Part shown: positions 1 to 64,000 of the stretch, in pieces
How positions within the stretch are numbered: the stretch's first letter is position 1
Layout of the letters: every line of letters starts with the position of its first letter
DNA from: a virus
Strand: one strand, 5' to 3'
IMG/VR virus record: IMGVR_UViG_3300038299_000097
Location: 1-64,000 of that record
Length of the DNA: 64,000 bases
Program-made: the position numbers and the translations under genes
The notes under the pieces: model-generated
The model's database searches: none
Seen by the model: the letters and a program-made list of their open reading frames with translations, nothing else
What the model was told of the DNA's origin: nothing

Positions 1-2
1 AA

Positions 3-164
3 TTCACACTTACTTATCAAACCGCAGTAACGATAATCATTGCGTCTAGCTTGTGGAGGCACAGGCTAGATGATCAATTCATTTATCCATTTTCCGTACT
101 AATGTGTATGATAGGAATGCTGATGTGCACAGCTTACCGATTAGGCGCGAAAAATCAAAGATAA
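3..164 (+). CDS. 3' end of a small hydrophobic (membrane) protein, truncated by the window edge
   Basis: Open frame FTLTYQTAVTIIIASSLWRHRLDDQFIYPFSVLMCMIGMLMCTAYRLGAKNQR* with two hydrophobic segments. Confidence 0.45.
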   Translation, partial: FTLTYQTAVTIIIASSLWRHRLDDQFIYPFSVLMCMIGMLMCTAYRLGAKNQR

Positions 165-225
165 CCGATAACTGATCGAGCGTACCCGCTTCGATCCAGT
201 GGCTTGTTAGTCACTAAACCATATT

Positions 226-342
226 ATGATGATAAAAATACTAATAACAACAAGGAACGCCATTGAGTGGCTAATATGCAAGCTGGATGATAAAGCTTTG
301 ATAAACGAGGAACTGAGAAGACTTTCGATAGATCCAGACTAA
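226..342 (+). CDS. small hypothetical protein (38 aa)
   Basis: ATG 226 to TAA 342, MMIKILITTRNAIEWLICKLDDKALINEELRRLSIDPD; read by hand, below the ORF-track cutoff. Confidence 0.35.
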   Translation: MMIKILITTRNAIEWLICKLDDKALINEELRRLSIDPD

Positions 343-703
343 CACGTCATTCATCTATCGTCGGACAATAAACCTGTGAATAGAGTCGCGATTTCACGCA
401 AAATTTAACCAAACAAACAACAAATGAGTAATAATAAAGGCTCCGCGAAGAAATTACAAGCCGTGCTCAACACTTTTAAATAATTTAATGTAAATAGTTC
501 TTGTCATAATATTATTATGTGGTAAAACAAGTGCATTTAGATCTACCAATCCCACTAAAGATATACTGCATTCTAGACCCATTCCATCCAGATTTATATC
601 AGTCACAAGAACTCAGAAGTGGTGATATATTTAATAGTGATGTTGAATTATGCTTTTAGTGGTGTAGACAACACGGTGCTGATAATAAGTGGTACGAAAT
701 TAA

Positions 704-732
704 TTGACACCACGGAATTTTAACACTATCAT
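704..732 (+). promoter_or_regulatory. sigma70-type promoter, probably leaderless
   Basis: TTGACA(704)-N17-TATCAT(727), then 6 nt, then ATG 739. Confidence 0.7.
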
Positions 733-738
733 ACATAT

Positions 739-1830
739 ATGCTACAGATAGACAAATATTTAGGTATAGTTGGCGACCTCCACCTAGGTCAACATTCGGA
801 AGATCAATGGTACGACACCTATGATGATCTTCTCGAATGGATCGAAGCCAGTTTCCTAGGCAAGGTTAACACCATCATGTTCCTAGGCGACATCTTCGAC
901 GGTAAAACCAAAGGATGGGATCGTAAAGCTGATAAGAATATCAAAGGAATTGACTTCCGTATGCTTACATACGTATCAGAGTTCTTTGAGCGACTAGCCA
1001 AGAATTTCCATGTTGTGGCGTATGCAGGTAACCACTGTTGTTACTACAAGAATCGATGCGATGTATCTGGTTTATCTATGCTCAAGGGTAAGGATAATAT
1101 TACCATCGTAGAGAAACCAACCAGCTTCAGTGTTGGTACTAAAGATTACCGTATCGTCCCATGGGGTTATACAATCGATGAGGACACCACTGATGGGGAT
1201 TTCGTTGATGGTATTTTTGGTCACTTCGATATTCAATCGTTCAAGATGAATAACTTCAAAGAGTCCGACCACGGCTACAGTACTAAAGAGCTGTTTAAGC
1301 ACTGTGACACTGTCTGGACGGGTCACTACCACATGAGACAAGACCGTTCATACCAAAAGGGTGAGAAGCGCGTATTCTATGCAGGTAGCCCACTACAGTT
1401 AAGTTGGTCGGAGTCTGGCAAAGATAGCTACATCCACATTCTGGATCTTGAGAAGAACGATATCCACGAAGAGTTTGAGAATACCATTTCTCCTAAGTTT
1501 AAGAAAGTGGCAGCATCCAAGCTGTTGAAGGTTCCCGACGAATATAAGAAGGATGTACTCACCGTGGTGTGGGACATCGATAACAGTGAGGAGAACCAGA
1601 TTAAGGTTAGTAACACACTTGCGGTTCAAGAGGTATTGTCATTCAAAAACGATTATTCTAATGTATCTAACACATCAGACACCAACACCGTTGAGATTAA
1701 AGATCTGAATGATTCGGTAGATGATGAAGAAATCATTGACAAATATACCGATCTGATAGAGAACGTAGATGACAGCACAAAGGATGCTATCAATGATAAA
1801 GCAAAAGAATTTTTAAACAGAGTTAAATAA
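739..1830 (+). CDS. recombination endonuclease subunit, T4 gp47/SbcD/Mre11-like metallophosphoesterase
   Basis: GDLHLG, GDIFD, GNH, GHF, GHYH and YAGSP motifs. Confidence 0.85.
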   Translation: MLQIDKYLGIVGDLHLGQHSEDQWYDTYDDLLEWIEASFLGKVNTIMFLGDIFDGKTKGWDRKADKNIKGIDFRMLTYVSEFFERLAKNFHVVAYAGNHCCYYKNRCDVSGLSMLKGKDNITIVEKPTSFSVGTKDYRIVPWGYTIDEDTTDGDFVDGIFGHFDIQSFKMNNFKESDHGYSTKELFKHCDTVWTGHYHMRQDRSYQKGEKRVFYAGSPLQLSWSESGKDSYIHILDLEKNDIHEEFENTISPKFKKVAASKLLKVPDEYKKDVLTVVWDIDNSEENQIKVSNTLAVQEVLSFKNDYSNVSNTSDTNTVEIKDLNDSVDDEEIIDKYTDLIENVDDSTKDAINDKAKEFLNRVK

Positions 1831-1833
1831 TAT

Positions 1834-2037
1834 ATGGACACATCTACCCCAATGCTCATAAACGATTTGTGTACACTCCGAGGGGACAAAACCATACCCC
1901 CTCGGACGAGTATAAAAATCGGACACGCAATCGCTCGCCTTGCGGAACTGGACACCGAGAACCGAGAACTTAAATCCAAGTTAGGTTTAATCCACGCCGA
2001 GATCCTTAGACAGATGGATAGCACACATAAATATTAA
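1834..2037 (+). CDS. hypothetical protein
   Basis: 67-aa ORF tightly packed between neighbours. Confidence 0.55.
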   Translation: MDTSTPMLINDLCTLRGDKTIPPRTSIKIGHAIARLAELDTENRELKSKLGLIHAEILRQMDSTHKY

Positions 2038-2044
2038 GTTAAAT

Positions 2045-2515
2045 ATGAAAATAATCGAAGGAAGTATAACTGATAAAAAACTACTTGGACAGAACGGTAT
2101 CGACACAATCGCTCACGGTTGTAACATCCATTCAACAATGGGTGCGGGTGTAGCACTTTCTATCAAACACACCTTCCCAGTGGCTTATCAAGCAGATATT
2201 GATTTTCCTATTGAAGAATCTAAAAGACTGGGTAAGTACTCTGTAGGTGTTCATAAAGTTTGGGGTGATTATAATATAGAACCAATCAAGATTGTAAACC
2301 TATATCAACAAACACTAGGTGGTAAAACACCACTTCAAATTGATAAACTAGAAATGGCACTGACTTCGTTCGTGTCGCAAAATGTTTTCAATAAAATAGC
2401 TTTACCTTGGCAGATCGGTTGTGGTCTCGCAGGTGGGGATTTTTCAGTGGTGAAACCGATGATAGAAAAAATACTAGAACCATACGATGCAGTATGGATT
2501 AAATTTAATGGCTAA
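2045..2515 (+). CDS. macrodomain protein (ADP-ribose processing; T4 Tk.4/DarG/TARG1-like)
   Basis: IAHGCN..MGAGVA and IGCGLAGG macrodomain motifs. Confidence 0.85.
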   Translation: MKIIEGSITDKKLLGQNGIDTIAHGCNIHSTMGAGVALSIKHTFPVAYQADIDFPIEESKRLGKYSVGVHKVWGDYNIEPIKIVNLYQQTLGGKTPLQIDKLEMALTSFVSQNVFNKIALPWQIGCGLAGGDFSVVKPMIEKILEPYDAVWIKFNG

Positions 2516-3737
2516 ACGAAAACTAAAATTCAATAAAAGGACTGAACAGGGTAAGTTCACCAGTAAACCACAACCTCCTAAGCCTAAAACCATGTTGATG
2601 TATCCCTCTGGGATTGCTGATGGTTGTACGGCGTGGCGGTTTGATTGGGTCAAGACTGCTATGAACTACTCAAAGCAAGCACAGGTTCAGATGACCAACG
2701 TGTCACAGGCTCTGTTTACTGATTCACCAAAGGGTGGTAAGATCATTAGTCAAATTTATCTACAGACTGATGCTGTGGTGTTACAGAGACCTGTACACCC
2801 ACAGATGACTAAGAAGGTTGAGCACTATAACATTGTTCAGCGTAAAATTAAAGAGAACGGTAGAGATCCGTTCAGACTTATCATCGATGTTGATGATGTC
2901 ATTCATGGTGATCATATCGCAAAGTTCAATGCCGCTCGTGATGGGTATGCAGACAATAAGAGATTTGAGACATTTTCCGAAATTGTCAAACGTAGTGATG
3001 AACTACATGTTTGCTCTAAAGCTATGGCTGAATTTTATAAGGAGGAAACAGGATTTGAGAGGGTATTATACCGCCCAAACCTAATGCCCAAATACCTGTT
3101 TGATGTATTCTATAATAAGGACATACTACAGGAACGCTACGAACGCCACAAGTCCAAACCACGGGTTATATGGGCAGGGTCTGCCACACATGTTGACATC
3201 AGAAACAAGGATAATGGTAATGATGACTTTACCAAGATTGAGAAGTTTGTAAAATCTACACTAGACAAGTACCAATGGGTGTTCGTAGGTGCTGCCCCAA
3301 ACTGGCTCAAATCTGAGGTGGATTCTGGCAAGGTAGAATTTTACCCATGGATGTCTATAATGGACTACCCTAAGAAGATCTGGGATTTGGAACCTACCAT
3401 CATTTTCGCACCACTTGCTGACAACACATTTAATATTTGTAAGTCGAATATTAAATTGACTGAAGTTGGTGCTATGGGTATTGCAGGGGTATTCCAAGAT
3501 CTTGAACCCTATAAAGAAGCACCGCTCAAGTTTAATACTGGTGATGAATTAGGTGATCAATTCGATTATCTATTGCAAAGCTGGGAAAACTATGCTAAGG
3601 TCTCTGACGAGATGAGGTCTATAAGTCAAAATTATTTCCTAGAGGATAATTTCGATCTGTTGAAAGCATCATACTTTACACATTGGGGTTCTAAGGAGAG
3701 AGCTGCCATGTCCAATAAATTAATCGAAATACAATAA
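2508..3737 (+). CDS. GT-B fold glycosyltransferase
   Basis: GCxxWR, DVDD, IWAGSATH..D and APLADN.FN..KSNIK..E motifs; start moved to ATG 2508, which overlaps the upstream stop. Confidence 0.75.
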   Translation: MAKRKLKFNKRTEQGKFTSKPQPPKPKTMLMYPSGIADGCTAWRFDWVKTAMNYSKQAQVQMTNVSQALFTDSPKGGKIISQIYLQTDAVVLQRPVHPQMTKKVEHYNIVQRKIKENGRDPFRLIIDVDDVIHGDHIAKFNAARDGYADNKRFETFSEIVKRSDELHVCSKAMAEFYKEETGFERVLYRPNLMPKYLFDVFYNKDILQERYERHKSKPRVIWAGSATHVDIRNKDNGNDDFTKIEKFVKSTLDKYQWVFVGAAPNWLKSEVDSGKVEFYPWMSIMDYPKKIWDLEPTIIFAPLADNTFNICKSNIKLTEVGAMGIAGVFQDLEPYKEAPLKFNTGDELGDQFDYLLQSWENYAKVSDEMRSISQNYFLEDNFDLLKASYFTHWGSKERAAMSNKLIEIQ

Positions 3738-3934
3738 TGTTTGAAGCAAAGGAAAACGCAACCCATGCGATGGGTGTATCGGACACACCACCACTACTAC
3801 CCGAAGGGTGGTTTTGGGAGGATGTCACTTATAAATGCGACCCGTTCAAAGTACACCTACCATCTGGTGTGATCGAAAAGGGGTTGTGTCTGGTATGTAC
3901 CAAGACACCACAAACAGAATTCAAATTTCTATAA
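3737..3934 (+). CDS. hypothetical protein
   Basis: 65-aa ORF translationally coupled (TAATG). Confidence 0.55.
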   Translation: MFEAKENATHAMGVSDTPPLLPEGWFWEDVTYKCDPFKVHLPSGVIEKGLCLVCTKTPQTEFKFL

Positions 3935-3937
3935 CAC

Positions 3938-6550
3938 ATGTGGAGATATTGTCATTATGACACCCGAAAGTCTGTCATAAAGGAATACACTTGGAATGGC
4001 GAAGGCGAGAGAGTCACTCTTTCAACACCATTCAAGCCATTCCTTATGTTAGAATGCGAAGGTGATCAAAAAACGCCATTCCAGTCCATCTACGGTACGT
4101 CATTGTATCGTAAAGATTTCACGAACAGTTATGCTCGGTGGAAGTTTGTTGATGACTACGAAGGTAGACTATTTTTCAACCTATCACCAGAGCAGCAATA
4201 CCTCATTGGTAAATATCGCAAGGTTGATCGGGCTAAATTCACAGAGAATCCTATCAGAACATTCTTTCTGGATATCGAGGCACCTTCCAAGAAGGAATTC
4301 CCGAAGCCAGAGGATGCGAACTATGAGATAGATCTTCTAACAATTTTTGATACACTTGATGGTAAATATCACATGTGGGGTAAGCGACCTTATGAAGCTA
4401 CTAAGCTTGATGAGATCATGGACAAGCTTATTGACGGTGATGAGAATTCAAGTTTCCACCGTGTAACCAAAGATGACATTGTTTATAATGAGATCTTTGA
4501 TGAAGTCGAGCGCATGGAGCACTTCCTAACATTCTGGGAGGCTAACACTCCAGACATTTACACAGGGTGGAACATTGATGGCTTTGATACACCATACATC
4601 ATCAACAGAATTCGTAAGATCATCGATCCAAAGGCACACTTGCGCCTAAGCCCAGTGGGTGAGGTTAAAATCAAGGATGCATTCGACGATTTCGGCAACC
4701 CACGTATTGAGTATAAAATCGTAGGTGTAAACTGTATGGATTACATGCAAGTGTTCAAAGTGTTCACGCTCAATGCTGAGAAACCATCTTGGAAGCTCGA
4801 TGACATAGCCACAGGCGAGCTTGGGTGTGGTAAGGTGGAATACGAACAAGGAAACCTAGCCGACCTCTCTGAGCAGGACTGGGAGACTTACAGCGCATAT
4901 AACATTGTTGACGTAGCTCTACTTGTATCACTCGATAAGAAGCGAGATTTCCTCAACATTGGAAGACGTTCAGCATACGAAGGATTTTCCAACATCACCG
5001 ACTGTCTTGGTAAAATTGTAACCATCACTGGTTCCATCGCCAAATCAGCCCTTGATAAGGGTAAAGTGTTAGAGACTAAGAAGCGTTCGGAGCCTATCAG
5101 TTTCGAAGGTGGTTATGTTACCGAACCCGAAAAGGCAATCAAGACCAACATAGCAACATACGATATCACATCACTATATCCAACAATCATGATGGCTCTG
5201 GGTACGTCCCTAGAGACCAAGATTGGTAAGATTATACAGCACGATGGAGACTATATAATGTTCGAACTACATAACAAGATGCACCGAAAGCATAAGGACA
5301 ACTTTACCGATTTTCTTAAGGAGAACCAGTATTGTATATCTGCTGCTGATATTATTTTCGACCAGAAGATTGACGGCGTGGTTAATGACTTTGTTAGAGT
5401 ACAGTTCAACAACAAATCAAACTATAAGATTCTTGAGAAGCAAGCGATTGCCGATGGTGATGAAGAGAAGGCTAAAGAGTATCATAACCTAGGGCAGATC
5501 ACTAAGATCTTCTTGAACTCATGTTATGGTGTTATATCAGCCACCACCAGCTCACTGTTCGATCTAGACTTGGCAAGATCCATTACACTAACTGGTCAGA
5601 AGGTTATTAAACTAGCAGCATCTCTAGCAAATGAGTTCTCAGTTAAAACATTCGGTTGTAAAGAAGACATTGTTATTGGCGGTGATACAGACTCAATCTT
5701 CTGTGACTTTACAGAAATCATCAACATCAAAGGCAAGAGTATGTTTACCGACGAGGGTATTAGTGAGTTTGGAAACACTCTTTGTAAGGTATTTGAAATC
5801 GTTTTGAACGATGGTGTTAACGATATGGCTCGTAATGAACTATGTTGTAAAAGCCCTACGTTTAACTTCGAGCGCGAGAAGGCGGCAGAGACTGCGTTAT
5901 TCTTTGGTAAGAAGCAATATGCCTACTATGTAAAAAACAACGAAGGTCGTGATTTACCAGAGTCTAAGCGAATGAAGTATACGGGTCTTAAGGTTATTAA
6001 GAGCGAGTATTCACCACTACTGAAGAGATTCATGAATGAGGTGTATAGAGAGACTTTATCAAAGTTCCTCACCCTAGGTTCTGCCGAATGTCGTAAGCAC
6101 ATTAACGAGTTGGTCAAAAGTCATAAGGTTGAATTCTACAACGCTACATTCTTCGATGTGTCTAAACGTTCACGAGCTAACAACTTCCTCAAATGGGAGC
6201 CAATGTTCGAGAGCCGTTACCAACACGGTCTCAAATGCCCTGTACAGGTCAAATCAAGTGTAGTCTATAACAGACTGGTAGAGGATTTGAATCTACGTGG
6301 CAAGTGTGTACCAATTTCGAGCGGTGAGAAAATCATGTGGGCATATACAAAACCCAACCAGTATGGTATACTAGCGTGTGCAGGTACTGATGGTAGAATA
6401 CCCGAAGAATTTGGTATCGAAGTTGATTACGACATACAATGGGAGAAGTTATATCTCAGAGTTATATACCAACTATTCGAAACCATTGGTTGGGTGTTCC
6501 CTAACCTATACCACTCAGAGATGGTAGATCTCGATGACTTATTCTCATGA
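3938..6550 (+). CDS. family B DNA polymerase (T4 gp43-like)
   Basis: Exonuclease motifs LDIE, GWNIDGFD, YNIVD; polymerase motifs DITSLYP, KIFLNSCYG, GDTDS; C-terminal clamp-binding-like LDDLF. Confidence 0.95.
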   Translation: MWRYCHYDTRKSVIKEYTWNGEGERVTLSTPFKPFLMLECEGDQKTPFQSIYGTSLYRKDFTNSYARWKFVDDYEGRLFFNLSPEQQYLIGKYRKVDRAKFTENPIRTFFLDIEAPSKKEFPKPEDANYEIDLLTIFDTLDGKYHMWGKRPYEATKLDEIMDKLIDGDENSSFHRVTKDDIVYNEIFDEVERMEHFLTFWEANTPDIYTGWNIDGFDTPYIINRIRKIIDPKAHLRLSPVGEVKIKDAFDDFGNPRIEYKIVGVNCMDYMQVFKVFTLNAEKPSWKLDDIATGELGCGKVEYEQGNLADLSEQDWETYSAYNIVDVALLVSLDKKRDFLNIGRRSAYEGFSNITDCLGKIVTITGSIAKSALDKGKVLETKKRSEPISFEGGYVTEPEKAIKTNIATYDITSLYPTIMMALGTSLETKIGKIIQHDGDYIMFELHNKMHRKHKDNFTDFLKENQYCISAADIIFDQKIDGVVNDFVRVQFNNKSNYKILEKQAIADGDEEKAKEYHNLGQITKIFLNSCYGVISATTSSLFDLDLARSITLTGQKVIKLAASLANEFSVKTFGCKEDIVIGGDTDSIFCDFTEIINIKGKSMFTDEGISEFGNTLCKVFEIVLNDGVNDMARNELCCKSPTFNFEREKAAETALFFGKKQYAYYVKNNEGRDLPESKRMKYTGLKVIKSEYSPLLKRFMNEVYRETLSKFLTLGSAECRKHINELVKSHKVEFYNATFFDVSKRSRANNFLKWEPMFESRYQHGLKCPVQVKSSVVYNRLVEDLNLRGKCVPISSGEKIMWAYTKPNQYGILACAGTDGRIPEEFGIEVDYDIQWEKLYLRVIYQLFETIGWVFPNLYHSEMVDLDDLFS

Positions 6551-7074
6551 TTAATATATTTATAGACATGGATGGTACCATCTGTGATTACAAAGGCGCA
6601 TATGAAGCAGAGGTGTCTGAGTCAAACCCCTACCCTCAAAGTAGGGTGGGGTTCTTCACAGATCTCAATATATTCGATGGTGCTAAACAGGCTATATTGG
6701 AGTTGGATAGTAATTCGGATTATAAGGTATGGTTTTTAACTAGACCTAGTTATATGAATTTACATTGTTACTCTGAGAAGGCTCAGTGGGTTAAAACCCA
6801 TTTCGGCCAAGATTGGGTATCCCGACTTATTTTATGTCCCGAAAAGTCATTAGTTGGTAAGAGTGAACGTGATATTCTTATTGATGACAATGGTGATGAC
6901 GGACAGCCCGAGTTTATTGGTACATGGACACGATACACGGGACAGGATTGGTATAATTATACCGAGTGGGTATTATGTAAGTGTTATTGTGACGATGGTG
7001 TGTATACCGACATTGAGGGCTATGAACAGCTATGCTCAAGATGTCGGGGTGGTGGTAAGTGTAATAATATTTAA
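6547..7074 (+). CDS. 5'(3')-deoxyribonucleotidase (HAD/NT5C family) with a C-terminal Cys-rich extension
   Basis: IFIDMDGTICD, FLT.P, EK..W and LIDD motifs; tail C.CxC...CSRCRGGG. Confidence 0.8.
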   Translation: MINIFIDMDGTICDYKGAYEAEVSESNPYPQSRVGFFTDLNIFDGAKQAILELDSNSDYKVWFLTRPSYMNLHCYSEKAQWVKTHFGQDWVSRLILCPEKSLVGKSERDILIDDNGDDGQPEFIGTWTRYTGQDWYNYTEWVLCKCYCDDGVYTDIEGYEQLCSRCRGGGKCNNI

Positions 7075-7120
7075 TTCATTTTACCTATTGACCCCACCAA
7101 AACGGTGGGTAAGTAATAGT

Positions 7121-7477
7121 ATGGATGTTAAAATATTTCAAAGCCAGAACTTGGGCTTCATTGTAGCTGAACTGGACGAGTCAGCAGTTAGCGAAGATTC
7201 ATTCTTCGTAATCAACCCACGCATCGTACAGATGTATGTAATCCCAGCCGCGCAAAACGGTGGGGAGAGTCAACTTTCACTTCAACTTATGCCAGTGGTA
7301 TACCGTGAAGTGCTTTCTGGTACCCTGTATAAGACCGAACTTCAAAAGAATCAATACACTGATGTTACCGACCAGTTTGCCGAAGATATCGTAGATATGT
7401 ACATTCGTACAGAAGGACGTGTTAAGGACGAAGTACCAGAGGGTGACGAACTTGACCAAATTGATCTTTTCCAGTAA
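7121..7477 (+). CDS. hypothetical protein (possible Sm-like fold) ending in QIDLFQ
   Basis: Start reassigned to ATG 7121, which follows TTGACC-N16-TAAGTA-N5. Confidence 0.6.
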   Translation: MDVKIFQSQNLGFIVAELDESAVSEDSFFVINPRIVQMYVIPAAQNGGESQLSLQLMPVVYREVLSGTLYKTELQKNQYTDVTDQFAEDIVDMYIRTEGRVKDEVPEGDELDQIDLFQ

Positions 7478-7482
7478 TAGTA

Positions 7483-8622
7483 ATGGCTGCTAAGAAGAAA
7501 AACAAACTTGCCCTTCTAAAGGCCAAGTTGGCCGCTAGTGATACACTCAAACACACCGCTTTTGTTGATCAGTCAACATTCTTCGTGGATGAGTTTTATG
7601 ACACCGCAATCCCAGCACTAAACATCGCACTGTCTGCTAGACTTGACGGGGGATTTTCGAGAGGTTCTACACTCATTGCTGGTGACTCACAAACTTTCAA
7701 GACTATGTTCATGCTTACCATGGCAAAGTCTTATATGGATTCCAACCCAGATGCAATCTTCGTATTCTACGATGTTGAGTTTGGTACTAACAGTGATAGT
7801 TTCCAATCGGTGGGTATCGATACAAGCCGTGTTATGCACAAACCACTAACAAACGTTGACCAACTCACTCACGACATCTCGGTTCTCCTTGATGATCTAG
7901 ATGAATCGGACGAAGTTTTTATAGGTATCGACTCCCTTGGTGCAATTGCATCTAAAAAGGAGCAGGATGATGCTCTGGCAGGTAGTGATAAGGCTGACAT
8001 GACGCGAGCTAAGAAGATTACATCTTTCTGGCGTATTGTCAATCCTTACCTAAATATTCTTAAAATCCCAATGGTGGCTGTAGGTCAGACATACGAGACA
8101 CAGGAGTTCATCTCCAAGACAGTGATCAAAGGTGGTAAGGGTAATGAATACTTCCCTAACAACACTTGGCTCATCACTAAAGCTCAAGTCAAGTCCAAGG
8201 ACAAGAAGACGTTCCTAGGCTCATTATTCAACGTGAATGTTTACAAGGGTCGTTTGACTCGTGCTAAATCCAAATTCCCTATCCGAGTAACTTTCGAAGA
8301 GGGTATCGATAAATTCTCTGCACTTATGGACATCGGACTAGATCTAGGTTTCATTAAGAAGGGTAAGATCAGTCGATCCCATTCTTACTACCCAGTAGAC
8401 AACCCAAGTCTTGAGTGTCTACTAGAGCAATCATCCTGCATTGAATTCTGGGGTGATCTACTAAAGAACCAAGATTTTAAGGATGCAATTTATAACCGTT
8501 ACTCACTAGGTTCCTTAGAGAAGGTACAGTCAACTGGGGAGGTTATTGAAGATGGTTATGATGTCAATGTAGACGCTGAAACCGAAGATGTTTCGGTGGA
8601 AGACTTCATGGCAACAGAATAG
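7483..8622 (+). CDS. uvsX: RecA-like recombinase (UvsX)
   Basis: LNIALS..LDGG, GDSQTFKT Walker A, FYDVEFG, IDSLG, KADMTRAK. Confidence 0.92.
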   Translation: MAAKKKNKLALLKAKLAASDTLKHTAFVDQSTFFVDEFYDTAIPALNIALSARLDGGFSRGSTLIAGDSQTFKTMFMLTMAKSYMDSNPDAIFVFYDVEFGTNSDSFQSVGIDTSRVMHKPLTNVDQLTHDISVLLDDLDESDEVFIGIDSLGAIASKKEQDDALAGSDKADMTRAKKITSFWRIVNPYLNILKIPMVAVGQTYETQEFISKTVIKGGKGNEYFPNNTWLITKAQVKSKDKKTFLGSLFNVNVYKGRLTRAKSKFPIRVTFEEGIDKFSALMDIGLDLGFIKKGKISRSHSYYPVDNPSLECLLEQSSCIEFWGDLLKNQDFKDAIYNRYSLGSLEKVQSTGEVIEDGYDVNVDAETEDVSVEDFMATE

Positions 8623-8639
8623 ATTTACACCTTAATGCA

Positions 8640-8667
8640 TTGACAATACCTGTCAATGTGGTAAGCT
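8640..8667 (+). promoter_or_regulatory. sigma70-type promoter overlapped by an inverted repeat, probably leaderless
   Basis: TTGACA-N16-TAAGCT-N6-GTG; CATTGACA-N5-TGTCAATG inverted repeat. Confidence 0.6.
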
Positions 8668-8673
8668 CTGCTT

Positions 8674-10125
8674 GTGGAGAAGAAACTAGACCTAAACTAC
8701 CTCGAAGACGTTATAACATTCTCATGTTTGCGTGGTAATGATCGTGAGATCATATGCCCAACTGTCATCGAGCACGTAAACGAACATACATTTCTGAGAG
8801 AGAGCAACAAGATGGTGATGGATATCGCCAGAGATTTCTATATAGAACATAGTAAGATACCTACGGTATCCGAAATGAAAATTTTTGTAGAGGACACACC
8901 TACAGCTATCGAACATTTTAAGGAGTTCCTTAGAATGTGTAAGTCGTTCGCGACAAATCTTGACATCGAGAGAATGCTGCTTCTTCGTTATATCGAAGAG
9001 TTCCTTAAACAACGTCTTATGACAGGTGTCCTAGCCGATGCATTTATAGCACAGACGGCTGATAAAGAGTTGGATATGTCAGAGATGCAGAAACGCATTG
9101 ATGAAGCCATGGGTATTTACCTAATGGATGATATTGGTCTACGGCTTTTTGACGACCATGAAGAGTATATGGAGAAACTCCTTAATGAGGAGACTCGTAT
9201 TTCTACAGGTTGGAAATGGCTTGATGAACAACTTGGGGGTGGTTTACTAGCATCTGGTTCTGTGATGTACCAGTTCTGTGCAGCCTCCAACATTGGTAAG
9301 TCTAACTTCATCAAGTCCATGGCTAGTAATATGTCTAAACAGGGCAAGAACGTACTCGTAGTATCCCTAGAAATGCCTCGATTTATATACGCTAATAGAT
9401 TCGTTGCTGAGATGGCTGACGTTCCTATTGGACAACTGAAGGAACATGCTGATGATATTGGGGACTTCCTCCGTGGTGCCAAATCTAAAGGGTATGGTGA
9501 TATACTTATTAAGGACTTTGCTACTGGTTCTATAACACCACAGGGGTTGCTTTCATTTATTAAGAGAGCACAAAATACTTTAGATATAAAATTTGATGCT
9601 GTATTTATAGATTACCCAGAACTACTTAAACCTAGTAAGCAATATTCTGGGAGACATGATTTGACTATCGCCCAGCAATATATTGAAACACGGGCTATTT
9701 CATTCATGATAGAGGCACCTATTGTATCGGTAGCTCAGTTGAACCGCGATGCGTATGGTAAAGATGTACCAACAATGTCAAACATCGGTGGTGCTATTGG
9801 TATTATACAATGTTCTGATTTTGGGGGGTTTCTTTATGCAACCGACGAGATGAAGTCTACTAACCAGATTGGTCTAACCATTGCTAAGAGTCGATTTGGT
9901 CCTGTAAATAAGATTCATATGTACCAAGTTTGTGATAGGACACTTACGATAACCGAATCATCAACCGACTTTACTATATCACCAGACCAAATAGAACCAG
10001 AGACTAGTTATCTAATATCTGAAGATGAAAAGGTCGGATTTGAAGACATGTTTGATGTGGATGCCGATGTGGATGAAACAGAAACCAGTGGTATTGATGT
10101 AGATAAGATTCTTGACGATGATTAA
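8674..10125 (+). CDS. replicative DnaB-family helicase (T4 gp41-like)
   Basis: STGWKWLD..LGGG, AASNIGKS Walker A, SLEM, FIDY, AQLNR, KSRFG. Confidence 0.92.
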   Translation: MEKKLDLNYLEDVITFSCLRGNDREIICPTVIEHVNEHTFLRESNKMVMDIARDFYIEHSKIPTVSEMKIFVEDTPTAIEHFKEFLRMCKSFATNLDIERMLLLRYIEEFLKQRLMTGVLADAFIAQTADKELDMSEMQKRIDEAMGIYLMDDIGLRLFDDHEEYMEKLLNEETRISTGWKWLDEQLGGGLLASGSVMYQFCAASNIGKSNFIKSMASNMSKQGKNVLVVSLEMPRFIYANRFVAEMADVPIGQLKEHADDIGDFLRGAKSKGYGDILIKDFATGSITPQGLLSFIKRAQNTLDIKFDAVFIDYPELLKPSKQYSGRHDLTIAQQYIETRAISFMIEAPIVSVAQLNRDAYGKDVPTMSNIGGAIGIIQCSDFGGFLYATDEMKSTNQIGLTIAKSRFGPVNKIHMYQVCDRTLTITESSTDFTISPDQIEPETSYLISEDEKVGFEDMFDVDADVDETETSGIDVDKILDDD

Positions 10126-10166
10126 ATATATTCTTGACATTAGTGTATAAGTGTATAAGTATTTTG

Positions 10167-10457
10167 ATGGGTATATTTGATCAACATGATAAGGAGAGAA
10201 ATTCATTAGAGAAAATTTGTGATGAGGAGAATAACCACAATTTACTGGCGATAGTATCGATGGTATCTATGATTAATAAGAAATTCTATAGCCCCGTGGT
10301 ATTCTTAATAGAATACATTAGTAATAAAAATTTACAGAAAATGGTTGAACAAGTCACAGGTTATGCTTATTATGGGTTTATCGTTATGTACCTAAAGAAC
10401 TTTCCTAATGTGGCAAAGTCTAGGAAGTTGAAAAGAATAATTGAGGATGCTAAATAA
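10167..10457 (+). CDS. hypothetical protein
   Basis: Start moved to ATG 10167, after TTGACA-N16-TAAGTA-N5. Confidence 0.6.
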   Translation: MGIFDQHDKERNSLEKICDEENNHNLLAIVSMVSMINKKFYSPVVFLIEYISNKNLQKMVEQVTGYAYYGFIVMYLKNFPNVAKSRKLKRIIEDAK

Positions 10458-11124
10458 TAAAAACAATATAGAGGATGAAACCCCTAACATAGTTAAGGTG
10501 GTGTATAATGACCACCTAGCGTTCACAAGAGGTTTTCATAGAAAACCTTTCAGAATTAAGAAGAACTTCAAAGGGTTCACAGAGGATTCACGATATAGGC
10601 ACTACATGCAATTGGCACTGTGGTTCGATAAACACCCAGAGATCAATCGTAAGATGTACTTTGAGGCTACTCTATACTTCAACCGTGGTGTGGGTATTAT
10701 ACCTATTAGTACTTATTGTCACCCTAAGAGCTTGACTTATTATACAAAATATATTAAAGTCATTAACTGCTTAGATTTGGACGATCCGAAATCACTAGAA
10801 AGGTGTATCAGTGGATTCAAATTTATAAGGAATTTCTGTCGTGAAAACGACATTAAAGTGGCTGAATATGCCAATTACCTCGTAAGAGGTAATGCCACAT
10901 ATTCATCCATTATGCACGTCAAACGGGGCGATGTATGCATTTACAGTTTATTTGCATTTCATGGCTTTAGAGACGTACTAAAATCCCTATATAAAGATAG
11001 GGATGTTTGGGACTTTTACATAGGTGACACCACACCTCTGTTTTTAACACAGAGGTGGTTGAACTCGGTAAAATACCAGACACTCGCAACAAAAGCAAGA
11101 ACACAAATACAATTAACAAAATAA
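10447..11124 (+). CDS. basic helical protein, possible helicase loader (gp59-like) by position
   Basis: Size, basicity and position immediately before the gp32-like gene match the T4 59-32 order; no decisive motif. Confidence 0.4.
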   Translation: MLNNKNNIEDETPNIVKVVYNDHLAFTRGFHRKPFRIKKNFKGFTEDSRYRHYMQLALWFDKHPEINRKMYFEATLYFNRGVGIIPISTYCHPKSLTYYTKYIKVINCLDLDDPKSLERCISGFKFIRNFCRENDIKVAEYANYLVRGNATYSSIMHVKRGDVCIYSLFAFHGFRDVLKSLYKDRDVWDFYIGDTTPLFLTQRWLNSVKYQTLATKARTQIQLTK

Positions 11125-11128
11125 TTAT

Positions 11129-12118
11129 ATGTCAGACGAAACACTAGACCTATTCGCATTAGCGGATACACAAACAGAGCAGTTAGAGGTAAATAATGCA
11201 CAAACATCCACGACTAAACGTGATCCACGCATTCTTAATCTTACAGTTAAAACTAACGAAGAGCGTACAATTTATTTCCGTATGTTCCCAGATTTTACTG
11301 ACCGTGAGAAACCTTCTTATTACCTTCCATACAAGATCTACTCGTTCAAATCTCCGATTACGAACAAGCGACAGTATGCAGGAGTTTCACCATCCGTTCA
11401 TGGTGGGGAAGATTACTGGAGAAAGCGTCAAGGGGAACTCTTCGAGTCTGGTAACAAGGACGTAGCTAAACTCATGTACCCCACCGATAAGCGTTATGTC
11501 AACGTGTATGTCATTAAAGATACACTCCATCCCGAAAATGATGGTGAGTTCAAAGTGATGAACTACGGTGCAAAGCCCGTAGATCCCAACAGAGCACGTT
11601 CGGGTTCACCTATGATGAAATGTCTTACAAATGTTCTGGAAGATGAGGATAACGACATTACTCGTCGAAATCTTTATTCTCTAGGGAAAGATGGTGTTAC
11701 ACTTAAGATGACCATGAAAGGACCAAACTCGGATGCGGGGTTTGTGGATATTGAGGTACATGCATTTGATATTGGTAAAAAGGTACAAGGCTTTGAAGCC
11801 CTACCAGCCAAACAACAAATGACTGCTTATACTGAAATAGCCGCTAACCTTTTCGATCTACTGGATGAGGTGAAAACGGAAGAAGTACTTGAGGGTATTA
11901 TTCAAAAGTATCTACTTGGTTCTAACGGTGCCACTAATGAAACCTCTGCACCTCAACAAGCTGCCACAAATTATTTCAATGCTGATGAGGGAGGGGATGT
12001 CGATGACGACATCCCAGATCTACCATCAACTGGGAAAATCGATGCAGCCGCTGATGCCAAAACAGGTACACCTACTACTGGTAATGAGGATCTCGACGAT
12101 CTTCTAAAAAGTATGTAG
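11129..12118 (+). CDS. single-stranded DNA-binding protein (T4 gp32-like)
   Basis: D.R, FR.FP, YVNVYVIKD..HPENDG..KV..YG motifs; acidic tail EDLDDLLKSM. Confidence 0.85.
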   Translation: MSDETLDLFALADTQTEQLEVNNAQTSTTKRDPRILNLTVKTNEERTIYFRMFPDFTDREKPSYYLPYKIYSFKSPITNKRQYAGVSPSVHGGEDYWRKRQGELFESGNKDVAKLMYPTDKRYVNVYVIKDTLHPENDGEFKVMNYGAKPVDPNRARSGSPMMKCLTNVLEDEDNDITRRNLYSLGKDGVTLKMTMKGPNSDAGFVDIEVHAFDIGKKVQGFEALPAKQQMTAYTEIAANLFDLLDEVKTEEVLEGIIQKYLLGSNGATNETSAPQQAATNYFNADEGGDVDDDIPDLPSTGKIDAAADAKTGTPTTGNEDLDDLLKSM

Positions 12119-12135
12119 ATCTAAAAGGTTTTTTT

Positions 12136-12167
12136 AAAACGCACGGTTGACACCGTGCGTTTTTTTT
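12136..12167 (+). terminator. intrinsic terminator whose loop is the TTGACA of the next promoter
   Basis: AAAACGCACGG-TTGACA-CCGTGCGTTTT followed by a T run. Confidence 0.8.
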
Positions 12168-12179
12168 GTAATTACCCAT

Positions 12180-12740
12180 ATGACTGATGAACAAAAGGAG
12201 TTACAGAATATAGCTCAACAATCTATGACACCTACCCCACAGGAAACACCACCTGTCGATATGGAGGCTTTTAATCTATTGGCGGGTGCTACCAATATGG
12301 AGACTCAAAATATTAACCAGTCACACTCCGAGGGTAATAGGGAATCTATGATCACACCTATACAGAGTTCTAATGGAATTGGTGGTTATAACCCCCAGAA
12401 CCCTCTAGAAGATCCAGCAGTTATGGAAGCAGTTATGAGACAGGAGATGGATAAGGCACAGAGAGAGGTCGGTTCTAATATCCAACCTAATATCCAACCT
12501 AATATTCAACAAGGGTTCAATAACCAACCAATGTATCAACAGCCACCTATGATGCCACAACAGCCTGTATATCAACAACAACAGCCACAACCACCTGTAC
12601 AATATGGTGAAGGGGTGGTATTTCCACCAAATTTACAGAACATTATACTTTCGAAGATTGTTGCAATTGAAAAAACCTATGCTAAGATTGTAGAACAACA
12701 GAAAGATATTCTGAAACAATTGAAAAGTAATGGAAGTTAA
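12180..12740 (+). CDS. Gln/Pro-rich hypothetical protein with a C-terminal coiled coil
   Basis: Start ATG 12180 after TAATTA-N5; NIQP repeats. Confidence 0.65.
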   Translation: MTDEQKELQNIAQQSMTPTPQETPPVDMEAFNLLAGATNMETQNINQSHSEGNRESMITPIQSSNGIGGYNPQNPLEDPAVMEAVMRQEMDKAQREVGSNIQPNIQPNIQQGFNNQPMYQQPPMMPQQPVYQQQQPQPPVQYGEGVVFPPNLQNIILSKIVAIEKTYAKIVEQQKDILKQLKSNGS

Positions 12741-13482
12741 AAAGACATTCACCGTAAATAAAGAAGAGTTCCAGAAGAACTTTCTAGAGCCGATAAATAA
12801 ATTCAAAGCAGGTTCAGAGTTCCTACCGCTATATTATCTTGATGGTAAGATAGTGGTATTTTGTGCCCATAGAGCTAAGGAGAGTAAAGCAACAATAGGT
12901 CTATATATAGAGTTTGAACCAGAGTCCTGCAACCTTGAAGAGGGTGATGTTTTTTATGTGAGAGACCCCGCCAAAATTCAGAAGACTATGGCTCTATTGG
13001 ATGGTGACCGATTAGTCATCCGAGTGACAAAGAGTCAGATCATTGCAGATGGGGATACAAGATCTACTAAATATCGTTTATATGATTCAATACTAGCATC
13101 CAAAGATAAATCATTCTGGAAACCTACCAGATTCGCCACAATCCGTAGTATAATGGGTGATGGTGTAAAGCTGGATAAGAGTACTATTGAGACTATTCAG
13201 AAGGCTAGTGCGTCCATTACTGACGATTTAGCACACATTGAGTATGATGAAGACACCGACGAGAATTACATCATCATTGGTGATCAAGATCGTGATTGCT
13301 TCAAACTCCAAATCCCTCATTATGAAGGATTCTCTAAATTCTCTAAATTCTCTAAATTCCTTTTTAATGTCATCGGGCGTAATGATGTAAACTTTTCAGA
13401 GACAACCAACCACAAGATGATGACATTAACAGATAAATCTGAACTCACCACAAAATACTGCTTCGTAGCAAAGTTTGATTAA
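12730..13482 (+). CDS. probable sliding clamp (gp45-like)
   Basis: 250 aa with a two-domain alpha/beta pattern in the replication cluster; a clamp loader is present at 53063. Confidence 0.5.
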   Translation: MEVKKTFTVNKEEFQKNFLEPINKFKAGSEFLPLYYLDGKIVVFCAHRAKESKATIGLYIEFEPESCNLEEGDVFYVRDPAKIQKTMALLDGDRLVIRVTKSQIIADGDTRSTKYRLYDSILASKDKSFWKPTRFATIRSIMGDGVKLDKSTIETIQKASASITDDLAHIEYDEDTDENYIIIGDQDRDCFKLQIPHYEGFSKFSKFSKFLFNVIGRNDVNFSETTNHKMMTLTDKSELTTKYCFVAKFD

Positions 13483-13973
13483 TGGCTAAAATTACAACCA
13501 ACATAACAAAGGCTTCATATATGCTTAAGAGGCTTAGAGATTGTGGATATAAGGCTGATAAGATTATCGGTGCTACAGACCCCGTGTCCCTAGATAAGGA
13601 TCTGGGTAGGTTTATACATAAATTATTCCCAGACGGTAAGAACTTTGGAAATGTTGAAATTTGTGAGACCTTTAAGACGTTCAAAACCGAGTTTATAAGG
13701 TTCACAAACACCTGTCCTAACTACACAGATAGAGATTCCAGAGTGTGGACTATTCTCATAGACGGAGGTCGTGACAACGTGTTCTTGACGTTCTATAGGA
13801 ATTATAAGGATGTTGAGGAAGAGTTCGAGCAAATGGGTAATGACTACTTTGAAATATATGACGGAGGTCAATATGTTAAACCGCTACGCAAACGGTTGAG
13901 TACTCAGAGTATGGAGGTTATCATACAAGAGCTTAATGATATGGGCATAACTAAGAAGTTTAGTGATAAATAA
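13482..13973 (+). CDS. hypothetical protein
   Basis: Translationally coupled ORF. Confidence 0.65.
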   Translation: MAKITTNITKASYMLKRLRDCGYKADKIIGATDPVSLDKDLGRFIHKLFPDGKNFGNVEICETFKTFKTEFIRFTNTCPNYTDRDSRVWTILIDGGRDNVFLTFYRNYKDVEEEFEQMGNDYFEIYDGGQYVKPLRKRLSTQSMEVIIQELNDMGITKKFSDK

Positions 13974-13974
13974 T

Positions 13975-14382
13975 ATGGGTCAAAAAAATGAACCAGATGG
14001 TGGTATTGAGAAAAATATATTGGATAGCCTAAATCTGAATGATGAACAACGTGAGGGTGCAACTAAGTTTATGGTTGCAATGAGTGGTTTATGGGATATC
14101 GATAAAATCGAAGTAACTGATGAAGACGACCATATACCAACCAATACAACCAAACCTTTGGACGAACCCCAGATGAATTCTTTAATGAATGTAATGGATG
14201 AATTCCTTAACTCTTATATATTGGTGGGCTATGACTTGGGTGGTAATAGGGTAAATAGTTTTTCGTTCCCGTCTGAGATGTCAGCCGATGCAGGGCTGAC
14301 AAATTTAATAGCATCTGTGAAAACATGTGAGTCTATGGTAAGAGAGGGCATTTTATCTAATAAAGGAAACGATTATGAGTGA
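13975..14382 (+). CDS. hypothetical protein
   Basis: ORF track; start moved to the ATG after the upstream stop. Confidence 0.6.
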   Translation: MGQKNEPDGGIEKNILDSLNLNDEQREGATKFMVAMSGLWDIDKIEVTDEDDHIPTNTTKPLDEPQMNSLMNVMDEFLNSYILVGYDLGGNRVNSFSFPSEMSADAGLTNLIASVKTCESMVREGILSNKGNDYE

Positions 14383-14569
14383 TACCGATAAAAAAATATT
14401 CGCAATAAAGGAGACAGAGTTAAAAGACATTCTACAAATTCTATCGGGTCTCCCTTATAAAGATGTACATTTACCGATGCTCATCCTAGAGCAACTACCT
14501 GTTATATCAGAGGGGTGTAATTTAACACCACATGGTGAATCTATGGAATTAATTATGGAATCGCCCTAA
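14375..14569 (+). CDS. hypothetical protein
   Basis: Overlapping 64-aa ORF. Confidence 0.55.
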   Translation: MSDTDKKIFAIKETELKDILQILSGLPYKDVHLPMLILEQLPVISEGCNLTPHGESMELIMESP

Positions 14570-14578
14570 TTAATAGGG

Positions 14579-15196
14579 ATGTCTACAGAACTACCAGATT
14601 GCGACGAACCCGAAAACAATATAACAGATAATACATATGGTGAAACACCAGATGTGAGTGGTCTTAATAGACTAGTAGATGACAATTTCTTAACAATTCT
14701 TAACCTCCCTAAATGTTTGGGTGGTTATGTTAAGGAAGTGTGCGGTGTAGCGGAAGAGGTTTCATTAAAGAATTTACAACTATCGGTAATGAACTTTACT
14801 ATACCTCCTATTAATATACCCACTCACAACACCAAATTTTTATCAGCTACTCGTAAAGAGAGTAGCAAGAGCCTGTCAGAGTATGAAGATATAACTATAA
14901 ACTTCAAACTTGATGATCAGCTCATCAATTATAACACATTGTATAAGTGGTTGAATATGTTGGTTGATACTAAGACTGGTACTATGTCTAGTAAGACTAA
15001 AATTGATTATGAGACTACTTATGATGTAGTAATACTTGACGAATATAGAAAACCCGCAGGTCTATATAAGTTCCATGGTGTTATACCAGTAGGTATCGGA
15101 TCTATACCACTAGATTATAAATCCACAGGAGAATCCATATTTTTAGACTTTACTTTCGCTTTTGACTTCCTTTCTTTCGAACTAGCCCCTAAATAA
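14579..15196 (+). CDS. tail completion/sheath stabiliser (T4 gp3-like, tail-tube fold)
   Basis: IP.I.I, Y..ITINFKLD..L.NY..LYKW, F.G..P..IG, FTF.F pattern; TAATTA upstream. Confidence 0.65.
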   Translation: MSTELPDCDEPENNITDNTYGETPDVSGLNRLVDDNFLTILNLPKCLGGYVKEVCGVAEEVSLKNLQLSVMNFTIPPINIPTHNTKFLSATRKESSKSLSEYEDITINFKLDDQLINYNTLYKWLNMLVDTKTGTMSSKTKIDYETTYDVVILDEYRKPAGLYKFHGVIPVGIGSIPLDYKSTGESIFLDFTFAFDFLSFELAPK

Positions 15197-15202
15197 ACTT
15201 AT

Positions 15203-15364
15203 ATGAACGATACAGAAATTAAGAAAGAAATCAGAAACTTCCTAAACCTTTCGACACAGGATGATCACGAGGCAACTGATAAGAGCCTTGAGGTTATAAT
15301 TAAAGCAAAGATTGATAATCGTTACAACGATGCATATGCTGATGTTGTGTCAGAGACTGAATAG
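15203..15364 (+). CDS. small helical protein (53 aa), possibly prohead core-like
   Basis: MNDTEIKKEIRNFLNLSTQDDHEATDKSLEVIIKAKIDNRYNDAYADVVSETE*, preceded by TAAATA. Confidence 0.45.
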   Translation: MNDTEIKKEIRNFLNLSTQDDHEATDKSLEVIIKAKIDNRYNDAYADVVSETE

Positions 15365-15366
15365 TC

Positions 15367-15906
15367 TTAAAATAATACACCCTCTATAGTTTCCACAATT
15401 TCCATATAGTTGTCCTCGTTGGCTTCTATAGGTAATTCGCGTAGAGTTATATCCATAGCAAATGGATTTACGTTAATAGCCCTTATTATAAGCCTTAACA
15501 TATCCATCTCCTCGATCTCGGTTAAACCTTCGATATCACCACCAAACTCTTCTAGTGTTTCATCAGATTCTTTAAAGATTCTCTCGGGGTGGTCTGATAA
15601 CACGTTCCTAACAGTTATTAATTTTTCCACCGCACTTAAATTATGAAATCTAGGCATCTTGATATATGCCCTAAACTCGTCACTAGGTTTGAACCTTAAT
15701 GAGTTTAGTAATACATTGGTCAAGTCTATAAGTTTGCTATCATCAGTGTCTACACCCTCCTCACCACTAAGAGCCGTATCTTGATCGGGTGTTAATAAAT
15801 CGACACCCTCATCACCTATAGGTGTTTCATCACCCGACAACCCATCTTCGGCTTCTAGTATAACTACGTTATCATATATTTCGGTGTAATATTCTTTAAA
15901 TGTCAT
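15367..15906 (-). CDS. acidic protein with a T4 internal-protein-like N-terminus (MTFKEYY...ILE)
   Basis: N-terminus resembles the T4 capsid-targeting sequence MKTYQEF. Confidence 0.6.
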   Translation of the reverse strand: MTFKEYYTEIYDNVVILEAEDGLSGDETPIGDEGVDLLTPDQDTALSGEEGVDTDDSKLIDLTNVLLNSLRFKPSDEFRAYIKMPRFHNLSAVEKLITVRNVLSDHPERIFKESDETLEEFGGDIEGLTEIEEMDMLRLIIRAINVNPFAMDITLRELPIEANEDNYMEIVETIEGVLF

Positions 15907-16259
15907 TATAGTAAATTACTGAGTTCATCGCTACCGTCAACCCCTTTGAGGAAATTTTTGAAATTTTGGTCTATATCATTTCGGAGTTTGATTGTTAAAT
16001 CGCCCCTATTATCACGGCTTTTAAGGGTGTTATAAACCTCTTTGATATTAAGTAGGTATGTATCATGGGTATCAACACCACGATTGTTAAGATCTGATAT
16101 AACTGCCTCTACAGCCGCTATACGAGCTTCATATGGGGCATTATGTGTGCTATACCCTACTACATCAGCAAGGTCTGCCCTAGATATCTTCTCGGTTGTA
16201 AGCTCTTCTCCGAAATACTCCCTAGAGAAAAGACCACAAGTTGTCCTAAAATCGTTCAT
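15906..16259 (-). CDS. hypothetical late protein
   Basis: Start moved to ATG 16259 (TAATTA-N5-ATG on the minus strand), which removes the overlap with groES. Confidence 0.65.
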   Translation of the reverse strand: MNDFRTTCGLFSREYFGEELTTEKISRADLADVVGYSTHNAPYEARIAAVEAVISDLNNRGVDTHDTYLLNIKEVYNTLKSRDNRGDLTIKLRNDIDQNFKNFLKGVDGSDELSNLL

Positions 16260-16308
16260 ATTAGTAATTATACTATTGACACCATAATTTTGTAAAATAA
16301 ATATTAAT

Positions 16309-16743
16309 ATGTCTGAAGATACATATACGAACCTAGAGGTTTCTACCCTAGAACAATGCCATTCAAATGAGTTAAAAACCACCGTGGGTGATTCGGTTGC
16401 TGATGATATCAATTACCAAATACCTACAGACGACTTCGATATTGTTGAAGTGTTTGATGATATACTCTTGGGTGAATTCCATATTGAAGGATTGAATGAC
16501 GAAGGGGAACGAATTTCTGAAGGGGGTATTCATCTCACAGATGATGCAAATGACGACGATAGCAACGCCCTTTATAGAGTATTAAAAGTTCAGATGGTTG
16601 GCGATAATGTAAAATTTACAAAGGTTGGTCAATATGTTGTTGTATCAAAGACTGCTGGTATGAAAGTTATAGATTTCAATGGTAGAGAGTGTGCAATGGT
16701 GAGGGAACCCAACGTGTTTATGCGTGTTGAGCCAAAAAAATAG
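16309..16743 (+). CDS. groES: GroES-like co-chaperonin (capsid assembly, gp31-like role)
   Basis: D.IL, SEGGIHL mobile loop, V..VG..V...KVG..V, and VRE..V..V. Confidence 0.8.
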   Translation: MSEDTYTNLEVSTLEQCHSNELKTTVGDSVADDINYQIPTDDFDIVEVFDDILLGEFHIEGLNDEGERISEGGIHLTDDANDDDSNALYRVLKVQMVGDNVKFTKVGQYVVVSKTAGMKVIDFNGRECAMVREPNVFMRVEPKK

Positions 16744-16806
16744 TAGTAGATACTTGATATACCAAATATGGTATGATATAATATTAATATATACATAAAA
16801 TAGCAC

Positions 16807-17544
16807 ATGATTATAGGAGTTACAGGAGCAACAAAGGTTGGTAAATCAACATTTATCACAGACTTTAAAAATAAATTCGGTAAATATATTTCACCGAAAG
16901 GTTCTTATAGGGATATTCCCGATCTGGATCTATATGAGAATGGAACTGAAGAGTCTCAACGACTTATAAGGGATTTCATGTTTAGACAAATTAAACAAAT
17001 ATGGAGTAAGAGGGACACAGTTAAACATGTTATCATGGACAGAACTCTATTAGATAACTTAGCATATACCCTTGTCCTATATGCCAAAGGTGTGATATCC
17101 GATGAGTTTTTAGTTGAGAGTTTTGGGATCACTAAGAAATCCATGGCTATGATGCACTTGGTGGACTTCATTCCAGTTACCGAACTTGATGAAATTCCAG
17201 TACCAGAAGATATAGATGAGGATTTCAGAATGTCTGTTGATACAATTCTTAAAACATTTTTTAATGCTTATGAGAATAGGGATGATTTAGCAGCCGATCT
17301 TCTCCCAGAAACAAAGTGTGCTGCAATTGATAAGATTTTCGGTACCCGAGAAGAGCGCGTAGCTATTGCTAGTGAGATTCTTGATGAGGATGGTAATGTA
17401 CAGGGCGGCTTTGATACAGATACCACACCAGAGTTATACGACCAAGACGGGCTTGGTGTATCAACCGAGAGAATTGCTAGTGAATTATCACTAGAGAACT
17501 TCGGGTTTACCGAAGAGGAAATACAAATTGAGAGATCCAAATAA
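16807..17544 (+). CDS. P-loop nucleotide kinase-like protein (NadR/Ttd14 AAA-type)
   Basis: IGVTGATKVGKST and DRTLLD.LAY motifs. Confidence 0.75.
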   Translation: MIIGVTGATKVGKSTFITDFKNKFGKYISPKGSYRDIPDLDLYENGTEESQRLIRDFMFRQIKQIWSKRDTVKHVIMDRTLLDNLAYTLVLYAKGVISDEFLVESFGITKKSMAMMHLVDFIPVTELDEIPVPEDIDEDFRMSVDTILKTFFNAYENRDDLAADLLPETKCAAIDKIFGTREERVAIASEILDEDGNVQGGFDTDTTPELYDQDGLGVSTERIASELSLENFGFTEEEIQIERSK

Positions 17545-18116
17545 TGAATAAATTAGCCAAACAACTTGAAGGGCTTGAAGGGTTCACGGAGATTGAACTC
17601 CGTGGTTATAAATCAACAAGCGGTGATGTAACAAATGTAATACTTGATGTAGATACGACATATGGACAGGCTAAGGCTATTGACCATGAGACTCTATTAG
17701 AGTATAAGGACATCGATGTGGTAAAGAATCTACAAGACGTATCAGAGGGTAATAAGGTCTCTTATGATGATCTATGGGTGAAGGCATACGATGCACTGGC
17801 TAAGGGGTTTCTCCCTAAGCCAGTGCCCGTAAGTGTACCCACTAAAGTTGTAGTACCACCAAAACGCCTTTGTAAGGGTATTGGGTTTGATGAAATTAAC
17901 GAAAAATGTTATATCAAAGGGTTTATCAAAGATAGGACAATTGTTAGTACCGATGACACCAAGGTTAAAAAGGTTAAAAAGACACAGGTGTTAACACATT
18001 TTAAAGATCATATGCGTGATAAGTTTATAACTTCCACATTTGCCACATATTCACCAGCTCTTGGTAGTGTATCAATTGAGGGTAAAACATTGATTATCGA
18101 CTGTAATGAAGACTGA
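17544..18116 (+). CDS. hypothetical protein
   Basis: Translationally coupled ORF. Confidence 0.65.
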   Translation: MNKLAKQLEGLEGFTEIELRGYKSTSGDVTNVILDVDTTYGQAKAIDHETLLEYKDIDVVKNLQDVSEGNKVSYDDLWVKAYDALAKGFLPKPVPVSVPTKVVVPPKRLCKGIGFDEINEKCYIKGFIKDRTIVSTDDTKVKKVKKTQVLTHFKDHMRDKFITSTFATYSPALGSVSIEGKTLIIDCNED

Positions 18117-18363
18117 TTATAAAAGAGTCCAAGAACTCGCCAAAATTTTTGAAGATTATTGGATTCCATTCGACATTGTACCACTTGATGTAGGTGGAAC
18201 TAATATGGTTGTTAATAAACTAACAGACCATAAATCAGGGTCTGTATATATCGAAAGGTTTGACCCAAGTGTTAATTCATTTACAGTGTATAAATTTGAT
18301 AAATTCAATGTACCTAAAGAGTGGCAAATTGAAGAAGATTCTGACGTTACAGTAACCGTCTAA
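18106..18363 (+). CDS. hypothetical protein
   Basis: Overlapping ORF. Confidence 0.6.
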   Translation: MKTDYKRVQELAKIFEDYWIPFDIVPLDVGGTNMVVNKLTDHKSGSVYIERFDPSVNSFTVYKFDKFNVPKEWQIEEDSDVTVTV

Positions 18364-18548
18364 CCACACGATTTACATTTAGAGCGTTTAGATCGTGGTC
18401 TGTTAGATTTTGGGGTGGTACCACGCCTAATACTCAATATTTGTGAGCGACTCTTGCAATATTTATCACAATAGTTATCCACACCTCTTCGAGTTTCGGG
18501 CACTTCTAAGGACTTACCACATTCTTTACATACAACGGTGATATTCAT
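18360..18548 (-). CDS. small basic zinc-finger protein
   Basis: CKECG...YCDKYC and terminal CKSCG; TAATTA-N5-ATG upstream. Confidence 0.65.
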   Translation of the reverse strand: MNITVVCKECGKSLEVPETRRGVDNYCDKYCKSRSQILSIRRGTTPKSNRPRSKRSKCKSCG

Positions 18549-18593
18549 AAACTTAATTATAGACTTATACCATATAGTTTATTAATTAAGTTT

Positions 18594-19376
18594 ATGTCTG
18601 ACATTAATTCTATTATAGCAGGTCTTAGTAAACTCAATGATGAGAATACTATCACTTTCAATTTACCCCTTTCAAAAATCGAGGTGACTCTTAAACCATT
18701 TCAATCTAAACACGGTAGTATGGTAAACAGTTCACTAGTTGCGGGTGCCGATGGTACCTATGGTCTTAAATTCATGCCCCTTATCAAGGATATTTTTGAT
18801 GATATTCTAACATTAGATGAAGGTAAAACTTATCATAATTTACCATTGGTTGATGTTCATTATATAATCCTAAAAATCAGGGAGACCTTCAACGATGAGG
18901 TTATTATTAATTACGGAACTGATGAACAGACCTCTGTTAATATTAAACATATCATTAGAGGTTTCAATGATCTTAAGATCGATGATAAACCGATAGTGGT
19001 AGGTGATGAAATTTGTTCAGTGGAGGTAGTACAACCATCATTTACAAAAACTTTAAAGTTTGACAATATTCTCATCGCATCGCACGAGAGGTTTTCAGAA
19101 AAAGAAAGTGAACAACTTGTTAAAGATGCTCTAGCATTTACAATGCTCAAATTTATAAAAAGTATTAAACTGGTTATTGATAACGAAGAACAAAGTGTTA
19201 CATTATCAGACTATAACCCAATGGAGCAGAAGAAGCTGCTTAATATGATACCAAACACTCTTTATAAGGATATCATGAACGCTGTAAAGGGTATAACTGA
19301 CCCTATGGAGGATCTGTTACGAATTGATGAGGAAACTGTAGTAGTTATAGATCAGAGTATCTTAGTAGACGTTTAA
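18594..19376 (+). CDS. baseplate hub subunit (T4 gp26-like)
   Basis: LPLS...V..KPF and L..VD..YI.LKIR pattern; TAATTA-N5-ATG upstream. Confidence 0.65.
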   Translation: MSDINSIIAGLSKLNDENTITFNLPLSKIEVTLKPFQSKHGSMVNSSLVAGADGTYGLKFMPLIKDIFDDILTLDEGKTYHNLPLVDVHYIILKIRETFNDEVIINYGTDEQTSVNIKHIIRGFNDLKIDDKPIVVGDEICSVEVVQPSFTKTLKFDNILIASHERFSEKESEQLVKDALAFTMLKFIKSIKLVIDNEEQSVTLSDYNPMEQKKLLNMIPNTLYKDIMNAVKGITDPMEDLLRIDEETVVVIDQSILVDV

Positions 19377-20311
19377 ACATACTTACCGTTGAGTTTGTTG
19401 GGTGATTGGTCAATGATTTGGTCACCCGACACACCATTAAACGAAAATATGGTCTCGTCGGATGCTGCAATAGACGCCCTAAGCTCCTCTATTTGTTCGT
19501 TACTGGGTCTGGTATATGTATAAGTTGTACCACTAAGCAAAACCATCTCACTAGGCGAAGTATCAGTAGTAGACCCATCCGTGTGTATGTGTCTATCTAC
19601 CCACACACCTTCACAAGCATCACCACTCAACCATGTATACATAGGTTGTGAGGAATTTTCTGGATACCACTTAATACTATCAGTAAATGAGGGACAGTCA
19701 CCTCCTAGGGCACCAAAGCAGTTGAAGTTTGGTATATTGTCACCAGATAAACCTTCCGAAAAATCGGGTATATTAAAATCAAATTCGGTTTGTGTTTTAT
19801 CAAAATATTGAATTTCTGTATTTGTCCTAAATAACAATTCGGGTTTGAGGTTATCAACACCACCAGACCCAAAATTAAATTGTGTATATATCCTATAACA
19901 TGGGGCGCATGTAGTTTGGTGTGTATCTGAAAAGTTATTTTTAAGTGGTAATACATTAGTTGATGCCACACATACACCGCTAATATTAGTATATGAATCC
20001 AGTGGTAGGGTTATCCAGTGGTTGCAACAAGATTCTTTAACATTGTCACAATCTATTCCGATATCTTTGTTAAACACCGCCAACTTGGAAGCAGACAGTC
20101 CTATAGACATATTACTCCTAACATCGGTTAGGAAGTTTACACTATCGAATGCTATAGCTATATCCTCAACAGCAGATAATTCATCTTGAAATTGGAAAAC
20201 CCCCTCATTAATATCCGTGGTAAAATCCCCATAAAACCCCCTATTCTCGTTTAAGTAAGTAAGTTTTATGGGATGTACGTTATACAATGATGGATGTAAA
20301 TTAGGGAACAT
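19373..20311 (-). CDS. putative virion structural protein ending in the first strands of a LamG-like domain
   Basis: Cys-rich and acidic; C-terminus FSFNGVSGDQIIDQSPNKLNG; TAATTA upstream. Confidence 0.5.
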   Translation of the reverse strand: MFPNLHPSLYNVHPIKLTYLNENRGFYGDFTTDINEGVFQFQDELSAVEDIAIAFDSVNFLTDVRSNMSIGLSASKLAVFNKDIGIDCDNVKESCCNHWITLPLDSYTNISGVCVASTNVLPLKNNFSDTHQTTCAPCYRIYTQFNFGSGGVDNLKPELLFRTNTEIQYFDKTQTEFDFNIPDFSEGLSGDNIPNFNCFGALGGDCPSFTDSIKWYPENSSQPMYTWLSGDACEGVWVDRHIHTDGSTTDTSPSEMVLLSGTTYTYTRPSNEQIEELRASIAASDETIFSFNGVSGDQIIDQSPNKLNGKYV

Positions 20312-20316
20312 TAATA

Positions 20317-21237
20317 TTAATTATCATCGGGAGTCCATTCTTCGCCAACAACACCAACAGTATTTAACACAGGGGGTGTTTGATGGGAGTCAAATTGGTT
20401 GTTTCTAGCATACTCATCCTGTTTGTATTTATCAATATTATCTTTCTCCCAAGACTCAAGCTTGGTCATAACATATTTACAGAACTGACTACGAACGATA
20501 TCCTCAACACCGAACTGCCATTTGAAGAATCCGTTACGCTTGTTGTCGAAGTCGTCAGAAGGGTCGAAAATCTCGGCAAACTTCACAATATCATTCTGGG
20601 TATACCCTGACAGATCAGATTGTTTTGGATCGTAACAAAACCAAATTCTACCCTTCTCGGCCATTCGTGAGATGATAGTAACTAACTCGTCGAAAATTAG
20701 GTTCTGTGCCTCGTCTACGATGACAGCACAGTTTGCTAGATTTCGACCTCGAAGATAACAAGTTGATTCCATCTTTACAAACCCACCATCCATGAGTAAT
20801 TTTATTTGTTCGGGTGGTAGAAGTTCTTGAAGCTTATCATCTAATGGGGACTGGTATACACCCATTTTATCATCAATGGACCCGGGCAAGAAGCCTAATT
20901 TATGGGGTGAACTATCAACCGCAGAACGGACATAATATATCTTTTCGATCTTACCTTCAGCCATAAGTTTTAGAGCACTATAAACAGCCGTAAGGGTCTT
21001 TGAAGTTCCCGCAACACCAGATATGAAACCACATGTGATATCAATAGGTTCTAGACAGTCGATGGTGTCACACTGCTCATCAATTGTAAATTTCTGTTTT
21101 TTGGTTAGTGAATTTATTAAAATTTTCTGGTTTTCAGTCCAAGGTATCCTCTTAGCTCTTTCGAAATTAAGCTTACAAGGTAGACGGACTTCTTTTTGGG
21201 GGGTGTATATCTTTTTAGTTTTAGTTTTAGTTGGCAT
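20317..21237 (-). CDS. phoH: PhoH-family ATPase
   Basis: GVAGTSKT, LGFLPG, YLRGR, IVDEAQN, QSD and DIVRS motifs. Confidence 0.92.
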   Translation of the reverse strand: MPTKTKTKKIYTPQKEVRLPCKLNFERAKRIPWTENQKILINSLTKKQKFTIDEQCDTIDCLEPIDITCGFISGVAGTSKTLTAVYSALKLMAEGKIEKIYYVRSAVDSSPHKLGFLPGSIDDKMGVYQSPLDDKLQELLPPEQIKLLMDGGFVKMESTCYLRGRNLANCAVIVDEAQNLIFDELVTIISRMAEKGRIWFCYDPKQSDLSGYTQNDIVKFAEIFDPSDDFDNKRNGFFKWQFGVEDIVRSQFCKYVMTKLESWEKDNIDKYKQDEYARNNQFDSHQTPPVLNTVGVVGEEWTPDDN

Positions 21238-21297
21238 ACACTAATACTTACCCAGAACATAAAGCTAATACTAGGTTTATTTTACATAATTAAAGTC

Positions 21298-22968
21298 ATG
21301 AGCAACTCAGACGATTCAACACCTGTAATACCCGAAGGTTGGACAGCATCAACAAACTTAAATTCATCCATTAGAACTTATGCTGATGTGGCACACCGTG
21401 TTAAAATACGTCTAGGGTATCCATCTAATGATATTAATGCCAGTGATGAGGCTATAGCCAACCACATTAATGAGGCGGTTGAATTATATACTAGGTATGC
21501 TGGTTATGACGAAGAGTATGTTATATTCTGTGATAGTGCGTTAACCAATGGTTGTGAGATAAAGCTTGATGACCTAGTTGACCAATGTTATGCCTGTGGT
21601 AATGGTGATTCATTAATACCAGATCCATCACTATCGGCAGATCCAGCATCAGATCCAGCACTGAGTGCCAGCACATTTATAAGTGCTACTAGTGTAACAG
21701 ATACTTTGTTAGGTAGTTCAAATTCATATGTAGGTATGGACACATCGGTGTCTAGTAGTAGCTCACAAGTTGTAAACGCCCCTACAGAGTCAATAGATAT
21801 TTCAGAGTTGGAAGTTACATTCGATCCAACCAACCCATGGGACTTTAGTGTGTGTGATGCCAATAGGGTGATCATAACACCACTGTCATCATATGCAGCC
21901 ACTGAATCACTATCACCCGTTATGGATGCATGGGTGACCGTAACAGGTGGTATTGGTCAAATATACCCACCAAACTGGGAAGGTAAGGATCAGTGTCTAC
22001 CACTGGACGAATGGTGGGGCTTATCTGGACTCTCTGGGTTCGATCCTACCACAGCGACCCATGCAATCATTACGAACGTACCTGCGTGTACTGTGGGTGG
22101 TTTACAGTCATTAGAATTAAATACAGGAAGGGCTGCATCTTTCAGAACAAAAGATAAGAAACTCGATACATGTGGTTATATACCTGCACAGGTTGAGTTT
22201 GTTATTAACCACAACCCACCTACAGGACTTTCTGGGTCTTTCGGTGTGGAGAAGAATACAGGTTTCAAACTTATACTTGAGAGTGAACCAGATCAATTCC
22301 AAGACACCAACCCTATATTAATGGATGTGGATTTCTATCAATCACTTAGTTCATTTGAGTATGGTACCAAATACGAACTTATAGACACAGGGTTTAATGA
22401 TATAGACCTTGGTTCTAAACGTAAGGTGGTGGATGTGTTCTTCACAGATCCTACTGGTAAGAATCATGGGGATCTACTATTCAATTTTGAATATGCATTC
22501 ATGCAAGACATTTTCGGTTATGACGGTATGGGTAATAGAATTAGATCCCAAGGTTACGATCTTGTAACATATGACCTAAGTAGACAGTTCCTAGAGACTG
22601 TTGATAAATATTTTGGTGGTCGGACAATTGGTCACCAGTTCAATAAGAGAACACAGACACTTCGTATCAACCAAGGTAACCATAACAATTATGCAGCAAA
22701 TAGTTGTTACTTAATTGGTATACACCTTGAGAGATCCATAGCTGACATATTACCAGAACGATGGATTACTGATTTTGTAACCGCTATGACTAAGATAACT
22801 ATAGGTAACACACTTACCAAATTTGGTGGTGCTACGACACTTGGTGGTCTTACTATTAATGGTAATGATGTATTATCACAAGGTATCCAAGAGAAGGAAG
22901 AGTTATTAAAATGGCTTCGTGAAGATAATTCCGAAGGAGGCTTTGACAAACCTGTGTATATTTACTAA
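21298..22968 (+). CDS. neck protein (T4 gp13-like) with a large central insertion
   Basis: N-terminal RLGYP..DI....E.I...I.EA...Y and C-terminal W...F.TA..K...G..L.KFGG...GG.TING; start ATG 21298 after TAATTA-N5. Confidence 0.8.
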   Translation: MSNSDDSTPVIPEGWTASTNLNSSIRTYADVAHRVKIRLGYPSNDINASDEAIANHINEAVELYTRYAGYDEEYVIFCDSALTNGCEIKLDDLVDQCYACGNGDSLIPDPSLSADPASDPALSASTFISATSVTDTLLGSSNSYVGMDTSVSSSSSQVVNAPTESIDISELEVTFDPTNPWDFSVCDANRVIITPLSSYAATESLSPVMDAWVTVTGGIGQIYPPNWEGKDQCLPLDEWWGLSGLSGFDPTTATHAIITNVPACTVGGLQSLELNTGRAASFRTKDKKLDTCGYIPAQVEFVINHNPPTGLSGSFGVEKNTGFKLILESEPDQFQDTNPILMDVDFYQSLSSFEYGTKYELIDTGFNDIDLGSKRKVVDVFFTDPTGKNHGDLLFNFEYAFMQDIFGYDGMGNRIRSQGYDLVTYDLSRQFLETVDKYFGGRTIGHQFNKRTQTLRINQGNHNNYAANSCYLIGIHLERSIADILPERWITDFVTAMTKITIGNTLTKFGGATTLGGLTINGNDVLSQGIQEKEELLKWLREDNSEGGFDKPVYIY

Positions 22969-22976
22969 TTAACAAT

Positions 22977-25022
22977 ATGTCCACAGATTTTACAGATTTA
23001 GTAGAGGTGCGTTGTCCACTACTTGAACAACCTACTAACGATATGTGTGTAGGTGACTTGGTTAAGTTGTTAGCATATAACACAGCGGTGTTAGAGAGAA
23101 CATTACTTGACAACGTTGTACCAGCAGGTGTTATTTCGTACTACTCTGGTAGTTTATCCGAAATCCCAGCAGGTTTATTAGTTTGTGATGGTTCCTTCTA
23201 TGAGCCAGAGACATACCCAGAACTTTTCGAAAGCATCCATTATTCACACGGTAGGGCAGTATTACCAGATATCGGTTTTGCAGTACCAGATCTTCGCGTT
23301 AGTATAATCCAAGGTATGGCACTAAGCAGTGATACCATGGAAGACGAAGAACAAGATCTTTGGGTTGGTAACGAACCACTTATAGGTAGTCCTATAAGTG
23401 GTGATTATGTAGGGGCTTCCATATCACACAAAAATACGGAAGATGGTGGTTTTGTTACAGCAGGTTCACGATATTTTAAAGTTGCTATGATACCAGTTAT
23501 ATCAACTGGTGAAATATGTAATAGGGAGGAAATAACCTCAACATCTACTAGACCTTGTAGTATAACTGGTCTTAGTTTACACACACTGGCTATTGATAAT
23601 AATGAGTTGTGTATTCTTAACGAGTTTGGTGCAGTTAACAATTGTATACAACTACCTATACCCGATTATGAAATACGTTCTATAGGTGGTAATATATGCC
23701 TTTATAAAAATGGTGTATCTATAAGTTGTGTAACGGATGGCGGCGAAGGCGGTGGTGGTTTTACAAAGGGGTTTAAGAAAACCTATTTAGACACACCTAT
23801 TGCAATAATAGACCAATACGATGGATCGTTGACTACTACTATTGATTTAAATACACTAACTGGTGTAACAGTACCTTGGTGGGCGACTCATGCCATAGTG
23901 AAAGCTAGGACTTCTGCATATGTATCTGGTAAGGGAAAAAATGTTAGAAGTACTGTTAATGTAATGGGTACCGTGGTATCCCAAACTATAGTTAGGGCGG
24001 GTAGTTCTGGTAGTTCATACTCTAATTATACTTATGGGGGTCTCGCATTAGGGGTTGATGCTGATGGTGCTAATGATGAAGAAATTTATGGTAATGAAAG
24101 TAATGTAGTACCAGTACCACTAGATGTTACCAGCCTTGATATTATTATAACAAAGGAGGTGGGTTCTGGATCTAGTGCTGGAGGTAGTAACACAGCAGCC
24201 GCATATCTATACTTGTATGGGTTTGAAGGTGATGACACCACTCCTTTAGTAATAGCAGATACCTACCGAAGAGAATCTTTTGAACCAATACTTATAGATT
24301 TTGAAGATAGTGGTGCCGTTAGTGGTATTAGAAACTTCGACATATCCACACTTAGTGGTAATGGTCTTAGTGCTGGTGCTATTGATATACCAACATGGGC
24401 AACCAATGTATTACTTAAGGGTACTATGAGAACAACAGCCCCATATGCTTCAACGATGTATATTGATGATATTCCGTTTTTGGAAATGGAAAATTTTGGT
24501 CTTTCTAGTGATAATGTAATTGGTCACAATGTATTAATAGATTCATTCCCTATGTTATCTGGTTCAAATATTGAATATGAATTCGAGGGTAATGGTTTAT
24601 CCTCTTCATCATTCTTCAAACTACAAGCAGTTGGTTTCGAGGGTTATGTTGAAGGTACAATACCACCACGAGAGATTTTCAAACATGTAATAAAATATAC
24701 TGGTGAGGTAAATATACCAAATAATGGAACTACCAACATTCCGTCCGTAATACCTTGCCCATCATGGGCTGAAGGTGCTATAATTTTCTGTTGGGGTAGG
24801 ACATTTCTAGCTAGTGGTACGTTTAAAGCGAATGATATTTTAATGGGGAGCCATCAGTCAACGGGTGTAGATGATAGTACTTATATATCCAATACAGCGT
24901 TTATACCCTTCCTTGATGGGACACAGGACATAACTACTAGTTATGTGGGGGGTGGTGCTGGTAATAGCGGTTCGTTCAGAGTACAGGGATATTATGGTAA
25001 TGAACCCATAATAGTAACTTAG
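22977..25022 (+). CDS. tail fibre protein with a phage tail-collar domain
   Basis: VPAGVI..Y.G....IPAG.LVCDGS......YPELF..I...G..F.VPDLR; repeated distal domains (P.WA..). Confidence 0.8.
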   Translation: MSTDFTDLVEVRCPLLEQPTNDMCVGDLVKLLAYNTAVLERTLLDNVVPAGVISYYSGSLSEIPAGLLVCDGSFYEPETYPELFESIHYSHGRAVLPDIGFAVPDLRVSIIQGMALSSDTMEDEEQDLWVGNEPLIGSPISGDYVGASISHKNTEDGGFVTAGSRYFKVAMIPVISTGEICNREEITSTSTRPCSITGLSLHTLAIDNNELCILNEFGAVNNCIQLPIPDYEIRSIGGNICLYKNGVSISCVTDGGEGGGGFTKGFKKTYLDTPIAIIDQYDGSLTTTIDLNTLTGVTVPWWATHAIVKARTSAYVSGKGKNVRSTVNVMGTVVSQTIVRAGSSGSSYSNYTYGGLALGVDADGANDEEIYGNESNVVPVPLDVTSLDIIITKEVGSGSSAGGSNTAAAYLYLYGFEGDDTTPLVIADTYRRESFEPILIDFEDSGAVSGIRNFDISTLSGNGLSAGAIDIPTWATNVLLKGTMRTTAPYASTMYIDDIPFLEMENFGLSSDNVIGHNVLIDSFPMLSGSNIEYEFEGNGLSSSSFFKLQAVGFEGYVEGTIPPREIFKHVIKYTGEVNIPNNGTTNIPSVIPCPSWAEGAIIFCWGRTFLASGTFKANDILMGSHQSTGVDDSTYISNTAFIPFLDGTQDITTSYVGGGAGNSGSFRVQGYYGNEPIIVT

Positions 25023-25068
25023 TGTAATATAATTTGACACCACCGTAATCTTTCACTAACTAAAACTA

Positions 25069-25413
25069 GTGAAAGATTACGATAGACTACTATGTGGGTT
25101 TAAATCCAAAGAGGTAAATATCAAACATAAGGACAAAATCCTTAAGAGTGGTATTATGACAAACTGGATTTGTCACCCTTTCTATATGGAATTATTTATA
25201 GAAACCGAGAAAGGGAATGAGAAAATTAAACTCTACTACCCATTCTCCCAAGAGGAGTATGGTGATGATATAGGTATCGTAAAGAGGGAATTATATATGG
25301 ATTACCGTATATCAACATTTGGTGATGTCATAGGTAGTCATACATTAAATGACATTTCCAAGATGACCTATCACAAATTTCTAAACACCATTGTTAGTAT
25401 ATCCGAAATTTAA
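25069..25413 (+). CDS. hypothetical protein
   Basis: GTG start after TTGACA-N17-TAACTA-N6. Confidence 0.6.
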   Translation: MKDYDRLLCGFKSKEVNIKHKDKILKSGIMTNWICHPFYMELFIETEKGNEKIKLYYPFSQEEYGDDIGIVKRELYMDYRISTFGDVIGSHTLNDISKMTYHKFLNTIVSISEI

Positions 25414-25414
25414 T

Positions 25415-26110
25415 ATGAAGGGAGTTTTACTATTAGGCGGTAGTGGTTCGCGCCTAGCACCACTAAATGAAGTTTGTAATAAACACTTGATCAATGTTGG
25501 TGGTAAACCAATGGCTCAATGGAATGTTGAAAAGTTAGTGAGTGCGGGTATAACCGATATACTAATAATCACAGGGGGTGAACACATTGGCTCCATTGCA
25601 TCATATTTTAAAGGTGGTAATAAATTTGGTTGTAATATTACATACAAGATCCAAGAGACTGCTGGGGGTATAGCACAGGCTATTAAACTAGTGCATGGTT
25701 TTCTCAATGATGGTGATAAGTTTGTCACCATACTTGGTGATAATATATTCCAAGATACTATAAATGCATTGGTTGAATCACTTAGATCCAACAATACAGT
25801 TCTAACATACAAAGAGGTAGAAGACCCAGAACGTTTTGGTGTTATCGATTATGAAAATAATGTGATTATTGAAAAACCAGAGGTAGCCCCTTCTACACAT
25901 GCTGTGTGTGGTGTGTATGGATATACTTTCGATGACAAATTCAGAAACATACTGAATTGTTTATCAGCATCAGAAAGAGGTGAGTTAGAGGTAACCGATC
26001 TCAACAACGACCTTATGGATGAAACCGTGTTTATGGAACTTGAAGGGTGGTGGACAGACGCAGGAACACATGAATCCCTCAAACTGGCAAACCAATTAAT
26101 TTATGGATAA
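25415..26110 (+). CDS. glucose-1-phosphate thymidylyltransferase (RmlA/RfbA-like)
   Basis: GVLLLGGSGSRLAPL, NKHL, LGDN, RFGV, EKP, SERGELEVTD, WTDAGT. Confidence 0.9.
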   Translation: MKGVLLLGGSGSRLAPLNEVCNKHLINVGGKPMAQWNVEKLVSAGITDILIITGGEHIGSIASYFKGGNKFGCNITYKIQETAGGIAQAIKLVHGFLNDGDKFVTILGDNIFQDTINALVESLRSNNTVLTYKEVEDPERFGVIDYENNVIIEKPEVAPSTHAVCGVYGYTFDDKFRNILNCLSASERGELEVTDLNNDLMDETVFMELEGWWTDAGTHESLKLANQLIYG

Positions 26111-26912
26111 CGTACTAGTGTTAGGTAATGGCTTCTTAGGTAAGCAATACAAGAAGAATGGTTATACTGTTTGGGGTAGAGACCAATTAGATATAGACCC
26201 CAATAACATCGAGGGGTCGTTGGATGTATTATTCACTAAAGAGGTGTGTGATAAGTTCGACACTATAATCAATTGTATTGGTAATGCCAATACAAGGATG
26301 TGTGAAGACCCTTTATACTGGGATGTGGTGTATGCTATAAATGCACACCTACCAAAGGTTCTTTCGGGTCTGTGTGAACTACACGGTATTAAATTTGTAC
26401 AGATTTCGTCTGGTTGTGTTTATGACCAGAACAATGAACCACAAAGGGAGGACTCCTACCTATCATCACATTGTAGATATGTTGTATCTAAATTAGCAGG
26501 GGAGTTCAATTGTCATAGTAATGATCTTATATTAAGACCAAGACTTTACTTTGGTGAAACCAAGGACGGCAACAACCTACTAAGCAAGATCACCAATTTT
26601 AAAACATTCCTTACAGAGATGAATTCATACACCTCAGTACAGACCATCGTGGAGGCTACAGTGGCACTACTTAATAATGACTGCTCTGGTGTGTTTAACG
26701 TGGCCCAGAGGGGTGTGACGAACTTAGTTGATATTGCCGAGGCTGTCGGGTTGAAAGTGGGGGGAACCCTCTCAGGTAGCCAACTGAGAGATCAAGAGGG
26801 GTTATATCTAGTTAATAACATCATGGATATTTCCAAGCTTGAACAATACTATACACCGAGACCTATCATTACTGAAATTAAAAGGTGTTGGAATATCCTT
26901 AATATTAAATGA
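26103..26912 (+). CDS. NAD(P)-dependent sugar reductase/epimerase (RmlD-like)
   Basis: GNGFLG Rossmann motif, INCIG, SSGCVY, YxxxK (YVVSK). Confidence 0.85.
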   Translation: MDNVLVLGNGFLGKQYKKNGYTVWGRDQLDIDPNNIEGSLDVLFTKEVCDKFDTIINCIGNANTRMCEDPLYWDVVYAINAHLPKVLSGLCELHGIKFVQISSGCVYDQNNEPQREDSYLSSHCRYVVSKLAGEFNCHSNDLILRPRLYFGETKDGNNLLSKITNFKTFLTEMNSYTSVQTIVEATVALLNNDCSGVFNVAQRGVTNLVDIAEAVGLKVGGTLSGSQLRDQEGLYLVNNIMDISKLEQYYTPRPIITEIKRCWNILNIK

Positions 26913-26931
26913 TGTCTAACTAAATAGAATT

Positions 26932-27066
26932 ATGAACGATCTATTAGAAAAGTGTCACGAACTACTTTCAGAGTACAAGTCCATCCTTGAACAAGAGGGT
27001 GAACTAACAGAGGCTGAACAAATATACGAGACCATTTGTGAGATAGAAAGTTCTTTAGAAAGTTAG
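26932..27066 (+). CDS. small acidic helical protein (44 aa)
   Basis: MNDLLEKCHELLSEYKSILEQEGELTEAEQIYETICEIESSLES*, after TAAATA-N5. Confidence 0.55.
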   Translation: MNDLLEKCHELLSEYKSILEQEGELTEAEQIYETICEIESSLES

Positions 27067-27086
27067 TTTGTGGCATAATTAAACTC

Positions 27087-29699
27087 GTGGACATCCCTAG
27101 CAACATATCACTACCAGTATCATCTGATAACACACTATTTGATCTATTTAACTGTTATTTAGAATCGTTCTCTGCTGATATACCCTTAAGTGAGTATATT
27201 GATGTATTTGAAAAGGATGAACTAAAATTTGATTTATATCTTAAAACCCATAAATATTTAGGTGAGGATATATATACATTGTCTTCAGTAGCATTAAATA
27301 CAGATATTGTAACCGTAACCACTACACTAACAGATGGACAAAATAATTATAACCCTTTCGAAGATATCCCAGAAGGTGTATCATTTTCAATACCACTTTC
27401 CAGTTCTAGTCTTACAGATATCGGAGCTACTGCGGGGACTGGTCTAAACAACTCTGATGTCATATGGCAATTTGTTGACGGAATTGTAGAGGGGGCTTGG
27501 TTAAAAAGATCCGACGAAGAGTTTGTAACCAATACAGCTTGTATAAGATTACCTAGGGGTGTTACAGAATTCCGATTCCCTTATGCTAATAAGGGTCTAA
27601 GTGGTGAGGGTATAGATTGGACGGGTAAGGGTATTGATAATTGTTATGTTACCCCATATGTAAGCCAAGAGGAGAGGGAATTGGCTTCATATATTGAATC
27701 AGTATACTGGGGCGATAGAAGCGAACTAAGTTCCGTACAACCCATAGCACTTAACCAGACACAATTGGTAAACACTGGTGCTAAAGCCTCGAAGATTATA
27801 GAAGAGGCTGATCAGATACTGGTAAGATCTGAGAAGGATGCTGATGATAGTGACCTTGCATGGTTATTTAAGTTTGATAGAACAGAGTTACCTATATCAT
27901 GTGGTACTAATGTTATATATTACCCATTGTTTAGATTGGATGATTCAAATAGTGGTGTGATGTTCAATATATCACCAGACCAAACAGAGTCGAAACCCCT
28001 TAGTGGTTTACCTATAACAAAGACGATGTGTGGTGCTATAGCAGGACTAACACCAGACGATTCGGATCAAATTTTAAAACAGTCTGGCCAGTGTGAGAAT
28101 CCTACCGAGGGGGCTTGGCTACGTAGTTGTGAGCTATCTTCTATTGACACGGGTGGTAACACCATGTTCACGGCTGAGTTATCTGGTGGTGGGTTTATTG
28201 GTGGTGCTGGTGTTAGACAGACTGGTATACATATGGTCAGTAGATCTGGTGAGATATCAACTTTCGTCTGGGAGTTTGATGATCTAGATGCAACTCTAGC
28301 TATAAACGGATATGATCATGATAACTATTGTGATTATCTGGGTATAGATATATACAGCTCTATTATAAATCCTACCATTAGTGATGAATTAAACCAATGG
28401 AAGAGGTGTAACTGTAAGGCTGTTAACTATTCACCCATTGGTAACCCGTTAGGTAATTACGAATCATACAGAGCGTTCTCAGATGTTATATATGTAGATA
28501 GTGGTGTCGAGCCATTTTCCCTAGCCACATGGGAAGACCTAGATGGTAATGATTATAAAAATTCAGACCAATTTGCAGTATTCAATTACAGTGGTATACT
28601 CAGTGGGGTGGATGGGAAGGACATGGAGCCAGACGCAGGATATGGTATCGGGTACTGGGAAACTCTAAATGGTAAACCTCTAATACTTAAGAATGGTAGT
28701 AGTTATGTTTATAGACGCGCATCATTCGGCGGGTGTGATGATATTACAGCACCTCCGTTTGTTATTAATAATTGCCATTGTTATGATAAGAGTAACGATA
28801 ATATTTGTAGCACAGAGTGGGTCAAGATGGTTCGTGATGATGACGGTAGTTGGGAGTCCACTGATGAGGTAACCGATATGGTTCTAGATTCTGGTAGTTT
28901 CTATCAATATGTGAAGAAGGGTTCTACCAAATATCAAATTTATAAACAAGGTGAGTGGTATGACAAGTCCACAGAAACACCCAGCTTCTCGTTGAACATA
29001 CCTTTCGAGGAATCCAAACCGTACTGGGCATCATCACCAAACCTATTTGGGTTGAGTGTTGGTATAAGCGCGTTCGAGGCAGATTCCTATCTACTAACAA
29101 CACAACCAAAACCTTCGGGGATTATACTTACTGATGACATATACATGCAATATACCTCTAATGGTTGTGATCCTATAATTTGGAATCAAAATCTTAATTT
29201 TTCAATAGACCTAGATATACCAGATTCGTGGAGAAAAATAGAATTCTCGGACGAAACACCCGAGTTGTTAAGAAAAATAATAGGTTGCGGGACTTGTGAA
29301 TTGGTATTTCCTGACACACCCAATACTTGCGCCATCCGAGAAAATAAGTGTGATTCATTCTTCACGTCTATTAAAGCTATAGACGAACCATCTGATATGT
29401 TGTTGCGAACCCCTATAAACTGTAATGAGACAACCCAGTTCTTCTACTATGCGACCACAGGGTTTTCTTGGGAGCAGGAATATATCGATGTTATAAACGC
29501 TGATGATGCATTAGAAGTGTCATTGTTTTCTACCGCCAGCAAACCATGGGGCAATCTTTTAAATACTAACGATGCACTCATTAGAGTACACGAGAAAGAT
29601 GAAATACTCAAAACTAAATATGAGATAGGTATATTCAAACCAGAGAATGTAGGTCTTAATAAGATCGAGTGCTTCGGCATCCAAAACGAAATTTTATAA
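27087..29699 (+). CDS. large Cys-rich putative virion (baseplate/appendage) protein
   Basis: 870 aa and acidic; internal GA.AG....SD.I repeats; TAATTA-N5-GTG. Confidence 0.6.
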   Translation: MDIPSNISLPVSSDNTLFDLFNCYLESFSADIPLSEYIDVFEKDELKFDLYLKTHKYLGEDIYTLSSVALNTDIVTVTTTLTDGQNNYNPFEDIPEGVSFSIPLSSSSLTDIGATAGTGLNNSDVIWQFVDGIVEGAWLKRSDEEFVTNTACIRLPRGVTEFRFPYANKGLSGEGIDWTGKGIDNCYVTPYVSQEERELASYIESVYWGDRSELSSVQPIALNQTQLVNTGAKASKIIEEADQILVRSEKDADDSDLAWLFKFDRTELPISCGTNVIYYPLFRLDDSNSGVMFNISPDQTESKPLSGLPITKTMCGAIAGLTPDDSDQILKQSGQCENPTEGAWLRSCELSSIDTGGNTMFTAELSGGGFIGGAGVRQTGIHMVSRSGEISTFVWEFDDLDATLAINGYDHDNYCDYLGIDIYSSIINPTISDELNQWKRCNCKAVNYSPIGNPLGNYESYRAFSDVIYVDSGVEPFSLATWEDLDGNDYKNSDQFAVFNYSGILSGVDGKDMEPDAGYGIGYWETLNGKPLILKNGSSYVYRRASFGGCDDITAPPFVINNCHCYDKSNDNICSTEWVKMVRDDDGSWESTDEVTDMVLDSGSFYQYVKKGSTKYQIYKQGEWYDKSTETPSFSLNIPFEESKPYWASSPNLFGLSVGISAFEADSYLLTTQPKPSGIILTDDIYMQYTSNGCDPIIWNQNLNFSIDLDIPDSWRKIEFSDETPELLRKIIGCGTCELVFPDTPNTCAIRENKCDSFFTSIKAIDEPSDMLLRTPINCNETTQFFYYATTGFSWEQEYIDVINADDALEVSLFSTASKPWGNLLNTNDALIRVHEKDEILKTKYEIGIFKPENVGLNKIECFGIQNEIL

Positions 29700-31588
29700 T
29701 GTCAAAATTCAACTTTAAAGAGCGGTTCCCTATTATGGCAAATGTTGCTACACAGGATGACTCACCGAGTGTGTATAAGTTCAATGGTCAGAACTATTTA
29801 ATATCTGTGTTTTTAGATAATATGGATGACATATTTGAAGTACCTACTAGTGATATTATTTCTATACAAATCATTGATGATATGTTAGGATTTAACCACA
29901 CTGGTACACTCAAGTATAAGACACCCAATTTCTCATCTGCTAGATTTTTTAACAAAATTATTGCAGAGGCATCTGGTGATGAATCATGTAAGAAACTAGC
30001 AGAGGACGAGGGTGGTGCATTCCGCTTTAGAGGTTCTGGTTCTGAGATGGTTCATGTGAAGTTACAGGTTGTAAGAGAACGAAATAACAATGGTAAGATA
30101 GAGGAGAAGTCTAATGATATATTAATGCATACATATGTTGTAACTGATATTATAGACACAGGTGGTGCATTTAGTGATAAGCAATACACACTACAGATGG
30201 TGGGTATTGAGAGATATATTCTGGAACAATATAAGTTGAAAGACTTTGTAGCTGGTAACTCATCAAGAAATGTTTCCAACGAAACATTACTACAGTTACC
30301 CGACCATCCTATCAATAATGATTATGATGATAAGATTAGTTATAGGGCTGATAAAACTGGTGAGGCTATATATCACATAATGATGATGGCATATAATAAC
30401 TGGTCTGAATTGGTGGGTTGTGACCTACCATTCACAGACCTATTACCAGATATTAGAACCGAAGACTCTAATAACACCCAATTGACAGGAGGTTCTGTTC
30501 TCAAACAAAAATCGTTATTGGATATTTTGGGCAGAGGTACTGGAGGGGGTGCCCCTAGTGTAGTGAATTACCGAATAGATGTAGGCGATCAAGAGAATAA
30601 TGTATGGGTGTTTAAATCAAATGGTACAACTAAACAGGTAACTAAACAACCTACAGATTTCTGGGATTTTGGTTCTCCAGATAGTTGTTTATTCAGACAT
30701 TTTGGTCAAAATGTATCTACATGGGAGGTTGTGAACGAATACCTCAAAATGCATACATCAAGTATCACCACACAGGCATTGACTACTAATGGTGTGCATA
30801 ACGATAAATACGATCCATGTGTTCTTAAATTAGAAAGACCTAATAGTGCCTTAAGTAGGGGGAAGGTATCATTGCGTCCATTAGTATCATATTTTAACTC
30901 TGTAAAGTTGGGTGATAGTATGTCTGGGGCTGCATGGATGGGTTCATTTGAGTTTGATTTTAAGGACAATACTGGTAGTAATTTTGATGTGGTACCTAAA
31001 GTGTTGAGACCAATATTTTGTGGTGATGAACCGACTGAAGGTATCGAAGATTTCACATTTGAACCAACAAGTCCCACTGATGCATCATTGATGTTTAGGA
31101 CACATACCACAGAATATACCAAAGGTGGCGTAACAACTCCTAATATAAAGGATGGTGCCTTTGAAAATGTGAAAGCATATATAGGTTTCAATTACATCAA
31201 ACCTATATACCACTTATCACCACCCATAGATGGTAACTATACAGATCTGGTCAATGTTCATAATAATGGTACTGCCCATGATTTGAAAAACCCTCTTTCA
31301 TTTACATACCAAAGTTCCCCTACTATATCAGCACAGATGGCTGAGGGTCGTAACAAAGCATTAAAGGCATTCATTTTCATGAACGACTCTCTATCATTTG
31401 TAACCAAGGGTATTATAAATAGAACCTCTGGTATGTGCTTCAGTGCTACAACACCAAAGGTTGATCCAGATGATAAAATTCTGAATAGATTAAATGGTGT
31501 TTACCTTTGTTCTGGTATAACACACCGATTCGATTTCGAAGCAGGTTCGTACACCAATGATATATTAGGTGTTAGGTTTTATGAATAA
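29699..31588 (+). CDS. putative baseplate hub protein (gp27/gpD-like)
   Basis: N-terminal I.I.DD......GTL and C-terminal G...RT.G...G.YLC..ITH.F...Y.N motifs typical of hub proteins. Confidence 0.5.
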   Translation: MSKFNFKERFPIMANVATQDDSPSVYKFNGQNYLISVFLDNMDDIFEVPTSDIISIQIIDDMLGFNHTGTLKYKTPNFSSARFFNKIIAEASGDESCKKLAEDEGGAFRFRGSGSEMVHVKLQVVRERNNNGKIEEKSNDILMHTYVVTDIIDTGGAFSDKQYTLQMVGIERYILEQYKLKDFVAGNSSRNVSNETLLQLPDHPINNDYDDKISYRADKTGEAIYHIMMMAYNNWSELVGCDLPFTDLLPDIRTEDSNNTQLTGGSVLKQKSLLDILGRGTGGGAPSVVNYRIDVGDQENNVWVFKSNGTTKQVTKQPTDFWDFGSPDSCLFRHFGQNVSTWEVVNEYLKMHTSSITTQALTTNGVHNDKYDPCVLKLERPNSALSRGKVSLRPLVSYFNSVKLGDSMSGAAWMGSFEFDFKDNTGSNFDVVPKVLRPIFCGDEPTEGIEDFTFEPTSPTDASLMFRTHTTEYTKGGVTTPNIKDGAFENVKAYIGFNYIKPIYHLSPPIDGNYTDLVNVHNNGTAHDLKNPLSFTYQSSPTISAQMAEGRNKALKAFIFMNDSLSFVTKGIINRTSGMCFSATTPKVDPDDKILNRLNGVYLCSGITHRFDFEAGSYTNDILGVRFYE

Positions 31589-31592
31589 CACT

Positions 31593-33644
31593 CTACCTGT
31601 AGATGTGCTGGAATGATCTCTTCTTAACCTCAGCACTTCGTTTGGATAGGCTATCAGTAAACACATTATTTGTCGTACCACCATCAGATCGCTTCATAAC
31701 CGCTTGTGCGACCTTGGCAGACCCTGCTTGGTTTGATGCCACCATAGCTTGAGCCACACCAGCATTAGACTCAAGTTGTTCTTTGTGGCGTTGTTCTGCC
31801 CTCTCGTCATTTTTTGAATCCTCAGCATTCTTATTAGCTATAAGAGCCGCTTTATCTGCATTGGACTGTTTAGTAATACTGTCATTGAGTGCTTTCTCTA
31901 GTTTGTTAAATTTTGCGATATCTGATGAATCTGTGGGTTTGGCGTTTATTAGATCATTTAGAGCTTGTCTCTCGGCTCGTATTTTCAACCTTTTAGTGGT
32001 GTCTAAAAATGTTTGTTTTTCCTTTGCATATAATATCTTCTCTTCAGCCTTCCATATTACTAAATTTATATCGCGCATAAACCCAGTTAATGAATTCATT
32101 AGCTTCATAATACCTATATCAAATCTTAATTTCATTCTATATAAAGGACCCGAACTCATCAAGTTATCCAAAACCTTGGCTGCACTATTCCATATAGTGT
32201 CAAGTATATCACCAAGTTTTTCCCATAACCACGCAAGCCCAGTTCCTAACCCACTAAACACCGCTTTACCAGCATTTATAAATTTGGAAGGGTCTTTAAC
32301 TATCTCTATAACGTCTAACATAGGTATGAGTGGTGGTATTAACCACAACAAATCCTTTGCCAACTTAAGATGTGCCAACCCTTGATCTATGTCACCGCCA
32401 GTGAATATCATACTAAGCCCTGTGAATAGATTTGAGAATGCTTGTATCACTGGTAGATCCATAAACCAGTTTCTTAAACCCATCATCCACGAACCACCAC
32501 TTGACTTCTTCTCACTCTTAGACATTGTGAAATCTCTGAACATTAATATCACATCTGGTATTAAGGCTAGTGCTGGTATAGGTATAAGTCCTAGAAGTGC
32601 TGAAGTTAATTCTAATAAACCACCAACCATATCACCGTCCTTAAATCTACTCACCGCAAATGCTAGTGAAATTATAGAACCTAGGAATGGTATAGACTTG
32701 AATACTAACTTAGCACCCTTACCCATTGTTTTACCAATATTCAAAAGAGGTTTGAATAACTTACCAAAAGAGGTATTAAGTATACTACCAACCTTTTTAG
32801 TTAAGCCCTTACCCATATTAAATGAAAATAGTTTACCCATAGGTGCCATCACATTTTTAATAATGGTACCAAACTTCTTGAATATGAGGTTACCAATGGA
32901 AATCAATACATTACCAACAAGTTTGAACAGTCCTTTAGTTGGTCCACCATCTATTAAACCCTTCATAGCAAGTGACACACCACCAACAAGTAGACCAGCA
33001 GCTAGACCCGCCATGGTTAGACCTTTGATAGCCATACCTATCTTACTAAGCAATGAACCATTACTATCCTTCCTCCCATCAGATCCTTTATCGGGTTGTT
33101 CTATAACTACCGCAGTGGACTCACGAGCACTCCCAAGTTGTTTTAATACGGTATCACTTAAGGATATGACATTGACATCCATGATCTTATCAACAACACC
33201 TTCTTCTGTTAGGTCCTTTTTACCCTGTATCGATGCTAAAATCTTGGCAACACCTTCAGATGGTGGGAGTACTTTGGTTGAGGGGGTTTTAATACCAGAC
33301 CCTGCTAAAATCTTGGCAACCCCTTCAGAAGGTTTGGGTGAAAGTTTAGGAGGTTTATTACCAGTTGGTGTATTTACAATATCACCAATACCCATATTCT
33401 TAGTCATGGATTCATACCCAGATAGGAATGCCTCCAAAACCTTTTCATATCTATCCTTAAATTTCTTAGATTTGTTCTCGTCTAAGTTGAATAGGCTGGA
33501 TACACTCAACGTCTCTTTACTCGACTCAACACTTTTGAGTTTTTTAAAGAGTGGCTGTAGAGAAGACTCTAGTTGGTTCGAAAAGTAATTCCTACCCTTT
33601 GATTCATCAACTATGTCTGCTACTTCTTGTAATGTAATGTCCAC
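31593..33644 (-). CDS. tape measure / gp29-like protein
   Basis: Long amphipathic helices; K.IPF.G.IISLAFA..RF..GD..GG.LE motif; C-terminal TTNNV. Confidence 0.7.
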   Translation of the reverse strand: MDITLQEVADIVDESKGRNYFSNQLESSLQPLFKKLKSVESSKETLSVSSLFNLDENKSKKFKDRYEKVLEAFLSGYESMTKNMGIGDIVNTPTGNKPPKLSPKPSEGVAKILAGSGIKTPSTKVLPPSEGVAKILASIQGKKDLTEEGVVDKIMDVNVISLSDTVLKQLGSARESTAVVIEQPDKGSDGRKDSNGSLLSKIGMAIKGLTMAGLAAGLLVGGVSLAMKGLIDGGPTKGLFKLVGNVLISIGNLIFKKFGTIIKNVMAPMGKLFSFNMGKGLTKKVGSILNTSFGKLFKPLLNIGKTMGKGAKLVFKSIPFLGSIISLAFAVSRFKDGDMVGGLLELTSALLGLIPIPALALIPDVILMFRDFTMSKSEKKSSGGSWMMGLRNWFMDLPVIQAFSNLFTGLSMIFTGGDIDQGLAHLKLAKDLLWLIPPLIPMLDVIEIVKDPSKFINAGKAVFSGLGTGLAWLWEKLGDILDTIWNSAAKVLDNLMSSGPLYRMKLRFDIGIMKLMNSLTGFMRDINLVIWKAEEKILYAKEKQTFLDTTKRLKIRAERQALNDLINAKPTDSSDIAKFNKLEKALNDSITKQSNADKAALIANKNAEDSKNDERAEQRHKEQLESNAGVAQAMVASNQAGSAKVAQAVMKRSDGGTTNNVFTDSLSKRSAEVKKRSFQHIYR

Positions 33645-33697
33645 GTTATAATTATAGAATCGGTGGTGTTATACCAAACTTTATATATTATATACGT

Positions 33698-34672
33698 TTA
33701 GTTATTCATACGTAGTGGTGCGTTACGTACATTATCTTCTCTATTTGTATCAACTCGCATACCTTGTTGGTTTGTGTAATCACCACTCCTAACCCCTAGT
33801 TTTTTTCTTAGGTTATCAGTTCTTTGAGTGTATTCTTCGGGGGTCATTCTACCCAACTCTAAACCTTTGGTCAGGGTATCAATTTTTCGCTGAAACTCGG
33901 ACTTCGGTCTAGTAGTAGGTTCTTCAGTAGCAGTAGGTTCTTCAGTAGTAGCAGTAGGCTCTTCAGTAGCAGTAGGCTCTTCAGTAGCAGTAGGTTCCTC
34001 AGTAGTAGCAGTAGGTTCTTCAGTAGCAGTAGGTTCCTCAGTAGTAGCAGTAGGTTCTTCAGTAGCAGTAGGTTCTTCAGTAGCAGTAGGTTCTTCAGTA
34101 GCAGTAGGTTCTTCAGTAGCAGTAGGTTCTTCAGTAGCAGTAGGTTCTTCAGTAGCAGTAGGTTCTTCAGTAGCAAACTGTTTAGCTAGTTCTGGGTTAT
34201 TTTTAAAGGCAACCTGTTTATATGCATCATAATAATTGGTGTATATACTCCTCATACTGTCCAAAATCTCTTTACGGATGTCATCATTCCCCGCCATCTC
34301 CTTAGATATAATAGAGTCTAGGGGGTGTTTTCCAGACAGTATAGAAGCATCACTTAGAAATTTGTCAATCTGTTTACCAACAGAAGAACTAGGGTCTAGG
34401 TGTTGCTGCAATGCTGCAACAGTTGGTGTTATTTCTTGAGCTTCTTTATCGGCAATACTTTTTAGAGTGGATTGAGCACCTTTATCGTTACCAGCAATAA
34501 CTTGACCACCTGCCTTAATAGCTTGACCTATTTTACTAAGGCGACCTTGTTTGGTTTTCGAAGCAGCTCTCCTAGCTTTGATTCTGGACAATATCCCCTC
34601 TTCAAGTGGTGAGCCGCCAAGAACATCAATACATTGTGTCCACATACTATTAAAGGAATCCGAATTTGACAT
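33698..34672 (-). CDS. late protein with a TEEPTA repeat linker, probable internal head protein
   Basis: Start moved to ATG 34672 (TAATTA-N5-ATG); LEEG site ~25 aa in, followed by a basic segment. Confidence 0.65.
   Translation of the reverse strand: MSNSDSFNSMWTQCIDVLGGSPLEEGILSRIKARRAASKTKQGRLSKIGQAIKAGGQVIAGNDKGAQSTLKSIADKEAQEITPTVAALQQHLDPSSSVGKQIDKFLSDASILSGKHPLDSIISKEMAGNDDIRKEILDSMRSIYTNYYDAYKQVAFKNNPELAKQFATEEPTATEEPTATEEPTATEEPTATEEPTATEEPTATEEPTATTEEPTATEEPTATTEEPTATEEPTATEEPTATTEEPTATEEPTTRPKSEFQRKIDTLTKGLELGRMTPEEYTQRTDNLRKKLGVRSGDYTNQQGMRVDTNREDNVRNAPLRMNN
33914..34174 (-). repeat. coding minisatellite: 14 units of 18/21 bp (ATEEPT/ATTEEPT)
   Basis: AGTAGCAGTAGGTTCTTC tandem units on the + strand. 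Confidence 0.95.
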
Positions 34673-34715
34673 ACTATTAATTATGTGGTGAGAGGTTTGA
34701 TTAATAATTAAAAGT

Positions 34716-35681
34716 ATGGCAGAAGAATTCACAGCGAACCGAAAACGAGCATTCCCAGAGTTGGTTGAGAGAACACCAAGCTTTATTAGTAACAACATTA
34801 ATCAACCACTTGATGATTTTGTTGGAATTTTCCGTAATAGGTATAATGATTCGTATGCATCGGGGTTGTTCGAACTAGCACTACCCGAACAGGTTGGACC
34901 TGTACTAGGACTCGGTGCCCCCGACATGAAGAACAGGTCTCTACAGTTCTACACTAACACCTTGAAGGATTTTTCGTTTGCATTACCACACTCCGCTAAG
35001 TGGGCGGTGTTTGTAGAGCCACATAACCATTCACACTTAATGGATCAGATAGGTAATATGTCCAAATATGAGCCATGGGGAACTAAAGATGATTGGAATT
35101 TTGGTGTTAAGTCTGAAAGGCTTTTAGGTTCTGACGCACAGGAAACCATTGGTTGTATATTCGCACTAGGTGTCACACAGGCGGGTCATAGCTTAGGTGT
35201 AAGTAACATGGGTGGTGCTGGTGGTGTCAATAACGGTTTCATCAAGACACCTATATCTCAGGGACGGGCTGATAACCAAACACTAGAACTCATTGTTAAA
35301 GAAACCAACAGCTCATATACTGATTTTGTATTAAGACCGTGGAGTATACTTACTTCACACCTAGGGTTCCATGCAAGACCAACCAGCCAAAGTATCAAAT
35401 GTGATATAACAATATTCGAAATGAATGACACACTTAATAATAACCAACCAGTTGTTAGAAAGGTGTTCAAATATTACGATTGTCTACCAATAGATATTAA
35501 TACAGAGAATTTGAATTACGAAGCAGACAAAGTTATACAGAGGCAAATTCAATTTACATACAACTACTACACAGTTCAAGGGGGTGAGCCTAATCCCGTT
35601 ATGGATGACACACCCGAAGATTCTGTAAGTGTAGAACCAAATTTCACACCAGTTGAACTACCTGTCATACCTCAAAAGTAA
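34716..35681 (+). CDS. tail-tube-fold baseplate protein (gp54/gp19-like)
   Basis: ETN.S..DF..RPW, RK.F.YY.C.P..I...L.Y, and FTYNYY. Confidence 0.6.
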   Translation: MAEEFTANRKRAFPELVERTPSFISNNINQPLDDFVGIFRNRYNDSYASGLFELALPEQVGPVLGLGAPDMKNRSLQFYTNTLKDFSFALPHSAKWAVFVEPHNHSHLMDQIGNMSKYEPWGTKDDWNFGVKSERLLGSDAQETIGCIFALGVTQAGHSLGVSNMGGAGGVNNGFIKTPISQGRADNQTLELIVKETNSSYTDFVLRPWSILTSHLGFHARPTSQSIKCDITIFEMNDTLNNNQPVVRKVFKYYDCLPIDINTENLNYEADKVIQRQIQFTYNYYTVQGGEPNPVMDDTPEDSVSVEPNFTPVELPVIPQK

Positions 35682-35715
35682 TTGACCTACTCACAATTTT
35701 CATTAATTAAATACC

Positions 35716-36351
35716 ATGGCACTAACATCATCACCAATAGGTACTGCATACACCAAATTCCAAGTAGTTACATTCACAACCGATCTAATGGGTAAGAAGA
35801 AAATAAACTTCGGGGATGGCAACTTTGAAATTTTCGAAGGGTCTACAGTTGAACATATTTATAATAACAATGATACATACACGGCTTGTGTTAAATTATG
35901 CAGTGATAGTGAATTTAACGATATTGATAATTGTGTGGTTATTACAACATCACATTTCGTGGGCGAGGTGTTAAACGTTACAGAGGCTCTTTCAGCATAT
36001 GCATCAGAAGAAAGTGGTTTATTTGAAGTTAGCCTTTCGTCAAGTTGCCCACCACCAATTGAGGTTGGATTATTTGTTGATAACACCATAAGCGAATATA
36101 GTGCATCACAGACTAACTGTAGACCTAGGCACTATTTCTTCATGAGTGGTGAACCACTGGATTCAACCGTGGTTACACTAGAGAATCCGTCAGTTATTAA
36201 AGTTGATGATACTATTGTTGGGTACCATGACAAATTCTGTTTTGGTTACTATGATGACTACAGTGGTGATTTTGATATAACGGTAAAATTACTAGGAGAA
36301 TGTGGTTTGTGTAATAGCGATGCCGTATCAGTATTCAGTGGTGTCGAGTAG
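35716..36351 (+). CDS. PKD/Ig-like domain structural protein
   Basis: NFGDG...H.Y....Y motif; TAATTA upstream. Confidence 0.55.
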   Translation: MALTSSPIGTAYTKFQVVTFTTDLMGKKKINFGDGNFEIFEGSTVEHIYNNNDTYTACVKLCSDSEFNDIDNCVVITTSHFVGEVLNVTEALSAYASEESGLFEVSLSSSCPPPIEVGLFVDNTISEYSASQTNCRPRHYFFMSGEPLDSTVVTLENPSVIKVDDTIVGYHDKFCFGYYDDYSGDFDITVKLLGECGLCNSDAVSVFSGVE

Positions 36352-36375
36352 AAATAAATACTAGCCGACCCGACC

Positions 36376-36408
36376 CCCTTAAAAATAATATTTTAAGGGT
36401 TTATTTTT
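36376..36408 (+). terminator. probable intrinsic terminator
   Basis: CCCTTAAAA-N6-TTTTAAGGG followed by TTTATTTTT. Confidence 0.55.
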
Positions 36409-36420
36409 CCTATTTCAGTA

Positions 36421-36449
36421 TTGACAGGGGTGTAATTATTATGTACAAT
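36421..36449 (+). promoter_or_regulatory. sigma70-type promoter for nrdAB
   Basis: TTGACA-N17-TACAAT. Confidence 0.7.
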
Positions 36450-36461
36450 ACTATGACTGAT

Positions 36462-38702
36462 ATGGAAAAAGAGATACGAATTGTGAAGAGGGACGGAGTT
36501 GAAGAGAACTTCAAAATAGACAAAATTACAAAAATACTGGAGTGGGCATGTGAAGGGATCGAGGATGTGGTACCAGACCATATATTATACAACGCTAAGT
36601 TAAATGTTTTTGACGGCATTAAATCTAGTGAGATACACCAAATCATTGTGGAGTCTGCTGCAAGCCTTATTGATAAAGAGGTTAATTACACCAAGGTTGC
36701 GGCAAGCCTTATGAATTATAAACTTCGTAAAGAGGTTTGGGGTGGTAAGAACCCACCAAAGCTTTATGATCTCCTCAAGAAGGGTATTAAGAAAGGCTTC
36801 TACGACCCAGAGCTTATCAAAATTTACACCAAGGCTCAGATCAATAAGCTTGATGAGTATATCAAGCATGATAGGGACAGTCGTTTTGAGTATGGTGGTC
36901 TAGTACAACTTACGGAGAAGTATTTAGTACAGAACCGTAACACCAAGGAGATCGTGGAAACGCCCCAATTTGCGTACATGATGGCATCGATGGCACTTTG
37001 TATCAAAGAAGCACCACGACAGCGTGTGAAGTGGGTGAAGGAGTTCTATGATGACTTCTCTAATCATAAGATCAACGTGTCCACACCAATTATGTCGGGT
37101 GCAAGAACAAGAGTCCGTAGCTATTCATCATGTTGTATTATTGACGTAGCTGATACTAAGCATTCCATCACATCATCTGTCACATCATCTGTGTTGGTTA
37201 CTGCTGATAAGTATGGTATTGGACTCAACTATTCTAAGATCCGTTCTATCAATGAACCAATCCGTGGCGGGGAAGCTTCACACGGTGGTGTAATCCCTTG
37301 GTTGAAACTCAGTCAAGCAGCGATTCAAGCATCACAGCAAGGACCTAGACGTGGTGCGGGTACGTGTACGTTCTTCGCAATGCATCCAGAGATCGAAACT
37401 ATCCTACAATTAAAGGATACACTTCTTCCAGAGGACAGAAAGGTCGAGCACTTGGATTACTCCATTGCTATGACAAACCTATTCTACCACAGACTACTAG
37501 AAGGTGGTGACATTACGTTGTGTTCATATAACCAAGCACCAGATGTTTACAAGGCATATGGTACACCATTTTTCAACGATATCTATGAAAAGTGGGAGCT
37601 GGAGAATCCAGATGCACCCAAGATTACTACCGAAAGGTTCTTCTCATTACTCGCTAAACAACGTAGTGAGACTGCTAGAATTTACATCTACAACATTGAC
37701 GAGAACTTCACCAACTCTGCTTGGTTGCCTCGTGTTGAGGCATATAATTTATGTCAAGAAGTGGGTGGACCTACTAAACCCGAACGGTTCACAGAAGACC
37801 CAGAAGCTGAAACGGTTGTGTGTGTCCTCAGTGCCCCCAATGCATGTAATATAAAGGATGATGCGGATCACAAGAGAGTACTTTACAACATTGTTCGTAT
37901 CCTTGATAACGTCATCGATGTACAGGAGTACACGGTGGATGCTTGTAAGAGGTATGCAGAGAACAAACGCTCACTTGGTGTTGGTATTAGTAACCTAACA
38001 GGTTGGCTCGCACTCCAAGGTCTTAACCACTCATCTATTGAGACACCACAGGTGGTTTCAGACTTCTTCGAGAAACAACAATACTACCTTATTGAAGCAT
38101 CTATTGAACTAGCTAAAGAGCGTGGTAAGTGTAAGGATTTCAACCAGTCTAAATACTCTAAAGGTATTATGCCAGTGGATCGTTACAATAAGAATGTTCA
38201 TGAGTTCCTTGATGAAGAACACAAGCTCGACTGGGACAGGATCAGAGCAGCAGTATTGAAGTATGGTATGAGACATTGTACTCTATCATCATTCATGCCA
38301 TGTGAAGCTAGTTCGGTTGTACAGTCATCTACTAACGGGTTTGAACCAATTCGTGACCTAGTGGTGTACAAAGAATCCAAGACAGCAATGACTATTGTAG
38401 TAGCACCAAATGTGAAGACACATGGTCAACACTATGTTAGAGCTTATGACGCACCTAACAACGATGGTTACATCAAAGTAGTAGCAGTACTGACTAAGTG
38501 GTCTGACATGGGTGTTAGTGGTAATCTATACTACAACCCTGCATACTTCGAAGGTGGTATCATCCCACAAGATTACATCATCCAAGATATCCTCACAGCA
38601 ACCCGATACGGTTGGAGAACTTTCTACTACCATAACACCGATGATGGTGATAAGGAAGTAAGCGAAGATAGTGCTTGCGCCTCTGGTGCTTGCTCACTAT
38701 AA
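36462..38702 (+). CDS. nrdA: class Ia ribonucleotide reductase alpha subunit with ATP cone (exact start uncertain)
   Basis: IVKRDG ATP cone, ETPQ, STPIM, SCC, NLCQE, TFYY and C-terminal CASGAC. Confidence 0.95.
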   Translation: MEKEIRIVKRDGVEENFKIDKITKILEWACEGIEDVVPDHILYNAKLNVFDGIKSSEIHQIIVESAASLIDKEVNYTKVAASLMNYKLRKEVWGGKNPPKLYDLLKKGIKKGFYDPELIKIYTKAQINKLDEYIKHDRDSRFEYGGLVQLTEKYLVQNRNTKEIVETPQFAYMMASMALCIKEAPRQRVKWVKEFYDDFSNHKINVSTPIMSGARTRVRSYSSCCIIDVADTKHSITSSVTSSVLVTADKYGIGLNYSKIRSINEPIRGGEASHGGVIPWLKLSQAAIQASQQGPRRGAGTCTFFAMHPEIETILQLKDTLLPEDRKVEHLDYSIAMTNLFYHRLLEGGDITLCSYNQAPDVYKAYGTPFFNDIYEKWELENPDAPKITTERFFSLLAKQRSETARIYIYNIDENFTNSAWLPRVEAYNLCQEVGGPTKPERFTEDPEAETVVCVLSAPNACNIKDDADHKRVLYNIVRILDNVIDVQEYTVDACKRYAENKRSLGVGISNLTGWLALQGLNHSSIETPQVVSDFFEKQQYYLIEASIELAKERGKCKDFNQSKYSKGIMPVDRYNKNVHEFLDEEHKLDWDRIRAAVLKYGMRHCTLSSFMPCEASSVVQSSTNGFEPIRDLVVYKESKTAMTIVVAPNVKTHGQHYVRAYDAPNNDGYIKVVAVLTKWSDMGVSGNLYYNPAYFEGGIIPQDYIIQDILTATRYGWRTFYYHNTDDGDKEVSEDSACASGACSL

Positions 38703-38825
38703 TGAATGTATACCTTATGTGCCTCTCTTAACATGGACTGAAGCAAAATTCATGAGGTGGTCGATGACCCAAGAATCCTATGTTCAAGGGTCATCACTTT
38801 TACAAATAAACAAATAAACAAATAA

Positions 38826-39899
38826 ATGAGTAACACAGTTTTAAATCTAGAGAAGCGTGATGCATTGGCTGAACCAATGTTTTTCGGCACACCCCTTGGA
38901 ATCCAACGTTTCGACGTGGTTAAATATCCAGAGTTTGCAAAGTCCGTAGAGACACAATTTTCCAACATGTGGAACCCAAAGGAGATAGGTATGGCATCAG
39001 ACCTAGCTTGTTATGAATCACTCTCAGATACCGAGAGATTCATCTTCGAGACAAATCTTCGATTCCAGACAGCGGGTGATTCACTACTTTCCAGAAGTAT
39101 TGAAGCAATCAAACAACATGTCACAAACTCAGAACTTGAGTACGCAATGAACTGGTGGGGTCTTATGGAGAATATTCACTCCGAGAGTTACACCCACGTA
39201 CTACAAGGGATCACTAAAGATCCTACACCATTCTTCGATTCTATTCTAGAAGACACAGAACTGGTTGAACGTATGCAGACCATCATCAAACCCTTCAATG
39301 ACCTTCTTGAAGATAAGGAAGGTGACTGTAAGCGCACGAAATTATTCAAAGCGGTGTTGGCACTACAAATTGCTGAAGGTGTTCTATTCTACACATCATT
39401 TGCATGTAGTTTCTTCTTCGCTAAGAACGGTAAGATGACCCAGAACGGTAAGATCATTTCTATGATTAAGCGTGATGAGTCAGAGCACCAATCAATCACA
39501 CAGAACATACTCAAGAGAATGCGCGAAGATCCGTCCGAGGGGTTCCAAGATATCGTAAAGGCTCATGAACAATTCGTTTATGATTCATACGAGGTTGCAC
39601 TTGATGGTGAAAAGAAGTGGGGTGATTACTTATTCTCTAAGGGTGAGATGGTCGGACTTACTAAAGCATCTCTCCATGGCTATGCTGAGTGGAATGTTCG
39701 TGGTCGTTTGAGATCCAATGGTTATGATCCATCAAAGTTTGCTTACCCACTAGCAGAACAGAATCCTATTTCATGGTTGGTTAAATTCCTTGACTCAAGT
39801 CGTGTACAGGCGGCACCTCAAGAGATCGAGAAGACTGATTATAAGAAGATGGGAACTGTAAACAATCTTGGTAGTTCGCTTAAGACATTAAAATTCTAA
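38826..39899 (+). CDS. nrdB: class Ia ribonucleotide reductase beta subunit
   Basis: W.P.EI, DS, ENIHSESY, EG..FY.SFA, RDE..H and APQE.E..Y. Confidence 0.95.
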   Translation: MSNTVLNLEKRDALAEPMFFGTPLGIQRFDVVKYPEFAKSVETQFSNMWNPKEIGMASDLACYESLSDTERFIFETNLRFQTAGDSLLSRSIEAIKQHVTNSELEYAMNWWGLMENIHSESYTHVLQGITKDPTPFFDSILEDTELVERMQTIIKPFNDLLEDKEGDCKRTKLFKAVLALQIAEGVLFYTSFACSFFFAKNGKMTQNGKIISMIKRDESEHQSITQNILKRMREDPSEGFQDIVKAHEQFVYDSYEVALDGEKKWGDYLFSKGEMVGLTKASLHGYAEWNVRGRLRSNGYDPSKFAYPLAEQNPISWLVKFLDSSRVQAAPQEIEKTDYKKMGTVNNLGSSLKTLKF

Positions 39900-39917
39900 G
39901 TTTATTACCAACTTAGC

Positions 39918-39946
39918 TTGACACTGATTTAAAACTGTGCTAATCT
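39918..39946 (+). promoter_or_regulatory. promoter P1 of the ncRNA array
   Basis: TTGACA-N17-TAATCT with extended -10 TG; RNA unit 1 begins 7 nt downstream at G39953. Confidence 0.8.
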
Positions 39947-39952
39947 AAGTAT

Positions 39953-40040
39953 GTCACCAGCTACAGGAAGGATATATATAATTCAGTCGGGATCACCCTT
40001 CGGGGCATCCCCGATCCAACAACCTTCCTAATACGGTGAC
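39953..40040 (+). ncRNA. array RNA unit 1 (shared stem/internal loop plus UUCG hairpin domain)
   Basis: GTCACC/GGTGAC stem, AGCTAC/AATAC internal loop, AGGAAGG/CCTTCCT stem, apical GTCGGGATCACCCTTCGGGGCATCCCCGAT. Confidence 0.85.
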
Positions 40041-40195
40041 TATAAATAAAACGCCCAGCCACGGCTGGGTTATATTATAAAACTGAAGTCGAAAGACATT
40101 GGGGGTTCGAGTCCCTCACTTCCCACTCGACGGGAAGTTGGCGAAATTGGTAGACGCATCAGATCAACTCATCCAATTCGGGCGTTTTATTTATA
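40041..40195 (+). ncRNA. array RNA unit 2: YrlA-like RNA with a circularly permuted tRNA-Leu-like domain
   Basis: 16-bp perfect outer stem; AGCCAC/AATTC loop; variable arm GTCGAAAGAC; T arm GGGGGTTCGAGTCCCTC; ACTTCCC-A-loop-GGGAAGT; D arm GCGAAATTGGTAGACGC. Confidence 0.9.
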
Positions 40196-40200
40196 TTCAG

Positions 40201-40287
40201 ATCAAATGAAAACAGTTCCTCAGCTAAGTGTATGTTATTTATATTCAAAACACACATACCCAATTCGGGGAGTTGTTTTCATTTGAT
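40201..40287 (+). ncRNA. array RNA unit 3 (shared module plus AU/AC-rich loop)
   Basis: 21-bp outer stem with 3 G-U pairs; AGCTAA/AATTC loop; GTATGT/ACATAC stem. Confidence 0.85.
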
Positions 40288-40289
40288 TT

Positions 40290-40337
40290 AAGAGAACGTC
40301 TATCTCTGGGACGGTACTCCGTTACCAGTAGCGTCTT
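40290..40337 (+). ncRNA. additional bulged hairpin within the array, lacking the shared motif
   Basis: AAGA..ACG.CTA..CTGG-GACGG-TACT-CCGTT-A-CCAG-TAGCGTCTT. Confidence 0.45.
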
Positions 40338-40364
40338 GTTATAAAGATAATGTCAAAACAGTTG

Positions 40365-40392
40365 TTGACAATATGATCAAACCTGTTAAAGT
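40365..40392 (+). promoter_or_regulatory. promoter P2 of the ncRNA array / TerD-fusion operon
   Basis: TTGACA-N16-TAAAGT with extended -10 TG; unit 4 begins 7 nt downstream at G40399, the same geometry as P1. Confidence 0.75.
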
Positions 40393-40398
40393 AATTGT

Positions 40399-40461
40399 GT
40401 CACCAGCTAAGAGAGTGTTATTTAAATGAAATCAAAACACACACACTCTCAATACGGTGGC
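40399..40461 (+). ncRNA. array RNA unit 4 (shared module plus AU/AC-rich loop)
   Basis: GTCACC/GGTGGC stem, AGCTAA/AATAC loop, GAGAGTGT/ACACTCTC stem. Confidence 0.85.
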
Positions 40462-40607
40462 TATAAATATGGCATTCAGCTAGGTATAAGTTAAACTATT
40501 AAACAATTGGTCACAGGTTCAAATCCTGTCATCTCAGCCTTATGGGATGTAGCTCAGTCTGGTAGAGCAGTTGATACAACTTGTACGATTCGGGTGCCAT
40601 ATTTATA
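40462..40607 (+). ncRNA. array RNA unit 5: YrlA-like RNA with a circularly permuted tRNA-Asn-like domain
   Basis: 16-bp outer stem (2 G-U); AGCTAG/GATTC loop; T arm ACAGGTTCAAATCCTGT; CATCTCA-G-loop-TGGGATG; D arm GCTCAGTCTGGTAGAGC. Confidence 0.9.
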
Positions 40608-40640
40608 TCCTTCAACATAAACAACAAACACCACTAACTA

Positions 40641-42683
40641 ATGTTACTATCCGAAAACGCAGTATATGTTCAGCCTTCTAAGTCAGCTCGTAGTAAGAGC
40701 AACTCAGTTAAAATTGCTAACCTGCTCTCTATTGAGTTAATGAACTACGGTATTCAGCTAAGTGCCGACCTTCGTAATTCAATTTCCAAGCTTAATGCCA
40801 AGGACGCTCAGTCAGTAGCTACTGAGATCCTTAAGGCTAACACCATGGGTAGTCTAACACCACCACTTTTCCGTAATTGGGAACAGCGTAATGCGTTCAC
40901 CACTGGGGAGATCATTGTGCAACTCTTTGCATACGTATTCCAAATCTCTGGTAATGATCTTTATGATCCAGAGTTCCTCAACAACCTTGACCGTGATTTT
41001 GATTACACCAAGACGCTCAACCTTGCTACCAAGGATGACGCAACCAAGAAGTTCAGCACTCTTGCAACCACACGAGTGCCACTCGACATGGCTTCTATGC
41101 AACTTGTAGTACAACTTGCTAAGACACTTCCTTTGGACAACTGTGAACGTATCTTCTCTGATGAAGTTCGTGTGGCTGTTATCGACGGTGATGGCGGTTG
41201 TGACTTTAAATCTTTCAAAGGGCGACCAACTGACGTTCTTAAACTCTTCGCACTCCGCAAGAATCAAAACACTCTCGACATGAAACTACCTGTCGATGTC
41301 AAATTTGACGCCCTCTCATGGTCTGAGAGAATCAAAACACTTGAGTTCCTTGAGTCCTTCGGTTTCGAATATCTATCTGAAGAGATGGGTAAGAACCGTG
41401 GAGCTTGGTCTAAGTTCTTCAACCACATTCATGCTTTCGGGCAGAAGGGTTGGAGTAATAGATTCCCTAATTTCATGATGGCATCAATGGCATCCGTTCA
41501 ACGTAATATTAGTCTAGTAGATAAGAAGACCGTCAAAGGTTTCTCAGAACTAATACTTAGTGGTGGCGTTGAAGTGGTTTCTAATAAGTTTGTTTACCGT
41601 ACATTCGCTTCCCGTGTAGAATCAACACTCAAAAACTACAAGACATTTGATCAAGTGGTTGCAGTGTTTGGTAACAAGGGTTCTTATGTTCTCAACAACT
41701 TGACCTCTATTTCTAACAAGATCAAGAAGGCAGACTCTCGTAAGTTTGTGGAGCTTGTTCGTGGGTTTCTTACCAATGCACCAGTCAAAACTCTGTTCTC
41801 TATTCTATCTATCGATGTGAATGCAGAGTGGCGTGTGATTGATGTTAAGGGTAGCACCAAGATCGAAACTGCCAACTATAGTTCTGTCATTGGTGACATC
41901 CAAGGTGACATCAAGATCGCCCTACATGAGCGTTTCGGGTTCGAGGGTAAGGTAACAGTCGATAAAGAGCTTGCGACACTAGGTGTGCCATTCTTGACCA
42001 CTAGTTCACAACTTAGCCGTGGTACTCGTTACTCATTCACTGATGACGAATATCTCTACTTCTTCATGAAGTGGATTCAGCCAGAGAATCGGACTACAGA
42101 TCTTGACCATAGCCTTCTTTACTTCGATGCGGATTGGAATTCACAACACGTTTCATTCTCTCGTCAAGTTGATACATTCATCCGACATGGTGGTGACATC
42201 ACCAGTGCGCCAGCCCCACATGGTGCCAGTGAATACTCACGAGTTGATCTCAAACTAATCCCGAAAGCTGTTAAGTACATCGTACCATCAGTGTTCGTAT
42301 ATAGAGGTACTAAACTTTCATTGAATGATGAGGCATATGCAGGATTCTACTTCGGTGATAACGATTCGTTCTCCCTTAAACAGGAACACACACGTTACGA
42401 CTTCACTCAGCCATCAGGGTTTAACGTACCATTCATCATCGACGTTGAGAATCGCGAGATTGTAGTGGTGGATTATAACCAAGAGACCTCTGGTAATGTT
42501 GTTCAGTCTGCTGTATGTGATATCAAGAACCTCATCAGTGCTACGAATTCTAAGAACTACATCACCGTTGAGGATCTAGCAGAGATTCTATCTGGTGATA
42601 AGGATACCACATCCTTAAATATCTCAAACGATAGTGGCGATGGTATAGTAGCACCACAGGATTTATTCTCACTGTTCGCATAA
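40641..42683 (+). CDS. large alpha-helical protein with a C-terminal TerD-like domain (candidate Ro/TROVE-like RNA-binding protein)
   Basis: C-terminal W......TDLDHS..F, H.GDITSAP..GASEY..VDL TerD motifs preceded by LSRGTR; helical N-terminal ~430 aa. The Ro-like role is inferred from the adjacent RNAs. Confidence 0.7.
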   Translation: MLLSENAVYVQPSKSARSKSNSVKIANLLSIELMNYGIQLSADLRNSISKLNAKDAQSVATEILKANTMGSLTPPLFRNWEQRNAFTTGEIIVQLFAYVFQISGNDLYDPEFLNNLDRDFDYTKTLNLATKDDATKKFSTLATTRVPLDMASMQLVVQLAKTLPLDNCERIFSDEVRVAVIDGDGGCDFKSFKGRPTDVLKLFALRKNQNTLDMKLPVDVKFDALSWSERIKTLEFLESFGFEYLSEEMGKNRGAWSKFFNHIHAFGQKGWSNRFPNFMMASMASVQRNISLVDKKTVKGFSELILSGGVEVVSNKFVYRTFASRVESTLKNYKTFDQVVAVFGNKGSYVLNNLTSISNKIKKADSRKFVELVRGFLTNAPVKTLFSILSIDVNAEWRVIDVKGSTKIETANYSSVIGDIQGDIKIALHERFGFEGKVTVDKELATLGVPFLTTSSQLSRGTRYSFTDDEYLYFFMKWIQPENRTTDLDHSLLYFDADWNSQHVSFSRQVDTFIRHGGDITSAPAPHGASEYSRVDLKLIPKAVKYIVPSVFVYRGTKLSLNDEAYAGFYFGDNDSFSLKQEHTRYDFTQPSGFNVPFIIDVENREIVVVDYNQETSGNVVQSAVCDIKNLISATNSKNYITVEDLAEILSGDKDTTSLNISNDSGDGIVAPQDLFSLFA

Positions 42684-42698
42684 GACTTACAAAAATTC

Positions 42699-42732
42699 AA
42701 CCCTCATACCTTAAGTGGTGTGGGGGTTTTTT
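42699..42732 (+). terminator. intrinsic terminator closing the RNA-array/TerD-fusion operon
   Basis: AACCCTCATACC-TTAAGT-GGTGTGGGGGTT followed by TTTT. Confidence 0.85.
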
Positions 42733-42772
42733 ATTGACACAAACCGCCAAATATAGTAAGGTCTCTCCACAG

Positions 42773-44695
42773 ATGAATATACCCGTAGAACCACAGAACA
42801 CAGTGAAGTCCAATAATTTCGAGACTTCAGAGATGACCATCGAACTTGGTCAGATTAATATGGTAGCCCAGATTGTTAGGGATAAGATTTATACTGATAA
42901 ACCCATGGCACCAGTTCGAGAGTATGGGTGCAATGCACTTGACGAACACCTAAAGCATAATGTTGGAAGGATGGTCGAGTTCACTATTGATGATATTAAA
43001 AGTACATTCAGCGTGAGGGACTTCGGTCTAGGACTTAGTAATGATTTTGTAATGAAAGTCTACGGCATGATAGGTAAGACCACTAAGAAGGATGACGACA
43101 CCCAGACTGGTGGGTATGGTCTAGGCTCTAAGTCTGGACATGCTTACGGTGATCAGTTCACTATCACGTCATACTACGGCGGTAAGAAGACTGTATACAT
43201 TGCCATCCTTGAAGGAGATGGTGTACCAATTGGTGTGATCAACAAGGTTAGTGTAACAGACACTGATGAACCAACTGGTGTTGAGATCTCACTACCTATT
43301 AAAGATGGTGAACTACCCTCATTCAAAGATCGCATGTCAACATTCCTTAAGGGTGTTCGTACTGACGTTGTGTACAATGGTGAGGTTCATAATGAAAGAC
43401 ACCCAACGGTTGAAGGCCATAGCCACATCCACCACAGTGCTTCCCATGTTAGAATGGGTGATGTTATCTATAAGATTGATTTCCCTACACAGTTCACCAA
43501 GAACAATATTCCTATCACAATCGATGCACCGTTAACCTCTCTAACATTCCCCCCAAGCCGTGAGTCTATCGATAACACACCACACAACCAAAAGGTTATA
43601 GATGACATTATCAATGAGTACATGGCTATTGAGGATCTAAAATTTAAAGAGTTGCTTAAGACTGAGAAGGTGAACACACTACTCAAACTTGCCACATCAA
43701 CCCAGACATACAGGTATCTTGTAACTCTCAATAACTATGTTAAAGACGGTCTTACTATATCAACCAAGACTCAACTTGGTTATGTGATGGCAAATAATGA
43801 TATACTTATGAGCTATATGGATCAGCGTGATGGTTATGAAGTTTTCAAACATAATCGTGATCAGAACGCTAAACCTAAGAAGATGGAACTTAGTACGATT
43901 GAGATGACTAACTTCTTCATATCTAAAAGGCGGTGTGGTGTACCACTATCTAACGAGATCGTTAAGCACTATGATAAAGACGATCTTAAATATGACAAAT
44001 ACTGTACAGAGTTCTCGGTTATATATGAACACAAAGGTAACCAAGAATTCATCACAGAGCTTCGCAAGGTTCTAGAGTGTCGTGATCTTGATGAAGACGT
44101 GTACATTAAAACCAATGTTACCAGAGCCGCAACCAAAGCTCGTAGAGGTAAGGTAGAGTTCAGTAAACTTAATAAAGTAGAGTATGGTAGAATTAGAAAT
44201 AATGATACCGACATCAATTCTCTTGTTAAGTCATACCCATTATTCTACTCCGACTGGCAGGATTATTCCAGACGTACAAAACAACCTTACTATAAACTCA
44301 CCAAGGTACAATTTGAATACCTAAAATCTAAGGGTTATAAGATGGTTCATATGACTAATATGAATGATACACTAAAACAGATGGTGTATGATAAGTCTAC
44401 CAAGCTAGAACGTTTCCAGTATGCTAAGTATAGGTTCATAGAAAAGTCTGATGTTCGTAAACATTTTGCCAAGGGTGTTATGTTTAAGCAACCTAGATAT
44501 AAGAAATCATTTGATGCATTCAAAGATATTGATTATGATGAGTCTGTTGAGTATAAGAAGTTTATTGACATTCTAGGTAGAGTGAGTGATAATATATTAC
44601 CTTCTTGGAAAGTTCGAGCAATGAAAAGGCTCGCAGGTTTCAACGGTGCTACAGAACACAAAGAGGCAATGGATATAATTTTACACGCAAAATAA
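42773..44695 (+). CDS. rIIA: rIIA-like protein (GHKL ATPase N-terminus)
   Basis: IYTDK..APVRE..CNA.D.H, VRDFG.GL, G.TTK, GG.GLGSK; ATG 42773 preferred over the TTG inside the -35 box. Confidence 0.88.
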   Translation: MNIPVEPQNTVKSNNFETSEMTIELGQINMVAQIVRDKIYTDKPMAPVREYGCNALDEHLKHNVGRMVEFTIDDIKSTFSVRDFGLGLSNDFVMKVYGMIGKTTKKDDDTQTGGYGLGSKSGHAYGDQFTITSYYGGKKTVYIAILEGDGVPIGVINKVSVTDTDEPTGVEISLPIKDGELPSFKDRMSTFLKGVRTDVVYNGEVHNERHPTVEGHSHIHHSASHVRMGDVIYKIDFPTQFTKNNIPITIDAPLTSLTFPPSRESIDNTPHNQKVIDDIINEYMAIEDLKFKELLKTEKVNTLLKLATSTQTYRYLVTLNNYVKDGLTISTKTQLGYVMANNDILMSYMDQRDGYEVFKHNRDQNAKPKKMELSTIEMTNFFISKRRCGVPLSNEIVKHYDKDDLKYDKYCTEFSVIYEHKGNQEFITELRKVLECRDLDEDVYIKTNVTRAATKARRGKVEFSKLNKVEYGRIRNNDTDINSLVKSYPLFYSDWQDYSRRTKQPYYKLTKVQFEYLKSKGYKMVHMTNMNDTLKQMVYDKSTKLERFQYAKYRFIEKSDVRKHFAKGVMFKQPRYKKSFDAFKDIDYDESVEYKKFIDILGRVSDNILPSWKVRAMKRLAGFNGATEHKEAMDIILHAK

Positions 44696-44696
44696 T

Positions 44697-45677
44697 ATGA
44701 AGAAAACAGAATACGCTTATAGCAATGGTGGCGTAACAATAATCAATATGCTAACAGGGGAACCCACCTCGTTCGAGTCGGGGTCTAAGGACTATGATTT
44801 TGTATTGGAGAACATCGATGACGATGATCAACTATATAGAATCGTTACAGAAGGTATCGAACAATTCTTTGAAAAGGAGTTGGTCAACATCTTTGATGAA
44901 CACAAGGACTTTATCATGGTGGCTGGTCACAAAGTGAAGAACCACCTTGTATCAACTTGGATCGATATCCGACACAAGGGTGGTGATACCCAAGCGTATG
45001 AACTATTCCTTGAGAACCTAGCTCGTAATCCATCAGCCACATCCATCAAGGAATTGGTAGACTTCCTATCACACGGGGGTTTCCCTATCACTGAAGATGG
45101 TTGCTTCCTAGCATACAAGGGAGTCCAAACAAATGGTTGGAGTGTTAAAGGTAACTTGGACACCGTGGTGTTAGAGGGTGATACCAACTCAAAGGGTCAG
45201 ATCAACAACGTACTAGGGGGTACCATCCGTATCAAACGAGCATCATGTGATGATGACCGTAAGAAGACATGTAGTTTTGGTGTCCACGTTGGTACTTTTA
45301 ACTATGCATCTAACTGGGGTGATCGACTTGTACTGGTCAAGGTCAATCCAGAAGACGTGGTGTCTGTACCAGTTGATGGTTATGAGAAGCTCCGTTGTTG
45401 TGCCTATAGTGTCGAGAAGCTTTATGGTAAGGCTGAGGGTGAATTAGAACAATCAACTGCTAACATCGTTGAAGGTGAGATTGTCACCGCTGACACTGCT
45501 GTAACGGTTGCTGATATGGTCAAACTGGCGATTTATGAATACAACTGCTTCAAGGTGTGTGACGTAGAAATGTGGGTCCGTTGTGAGTATAGTATAGCAC
45601 TCAACGAGGTTCAAATCATCAATGCTGTTAAGGAATTGGGTATGCGCGTTGTCGGCGTTGACACGATTCTGGTCTAG
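44697..45677 (+). CDS. rIIB: rIIB-like protein
   Basis: F.ENL..NPS, PITEDG.FLAYKGV, CS.G.HVG...YA, V.V.P.DVVSVP.D..KLRCC.Y. Confidence 0.9.
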   Translation: MKKTEYAYSNGGVTIINMLTGEPTSFESGSKDYDFVLENIDDDDQLYRIVTEGIEQFFEKELVNIFDEHKDFIMVAGHKVKNHLVSTWIDIRHKGGDTQAYELFLENLARNPSATSIKELVDFLSHGGFPITEDGCFLAYKGVQTNGWSVKGNLDTVVLEGDTNSKGQINNVLGGTIRIKRASCDDDRKKTCSFGVHVGTFNYASNWGDRLVLVKVNPEDVVSVPVDGYEKLRCCAYSVEKLYGKAEGELEQSTANIVEGEIVTADTAVTVADMVKLAIYEYNCFKVCDVEMWVRCEYSIALNEVQIINAVKELGMRVVGVDTILV

Positions 45678-45705
45678 CCCTCACATTTGAGACAAACGTT
45701 TGTTT

Positions 45706-45738
45706 GAATACCCTCTGAAATGGGGGGGGGGGGTATTC
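45706..45738 (+). terminator. hairpin after rIIB containing a G12 homopolymer
   Basis: GAATACCCTC...GGGGGTATTC. Confidence 0.5.
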
Positions 45739-45788
45739 TACTCAACTAAAGAGTATTGACGAATATGACGAATTGGCTAAATAGAATT

Positions 45789-46331
45789 ATGAGTAGGTTT
45801 TTAGATGCGATAGGGAAGGTGAGAGATCACAAAGATGAAGTGATATTACAGGAAATGCCCGAAATAGCAAAGGTACAGGATTTCGATATGAGTAGTGTAT
45901 ATACTAATATGAAGAAAGACCTTGTAGAGGTAGGAGACTTCGAGATATACAAGATCATGAAATCTGATAAGGGTGAGTATATACACGAATTCCTAGTAGA
46001 TTCCAAGGGTAAGCCTGTATTGTATAGCTCTTATCAACACTCTGAAGGGTTTGGAATATTCGAGAAGAGTGTATACCAGCACAATAGCACGGTAGGGTTG
46101 GCACGTAGGTTCTATGTACACTACCTTATACCTAAGTACAACGTAATCATTTCTGATGAACAACTCTCAGAGGCAGGGTTCAAGTTTTATGAGAAACTAT
46201 TTGACAGTTTGACCATTAAAGTGTTGGATACCACCACAAAGCAGGTGGGGTCACTAGACTCTGTTGATGAGATGGATGAATATTTCACAATGGGTTCTAG
46301 TAGATATCGATTCATGCTAACCAAAAAGTAA
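45789..46331 (+). CDS. late protein, possible GNAT-like fold, possible head cargo
   Basis: Start ATG 45789 (TAAATA-N5); GLARRFY...IISD..LS..G..FY..L. Confidence 0.55.
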   Translation: MSRFLDAIGKVRDHKDEVILQEMPEIAKVQDFDMSSVYTNMKKDLVEVGDFEIYKIMKSDKGEYIHEFLVDSKGKPVLYSSYQHSEGFGIFEKSVYQHNSTVGLARRFYVHYLIPKYNVIISDEQLSEAGFKFYEKLFDSLTIKVLDTTTKQVGSLDSVDEMDEYFTMGSSRYRFMLTKK

Positions 46332-46339
46332 TTAACAAT

Positions 46340-46948
46340 ATGAGTAAATTTAATAAATCAATCCAAAAGGTAACCGAGGCTACCTCTACCACACCAACAT
46401 CAACACCATATGGTTCATCCGAAATTTCATCGACCACCGATGCCGCACGATTTTCACAAGCACAGGAAAGTGCAATGAACAAACGAGTTGGTGATAAAAA
46501 CCAAGTTGATGTCCTAAGTGAATCAGAGGCTCAAGACATTCTTAATGGTGGTGGTAAGCTTTACCTCTCATCTGATAACACCACTGGCGCATATCTAAAG
46601 GCTGATGGTTACATGGGCGGTCTCTTTAAAGACCCTACAGCTAACCGTACAGGTGCTGCAAAGGTCTTACAGCAGATTCGTCGGGATGATGGTGGCTACT
46701 TCTTCGATGCCTATGCTACACACCTTGAGGATATCTACATTAAGAATGACTTCAGACCTGTTGCTCGTCTAGACTTCGTCAAAGACTATGCACCAGTAGG
46801 TTGGGATGATGAAGGTTCATCCTTATCAACCCGACCAGATGTGGCATTCTTTATCTATGACCCAGTAACTAAAGGTGTTAAAGGTGAAGGTCAGCGCATG
46901 ACCGATTGGGATGAAGCTTATGAGTTGGCTAAAACCACTGGTAGATAA
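46340..46948 (+). CDS. GNAT-like acetyltransferase of the type seen in phage polyvalent/head-associated proteins
   Basis: DAY..L..IY....FRPVAR..F...YAP.GWD......PDV.F..YDP. Confidence 0.6.
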   Translation: MSKFNKSIQKVTEATSTTPTSTPYGSSEISSTTDAARFSQAQESAMNKRVGDKNQVDVLSESEAQDILNGGGKLYLSSDNTTGAYLKADGYMGGLFKDPTANRTGAAKVLQQIRRDDGGYFFDAYATHLEDIYIKNDFRPVARLDFVKDYAPVGWDDEGSSLSTRPDVAFFIYDPVTKGVKGEGQRMTDWDEAYELAKTTGR

Positions 46949-46951
46949 ATT

Positions 46952-47317
46952 ATGAAACTAATCATAGCTGGCGGTAGAGAATATAAATTTACACCCAGCG
47001 ACATAACACGCCTCGATGAAATTCGGGGCGTTTTTAGTGAGGTGGTGTGTGGTTGTGCTCGTGGTGCCGACACCGAGGGTAGGTTATGGGCTGAGTCCCG
47101 TGGTGTGCCAGTAGTGGAGTTCCCTGCTGACTGGAAGAGGCTTGGTAAATCTGCGGGGTATATACGCAACCAAGAGATGTCAACGTATGCTGACGGGGTT
47201 GTACTGTTCAAAGGTGGTAATGGCACCGATCACATGTTTAGGATAGCCACCAAGGACAAGCTACACATATGGGACTGGCGAGAAGATGACGAAGATCCCT
47301 TTTTGTTGTTGACGTAA
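46952..47317 (+). CDS. SLOG/YspA-like (DUF2493-type) nucleotide-binding protein
   Basis: IIAGGR, VCG.ARGAD, FPADW...GK.AG.IRN.EM, GG.GT..M. Confidence 0.8.
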   Translation: MKLIIAGGREYKFTPSDITRLDEIRGVFSEVVCGCARGADTEGRLWAESRGVPVVEFPADWKRLGKSAGYIRNQEMSTYADGVVLFKGGNGTDHMFRIATKDKLHIWDWREDDEDPFLLLT

Positions 47318-47344
47318 AACTAAAAGTGGTGTATCTATTCATAC

Positions 47345-47548
47345 ATGAATTGGCAACCAATTAACACCGCACCCCCTAATGCAATCTTTCTAGTATCTGG
47401 GGGTGGTGATTTTGCTGTAGCTGAACTGAGTTGTGGTACACTACTACCTGCGGGTGGTTTGGTACCCAGCTATGATCAAGGTTGTAGTATCGAGTTCGAT
47501 TTCGTACCTACACACTGGGCACACATTACATCATCACCAACAGACTAA
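47345..47548 (+). CDS. DUF551-like small phage protein
   Basis: WQPI.TAP...PTHW. Confidence 0.65.
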   Translation: MNWQPINTAPPNAIFLVSGGGDFAVAELSCGTLLPAGGLVPSYDQGCSIEFDFVPTHWAHITSSPTD

Positions 47549-47552
47549 ACTT

Positions 47553-47819
47553 ATGAGACGGCAAATTAAATGGATCAGTGAACTGGGTGGTAGTTTCGAT
47601 ACCCCTAAAGAGGCATTCGATGATGAGGGGCGGTTGCCTAGTATCATCGCTACATATGAGGCTGACCTAGTCAAGATGGAGACTACTGGTGAATTTAATG
47701 GCAGCACCGATGATATCGAAGGGTGGATTGACACATGGAAAGATGCCATTGCTATTTATAAAGCAAAATGGGTGAAGGCTAGACCTTTGGGTCTTGACAA
47801 ATTTACAGAACCAGAATAG
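47553..47819 (+). CDS. hypothetical protein
   Basis: Start moved to ATG 47553, after the upstream stop. Confidence 0.55.
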   Translation: MRRQIKWISELGGSFDTPKEAFDDEGRLPSIIATYEADLVKMETTGEFNGSTDDIEGWIDTWKDAIAIYKAKWVKARPLGLDKFTEPE

Positions 47820-47828
47820 CATACCGAT

Positions 47829-48293
47829 ATGAAATTAGATTCATGGCACGTTAACCTTTATAAGAAACTTACAGATTATAAGAAACTTACAGATTGTAAG
47901 AACCTACCCAGAACCTACCCCACCTACATACTAATGTGGTGTGGGTCGGTAATAACATATCCACTATTATTTGTATTATCACACGCAGTTGCTTTACAAT
48001 GTGCATTGTTTGGTGTGTTATTCAATAATGACATCAGTACTATGAGCGGTACGCTGGACTATTATAGAGATATGTATAAGATGTTATTCAAAGGTGATCT
48101 ATGCAGTGACGGTGGTGGGGAATGGGAATGTATATGTTTAATCTATGGTGCAGTCATGACAGTTTTAACTATAATGCTCATGATTAATGTCCCGATACTA
48201 CTAACCATACCAATTAGTATATTAATTTCCAAGGTCTTTATATGCTGGATTGTAAAGATAATTTATAACTCAACACAAATCAAATGGAAATAA
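47829..48293 (+). CDS. membrane protein
   Basis: 3-4 hydrophobic segments; TTGACA-N17-TAGCAT-N6-ATG promoter. Confidence 0.65.
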   Translation: MKLDSWHVNLYKKLTDYKKLTDCKNLPRTYPTYILMWCGSVITYPLLFVLSHAVALQCALFGVLFNNDISTMSGTLDYYRDMYKMLFKGDLCSDGGGEWECICLIYGAVMTVLTIMLMINVPILLTIPISILISKVFICWIVKIIYNSTQIKWK

Positions 48294-48478
48294 ATATGGA
48301 TAAACCAGAACACAGGCTCAGAGAGTCAACAGGCGATCAATTTTATGATCGAGCAGTAGGTATCTTAATAGGCTTTAAGGAAGTATTAGAAGCCCGAGAT
48401 GGTCACATTGATATCATCACTGTACAGGCAGCGGTAGAGGAAATGAAAACCCTAAAAGAAATCAAACAAAATGGATGA
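48284..48478 (+). CDS. hypothetical protein
   Basis: Overlapping ORF. Confidence 0.55.
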   Translation: MEINMDKPEHRLRESTGDQFYDRAVGILIGFKEVLEARDGHIDIITVQAAVEEMKTLKEIKQNG

Positions 48479-49865
48479 AACACAAATAACAATGGATGAT
48501 ATGTTCAAACCCTCACCAAATGAGGGTAAGATGTTCACAGGGGTTCAGTGCCCTAAAATGTTGGAGACTTTAAAATACGTACAAGAGTTCGTAGATAAAA
48601 TGAAATCCACGTCGAAGTCTACTGAGAAGATTGAGATCCTAAAAGACCTAGGTAAAAATCATATGGTTCAGAAGGCTCTAGTGTTCACACAAGACCCTTT
48701 CCGTAAGTACCATCTAAAGTCTTCCAAGTGTCGTAAAATGGATCACCTTTGTAATCCCTCTTATAATAACCTATGGGATTTGCTCTATATGCTAACTGAG
48801 CGGCGTATCTCGGGTAATGATGCTTGTGCAGCCATGAATGGTTTCGTCAGTATATACCCAGAATATGAAGAAGTCATCTTCAGTATATTGGATAAGAATA
48901 TGAAGATCCGTTCTTCAGAGTCTACTATCAACAAGATATATCCTAAGCTGATCCCTACGTTCAAAGTGGCACTAGCACAGCCGTTCAACCCTAAGAGGGC
49001 AAATTGGGCGACTGAGACGTGGTATGGGTCGCGTAAGCTTGATGGTGTACGTTGTATTGTAATCTATAATCACGAGCTTCAGACCATCAAGGCATTGTCT
49101 CGTGAGGGTAATGAGTTCGAAACGCTACAGGTTGTTAAAGATGACATCCTAGCACTAGGTCTAACCGAGAGTATGGTGTTCGATGGTGAGATTTGCATCA
49201 TGGATGTTAACGGTGATGAGGACTTCTCAGCCGTCATGAAGGAAATCAAATGTAAGGATCACACCATCAAGAAACCCAGATACATTCTGTTCGATTGCCT
49301 AACCATGAAAGAGTTCGAGGACCTAACAAGTGTCCGTATCCTATCTGAGCGCATCAAATTCCTAAAGGATGTTATATTTCTAGGTGGGGACAACTCTGGT
49401 TGTCTAACAGTACTAGAACAGGTGGTAATCACTGATGAAGCCTGTATTGCTGAACTTGTTGATGATGCAGATAAGCGTGGTTTTGAGGGTATCATGGTTC
49501 GTAAGAATACTGTGTATGAGGGTAAGCGATCATACAATCTTCTTAAAGTTAAGAAGTTTCATGATGCCGAATACAAAGTGGTGGGTGTTGAAATTAATGA
49601 ATCATACCGAATTGTCAAGGATGGTAAGGAGATTGAAGAGCCATTACTAGCTAAGGCGGTCATCATACATAAAGGCACTGAGGTTGGTGTTGGTTCTGGT
49701 TGGTCGCAAGATCAACGTAGAAACTTCTATCACAACCCAGACCTTCTTATAGGTAGAACCATTACGGTTCAATATTTTGAAGAGACCAAGAATTCCAAGA
49801 CTGGTAAATACAGCCTTCGCTTCCCCGTAGTAAAACATATTTGGGATGCATTGAGGGACATTTAG
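48471..49865 (+). CDS. ATP-dependent DNA ligase
   Basis: KLDGVR, FDGEI, EGIMVR, YEGKRS..LLKVK, VGSG, SLRFP. Confidence 0.95.
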   Translation: MDETQITMDDMFKPSPNEGKMFTGVQCPKMLETLKYVQEFVDKMKSTSKSTEKIEILKDLGKNHMVQKALVFTQDPFRKYHLKSSKCRKMDHLCNPSYNNLWDLLYMLTERRISGNDACAAMNGFVSIYPEYEEVIFSILDKNMKIRSSESTINKIYPKLIPTFKVALAQPFNPKRANWATETWYGSRKLDGVRCIVIYNHELQTIKALSREGNEFETLQVVKDDILALGLTESMVFDGEICIMDVNGDEDFSAVMKEIKCKDHTIKKPRYILFDCLTMKEFEDLTSVRILSERIKFLKDVIFLGGDNSGCLTVLEQVVITDEACIAELVDDADKRGFEGIMVRKNTVYEGKRSYNLLKVKKFHDAEYKVVGVEINESYRIVKDGKEIEEPLLAKAVIIHKGTEVGVGSGWSQDQRRNFYHNPDLLIGRTITVQYFEETKNSKTGKYSLRFPVVKHIWDALRDI

Positions 49866-49900
49866 TATTGTAAGGATTGGCTTCTTAGGTAATTAGATAT

Positions 49901-51583
49901 ATGAGTAAGGATCTAATCAAGGTAAGAAACCCATCAATTTACCATGGTGGTTCTGTTGTACCTCGCAACAGGACCCCATTTGAAATGGCTGATGATATTT
50001 TCTGTACTTACCGAAATGCCACCACAACACCTTATCAGACATATTCACCATACAGCTCAACTACGTCAAACCTAAGCGATCTAGTAAATAAGGCTTCTAT
50101 CAAGTGTGGTGAAGATGGTGAATACGAGAGTCGGCACATATATAAATGCCATGAAGATATTCACGGCAATACATATCTCCTATTCAAGCATGATATAACC
50201 GCCTCAATAACTCATAAGAGGAATTCACTAGGCACTCTACATGTTATAGGTGCTGACGGTATAGAGTTCGAAATTCTGTTCGGGACGCTGGTTATACCAC
50301 AGGGCGAAACCGTGAAGGACGTACAAGTGTTTTATGATAAAGTTGTTATCATAACAGACACTAACATATGGCTAGGTGAGAGCGGTTCTAGAAACTTCTT
50401 CAGTATACCGTATGTATCATATGTACAGACAACCTTCAAGGATGGGAATGTGTATATACTGCACGACCCAAAAACTGAAGATATATATGATATATCAAAG
50501 TTTGATGGTAATGATATAGTACCAGTAACAACCACACCGCTTAATGATATTATAACATCTTCAAGTATGACGGTTAAGGATAACCGTATAGAATTAATTT
50601 ATATTAACACAGATTGTGGGTTTCTAACAACCAGCGAATACGACTTATTAGAAGATAAATGGAATGGGTTCCTACTCATGAACATGCATTATGAGATCAT
50701 AGGTGTCCATGATGATTCTAAAAAATGGTATGTATATTATGAAAGTAATACATTCCCTAATAGAGTTGGTGGTTTATGTATAGACTTTAACTTTGAAAAA
50801 CCACCAGTGGTGGATGGTTCAGAGTGTGGCACTACTGAAGATATAAGTATAATTTTTGATGAAATTGCTTTACCATGTCCAGATATTTCATGGGCACTTA
50901 GTTCTGTTAACACTAACGACTGGGTGGAGCATAGTACACATGATATAGAGCTTAGAGTGCAAACTTCTGTGACCTGTCTTAGTGGTACTAATAATGATAT
51001 TCAGCAGGGTATTGCATTAGGAACTATAGAAGTTCCTGCGGGTCAGTATATCACTTTAGGATGGGAGCTTGAGGGGGTTGTAGAGACACAGGATACGGGA
51101 TTTGATTTAGCATCTTATAGTGTCAATGGGGATGTCATTGCCCTTATAGAATCACAAGGTGATAGTGGTGAATGTGAACCATTTACGGTAATTAAGACGG
51201 GTACGACTATACTTCCAGAAGGTACAAATATTTTACAAGTTTTGTATGATACAGTTGATTACAAATACCATACTGAAGAATTCGGTGTAAGATTTACAAT
51301 AACTTCATGTGGTGTATTAGAAGAGGAACCAGACGTAACATCATATTATGTTTGTAGTAGTGGTTTAACTACAACAATAACAGGTAGTTTAAACATTGGA
51401 CACTTCGAGGGGTACTTCTACCTCTTTGGTGAACAGACGTTGATGACTCTCACATGGGATGGTAATGAATGGCAATTAGATACTAGTGGTGGTAGTTTTA
51501 GCGATCCAGTATCGTCCGACAGGAACGATCCGACAGGAACGACCCGACAGGGTCTGACGGTCAAGAAGGTCTCACAGTGGTAG
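49901..51583 (+). CDS. putative virion structural/adhesin protein, C-terminally truncated by a frameshift
   Basis: TAATTA-N5-ATG; beta-rich; ends just after a 14-bp duplication. Confidence 0.65.
   Translation: MSKDLIKVRNPSIYHGGSVVPRNRTPFEMADDIFCTYRNATTTPYQTYSPYSSTTSNLSDLVNKASIKCGEDGEYESRHIYKCHEDIHGNTYLLFKHDITASITHKRNSLGTLHVIGADGIEFEILFGTLVIPQGETVKDVQVFYDKVVIITDTNIWLGESGSRNFFSIPYVSYVQTTFKDGNVYILHDPKTEDIYDISKFDGNDIVPVTTTPLNDIITSSSMTVKDNRIELIYINTDCGFLTTSEYDLLEDKWNGFLLMNMHYEIIGVHDDSKKWYVYYESNTFPNRVGGLCIDFNFEKPPVVDGSECGTTEDISIIFDEIALPCPDISWALSSVNTNDWVEHSTHDIELRVQTSVTCLSGTNNDIQQGIALGTIEVPAGQYITLGWELEGVVETQDTGFDLASYSVNGDVIALIESQGDSGECEPFTVIKTGTTILPEGTNILQVLYDTVDYKYHTEEFGVRFTITSCGVLEEEPDVTSYYVCSSGLTTTITGSLNIGHFEGYFYLFGEQTLMTLTWDGNEWQLDTSGGSFSDPVSSDRNDPTGTTRQGLTVKKVSQW
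51516..51551 (+). repeat. 14-bp tandem duplication causing a frameshift
   Basis: CCGACAGGAACGAT-CCGACAGGAACGAC-CCGACAGG. Confidence 0.9.
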
Positions 51584-52236
51584 CTGATTCATTGGAGTGT
51601 ATTAGTCCACCACTTACAGGCTGTGCAGGATTTGATACAACCTCATACTTCATCAGCCCAGAGAACCCTATTAGTGGGGTAAATGATTTTTGTATAGAAG
51701 TAGTAGGTGATCACACCACTGGTATATTTACCGATGGAGGTTTTTGGTCTATCGAATGGGATGGTGTAAGTGGATAGGTCATGTTAGATCCTGTAGCGGG
51801 TAGTGATATACCAGACCCTCACGGTAATGAAAAGGGTGAATATTGTCCAGAGGGTATATATTCATTCTTACAGGCTAGTGGTAATAATAACAATAACCAA
51901 ATTGTAACTTCGACATGTCCATTCGATGTTAACATATAGGAATATAATGCAAATTTAACATGGTATGATATCAATGGTGATTTTGAATCATCAGAAGTTG
52001 TAACTATGACAGGGTCAACCCTAAACGGTGAATACTTCGGTGCCACAGCACTAGGTGATGATGTTTCACTATACTGGGATGGTAGTAAATGGATTGTTGA
52101 AATGATGATGCCTACACCACCATATACACCACTAGACGTTGGTTCAATTATTAGGAATGATGCATTGGGTAATTATACACCAAGTGCCCCCTCTGGTGCA
52201 TTCCCTAGATGGGAGGCTGATATTGTATTACCTTAA
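51544..52236 (+). pseudogene. decayed 3' continuation of the 49901 gene
   Basis: A single frame, restored by deleting one 14-bp unit, runs to TAA 52236 with two internal TAG (51775, 51937) and WDG..W repeat modules. Confidence 0.75.
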
Positions 52237-52802
52237 TCTAGTATGACATCGATACGCTCCAGTACACGTTTATATGTACTCGGAGCCGTATCAGTCTTTC
52301 TATTAGGGCTGATCATCTGGTGTGTTATAATATCCCTCTTCTTAATACCAAACTTCTTCATGAGATACACACACTTGTGGGCGCATGAATCTATTTCTAC
52401 ATCACTAGCATGTCTCTTACGAGTATTACCCCAGAACGCGACACCTATGGAATGACTATTTAAACCATTAATACCATCCCACTTGGATACACCAGCGTGC
52501 CAAGCCTTTCTGGTATTTCGAACAAACTGTGTTCTATTCCCGTCAGCATCTATAAGATAGTGGTAGCTAACCTTAGACACAGGGTCTTGAATCCACGATA
52601 CACCGCCGATGTATGAACCTTCTGAGTCGTGGAGTACGATATACTTGGGGGTTATGCTGCCGCTCTGGTGAGGACTACGTTTGAATACTTCTTTATAAGG
52701 GTCAGATTTTGACACAACAACTTTAGGCTTAGTAACAACAGGTGGTGTGGTCGATTTGCGGGTTTTGAACAGACCTTTGAATAGTTTTAGAAAAATGTTC
52801 AT
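52233..52802 (-). CDS. N-acetylmuramoyl-L-alanine amidase (Amidase_2; endolysin or lysis-related)
   Basis: IVLH, VSYHYLI, AWHAG.S, N..SIG, H..ISP.RK.D; TAATTA-N5-ATG. Confidence 0.9.
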   Translation of the reverse strand: MNIFLKLFKGLFKTRKSTTPPVVTKPKVVVSKSDPYKEVFKRSPHQSGSITPKYIVLHDSEGSYIGGVSWIQDPVSKVSYHYLIDADGNRTQFVRNTRKAWHAGVSKWDGINGLNSHSIGVAFWGNTRKRHASDVEIDSCAHKCVYLMKKFGIKKRDIITHQMISPNRKTDTAPSTYKRVLERIDVILD

Positions 52803-52860
52803 ATTAATAATTATACATTAACCCTTGTAATTGTATAAACAGTGTGTATAATCATTGAAC

Positions 52861-53061
52861 ATGATAGATGAAATAAGGAAATCAACGGTAAATGCTTATC
52901 AAAAGTTATGTCAAAGATTGAAAATACCCAACTGGCAGAAGGAGGTTTTCATGGGGAATGCTATGGAAATCCTAGTTAAGCTTGAGAAAAGAGTCGAAGA
53001 ACTTGAGAAGGCTAATAAGTCACTCAAAGAAGAACTCAACAATAAAAAAGATAAATCGTAA
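52861..53061 (+). CDS. small coiled-coil protein
   Basis: ATG 52861 downstream of TTGTAA...TATAAT. Confidence 0.55.
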   Translation: MIDEIRKSTVNAYQKLCQRLKIPNWQKEVFMGNAMEILVKLEKRVEELEKANKSLKEELNNKKDKS

Positions 53062-53062
53062 C

Positions 53063-53974
53063 ATGTCAGTATTAGATACACTATGGTTTGAGAAATACAG
53101 ACCTAATAAATTAGATGATCTCATTCTTGACCCAGAAGTCAAGAAGCGTATACAGAACTTCGTAGATGCTAAAGCCATCCCACATCTTCTATTGGTGGGT
53201 AGTGCAGGTATTGGTAAGACTAGTCTAGCCAAGATACTTATCGATGAGGTATTAAACTGTGAAGCACTAACTATCAATGCCTCGGATGAAGGGGGTATCG
53301 ATACCATTCGTACCAAAGTGAAGGATTTTGCCAGTTGTGTATCCTTCGACGGTGGTCTTAAAGTCGTAGTATTTGGAGAGGCTGATGGCTTATCCAAAGC
53401 TGCACAAGATTCACTCAAGGAAATCATCGAGGATTGCTCGGGTACAACTCGTTTCATATTCACAGCCAATGATATATCTAAGTTGTCCGAGCCTATTGTC
53501 AGCCGTTGTCAGAGGTTTGATATTAAATTCTCTGAGAAGTCCTATGTTAAAGCTTGTGCAAATGTTCTCAAGACAGAGGGTGTGACGTTTGTACCAACGG
53601 ATCTACTAAAATTGCTTCGATCATGTTATCCAGACTTTCGTCTAGCCATTGGCGAGATGCAGTCTAATGTTATCGATGGTGCGTTTGTATTACCAGATAA
53701 GGTCAATATCAGTTTTGCAGGGGAGTTGTGGGAAATGATCAAACAGAACCCACCAGAGGAGGTCAGAGCATTCTGTATTAACAATCCGTCTAAATTCAGT
53801 GATCATTGCTCATTAATGATAGACCTTGTTAAACATGCATCAATACATTTCGATATATCAGAGACGAGAAAACTCGTCCTTATATTGAACGAGTTCCTTG
53901 TAAAAGACTCAGCGGTGGTTAACAAAGAGATTAACTTCTTCTGTTGTCTTATATCTATTTGTGAATTGTATTAA
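53063..53974 (+). CDS. clamp loader ATPase subunit (T4 gp44/RFC-like)
   Basis: WFEKYRP, GSAGIGKT, INASD, EADGL, SRC, PDFR; Walker B reads GEAD. Confidence 0.92.
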   Translation: MSVLDTLWFEKYRPNKLDDLILDPEVKKRIQNFVDAKAIPHLLLVGSAGIGKTSLAKILIDEVLNCEALTINASDEGGIDTIRTKVKDFASCVSFDGGLKVVVFGEADGLSKAAQDSLKEIIEDCSGTTRFIFTANDISKLSEPIVSRCQRFDIKFSEKSYVKACANVLKTEGVTFVPTDLLKLLRSCYPDFRLAIGEMQSNVIDGAFVLPDKVNISFAGELWEMIKQNPPEEVRAFCINNPSKFSDHCSLMIDLVKHASIHFDISETRKLVLILNEFLVKDSAVVNKEINFFCCLISICELY

Positions 53975-54376
53975 CTATTTATTCTCGGCCTTCAAAGGTT
54001 CTGGCTCACCGTTGCGATCACTCTTATTAGTGTGCTTCCATGAGTCAGGAATCGAAGGTGGTTGGGCATATCCTATAACTTTAAGATGTTTAACTGGTAC
54101 AGTGATTTTGCGTGGGTATAGACCACTAGCCATTTCCTGCCCAATGACAACTGAAAACGTATTAGGTTGATTGCGACCATCTTCAGCAGTAGAACTAACA
54201 ACTTCAAGAACTTTAATATTTAGATCATCAGCCTTGAATTCTTCAAGTTCTTTGATATAATCTTCAGTAGCACCATCAACCTTAGTATCAAGAATTTTAA
54301 CATAGTCTTGGATTTGGATACCACCAAAGTTAAATCTGTCTAGTGTGTGTTCGAACAATGCTTGGAAATGCTTCAT
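53975..54376 (-). CDS. late hypothetical protein
   Basis: TAATTA-N5-ATG; MKHFQALFE N-terminus. Confidence 0.65.
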   Translation of the reverse strand: MKHFQALFEHTLDRFNFGGIQIQDYVKILDTKVDGATEDYIKELEEFKADDLNIKVLEVVSSTAEDGRNQPNTFSVVIGQEMASGLYPRKITVPVKHLKVIGYAQPPSIPDSWKHTNKSDRNGEPEPLKAENK

Positions 54377-54435
54377 ACTACTAATTATATTACCAGTTGA
54401 CTATTATAAACAAAAACACTATTTAAAATTACATT

Positions 54436-55839
54436 ATGTATAAACCGAAAAAGACGATCACACCAAAGAGTGGGTCAAAAACAGAGACGATCCTCAAATT
54501 CCTATTAGGAACGGGTGGAAACGCAGACTATAAGTCATACATCGAAATTGCTGATACCATCACCGATGCCACAGGTGTTGTTATCAACCGAAGAGTAGTA
54601 TGTAATGCCGTATTGCGATACAACGAAGGATTATTCATTGTAGATGGTAAGACCGTCGAAGACACTGGTAAGCTTTCACCTCTTGATAAGAAACCCAAAG
54701 CTTCTCAAGATCTAAACACTTCATATGGGTGTACAGACTCTGTTAGTAATATTGAACATGATGAGTCTATTGATGTTGTGATCGATGAAGAATCATCCAA
54801 CCCAGAAGATGTTAAAACCTTCAAACAGATTTGTATCGAAGAGGGTATTGACCCAGCAGATGCGGCGGGTGGTTGGGTTAAGACTAAGAATCTATCGGTT
54901 CGTATCAAAACCAAGGAAGATACCTCAGATGAATTGGGTAAGTTGTTAGATGCAGCCGAGGAACTTATCAATAAGGATTTCTGGCACGTTGCACCGAGGT
55001 TGAAAGCGAAGGGTAGTAATATTGGTGTGGTGCATATTAGTGACCTACATTTGGGTGCATGGGTTAAGGGGTTGGTCAAGACACCCGACTATGATTTGAA
55101 CATCCTTAAGAATAAACTATTGGATGCAGTTGATACTGTTAATGCAATGGGGTACGCAGAAGTACATGTTAATTGTTATGGTGATCTCATTGAGGGGTTT
55201 GGTTCAAATCACCCCAACTCTTGGAAAGAGATGGAAAATGGAATTCATGGTGTCGAGGCTATTAAGTTGGTACACCAAGTGTTCACTGAGTTCTTCCTTG
55301 ATCGTATCAACAACATCGCCAAAGTTAATATGGTTGGTGGAAATCATGATAGAACCACCGAAAACAATAAGGAGGACACGAAGGGTGGTGTAGCAGATCT
55401 TGTGGCTGCTATGTTGCGCCTCAGTGGTTATGACGTTACATTCTCTCCACTAGTGGTACCTGTAGAAATTGATGGTATTATGTATATCATGCTACATGGT
55501 GATAAGGGCGTGTCTAAGCGTTCTACCTCTGATATCATCTGTAGTTATGGTAAGCTTAAGAAGCCTGTTATCGAACATGGTAAGATCGTTGAGAAGAAGA
55601 TGTTTAACTTCGTGTTAGAGGGTCATCTCCACTCACGCATCCAGCGAATGAGTGCTGGTGCTATCGATAAGTTTAAGATCGTCACTGATGATTCTATTGA
55701 TATGCGTAGACAGGTTCTACCATCCATCTTCACAGGTAACAGCTACTCTGAGGATAACAATTGGTTCTCAAACAGTGGTATTGTAATCACACATAATAAC
55801 GGACGTGGTGTCCCTTGTGTACTAGACCTCCCAATATAA
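54436..55839 (+). CDS. calcineurin-like metallophosphoesterase with an N-terminal extension
   Basis: SDLHLG, GDLIE, GNHD, HGD and GHLH motifs. Confidence 0.8.
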   Translation: MYKPKKTITPKSGSKTETILKFLLGTGGNADYKSYIEIADTITDATGVVINRRVVCNAVLRYNEGLFIVDGKTVEDTGKLSPLDKKPKASQDLNTSYGCTDSVSNIEHDESIDVVIDEESSNPEDVKTFKQICIEEGIDPADAAGGWVKTKNLSVRIKTKEDTSDELGKLLDAAEELINKDFWHVAPRLKAKGSNIGVVHISDLHLGAWVKGLVKTPDYDLNILKNKLLDAVDTVNAMGYAEVHVNCYGDLIEGFGSNHPNSWKEMENGIHGVEAIKLVHQVFTEFFLDRINNIAKVNMVGGNHDRTTENNKEDTKGGVADLVAAMLRLSGYDVTFSPLVVPVEIDGIMYIMLHGDKGVSKRSTSDIICSYGKLKKPVIEHGKIVEKKMFNFVLEGHLHSRIQRMSAGAIDKFKIVTDDSIDMRRQVLPSIFTGNSYSEDNNWFSNSGIVITHNNGRGVPCVLDLPI

Positions 55840-55909
55840 TATTCATAATTATTTTAACCAACCATCCAGAATTTAGTTGTTTTGTGTGGTTGGTTACATA
55901 ATTAATTAT

Positions 55910-56992
55910 ATGTCTAAAAGAAAAACTAGAGAAGAATGGGTTGATAGGTTTGTTGAAATACATGGTAGTAAATATGATTATTCAAAGGCTGAGTTTAAGA
56001 CTGCGGTTGATAAAATATCTATAGGTTGTTGTGTTCATGGGAACTTTACCCAAACCCCCCATGACCATGCGAGAGGTAGGGGTTGTAAGTTATGTGGTTA
56101 TACCAAATCTATTAGTGATTGGTTGGATGATTTCAAAATGGTACACGGTGATTTGTATGATTACACAAATTCCGAGTTTAAAGGGTTTCGCGTTAAAATA
56201 AGTATAGGTTGTAGTAAACACGGTATATTCAAACAAAGTCCTAATGCCCATAAAAGTGGTAAAGGGTGTCCAAAATGTTCGATAAAAATTTCAGATGATT
56301 GGTTGGATGATTTCAAAATGGTACACGGTGATTTGTATGATTACACAAATTCCGAGTTTAAAGGGGGTCGCGTCAAAATAAGTATAGGTTGTAATAAACA
56401 CGGTATATTCAAACAGACACCCACATCTCATAGAGGGGGTAATGGGTGTCCTACATGTAGTCATATTACTAGAACGGCAGTACTTACAAAACCTCACGCC
56501 ATATACTTATTAGAATTTGTTGAAATTCATGGTGATTTATATGATTATAAAAATTCTGATATAACAAGTAGCCACAATCCAATATCTATAAGTTGTTCTA
56601 AGCATGGTGTTTTCCTGCAAAGCCCCCACAATCATAAAAAAGGGCACGGGTGTCCTACTTGTAGATCAAGTAAGGGGGAGAAAATAGTTAGGGGTATATT
56701 GGGTGATAACAATATCAAGTTTGTCGAACAGAAACGGTTTGATGGTTGTGTTAATAGGAAGTGTTTACCATTTGATTTCTACACAGAGTGTGGTAAACTT
56801 ATAGAATATCAAGGAAAACAACACAGGGAATCTGTTAAACACTTTGGTGGGCTGGATCAACTTAAGAAACAACAGCGTAATGACGCTATTAAGAGAGAAT
56901 ACTGTAAAACTAACAACATACCATTACTGGAGGTGTGGTTTGATGATAAAGATCCAGAACAAACAATTAAAGATTTTCTAAACAATAATTAA
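55910..56992 (+). CDS. free-standing homing-endonuclease-like protein (four Zn-binding DUF723-like repeats plus a C-terminal PD-(D/E)XK/Vsr-like nuclease)
   Basis: HG..YDY...I.C.KHG.F.Q.P..H..G.GC..C x4; S.GE, LPFDFY, IEYQG.QH, D..K..YC; start ATG 55910 after TAATTA-N5. Confidence 0.8.
   Translation: MSKRKTREEWVDRFVEIHGSKYDYSKAEFKTAVDKISIGCCVHGNFTQTPHDHARGRGCKLCGYTKSISDWLDDFKMVHGDLYDYTNSEFKGFRVKISIGCSKHGIFKQSPNAHKSGKGCPKCSIKISDDWLDDFKMVHGDLYDYTNSEFKGGRVKISIGCNKHGIFKQTPTSHRGGNGCPTCSHITRTAVLTKPHAIYLLEFVEIHGDLYDYKNSDITSSHNPISISCSKHGVFLQSPHNHKKGHGCPTCRSSKGEKIVRGILGDNNIKFVEQKRFDGCVNRKCLPFDFYTECGKLIEYQGKQHRESVKHFGGLDQLKKQQRNDAIKREYCKTNNIPLLEVWFDDKDPEQTIKDFLNNN
56116..56415 (+). repeat. near-identical ~120-bp direct repeats at 180-bp period (recent domain duplication)
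   Basis: TGATTGGTTGGATGATTTCAAAATGGTACACGG... at 56116 and 56296. Confidence 0.9.
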
Positions 56993-56993
56993 T

Positions 56994-57404
56994 ATGAAAC
57001 TAAAAGAATGGGCACGACAAGAAGGTGTCAATTACAGAACAGCAGTCGATTGGTTCCATGCAGGTAGGCTACCTGTTAGGGCTACACAGTCTATATCGGG
57101 TACTATCACCATAGACCCACCAACAGCATACATTTATGCTAGGGTTGATAACGAGGATCAAGATATACAACACCAAATAGATACAGTTGATGTATTCTGC
57201 AAGGTTAATAAATGGGATTATAACCTTGTCATAGAGGATGTAGCTCCCAATACAGACGAATCCAGAGCGGGGCTTGATAAACTACTATCACTGAAAGATG
57301 CTAGGGTGGTGGTTCTCAAAGGGGAAGTATTAGCACACAGTGGTGTAACGTACATTGAAAAGTGTATTACCAATAATGGTGGACAATTGATAATAATGGG
57401 GTAA
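56994..57404 (+). CDS. IS607 TnpA-derived protein (HTH plus serine-recombinase fold), catalytically degenerate
   Basis: MKL.EWA...GV.Y.TA..WF..G.LP...Q..SGTI; YARVD where YARVS is expected. Confidence 0.75.
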   Translation: MKLKEWARQEGVNYRTAVDWFHAGRLPVRATQSISGTITIDPPTAYIYARVDNEDQDIQHQIDTVDVFCKVNKWDYNLVIEDVAPNTDESRAGLDKLLSLKDARVVVLKGEVLAHSGVTYIEKCITNNGGQLIIMG

Positions 57405-57413
57405 TATAGTATT

Positions 57414-57662
57414 ATGGATAAAAAATTAAAAGGTGCTTGGATGACTAATAACCCCAAATCCCTATTGTCATGGTATCCTAGACGGGCAGTATTGCTCCGC
57501 GAGGGTTCTCCCAAGGCAACCAGTGAATACACCGTAGAGGAATTCAAGGCTATGGGTATGGTAGGAATATACCTAGACGAAGATGTGGAAGATCTTAGTA
57601 GCATGAAAATGTGTACTAACAGGAATGAGTATATGAAGAATTTAAGAGAAAGAGGATTATGA
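57414..57662 (+). CDS. hypothetical protein
   Basis: ORF track. Confidence 0.55.
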   Translation: MDKKLKGAWMTNNPKSLLSWYPRRAVLLREGSPKATSEYTVEEFKAMGMVGIYLDEDVEDLSSMKMCTNRNEYMKNLRERGL

Positions 57663-58267
57663 GTAAATTTATGGAAAGTATAAAAAAGGTTGAGGACACC
57701 ACTAGTGGTTATACTCAAGAAATGTCGGATTGGTCTGAAGCCAGAACAAGTAAACACATTGGTTTTGTTAGAGGGTTTATTGATAAACTCCCCGACATGA
57801 TACCTAGTGAGAAGGAAGATCGAAAGCGAAATCACGACCAATCCAAGTTTAAGTCACCAGAGTACGAACCGTATATTTGGATAAATTGGAAGTATAAGTG
57901 CCTCGATGACGGGGTTAATTTCGACGACTACAACCCACCAAGTGATTTAGCCGACCAGATGAACACCGCGACTCATCATCATATTACTAACAATACTCAC
58001 CACCCCGAGTATCATTCACCAGATCAAACCGATCTACTCAATCGTGATGATCGTGATAAACCACCCGAGAAAATGGTTGATGCTACGGCAATGCCAGATG
58101 GTGACATCATGGAAATGTGTTGTGACTGGGCTGGTATGAGTCAAGAGCGTGGTGGTGATCCAAGTGATTGGGCTAAGAAGAATGTGAATGTCAGATGGAA
58201 ATTTGATAAGGAACAGGAGGCTTTGATCTACTCCACTTTGGATGCAATTTGGGAAACTGAAAAATAA
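57659..58267 (+). CDS. HD-like His-rich putative phosphohydrolase (DUF5662-like)
   Basis: H, HD.SK...E, HH...N.HHPEY, MP...EM.CDW. Confidence 0.65.
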   Translation: MSKFMESIKKVEDTTSGYTQEMSDWSEARTSKHIGFVRGFIDKLPDMIPSEKEDRKRNHDQSKFKSPEYEPYIWINWKYKCLDDGVNFDDYNPPSDLADQMNTATHHHITNNTHHPEYHSPDQTDLLNRDDRDKPPEKMVDATAMPDGDIMEMCCDWAGMSQERGGDPSDWAKKNVNVRWKFDKEQEALIYSTLDAIWETEK

Positions 58268-58280
58268 ATGCAATTAGATG

Positions 58281-58308
58281 TTGACTTACCCCTGTGTTTA
58301 GTTACAAC
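58281..58308 (+). promoter_or_regulatory. early-type promoter, probably leaderless, overlapped by an inverted repeat
   Basis: TTGACT-N16-TACAAC-N6-ATG; CCCCTGT...ACAGGGG. Confidence 0.55.
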
Positions 58309-58314
58309 AGGGGC

Positions 58315-59595
58315 ATGACAACGAACGCCAACACAATCACAATCGCTCTCAGCTCCCTCACTTCACTTGAGTCAGCAGTAGCCAAGCTCAACCGCAGAGC
58401 TACCAAGCTCGGTTTCGAGCAGGTAGTTGCTGAGGCGGGTACACCATTCCTTAAGTACTTCAAGGAAGTTTCCCACAGAGGCTTTGGTGAGATCACTACA
58501 AAACACGTAGAGATCACCAAGGAAGCTTACGGCGAACTTAGTAGTGCTCGTACACACTCTTGGACTGTAGAAGCTGTTGAAGTTACATTCAACGATGTTT
58601 CACACGGTTTTGAAGGTCACCGCATCGTAGGTCTCACTGAGGACATCGACGGTATCCACACTCTCAACACTTTTGACGAGTCCTTCGACCTCACTGACGA
58701 GCGTGGTACTTGTAAGTGTGACCACTGTGGTGTTAACCGCAGCCGTAACAAGGTGTTCTTCGTAGCTAAGACCGATTCTACTGACATCATTCGCCTCGGT
58801 TCCACTTGTGTATCAAACTACTTCGTCAATGAAGACGTAGCAGGTAACGCACTCGCTAAATTCAAATTCCTTGAAGAGGTGCTCAACATCACTAACGGTT
58901 ACGATGAAGATGAGCAGTGGGGTGAAGGTGGTGCTGCTACCACTCACTACGATGTGAAGGGTCTCCTTAAGTGGACAGTGTTCACTACAGCAATCACTGG
59001 TTACGTTTCGGTAGCTAAGTCCCGTGAAGATGAGTCTAAGACCTCTACTAAGGATGCGGTTCTCAACAACATCAATGATGAGAAGGTGAAGTTGGAGCTT
59101 ACTGAAGCACAGGAGAAGCAAGCTGAAGACCTCTACCAGTGGGCTAAGGACTTCACACCTAGTTCTGAAACTTCTGAGTACTTCGACACTGTACAGCAGA
59201 TCATCGAAGCCGACTACTGCCCTTCTAAGCTCGTAGGATACATCATCGGTGTATACGGGTGGTGGAATGCTGCCAACAACAAGCGCATCGCTAAGGAGGC
59301 TAATAACTCCCAGCACGTAGGTGTAATCGGAGAGCGTCAAGAGTTCACAGGTGTAGTCAAGAGTGTTAAGTCTTTCGAAGGTGCATATGGCACTGGGTAC
59401 ATCACAAATGTTACATGTGGGGAAGATACAGTAATCTACTTCAACCTCCTCAAGCCTCGTGGTACATTCGACGCAGCAGTTGAAGGTGATACAGTGAACT
59501 TCTTCGCAGCAGTTAAGGAGCACGGTGAGTTCAACGGTGTAGCCCAGACCACTATCTCCCGAGCTTCTAAGGTGAAGATCACCAAAGTTGCATAG
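58315..59595 (+). CDS. early protein with a Zn-binding segment and a C-terminal OB-fold-like domain
   Basis: CDHCG..R.R...G..C; S.HVG..GER..F...V......YG...VK.H.E..G..QT...R; strongly biased codon use. Confidence 0.65.
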   Translation: MTTNANTITIALSSLTSLESAVAKLNRRATKLGFEQVVAEAGTPFLKYFKEVSHRGFGEITTKHVEITKEAYGELSSARTHSWTVEAVEVTFNDVSHGFEGHRIVGLTEDIDGIHTLNTFDESFDLTDERGTCKCDHCGVNRSRNKVFFVAKTDSTDIIRLGSTCVSNYFVNEDVAGNALAKFKFLEEVLNITNGYDEDEQWGEGGAATTHYDVKGLLKWTVFTTAITGYVSVAKSREDESKTSTKDAVLNNINDEKVKLELTEAQEKQAEDLYQWAKDFTPSSETSEYFDTVQQIIEADYCPSKLVGYIIGVYGWWNAANNKRIAKEANNSQHVGVIGERQEFTGVVKSVKSFEGAYGTGYITNVTCGEDTVIYFNLLKPRGTFDAAVEGDTVNFFAAVKEHGEFNGVAQTTISRASKVKITKVA

Positions 59596-59642
59596 GTTTT
59601 AAAACCCGTGGTGCCATTTAATGCTCATGCCTAATTAAGGGT

Positions 59643-60098
59643 ATGAGCATTATTATTAAGGATCTAAACACCAAGACCGACCAGAGTAATAACTATCTAT
59701 ATAAGGACATAGACTTGTTTCAGATAGAAGGTACCAAAGGTAAACTGGCGGTAACAGATTTCGATGCTGTAAGAGCTTCAATGAATAATCTATTCCTTAT
59801 AAAGAGGGGTACTAGAATTCTTGACCCTACATTCGGCTCAAATTTGGATGTATACCTCTTTGAACAACTTAATGAGACCAACGCAGGGTTTTTAGCCGAT
59901 GACGTTGAGGAGATACTGACACAAGAGCCTAGGATCATGGTTGAGAGTATCGACGTGGTCGTAGATGAGGTTAATAATCAATATGTTGTAGGTGTTAAAT
60001 TCTATGTACCAGAACTTTCTAAAGAATCACTCGATTTAAGTTTTGTACTCAGTAAAGATGGTGGTGTGGTGATAGGCAGTGATAAGATCAATAATTAA
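59643..60098 (+). CDS. baseplate wedge subunit (gp25/GPW-like)
   Basis: YKD, AV..S..N......G.R...P.FGS.L...LFE, EPRI. Confidence 0.9.
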   Translation: MSIIIKDLNTKTDQSNNYLYKDIDLFQIEGTKGKLAVTDFDAVRASMNNLFLIKRGTRILDPTFGSNLDVYLFEQLNETNAGFLADDVEEILTQEPRIMVESIDVVVDEVNNQYVVGVKFYVPELSKESLDLSFVLSKDGGVVIGSDKINN

Positions 60099-60102
60099 AA
60101 CT

Positions 60103-61275
60103 ATGGCATCCAAAAACATAAGCATCGTAACGGGTGACAATAATACACCAGTTACTAGTAGAACTACTCGTAGATCTGATATTGATAACGGTAATAAATC
60201 TATCCCATTGTATATACATAGTGGTCATGATAATGCCAACCCCTATTATTCATTCCCTCACGGGTCGCCAGAGAATAAAATAAAGGGTGGTATCGACGTT
60301 GTTAATAGAGGGGGTTGGACACAGTCACCTATAGAATCGAGAGAACATGTTGTACCTATCATCATAACAGAATACCAACCTAAATACTCATCGGTATTGA
60401 ACAACTTACTCAAAAATGGTAATATACTTGCACAATTTGCTGATCAAGCAAAGAGTGTAGATGTCGGTGAAACTTTGGGTTCTGTAGGTGGCGCAGCTAG
60501 GGGTATAAAGGCTGTTACTGAGACATACTTGGCTAACCCTATAGCCAACTCTTTCCAAGCCAATAAGACGGGGTTCTCTTATAAATTACCATATCTAAAA
60601 CTAGATGCACAAAGTTATGCAACTATGTTCAATGATGGCGACGAAGGTAAACAGAATGTTCTATCTAAGGCGTTGGATTTTACAAAAAGTCGCTTGGCTA
60701 ATAACGCTAGTGCCCCATTAAAAGGTGCTGGGGGTCTTTTCGTTTTAGCGGGTTCATTAGGTAATGCTGTAAGTGATATAGCATCATCGGTACTCCCAGC
60801 AATAAACCCAGCAAACGCCCGTGATCAATTCTACAAGGGTTCAAGCCCTGTTTCTTACGAGCTTAAACTTGAGCTTATGAACAACATGGATTTCCAACAG
60901 ATGAAATTCCATAAGGAACTTATCGAATTATGGACCCACCAAATGGGTATGGGAGACCTCCGTACCCCTTACGTTGGCGATAGTCCATGTATTTATTCCA
61001 TAGAGATACCCCAGATACGCTGGTGTCCAGCAGCAAAGATAGATTTCTCTTACGAGGGTGTGGGCAACTTAACATATATTGACGGGGTACCTTACCCAGA
61101 GGGGTATCTATGCACCTTTTCAGTAACTGAGTTCTTTCCCCCTATTCGTTCTGTATATCACCATTACGTAAAATATGGTGAGAAGTTCATGGCTATTACT
61201 ACCCAAAAAGTGTGTGAGCAAGTTAACAGTGTTATTAAATCTGCTGGTGATCTGGTAAAGGGGTTGTTCTCATAA
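60103..61275 (+). CDS. baseplate/tail-tube cap-like structural protein (gp48-like)
   Basis: Between the gp25- and gp6-like genes; P..Y...IP....P.A....P..Y...F...E pattern; TAATTA-N5-ATG. Confidence 0.5.
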   Translation: MASKNISIVTGDNNTPVTSRTTRRSDIDNGNKSIPLYIHSGHDNANPYYSFPHGSPENKIKGGIDVVNRGGWTQSPIESREHVVPIIITEYQPKYSSVLNNLLKNGNILAQFADQAKSVDVGETLGSVGGAARGIKAVTETYLANPIANSFQANKTGFSYKLPYLKLDAQSYATMFNDGDEGKQNVLSKALDFTKSRLANNASAPLKGAGGLFVLAGSLGNAVSDIASSVLPAINPANARDQFYKGSSPVSYELKLELMNNMDFQQMKFHKELIELWTHQMGMGDLRTPYVGDSPCIYSIEIPQIRWCPAAKIDFSYEGVGNLTYIDGVPYPEGYLCTFSVTEFFPPIRSVYHHYVKYGEKFMAITTQKVCEQVNSVIKSAGDLVKGLFS

Positions 61276-61303
61276 CACACCACTAGGTTATTAAATACTC
61301 ATT

Positions 61304-61474
61304 TCAACAGTCATCAACATAACAACATATAGCCACAATTATACATATAACCACCACCACTGCAATCAATATACCAACGATTGGATTAATGCAAAGAGCT
61401 AGAATTGTGCCTATTAATATAAACTTGAATAAAAATATGCATAAGATACCTAATAAACTTAAAATTGTTTTCAT
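61304..61474 (-). CDS. small two-helix membrane protein (56 aa) with its own early promoter
   Basis: MKTILSLLGILCIFLFKFILIGTILALCINPIVGILIAVVVVICIIVAICCYVDDC*; TTGACA-N17-TACAGT-N6-ATG on the minus strand. Confidence 0.65.
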   Translation of the reverse strand: MKTILSLLGILCIFLFKFILIGTILALCINPIVGILIAVVVVICIIVAICCYVDDC

Positions 61475-61549
61475 AACACCACTGTATACTTAATAACCTT
61501 TATTGTCAAGAATTACTTTAGTTTCTGGGTGCGGCTTATAATTATAAGC

Positions 61550-63289
61550 ATGGATATAAAGGAAGAATACCTAAAATTTAATGTAGGGTCTGTAAGTGAA
61601 CTCATTAAACAGAAGCTGGAACCCCAGTTTCCAGACGTTGCATTTCGTGGTAGCTCTGCAAATATCATGGCAGAGACTATATCTTCAGTGTTCTCTATGC
61701 TGACATATCAATTGAACAGAACTGCTTCAAACAGTACATTCTCCAAGACCGACTCACTAACATCTCTAATTGAACAAACAAAATTGTTAGGCTACAACCC
61801 TGTAGGGTACCAGCCCAGTTCAATGTTTGCGAACATTTTTCCAACAAACGGGTTTGATATCAAATCCTATACCATTCCTAGGTATTCCTATATTAACACC
61901 ACTCTTGGCAGATTTAGTACTACTGAGGATCTAGAATTTTCATATTCTGGTTCCCCAGACATTGCACTTCTAGAGGATATTGTGTTAAAGGGTGGGCAAT
62001 GGGTTGAGTACCCATTATTAGTTGGTGATGGTACTACCAATCAACGTATTACAATTACGAATGATATGGGTAAGTTCATAGACCACAACTCTTTAAATGT
62101 ATACATCAAGGATACTGTTAATAATGGTAAGTGGGAAGAGTGGAACCAAGTTGATAGTTTGTTTTTAAGTAGTGGGTTTGATAGGGATTTCGAATCCCGA
62201 CTCAACACTAAAGGCACATACGACCTAACATTTGGTGATGGTGTGAATGGCTGCTTCATACCAGAAGGAGCATCGGTTGCTATCTATTATATGTCCATCA
62301 TCACACCAGATGTTACTGAAATAATTACACCTAACACAATATCTGAAGATTTGGTTAGATTCTCAACAGACCGAATCAATGAAATTCTCATTGATATCGT
62401 TGACGTTGGTAAGACGTTCGTACTAGGTGTCACATCAGGGTCATTCTATGTTGAGAACACATCAACATCCACAGGGTATTCAAACCCTGAAGATTTAACA
62501 GATATTCGTAGAAATGCACCAGTAGCGTTCCAGACCCAGAATAGATTGGTCACTGCTGAAGACTATCGTTCATTCGTTAGTAATAACTTCTCGGACTTCA
62601 TATCTGATGTAGTAGTCCTTTCAAACACCGAGTTTGTGGATGGATACATGCAATACTATTATGAGCAAGGGTTGGAAAATCCATTACTTGAGTCTAGGGC
62701 ACTGTACAACCAAATAGAGTATGCAGATGCATGTAACTTTAATAATGTATACGTATTCTTGATACCTAAGTCTGGTAACTATGTCAGTGATATACAGAAG
62801 AAGTTGATTATTGACTCCGTAGATAAAACAAAAACACTAACCACAAGTGTTGTACCTTCAGACCCTATCTATATAAATTTCGGTATAGCAACACCAACGA
62901 CTGGTATAACAGAGGAAGACTTAAATACTAGCACACTTCAAATCACTAAATCCTCAAACTCTAATAGGAGTGATGATGATATAAGAACAACCGTGTATAA
63001 CACCATTGTAAACTACTTCGATGAGAGATCCTCATTATTCACCAACACTGTTGATGCGTATGAGCTAAACGCGCTACTATTAAACATAGGAGGGGTGCAG
63101 GCAGTCCATACTGTGAATAGTACAATCTCCAATGTGGGGTTACAGCTATACCAGTTCAACCCACAGTTCCCTTCTAAGGTGTACACAACCCCGCCAAATA
63201 TACTCTTCTCGGAAATATTCGTCCCACGTCTATACGACAACAACCTATTGAATAAAATCATAATTACACAATCCAATGTCAACAACTAA
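61550..63289 (+). CDS. baseplate wedge subunit (T4 gp6-like)
   Basis: F.D..F.GS, LGY.P, FGDGV.G..P, E....IR.NAP..FQTQNRLVT.EDY; start ATG 61550 after TAATTA-N5. Confidence 0.88.
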   Translation: MDIKEEYLKFNVGSVSELIKQKLEPQFPDVAFRGSSANIMAETISSVFSMLTYQLNRTASNSTFSKTDSLTSLIEQTKLLGYNPVGYQPSSMFANIFPTNGFDIKSYTIPRYSYINTTLGRFSTTEDLEFSYSGSPDIALLEDIVLKGGQWVEYPLLVGDGTTNQRITITNDMGKFIDHNSLNVYIKDTVNNGKWEEWNQVDSLFLSSGFDRDFESRLNTKGTYDLTFGDGVNGCFIPEGASVAIYYMSIITPDVTEIITPNTISEDLVRFSTDRINEILIDIVDVGKTFVLGVTSGSFYVENTSTSTGYSNPEDLTDIRRNAPVAFQTQNRLVTAEDYRSFVSNNFSDFISDVVVLSNTEFVDGYMQYYYEQGLENPLLESRALYNQIEYADACNFNNVYVFLIPKSGNYVSDIQKKLIIDSVDKTKTLTTSVVPSDPIYINFGIATPTTGITEEDLNTSTLQITKSSNSNRSDDDIRTTVYNTIVNYFDERSSLFTNTVDAYELNALLLNIGGVQAVHTVNSTISNVGLQLYQFNPQFPSKVYTTPPNILFSEIFVPRLYDNNLLNKIIITQSNVNN

Positions 63290-64000
63290 TATAACACTCG
63301 ACGGTAGTAACTATGTGCAATTACCATCCGACGATGCATTATATAATGATAGTGGTGTTTATGTGAATATAAACATGTCACTTGAAAACTGGAACTATGA
63401 AGGCTCGTCACAAATTGTGGGTAACTACAATGGTCAAGGTTATGGTCTGTTTTATAACAAAGGGTTTGAGGACAATCCCGAGTTCAATATAATGGATAGT
63501 GGTAATAAGCACTTATTCAACTTTAACCATACAGGGGGTCTAATAGACCAAAAGCCTGTACAAAACACAGATGCGGTATTCACAGCATATATGGTGGATC
63601 ACCGTGATTATAGATATTACTTTGATCAATTCAATTTGATATGTTATAAGTTTGATATTGATAATATATTAAAATATACTTTCCCTATTGAACCAAACGC
63701 AGTTATTAGTGTTGTAGTACCCGATAAGGAGGGTGATGTTTATTTCATGGATACCTTTGCGGGTATGATACACAAGTACAAAGGTAGTGATGGCACTCTT
63801 ATAGAGTCGGTTGCTCCCGAACACCCCGAACACAATAACATGATTGTGCTCATAGATGGCACAATAAAAACATTTTTCTCTACTGCTGGTACACCAATGT
63901 TGGTAGACACAGAGGAGAACACTTATAATATATGGGGTGCCAACATATATAAAAACGGCTCACCATGGTTTTTCACAAACTCATCAACCAATACCATTGG
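63276..64000 (+). CDS. structural protein beginning with a partial LamG-like domain, then beta-propeller-like strands (runs off the window)
   Basis: MSTTNITLDGSNYVQLP...W...QIVGNY...GYGLF; open frame to the window end. Confidence 0.6.
   Translation, partial: MSTTNITLDGSNYVQLPSDDALYNDSGVYVNINMSLENWNYEGSSQIVGNYNGQGYGLFYNKGFEDNPEFNIMDSGNKHLFNFNHTGGLIDQKPVQNTDAVFTAYMVDHRDYRYYFDQFNLICYKFDIDNILKYTFPIEPNAVISVVVPDKEGDVYFMDTFAGMIHKYKGSDGTLIESVAPEHPEHNNMIVLIDGTIKTFFSTAGTPMLVDTEENTYNIWGANIYKNGSPWFFTNSSTNTI

What the first reader, a model, noticed from the sequence alone, without database searches (positions are those of the whole stretch)
40083..40162. Circularly permuted tRNA-Leu body with the acceptor stem closed by a loop and no intact anticodon loop
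Seen in sequence: the order is anticodon-stem 3' strand (CTGA), long variable arm (GTCGAAAGAC), T arm (GGGGG-TTCGAGT-CCCTC), acceptor 3' strand ACTTCCC plus discriminator A, 6-nt linker CTCGAC, acceptor 5' strand GGGAAGT, D arm (GCG-AAATTGGTAGA-CGC), then TCAG. These are tRNA-Leu hallmarks. A class II (long variable arm) tRNA mimic is notable. Established: LeuRS generally reads A73, the D loop and overall shape rather than the anticodon. Inference: if the linker is cut (RNase P / RNase Z) and CCA is added, this RNA could be leucylated while lacking the target of anticodon nucleases.
Basis: partly seen in the sequence, partly recalled or inferred. Interest (0 to 1): 0.85.

Follow-up and report, generated by a model that had tools for sequence, protein, structure and literature searches.

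The report
tRNA mimic on phage Y-like RNA
The flagged stretch is a real inside-out, Leu-type tRNA body with its amino-acid end capped by a loop, but it is most likely not a tRNA gene: it is the cargo of one of five small RNAs that share a conserved stem "handle" in front of a helical-plus-TerD protein gene, a phage RNA-protein module built on the plan of Ro60 and its tRNA-mimicking Y RNA (YrlA).

Summary
Observation confirmed. Window 40083-40162 holds a complete class II tRNA body in the order AC-stem 3' strand, variable arm, T arm, acceptor 3' strand, A73, 6-nt loop, acceptor 5' strand, D arm, AC-stem 5' strand. ARAGORN and Rfam call nothing in the native order. The re-joined body is called a tRNA with any 7-nt loop, against 0 of 600 shuffles.

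It is not alone. A second, Asn-type body lies at 40504-40573. Both sit in the apical loop of a stem "handle" (P1 / C-AGCYA / P2 / UAUU ... RAUUC-G / P1') that also forms three plain hairpins in the same 740-nt gap.

Topology equals YrlA, yet Rfam scores are 41 and 14 bits against a threshold of 69, and the CGAA motif is absent. It works like a YrlA/Ro60 particle; membership is not shown.

Earlier AI notes of this scan describe the same handle-plus-TerD module on other phage DNA. RNase P cutting, CCA addition and leucylation remain untested.

The parts
39918..39946 (+). Promoter-like site A: TTGACA, then TGC-TAATCT (extended -10), 6 nt before unit M1
   Evidence: Read from sequence. The consensus scan did not list it because the -10 hexamer is weak. 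Relatives have TTGACT-N17-TATAAT before single units.
39953..40040 (+). Unit M1: handle hairpin (P1 GUCACC/GGUGAC, AGCUA, P2, AUAUAU, AAUAC) with a small extra hairpin in its apical loop
   Evidence: R1 covariance model 45.5 bits, E 9e-9. MFE fold z -3.6.
40041..40195 (+). Unit M2: 16-bp closing stem (40041-40056 with 40180-40195), AGCCAC 40057-40062, P2 (40063-40071 with 40166-40174), linker with UAUU 40072-40082, tRNA-like cargo, AAUUC 40175-40179
   Evidence: Coordinates. The MFE fold gives the 16-bp stem, T arm and capped acceptor stem, z -4.0. Handle features were aligned by hand; the model R1 cannot bridge the roughly 80-nt insert.
40083..40162 (+). The finding: permuted class II (Leu-type) tRNA body with a 7-bp acceptor stem capped by CUCGAC
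   Evidence: Weak YrlA match, 14.1 bits at 40099-40157.
40199..40289 (+). Unit M3: handle hairpin with a 22-bp closing stem (core 40216-40272)
   Evidence: R1 51.8 bits. MFE z -6.3.
40365..40392 (+). Promoter-like site B: TTGACA, 16 nt, TAAAGT with TG before it, 6 nt before unit M4
   Evidence: Promoter scan, 10 of 12 matches.
40399..40461 (+). Unit M4: handle hairpin (P1 GUCACC/GGUGGC)
   Evidence: R1 49.8 bits. MFE z -4.7.
40462..40607 (+). Unit M5: 16-bp closing stem (40462-40477 with 40592-40607), AGCUA, P2 (40484-40492 with 40578-40586), linker AAACUAUUAAA 40493-40503, Asn-type permuted tRNA body 40504-40573 (T arm 40513-40529, acceptor 40530-40536 with 40543-40549, G73 40537, loop CCUUA), GAUUC 40587-40591
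   Evidence: Rfam YrlA RF02553 41.2 bits, E 1.5e-7, below the threshold of 69. MFE z -4.7. The re-permuted body is called a tRNA. Nearest real tRNA is an Asn with U1-A72 and G73.
40641..42683 (+). Gene for a 680-aa protein with a helical N-terminal part (about 130-460) and a C-terminal TerD fold (about 465-631): the presumed protein partner of the RNAs

Best explanation
The element is the tRNA-like 'cargo' domain of a small non-coding RNA that works like the bacterial and phage Y RNA YrlA.

Shown:
- The RNA's two ends pair into a closing stem that carries a conserved internal loop (C-AGCYA opposite RAUUC-G), a second stem and a UAUU motif. I call this the handle.
- The apical loop of the handle carries a complete L-shaped tRNA body whose acceptor stem is capped by a loop and whose anticodon stem runs into the handle.
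- Five such units (three plain hairpins, one Leu-type body, one Asn-type body) lie between two sigma-70-like promoter sites and a gene for a helical-plus-TerD protein.
- The handle always travels with that gene.

Inferred:
- The protein binds the handle, as Ro60 binds the Y RNA stem.
- The tRNA body docks the particle onto a host factor that recognises tRNA shape (RNase P, CCA-adding enzyme, modification enzymes, a synthetase, an exoribonuclease or a tRNA-directed nuclease).
- The 16-22-bp closing stems of the internal units are processing sites that release the units from polycistronic transcripts.
- With 7-bp acceptor stems and A73 or G73, the caps may be opened by RNase P, as in M. smegmatis YrlA.
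For: 1. The tRNA body is real and permuted.
2. A second body of another isotype sits in the same position of the same scaffold 420 nt downstream.
3. The scaffold is a bona fide RNA family. In a 34-sequence seed, 12 of 13 pairs show compensatory changes. On 58 model hits, 96% of cells are paired and the covariation score is 0.966, against 0.244 for shuffles and 0.09-0.16 for slid partners. The unpaired nucleotides C-AGCU, UA and CG are invariant.
4. All significant model hits (60 at E <= 1, of which 58 at E <= 1e-5) lie on the + strand of the related loci, and 59 of the 60 lie upstream of a homologue of the 680-aa gene. In four whole virus records (350 kb), all 12 hits form one cluster per record next to that gene and none lies elsewhere.
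5. The order V, T arm, capped acceptor, D arm, with the AC stem continuing into a stem made by the RNA's ends, is exactly that of YrlA (PMC4201824; bioRxiv 10.1101/312249). The Rfam YrlA model matches M5 at E 1.5e-7.
7. Relatives carry other inserts in the same apical loop, including a T-arm-like hairpin (L194:1752-1818), so the loop is a cargo site.
8. A phage Ro60 with two Y-like RNAs encoded upstream of its gene, binding and attenuating host PNPase, is published (PMC12135203).
Against: - Both units score below the Rfam YrlA threshold (41.2 and 14.1 bits against 69). Weak hits of that model also turn up in 13 of 14 control genomes.
- The Ro60-binding motif GNCGAAN0-1G / CGAA is absent from the 5' strands.
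- There is no TROVE match in this 74.8-kb fragment or in three related fragments.
- hhalign of the protein family against mycobacteriophage Bxz1 Ro shows nothing.
- No binding, expression or processing data could be obtained.
- tRNA-bearing units were found only in this phage among about 20 related loci, so conservation of the cargo itself is unproven.
- The model R1 does not detect M2 or M5; their membership in the handle family rests on hand alignment, and M2 has AGCC where the family is invariant AGCU.
Confidence: 0.6

Rival explanations
1. One reading: the cap is opened by RNase P and a 3' trimming enzyme, CCA is added, and LeuRS charges the two-piece RNA. This gives an aminoacylated tRNA-Leu mimic that anticodon nucleases cannot cut. 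It can hold together with the best explanation.
For: 7-bp acceptor stem, A73, intact T arm and elbow nucleotides. M. smegmatis YrlA with a 7-bp stem is cut by RNase P in vitro and carries CCA in vivo (PMC4201824). M5 even encodes CC after G73. LeuRS does not read the anticodon (my own knowledge).
Against: Nothing here tests cleavage or charging. Salmonella YrlA and D. radiodurans Yrn1 are not cleaved (PMC4201824). An anticodon-less RNA tied to a long handle has no evident use on the ribosome. The Asn-type twin would need its anticodon for AsnRS (my own knowledge), so charging cannot be the common purpose of both units.
Confidence: 0.12
2. The tRNA bodies act on their own as decoys or sponges for tRNA-directed host defence nucleases or other tRNA-binding host proteins. 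The handle only stabilises them and needs no dedicated protein.
For: Two different isotypes are displayed. Single-stranded, anticodon-loop-like heptamers (UUAUAAA, CUAUUAA) lie beside the AC stems. The promoter-like sites look strong.
Against: The strict linkage of the handle to one gene argues for a protein partner, as do the invariant unpaired handle nucleotides. Most family members carry no tRNA part. The heptamers overlap the family-invariant UA(UU) motif, so they need not be anticodon remnants.
Confidence: 0.12
3. Neutral relic: pieces of a dimeric tRNA transcript (3' half of one tRNA, spacer, 5' half of the next) were recombined into two handle units and have no function of their own.
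For: Only this phage among about 20 relatives has them. The M5 cap (G-CC-UUA) resembles the spacer between tRNA genes at the end of this record (A-CC-UUUAU). The BLAST hit of M5 spans a tRNA-Met/tRNA-Asn junction in Pseudomonas phages.
Against: Both acceptor stems are fully paired (7 bp, one G.U), which would not be so for halves of two different tRNAs. All elbow nucleotides are intact in both. The two bodies occupy the same position in two parallel promoter-hairpin-cargo cassettes.
Confidence: 0.08
4. A true circularly permuted tRNA gene: the precursor's ends are cut and ligated to close an anticodon loop, and the cap is removed, giving a decoding tRNA.
For: 3' half before 5' half, as in the permuted tRNA genes of Cyanidioschyzon merolae (my own knowledge). 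Joining 40163 to 40075 gives a 7-nt loop and an ARAGORN-acceptable tRNA.
Against: - The leader and trailer form the family handle, not a bulge-helix-bulge motif.
- The resulting anticodons would be AUA and AUU with A34, and for the Leu-type body the wrong amino acid.
- The 'loop' overlaps the handle's invariant UAUU.
- 55 further copies of the family have the same handle without any tRNA.
- No RtcB, Rnl1 or Rnl2 family ligase is found in the fragment, though two thirds of the genome is missing.
Confidence: 0.04

Closest known systems
YrlA-type Y RNAs of bacteria and mycobacteriophages (Rfam RF02553; Chen et al. 2014, PMC4201824; Wang et al. 2018, bioRxiv 10.1101/312249)
   Same: - A stem made by the 5' and 3' ends, plus a tRNA-like domain in the order V, T arm, loop-capped acceptor stem, D arm.
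- No anticodon loop.
- A conserved UA-containing motif (YUAY there, UAUU here) 5' of the body.
- Accompanied by plain hairpin RNAs (YrlB-like).
- Encoded just upstream of, and on the same strand as, the presumed protein partner.
- A 7-bp acceptor stem, as in the RNase P-cleaved M. smegmatis YrlA.
   Different: - Scores lie below the family threshold.
- No GNCGAAN0-1G/CGAA motif; the conserved handle nucleotides are C-AGCYA, UAUU and RAUUC-G.
- The T and D stems are not the near-invariant YrlA ones (M2 not at all).
- The bodies still look like particular tRNAs (Leu type, Asn type).
- The neighbouring protein has no TROVE sequence signature and carries TerD instead of vWA.
Ro60/Rsr ribonucleoproteins, including Thermus phage phiLo Ro60 with Yrl1/Yrl2 (PMC12135203) and D. 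radiodurans Rsr-Y RNA-PNPase (RYPER)
   Same: - A helical ring-like protein encoded next to several small stem-bulge-stem RNAs.
- The system is carried by a phage.
   Different: - No sequence or profile similarity to TROVE.
- The C-terminal domain is a TerD beta-sandwich, not vWA.
- Distant bacterial relatives carry a Prok-RING_4 finger.
- Binding to RNA or to PNPase is untested.
Circularly permuted tRNA genes (Cyanidioschyzon merolae and some algae and archaea; my own knowledge)
   Same: The 3' half is encoded before the 5' half, and the acceptor ends are joined by a short linker that RNase P and RNase Z would remove.
   Different: - Those precursors are circularised at a bulge-helix-bulge motif by the splicing endonuclease and a ligase, and yield decoding tRNAs.
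- Here there is no such motif and no usable anticodon.
- The flanks are a conserved handle shared with RNAs that carry no tRNA part.
Type III toxin-antitoxin loci (ToxIN: tandem RNA repeats upstream of the protein they bind; my own knowledge)
   Same: A tandem array of small RNAs directly upstream of one protein gene, in some relatives with a terminator-like end before the gene.
   Different: ToxI repeats are near-identical 36-nt units cut by a small endoribonuclease. Here the units differ in sequence but covary in structure, some have their own promoters, and the protein is a 680-aa helical-plus-TerD protein.

Membership tests
YrlA (Rfam RF02553) | tRNA-like domain in the order V, T arm, loop-capped acceptor stem, D arm, with the AC stem continuing into a stem formed by the RNA's ends | tested here: met
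   Sequence reading and coordinates. MFE folds. Topology as described in PMC4201824 and 10.1101/312249.
YrlA (Rfam RF02553) | Score at or above the curated gathering threshold (69 bits) | tested here: not met
   M5 scores 41.2 bits and M2 scores 14.1 bits.
YrlA (Rfam RF02553) | GNCGAAN0-1G (CGAA) Ro60-binding motif near the 5' end | tested here: not met
   The 5' strands 40041-40071 and 40462-40492 contain no CGAA. The family-invariant nucleotides are CAGCU, UA and CG.
YrlA (Rfam RF02553) | Encoded within about 4 kb of, and on the same strand as, a TROVE-domain Ro60 gene | tested here: not met
   No PF05731 match in G000 (74.8 kb, about 33% complete) or in three related records. The adjacent gene has no Pfam family. 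The genome is incomplete, so a distant TROVE gene cannot be excluded.
YrlA (Rfam RF02553) | Near-invariant T-stem and D-stem sequences of YrlA RNAs | tested here: not met
   The alignment to the model consensus shows that M5 shares the D arm but not the GCGGG/CCCGC T stem. M2 has a 3-bp GCG/CGC D stem and a GGGGG/CCCUC T stem.
Canonical tRNA gene | Contiguous cloverleaf with a closed 7-nt anticodon loop and free acceptor ends | tested here: not met
   ARAGORN finds 0 genes in the window and in the native units. Position 31 is joined to the handle, not to position 32.
Canonical tRNA gene | Conserved elbow and core nucleotides (U8, A14, G18G19, 15:48 pair, G53-C61, T-loop UUC) | tested here: met
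   Read in both bodies. The re-permuted bodies are accepted by ARAGORN with any loop, against 0 of 600 shuffles.
Circularly permuted tRNA genes (C. merolae type) | Leader and trailer form a bulge-helix-bulge motif that is cut and ligated to close the anticodon loop | tested here: not met
   The flanks form P2 plus an internal loop of 5-6 nt opposite 5 nt plus P1, that is, the handle. No 3-4-3 bulge-helix-bulge is present.
Ro60 / TROVE proteins (for the 680-aa neighbour) | TROVE (HEAT-repeat ring) domain detectable by sequence | tested here: not met
   Pfam finds none. hhalign against Bxz1 Ro gives probability 0.2%. A profile search against PDB sequences finds only TerD. Distant relatives carry Prok-RING_4 and TerD, never TROVE.
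Ro60 / TROVE proteins (for the 680-aa neighbour) | Ro60-like ring fold | tested here: inconclusive
Ro60 / TROVE proteins (for the 680-aa neighbour) | C-terminal vWA domain | tested here: not met
Handle RNA family defined here (model R1) | P1, C-AGCYA, P2, UA(UU), RAUUC-G, P1', upstream of the helical-TerD gene | tested here: met
   M1, M3 and M4 score 45-52 bits. M2 and M5 were aligned by hand with all elements present (M2 has AGCC instead of AGCU). The model itself misses them because of the roughly 70-80-nt inserts.

The most novel reading that the evidence does not exclude
A previously undescribed class of phage ribonucleoprotein. A helical-ring-plus-TerD protein with no detectable sequence kinship to Ro60 binds a universal RNA handle whose apical loop is a plug-in site for interchangeable cargoes, here freshly captured tRNA-Leu and tRNA-Asn bodies. 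The cargoes aim the particle at isotype-specific tRNA-binding host factors (synthetases, modification enzymes or tRNA-cleaving defence nucleases), possibly after RNase P opening and CCA addition. This would make it a programmable tRNA-decoy or targeting system used in phage-host conflict.
Probability: 0.2. Interest if true: 0.85.

Novelty: new variant of a known kind. Interest (0 to 1): 0.62.

Why it matters
**Known kind.** tRNA-mimicking Y RNAs (YrlA) are known, but their effector is not. They have so far been tied to recognisable Ro60/TROVE proteins and a CGAA motif.

**What differs here.** The same plan appears with a different handle, a partner protein that has a TerD domain and no TROVE signature, and tRNA bodies so little diverged that their parent isotypes can still be read. 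One is Leu type and class II; the other is Asn type with U1-A72 and G73.

**Origin of YrlA.** This locus is about as direct an illustration as sequence can give of the proposal that YrlA-type mimics arise from dimeric tRNA transcripts (discussed in bioRxiv 10.1101/312249).

**A route to the unknown effector.** Two different cargoes sit on one handle in one phage. Pull-downs with M2, M5 and the plain hairpins should separate handle-binding factors from tRNA-shape-binding factors.

**Annotation.** tRNA finders and Rfam miss these RNAs entirely.

Tried and rejected
- **The look-up of encoding contigs was closed.** I could not fetch the 231-kb contig that holds this exact protein, or the contig of the 84%-identical relative P0002. 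Conservation of M2 and M5 in close relatives is therefore unknown.
- No expression or end-mapping data were obtained, and read laying was not used.
- **IMG/VR scan for handle plus T loop plus UUCGG.** It gave 67 stretches, about the number expected by chance. None has the P1 pairing or a permuted body.
- **IMG/VR scan for the plain hairpin motif.** Relatives were found through the protein instead.
- **Single-protein scan of IMG/VR.** No relative was confirmed.
- **tblastn against 50,697 deposited phage genomes.** Only partial, distant matches (TerD part). No cultured phage in that collection has this gene in full.
- **BLASTN of the gap against deposited phages.** Only tRNA-conserved blocks matched.
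- **R1 with filters off.** It does not span M2 or M5.
- **RtcB, Rnl1 and Rnl2 families.** None in G000, and no RtcB in three related records. All are fragments, and the Rnl1 search had no positive control.
- **TATAAATA and TATTTATA.** I first read these as T4-type late promoters. They are the two strands of the 16-bp closing stems of M2 and M5, though a double role is not excluded.
- **CsrA-type GGA sponge.** Rejected, because GGA is not kept in this window's units.
- **Type III toxin-antitoxin array.** Rejected; see Closest known systems.
- **Anticodon remnants.** Reading UUAUAAA and CUAUUAA as anticodon remnants is not needed for M2, where UAUU follows P2 as in the whole family. It remains possible for M5, which is one base away from the Asn loop.

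Full report
**Setting.** The window is part of a 74.8-kb fragment, about one third, of an uncultured large phage. The finding lies in a 740-nt gap (39900-40640). Upstream are nrdA (36441-38702) and nrdB (38826-39899). Downstream are a 680-aa ORF (40641-42683), then rIIA (42734-44695) and rIIB (44697-45677).

**The observation.**
- AC-stem 3' strand CUGA, 40083-40086.
- A variable arm with a GUC/GAC stem and GAAA loop, 40087-40100.
- T arm, 40101-40117.
- ACUUCCC plus A73, 40118-40125.
- Cap CUCGAC, 40126-40131.
- GGGAAGU, 40132-40138.
- D arm, 40141-40157.
- UCAG, 40159-40162.

ARAGORN and Rfam at curated thresholds see nothing in the native order. Joining the halves gives an 86-nt class II tRNA for ARAGORN. 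The call is independent of which 7-nt loop is inserted, and none of 600 shuffled constructs is called. The printed isotype therefore means nothing. By body, the nearest of 252 real tRNAs in the fetched loci are class II: a Ser-GCT with identical D and T arms, then several Leu. A73, A15:U48 and the D loop fit bacterial tRNA-Leu (my own knowledge).

**It is one of two, and both are inserts.**
- A second permuted body lies at 40504-40573. It has U1-A72, G73, a 7-bp acceptor stem with one G.U, and a cap CCUUA. Its nearest real tRNA is an Asn.
- Each body sits inside the same scaffold: a closing stem P1, an internal loop with C-AGCYA on the 5' side and RAUUC-G on the 3' side, a second stem P2, and a UAUU motif just after the 5' strand of P2.
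- Three plain hairpins in the gap (M1 39953-40040, M3 40199-40289, M4 40399-40461) have the same scaffold.
- The layout is two parallel cassettes: promoter-like site, short hairpin unit, tRNA-bearing unit with a 16-bp closing stem. A third hairpin with a 22-bp stem follows the first cassette.
- TATAAATA and TATTTATA, which look like T4 late promoters, are the two strands of those 16-bp stems.

**The scaffold is a real RNA family tied to the next gene.**
- The 680-aa protein has 49 homologues at 33-84% identity. Loci encoding them were fetched from IMG/VR and from metagenomes.
- Nearly all carry 2-6 copies of the hairpin directly upstream, on the same strand.
- A 34-sequence seed gives 13 consensus pairs, 12 of them with compensatory changes, plus invariant unpaired CAGCU, UA and CG.
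- The covariance model R1 finds 60 matches at E <= 1, all on the gene's strand. All but the weakest, which lies inside the gene in L201, are upstream of it.
- On the 58 matches with E <= 1e-5, 96% of cells are paired. The covariation score is 0.966, against 0.244 for shuffles and 0.09-0.16 for slid partners.
- In four whole virus records (350 kb) the 12 hits form a single cluster per record beside the gene, and none lies elsewhere.
- The apical loop takes inserts in relatives too: extra hairpins in L003, and a T-arm-like GUGG-UUCAAAU-CCAC in L194.
- tRNA-bearing units were found only in this phage. R1 itself cannot bridge the inserts of M2 and M5, so their membership rests on hand alignment.

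**What it resembles.**
- An E-value scan of Rfam matched M5 to YrlA, the tRNA-mimicking bacterial Y RNA, at 41.2 bits (E 1.5e-7; threshold 69). M2 scores 14 bits.
- YrlA RNAs have exactly this topology: a stem from the two ends and a tRNA-like domain with a capped acceptor stem, often with a variable-arm stem-loop. A conserved YUAY lies 5' of the body, and plain hairpin Y RNAs are encoded alongside.
- The M. smegmatis YrlA, whose acceptor stem has 7 bp, is cut by RNase P and receives CCA (PMC4201824; structure in bioRxiv 10.1101/312249).
- Phage examples are known: mycobacteriophages, and Thermus phage phiLo Ro60 with Yrl1/Yrl2, which attenuates host PNPase (PMC12135203).
- The defining YrlA features beyond topology are not met. 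There is no CGAA motif, and the scores are sub-threshold. The T and D stems are not the YrlA ones, and no TROVE gene appears in this record or three related ones.

**The neighbouring protein.**
- Pfam and PHROGs find nothing.
- Against 48,161 representative PDB chains, Ro60 structures rank 3, 6 and 10 for the whole model.
- Foldseek gives only weak generic HEAT/ARM matches, and profile comparison with a mycobacteriophage Ro shows nothing.
- A profile search of 1.84 billion representatives finds 350 relatives. The distant ones are 700-870-aa proteins with a Prok-RING_4 finger and/or TerD, never TROVE. The Atlas places the helical part with mainly actinobacterial TerD and RING proteins at TM 0.70-0.76.
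- So the protein is Ro60-like in predicted shape at best. Kinship is not shown, and TerD replaces vWA.

**Interpretation.**
- The best-supported reading is a Y-RNA-like particle. The handle would be the protein-binding part and the tRNA body the effector-binding part, as in YrlA.
- Shown: the permuted tRNA bodies, the handle family with its covariation, and its linkage to the gene.
- Inferred: protein binding, processing at the long stems, RNase P opening, and any target.
- The heptamers UUAUAAA and CUAUUAA beside the AC stems look like anticodon loops with A34. They overlap the family-invariant UAUU, so I do not count them as anticodons. For M5, a remnant of the Asn loop (one base different) remains possible.
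- A true permuted tRNA gene is unlikely. There is no bulge-helix-bulge, no usable anticodon, and the same flanks occur in the family's other 55 copies, which carry no tRNA body.

**Relation to earlier notes of this scan.** After reaching this reading I consulted the notes. Follow-up agents have described the same handle-plus-TerD-protein module, with tRNA cargoes, on other phage DNA. These are AI notes, not evidence. My own tests agree with them, except that I found no RNA-repair ligase in these fragments.

**Limits.**
- No expression data could be obtained.
- The closest relatives could not be fetched.
- The genome is only one third complete.
- Structural similarity among helical repeat proteins is weak evidence.

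Noticed in passing
L223:1300-1700 (- strand), i.e. G000 about 73.9-74.3 kb, outside the window: A tRNA cluster on the opposite strand behind a TTGACA...TATAAT promoter. ARAGORN calls only tRNA-Lys(UUU). Two adjacent sequences have full acceptor stems and CCA but non-canonical T loops (UGAGACU, UGCAAAU) and are not called. The inter-tRNA spacer (A-CC-UUUAU) resembles the cap of unit M5.
   Followed up: partly
window 40290-40360: An imperfect hairpin lies between unit M3 and promoter-like site B. The fold is weak (z -1.7) and its role is unknown. It might end the first cassette's transcript, but it has no U run.
   Followed up: partly
L194:1752-1818; L003:1945-2023 and 2085-2178: Handle units of related phages carry other cargoes in the apical loop: a T-arm-like hairpin (GUGG-UUCAAAU-CCAC), a CGGG-UUUGAACU-CCCG hairpin, and a long 15-bp hairpin.
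   Followed up: partly
window 40641-42683 (protein residues 69-101): The only long low-confidence stretch of the protein model lies just N-terminal to the position (about residue 115-160 of the relatives) where distant bacterial relatives (MXAN_6230/SCO0854-type) carry a Prok-RING_4 zinc finger. The phage proteins lack it.
   Followed up: partly
L201:1480-1600, L205, L207:1556-1700: In more distant relatives of the 680-aa gene, ordinary tRNA genes (for example Lys-UUU) lie directly upstream of the gene or next to a handle unit. Handle RNAs and tRNA genes are therefore neighbours, which would ease capture of tRNA pieces.
   Followed up: no
L002:3454-3475, L004:3456-3475, L003:2428-2440: In relatives the last handle unit before the gene ends in a U run, like an intrinsic terminator. 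In this window M5 has none, so read-through into the gene seems likelier here.
   Followed up: no

What the first reader, a model, noticed from the sequence alone, without database searches (positions are those of the whole stretch)
40496..40574. Second, independently captured permuted tRNA (Asn-like) retaining an anticodon-loop remnant
Seen in sequence: CTATTAA-A-CAAT, TGGTC, T arm ACAGG-TTCAAAT-CCTGT, CATCTCA plus G73 plus CC, linker, TGGGATG, TA, D arm GCTC-AGTCTGGTA-GAGC, A, GTTGA. U1-A72, G73 and the stem match tRNA-Asn. The single-stranded CTATTAA just before the stem differs by one base from the Asn anticodon loop CTGTTAA; unit 2 similarly has TAAAA (Leu UAA+AA) there. Inference: two different tRNAs were separately grafted onto the same scaffold, opened on the 5' side of the anticodon loop, so they resemble anticodon-region-cleaved tRNAs. 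They may be decoys or sensors for host anticodon nucleases or tRNA-targeting toxins, or precursors that could be ligated into tRNA.
Basis: partly seen in the sequence, partly recalled or inferred. Interest (0 to 1): 0.8.

Follow-up and report, generated by a model that had tools for sequence, protein, structure and literature searches.

The report
Inside-out tRNA-Asn mimic, phage Y-like RNA
A large phage encodes a small RNA holding a complete tRNA-Asn-like body wired back to front, as bacterial YrlA "Y RNAs" are, mounted on a conserved stem that travels with a Ro60-shaped protein gene; it is most likely a tRNA mimic serving an undescribed cousin of the Ro60/Y-RNA particle, not a cut or working tRNA.

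Summary
Window 40496-40574 reads, in order: a heptamer, the 3' strand of the anticodon stem, variable loop, T arm, a 7-bp acceptor stem closed by a 6-nt loop, D arm, and the 5' strand of the anticodon stem. ARAGORN finds no tRNA in the window as it stands. Joined in normal tRNA order, the stretch is called tRNA-Asn(att) and matches phage tRNA-Asn genes end to end at 75-81%. The sister unit at 40075-40163 comes from a class II tRNA-Leu(UAA), so the two have separate tRNA origins.

The "cleaved tRNA" picture is not supported. Both strands of the anticodon stem continue into a covarying "handle": outer stem, C-AGCUA / AUUC-G internal loop, inner stem, invariant UAU. Arrays of this handle lie directly upstream of homologues of the neighbouring 680-aa gene in about 30 phage loci. 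That protein has a TerD C-terminus, and the best fold matches of its N-terminus among 48,161 chains are Ro60. The topology is that of YrlA (Rfam 41.2 bits, below the cut-off of 69).

The heptamer CUAUUAA may be an anticodon-loop relic, but it also carries the handle's UAU, and similar heptamers occur in tRNA-less handles. Function is inferred by analogy with Ro60/YrlA. Earlier notes of this scan report the same system in at least 12 other genomes.

The parts
40365..40392 (+). Sigma-70-like promoter (TTGACA, 16 nt, TAAAGT, with TG before the -10) for the second cassette, modules 4 and 5
   Evidence: 10 of 12 matches. A parallel TTGACA-17-TAATCT lies at 39918-39946 before module 1. Similar promoters precede the first handle in related loci. 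Consensus match only; not shown to be active.
40398..40462 (+). Module 4: simple handle hairpin without tRNA cargo
   Evidence: Covariance model R1, 55.2 bits. This sequence is part of the training alignment A2.
40462..40477 (+). Module 5 outer stem P1, 5' strand. It pairs with 40592-40607 (16 bp).
   Evidence: MFE fold. Compared with unit 2, the inner half of the stem differs by compensating changes: AAACGCC/GGCGTTT versus TGGCATT/GGTGCCA.
40478..40483 (+). Handle internal loop, 5' side: AGCTAG
   Evidence: C-AGCT is invariant in 44 handles. Found by the pattern script.
40484..40492 (+). Handle inner stem P2, 5' strand GTATAAGTT. It pairs with 40578-40586.
   Evidence: P2 covaries across the family.
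40493..40503 (+). 5' strand of the junction loop, AAA-CTATTAA-A. The heptamer at 40496-40502 occupies tRNA positions 32-38, and A40503 is position 39.
   Evidence: It contains the handle's invariant TAT. Whether it is a loop relic or a scaffold motif is unresolved.
40504..40512 (+). Anticodon-stem 3' strand CAAT (positions 40-43) and variable loop TGGTC (44-48)
   Evidence: Nearly identical to Rhizobium phage tRNA-Asn, GCAAT-TGGTC.
40513..40529 (+). T arm ACAGG-TTCAAAT-CCTGT
40530..40549 (+). Acceptor stem closed by a loop: CATCTCA, G73, linker CCTTA, TGGGATG
   Evidence: 7 bp. G73-C-C reads as the relic of an encoded CCA end (inference; real phage tRNA-Asn genes end in GCCA).
40550..40569 (+). 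U8, A9, D arm GCTC-AGTCTGGTA-GAGC, A26
40570..40577 (+). Anticodon-stem 5' strand GTTG (positions 27-30), A31, and the 3' junction strand TAC
   Evidence: A31 and A39 are unpaired, as in unit 2.
40578..40607 (+). P2 3' strand AACTTGTAC, loop 3' side GATTC, and P1 3' strand
40641..42683 (+). 680-aa gene: helical N-terminus with a Ro60-like predicted fold, plus a TerD domain. This is the inferred protein partner of the handle.
   Evidence: Handle arrays lie upstream of its homologues.
40041..40195 (+). Module 2: sister handle carrying a permuted class II tRNA-Leu(UAA)-like body (40075-40163)

Best explanation
Shown. Window 40462-40607 is one module of a five-module small-RNA array. Its apical part (40496-40574) is a circularly permuted copy of a tRNA-Asn-type gene, in the order: positions 32-73, a short linker, then positions 1-31.

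Inferred origin. The copy most simply arose from two head-to-tail copies of one tRNA gene. The linker keeps C-C of the CCA end.

Inferred structure and partner:
- The body folds into a normal L-shaped tRNA. Its acceptor end is capped by a loop, and its 4-bp anticodon stem continues, through an asymmetric junction, into the handle. This is the YrlA (bacterial Y RNA) design.
- The handle (P1, the C-AGCUA / AUUC-G loop, P2 and the UAU motif) binds the 680-aa Ro60-shaped/TerD protein encoded 33 nt downstream.

Inferred function, by analogy with Ro60/YrlA:
- The tRNA-shaped cargo docks the particle to a protein that recognises the tRNA elbow or acceptor arm. Candidates are a processing, modification or repair enzyme, an exonuclease, or a host tRNA-targeting enzyme.
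- The handle gates the Ro-like ring.
- Because the acceptor stem has 7 bp and is followed by G-C-C, RNase P cleavage and CCA repair of the loop, as shown for M. smegmatis YrlA, is a plausible maturation step.
For: Anatomy:
- YrlA match of 41.2 bits over model positions 23-88.
- The fold of 40390-40615 gives z = -4.7, with a closing stem, T arm and acceptor hairpin.
- The de-permuted sequence is a canonical cloverleaf and matches tRNA-Asn at 75-81% end to end.

Handle:
- 44 tRNA-less copies were aligned, and 12 of 13 base pairs covary.
- Model R1 finds module 1, which was not used for training, at 46.5 bits.
- Handle arrays lie directly upstream of homologues of the 680-aa protein in most of L003-L030 and L038-L040.

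Protein:
- AlphaFold2 model with pLDDT 82.
- TerD fold at Z 14.0.
- For the N-terminus alone, the top two of 48,161 chains are Ro60: 9l5y_B (Z 8.3, 263 residues aligned) and 2nvo_A (Z 7.7, 274 residues). The next hit has Z 6.0 over only 95 residues.

Comparator:
- In L310, a true Ro60 gene (Pfam TROVE plus vWA_Ro60) is preceded by the same kind of array: CCGAA handles with T-arm-only cargo and permuted-tRNA cargo.
- Its YrlA score is 46.4 bits, also below the cut-off.
- Its T arm is identical to that of unit 5, and its D arm differs at one position.

Literature:
- YrlA RNAs are circularly permuted tRNA mimics. The one with a 7-bp acceptor stem is cut by RNase P and receives CCA (PMC4201824; 10.1101/312249).
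- Phage phiLo has two Y-like RNAs just upstream of its Ro60 gene (PMC12135203).
Against: - No experiment bears on any step. Transcription, protein binding and the L-shaped fold are all predicted.
- The protein has no sequence similarity to Ro60: Pfam TROVE is absent, a profile search against PDB sequences finds nothing, and BLASTP against the L310 Ro60 gives E > 1.
- Foldseek finds no Ro60, and Z values of 7.7-8.3 lie in the range where helical repeats can match by chance.
- The handle lacks the Ro60-binding motif GNCGAA(N)G.
- The YrlA score is below Rfam's gathering cut-off.
- None of the related loci I could fetch carries a tRNA body on a handle. There were about 31 loci found through the protein and about 25 found through a handle pattern. 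Conservation of this unit therefore could not be tested.
- Model R1 cannot span the 100-nt insert, so unit 5's membership of the handle family rests on reading and on a pattern script.
Confidence: 0.6

Rival explanations
1. Decoy or bait. The tRNA body, with its exposed and mutated anticodon-loop strand, soaks up or senses host enzymes that attack tRNA (anticodon nucleases, tRNA-targeting toxins) and so protects real tRNAs.
For: - The body keeps isotype-specific parts of tRNA-Asn: acceptor stem, G73 and anticodon stem.
- In tRNA-less handles, 11 of 70 predicted apical loops have the 7-nt anticodon-loop form YU-NNN-R-H, against 0.39 in shuffles. Exact CTGTTAA occurs 5 times, so the family does seem to display anticodon-like loops.
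- Homologues of the protein gene often sit in phage tRNA clusters.
- Earlier notes of this scan propose the same idea for other genomes. Those notes are unchecked.
Against: - In unit 5 there is no closed 7-nt anticodon loop. The heptamer is one strand of an 11/4-nt internal loop.
- G34, which established knowledge names as needed by the enzymes that read the Asn anticodon, is A here.
- No defence or counter-defence assay exists.
- A decoy would not by itself need a dedicated Ro60-like partner.
Confidence: 0.17
2. Processing signal. The tRNA-shaped units serve mainly as RNase P/RNase Z sites that cut the long transcript into separate handle RNAs and free the mRNA of the 680-aa gene, as tRNA punctuation does.
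For: - The 7-bp acceptor stem with G73-C-C resembles a true RNase P substrate.
- M. smegmatis YrlA is cut there (PMC4201824; 10.1101/312249).
- No terminator was found between module 5 and the gene.
- Each of the two cassettes ends with a tRNA-bearing unit.
Against: - A cut in the acceptor loop would not separate the modules, because the two halves stay paired by the 16-bp P1 stem.
- Related arrays manage without any tRNA unit.
- Retention of isotype-specific stems is not needed for punctuation.
Confidence: 0.1
3. The heptamer CUAUUAA is not a relic of the Asn anticodon loop. It is the handle's own A/U-rich apical sequence carrying the invariant UAU. This rivals only that detail of the finding.
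For: - T-A is invariant, and the following T nearly so, in 44 tRNA-less handles.
- 11 of those 44 have a heptamer within one mismatch of CTGTTAA, and L012 has the exact CTATTAA.
- Both tRNA-bearing units read U33-A34-U35.
- Given a fixed TATT core, the remaining three bases match by composition with P about 0.025.
Against: - The heptamer lies in exactly the right register next to a stem strand that matches a real tRNA-Asn: CTATTAA-ACAAT-TGGTC versus CTGTTAA-GCAAT-TGGTC, 15 of 17.
- The per-position frequency of such heptamers in handles is only 1.6%.
- In unit 5 the UAU lies 4 nt further from P2 than in ordinary handles.
- The two readings can both hold, if a relic was mutated (G34 to A) to supply the UAU.
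Confidence: 0.35
4. Permuted pre-tRNA. The unit is excised, circularised or ligated, and opened at the acceptor loop to give a working tRNA, as in Cyanidioschyzon merolae.
For: - The gene order is the same (3' half, linker, 5' half), and after de-permutation the cloverleaf is intact.
- The possibility has been raised for YrlA (10.1101/312249).
Against: - The anticodon would be AUU with an A31-A39 mismatch.
- The flanks form a long handle, not a bulge-helix-bulge motif.
- No RtcB, Rnl1 or Rnl2 is present in the 74.8 kb held, though that is only about a third of the genome.
- No bacterial splicing endonuclease is known (10.1101/312249).
Confidence: 0.03
5. Dead remnant of two adjacent tRNA genes, with no function of its own.
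For: - The only BLASTN hit of the native sequence is a tRNA-Met|tRNA-Asn junction in another phage.
- ARAGORN calls no tRNA.
Against: - Every tertiary-contact nucleotide and all four stems are intact.
- The two acceptor strands pair with each other.
- The unit is enclosed by a 16-bp stem with compensating changes relative to unit 2, and by the conserved handle loop.
- A promoter precedes the cassette.
Confidence: 0.04

Closest known systems
YrlA Y RNAs with Ro60/Rsr of bacteria and phages (Rfam RF02553; Chen et al. 2014, PMC4201824; Wang et al. 2018, 10.1101/312249)
   Same: - Circularly permuted tRNA-like domain: T arm, loop-closed acceptor stem, D arm.
- Attached through the anticodon-stem position to a protein-binding bulged stem.
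- Encoded in tandem with other Y-like RNAs next to the gene of a ring-shaped partner.
- All tRNA tertiary-contact nucleotides kept.
- The 7-bp acceptor stem matches the RNase P-cleaved M. smegmatis form.
   Different: - Scores 41.2 bits against a cut-off of 69.
- The handle loop is C-AGCUA / AUUC-G plus UAU, not GNCGAA(N)G.
- The partner has no detectable sequence similarity to TROVE and carries TerD where Ro60 has vWA.
[quoted passage not shown]
Canonical phage Ro60 loci with arrays of Y-like RNAs
   Same: - RNA array immediately upstream of the protein gene.
- One handle repeated with different cargo: T arm only, or a whole permuted tRNA.
- T arm identical to that of unit 5, and D arm differing at one position.
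   Different: - L310 has a Pfam-positive TROVE plus vWA_Ro60 protein and CCGAA handles.
- Its acceptor and anticodon stems are unlike those of unit 5.
Circularly permuted tRNA genes of Cyanidioschyzon merolae and some archaea (cited in 10.1101/312249)
   Same: - The 3' half lies upstream of the 5' half.
- The acceptor stem is first made as a closed loop.
- The ends pair as an extended anticodon stem.
   Different: - Those are processed into working tRNAs by splicing endonuclease and ligase.
- Here there is no such motif or enzyme, the anticodon is not a usable one, and the flanks are a conserved protein-binding handle.
Two-piece (permuted) tmRNA, Rfam RF04321
   Same: Permuted order of the tRNA-like parts.
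   Different: - Only 14.9 bits against a cut-off of 47.
- Unit 5 has a full D arm.
- There is no tag reading frame.

Membership tests
YrlA (Rfam RF02553) | Permuted tRNA-like domain: T arm, closed acceptor stem, D arm, with tRNA tertiary-contact nucleotides | tested here: met
   (model positions 23-88 aligned).. Reading.
YrlA (Rfam RF02553) | Score at or above Rfam's gathering cut-off (69 bits) | tested here: not met
   41.2 bits, and no hit at gathering threshold. A Ro60-linked phage element (L310) also scores only 46.4 bits, so the cut-off is strict for phage members.
YrlA (Rfam RF02553) | Ro60-binding stem carrying the GNCGAA(N)G motif (PMC4201824) | tested here: not met
   Model positions 1-22 and 89-114 do not align. 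The stem of unit 5 carries AGCTAG / GATTC instead.
YrlA (Rfam RF02553) | Encoded next to a Ro60 (TROVE) gene | tested here: inconclusive
   By sequence there is no TROVE. By predicted fold, Ro60 chains are the two best matches of the neighbour's N-terminus, Z 8.3 and 7.7. Foldseek finds none.
Canonical tRNA gene | Colinear cloverleaf detectable by tRNA finders | tested here: not met
   ARAGORN finds 0 genes in the window. There is no RF00005 hit. The stretch is recognised only after de-permutation.
tRNA-Asn descent | U1-A72, G73, and best full-length similarity to tRNA-Asn genes | tested here: met
   The T and D arms alone are generic for class I tRNAs.
Handle RNA family upstream of Ro60-like/TerD genes (not in Rfam 15) | P1, asymmetric loop C-AGCYA-N / R-AUWC-G, P2, UAU, with covarying stems, upstream of a homologue of the 680-aa gene | tested here: met
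   Pattern script, reading, family covariation. Model R1 cannot span the 100-nt insert, so this rests on pattern and reading, not on a model score.
Permuted pre-tRNA genes (C. merolae type) | Processing into a functional tRNA (bulge-helix-bulge junction, usable anticodon) | tested here: not met
   Anticodon AUU and A31-A39 mismatch. The flanks form the handle. Processing itself cannot be tested with these tools.
Permuted tmRNA (RF04321) | Score at or above the cut-off of 47 bits | tested here: not met
   14.9 bits.

The most novel reading that the evidence does not exclude
The handle RNAs are a swappable display kit. Each module presents either a whole tRNA body or a bare anticodon-like loop of a chosen isotype (here Asn and Leu) as an uncleavable bait. 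The Ro60-like/TerD protein then captures, reports or disarms host enzymes that cut those tRNAs. On this reading, the G34-to-A change in unit 5 is what makes the bait resistant.
Probability: 0.15. Interest if true: 0.85.

Novelty: new variant of a known kind. Interest (0 to 1): 0.6.

Why it matters
Y RNAs that mimic tRNA are known, but neither their origin nor the role of the tRNA part is settled. This unit is a young example. Its parent isotype (tRNA-Asn) is still readable in every arm, its linker keeps part of a CCA end, and a sister unit comes from a class II tRNA-Leu.

It gives direct sequence support to the proposal that such mimics arise from dimeric tRNA genes (10.1101/312249), and it shows that this happened more than once on one scaffold.

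It also ties a protein family with no recognised RNA-binding domain to a Ro60-like role. That family has a helical region plus TerD, and its only family match here is a partial hit to an NCBIfam family named for a RING domain. This would widen the Ro60/Y-RNA type of particle in large phages. The RNA-protein pair is directly testable.

Tried and rejected
- A pattern from the shared cassette junction found only a chance match inside a tail-fibre-like gene (L001).
- The closest NrdB relative (L002) has no intergenic region after nrdB.
The contig of the 84%-identical homologue P0002 could therefore not be fetched, and conservation of this unit in a close relative remains untested.
- Two collection scans for handles with tRNA cargo (filtered) gave no further case.
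- TATAAATA as a T4-type late promoter: 11 sites against 7.5 expected, and 5 of the 11 lie in this array. It is not enriched and the idea was dropped.
- RtcB, Rnl1, Rnl2 and the CCA-adding enzyme were not found in the 74.8-kb record. This is uninformative, because only about 33% of the genome is held, and the Rnl1 control matched nothing anywhere.
- Foldseek on both protein models showed no Ro60. A profile search against PDB sequences found nothing.
- A crude scan found no handles next to the Streptomyces SCO0854-family homologues.
- BLAST of the two tRNA halves separately was not isotype-specific.

Full report
**Setting.** The window is part of a 74.8-kb virus record estimated to be 33% complete. 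It carries nrdA, nrdB, rIIA and rIIB, so it is a fragment of a large T4-like or jumbo phage. The 740-bp gap between nrdB (38826-39899) and a 680-aa ORF (40641-42683) holds the feature.

**The observation.** The order is:

- heptamer CTATTAA;
- A (position 39);
- CAAT;
- variable loop TGGTC;
- T arm;
- acceptor 3' strand with G73;
- linker CCTTA;
- acceptor 5' strand;
- U8-A9 and the D arm;
- A26;
- GTTGA.

The acceptor strands pair over 7 bp, and all universal tertiary-contact nucleotides of tRNA are intact. ARAGORN finds no tRNA in the window, and Rfam finds nothing at gathering thresholds. With permissive thresholds, the YrlA model aligns 40505-40575 to its tRNA-like part at 41.2 bits, E 1.8e-7.

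As a control, three phage tRNA clusters were scanned, holding about 55 tRNAs and many tRNA-tRNA junctions. They gave a single YrlA hit, at 29.8 bits. The score of unit 5 is therefore not what any junction of two tRNAs gives.

**Descent from tRNA-Asn.** I joined the 5' half (40543-40574) to the 3' half (40496-40537).

- ARAGORN then draws a canonical cloverleaf, tRNA-Asn(att), with an A31-A39 mismatch.
- BLASTN of this 74-mer against 50,697 phage records gives full-length matches at 75-81%. Every annotated hit among the top 60 is tRNA-Asn or Asx, from phages of Rhizobium, Staphylococcus, Arcanobacterium, Mammaliicoccus and Pseudomonas.
- With the seven loop bases masked, Pro, Ile, Lys and Thr tRNAs also appear. 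Only tRNA-Asn hits run from base 1 to base 74.
- The alignment shows why. The Rhizobium phage tRNA-Asn shares the acceptor stem (TGGGAT.), the D arm, the anticodon stem (GTTG./.CAAT) and the variable loop (TGGTC). The Staphylococcus phage tRNA-Asn shares the T stem and the acceptor 3' strand with G73.

The Asn assignment therefore holds, although the D and T arms alone are generic. Real phage tRNA-Asn genes end in G-CCA. The linker G-CC-TTA therefore reads as a CCA relic plus a 2-3 nt spacer. This fits an origin from two head-to-tail copies of one gene (inference), close to the dimeric-tRNA model proposed for YrlA (10.1101/312249).

**Separate origin of the sister unit.** De-permuted unit 2 (40132-40163 plus 40075-40125) is a class II cloverleaf with a long variable arm. 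Its closest matches are tRNA-Leu(UAA) genes, at 60/82 and 59/83 identity, with the anticodon stem CAGA/TCTG kept. Units 2 and 5 are less alike than each is to real tRNAs.

**It is not a cut tRNA.** Folding 40390-40615 gives -66.2 kcal/mol, z = -4.7. In that fold the two anticodon-stem strands lead into a 9-bp helix (P2), then an asymmetric loop (AGCTAG / GATTC), then a 16-bp outer helix (P1). Unit 2 has the same frame, with compensating changes in P1.

This frame is a family:

- The 680-aa protein has 49 homologues, most at 33-46% identity.
- In the loci fetched through it, 1-6 copies of a roughly 55-nt hairpin with the same loop lie directly upstream of the gene.
- In an alignment of 44 such copies, C-AGCT and a T-A just 3' of P2 are invariant, and 12 of 13 base pairs show compensatory changes.
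- A covariance model built from them finds module 1 of the window, which was not in the training set, at 46.5 bits.
- The model cannot bridge the 100-nt inserts of modules 2 and 5. Their membership rests on the pattern script and on reading.

The tRNA body thus replaces the variable apical loop of a handle. Other handles carry small hairpins there, and one carries a lone T-arm-like hairpin (L015:1751-1819).

**The heptamer.** For a relic of the anticodon loop:

- It sits in exactly the register of positions 32-38.
- The stretch CTATTAA-ACAAT-TGGTC matches CTGTTAA-GCAAT-TGGTC of a real tRNA-Asn at 15 of 17 positions.
- Such heptamers occur at only 1.6% of positions in handle loops.

Against a relic:

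- It contains the handle's invariant UAU.
- 11 of the 44 tRNA-less handles have a heptamer within one mismatch of CTGTTAA somewhere in their loop. Five of these are exact, and L012 has the same CTATTAA.
- Both tRNA-bearing units read U33-A34-U35.

My reading is that the loop strand probably came in with the graft and was then changed (G34 to A) to supply the UAU. I give about 0.6 to a relic by descent. This is inference.

In passing, 11 of 70 tRNA-less handles have a predicted 7-nt apical loop of the form YU-NNN-R-H. Shuffles give 0.39 on average and at most 2 in 200 trials. This keeps alive the idea that the family displays anticodon-like loops.

**The partner.**

- The 680-aa protein has no Pfam or PHROG match. 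It has a partial NCBIfam match to the MXAN_6230/SCO0854 family: 161.7 bits against a cut-off of 600.
- The AlphaFold2 model has pLDDT 82. Its C-terminal domain has the TerD fold (Z 14.0 over 154 residues).
- The whole model also aligns to three Ro60 structures over about 300 residues each, at Z 4.9-6.4.
- The N-terminus folded alone has pLDDT 80. Its two best matches among 48,161 chains are Ro60 of Thermus phage phiLo (Z 8.3, 263 residues aligned) and of D. radiodurans (Z 7.7, 274 residues). The next hit has Z 6.0 over only 95 residues.
- Foldseek and sequence profiles see nothing.

The Ro60-like ring is therefore probable, not established.

**A direct comparator.** A scan for the T-arm/D-arm pair of unit 5 returned L310, from a 231-kb phage contig. 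There a true Ro60 gene (Pfam TROVE 138.6 bits, vWA_Ro60 187.1 bits) is preceded by an array of CCGAA-handle RNAs. Their cargo is either a T arm alone or a permuted tRNA. That permuted tRNA scores 46.4 bits on YrlA, also below the cut-off. It has the same T arm as unit 5 and a D arm that differs at one position, but different acceptor and anticodon stems. BLASTP between the two proteins finds nothing. The design in the window therefore matches that of canonical phage Ro60 loci, including phiLo (PMC12135203), with a different handle and a different protein.

**Mechanism.**

- Shown: the anatomy, the descent from tRNA, the covarying handle, and its linkage to the gene family.
- Inferred: the handle binds the Ro60-like/TerD protein, and the L-shaped cargo recruits a factor that reads the tRNA elbow or acceptor arm. 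For YrlA the expected effectors are tRNA-binding proteins (10.1101/312249).
- Also inferred: because the acceptor stem has 7 bp, like the M. smegmatis YrlA that RNase P cuts before CCA addition (PMC4201824), the same maturation is plausible here.
- A link to tRNA biology fits the frequent placement of the gene family inside phage tRNA clusters. It also fits the known induction of the Salmonella rsr-yrlBA-rtcBA operon by damaged tRNA (abstract of PMC7790460, listed; not read further).

**Comparison and novelty.** The unit works like YrlA but fails three of four membership tests for that family: score, handle motif, and TROVE neighbour by sequence. No paper in the held library describes this handle or its partner, and Rfam 15 has no family for it. 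Earlier notes of this scan report the same handle-plus-TerD/Ro-like system in at least 12 other genomes. I used them as leads only. I class the finding as a new variant of a known kind.

**Limits.** No expression or binding data exist.

Noticed in passing
L310:2300-4854 (IMG/VR contig of 231,459 bp): A canonical Ro60 gene (Pfam TROVE plus vWA_Ro60) is preceded by about seven repeats of a CCGAA-type handle. Their cargo is a T arm alone or a whole permuted tRNA, and the T arm is identical to that of unit 5 (the D arm differs at one position). L304 and L306/L307 hold similar closed-acceptor permuted tRNAs.
   Followed up: partly
L003-L040, apical loops of tRNA-less handles (e.g. L010:2340-2401, L019:2221-2276, L012:2432-2488): Apical loops are enriched for 7-nt loops of anticodon-loop form (CUGUUAA, CUGUAAA, CUUUUAA, CUGCAAA and others): 11 of 70 against 0.39 in shuffles. 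Exact CTGTTAA occurs 5 times where about 0.06 is expected from base composition (my own arithmetic from the composition). Related copies inflate the count.
   Followed up: partly
L015:1751-1819: One handle carries only a T-arm-like hairpin (GTGG-TTCAAAT-CCAC) as cargo.
   Followed up: no
L003, L005, L009, L013, L014, L022, L026, L030: Homologues of the 680-aa gene often lie inside or beside clusters of real tRNA genes. In L022 and L026 a tRNA-Lys sits directly upstream of the gene and no handle was found.
   Followed up: no
window 40088-40095: The variable-arm hairpin of unit 2 reads GTCGAAAG, which fits the Ro60-binding motif GNCGAA(N)G of YrlA. It may be chance (my rough estimate is about 0.3 such matches expected in 700 nt).
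   Followed up: no
window 41835-41858 (residues 399-406 of the 680-aa protein): The stretch IDVKGxT contains several of the family's invariant residues (I400, D401, G404, T406). It aligns in BLASTP with the vWA metal-site strand IDVSGSM of the L310 Ro60 (E 1.3, not significant). It could be a trace of a lost vWA domain.
   Followed up: no
G000:C1:74153-74228 (outside the window): The phage record encodes at least one ordinary tRNA, tRNA-Lys(ttt).
   Followed up: no
L032 (Erwinia phage pEa_SNUABM_47) and L033 (Vibrio phage KVP40): Jumbo phages carry 113-125-nt 'tRNA' or pseudo-tRNA annotations, and an unannotated D-arm-like match lies at MT939487.1 294655-294684. These are possibly intron-bearing or tRNA-like RNAs.
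   Followed up: no
window 40201-40287: Module 3 is a handle whose outer stem is extended to about 21 bp of A/U-rich pairs. It lies between the two promoter-driven cassettes.
   Followed up: no
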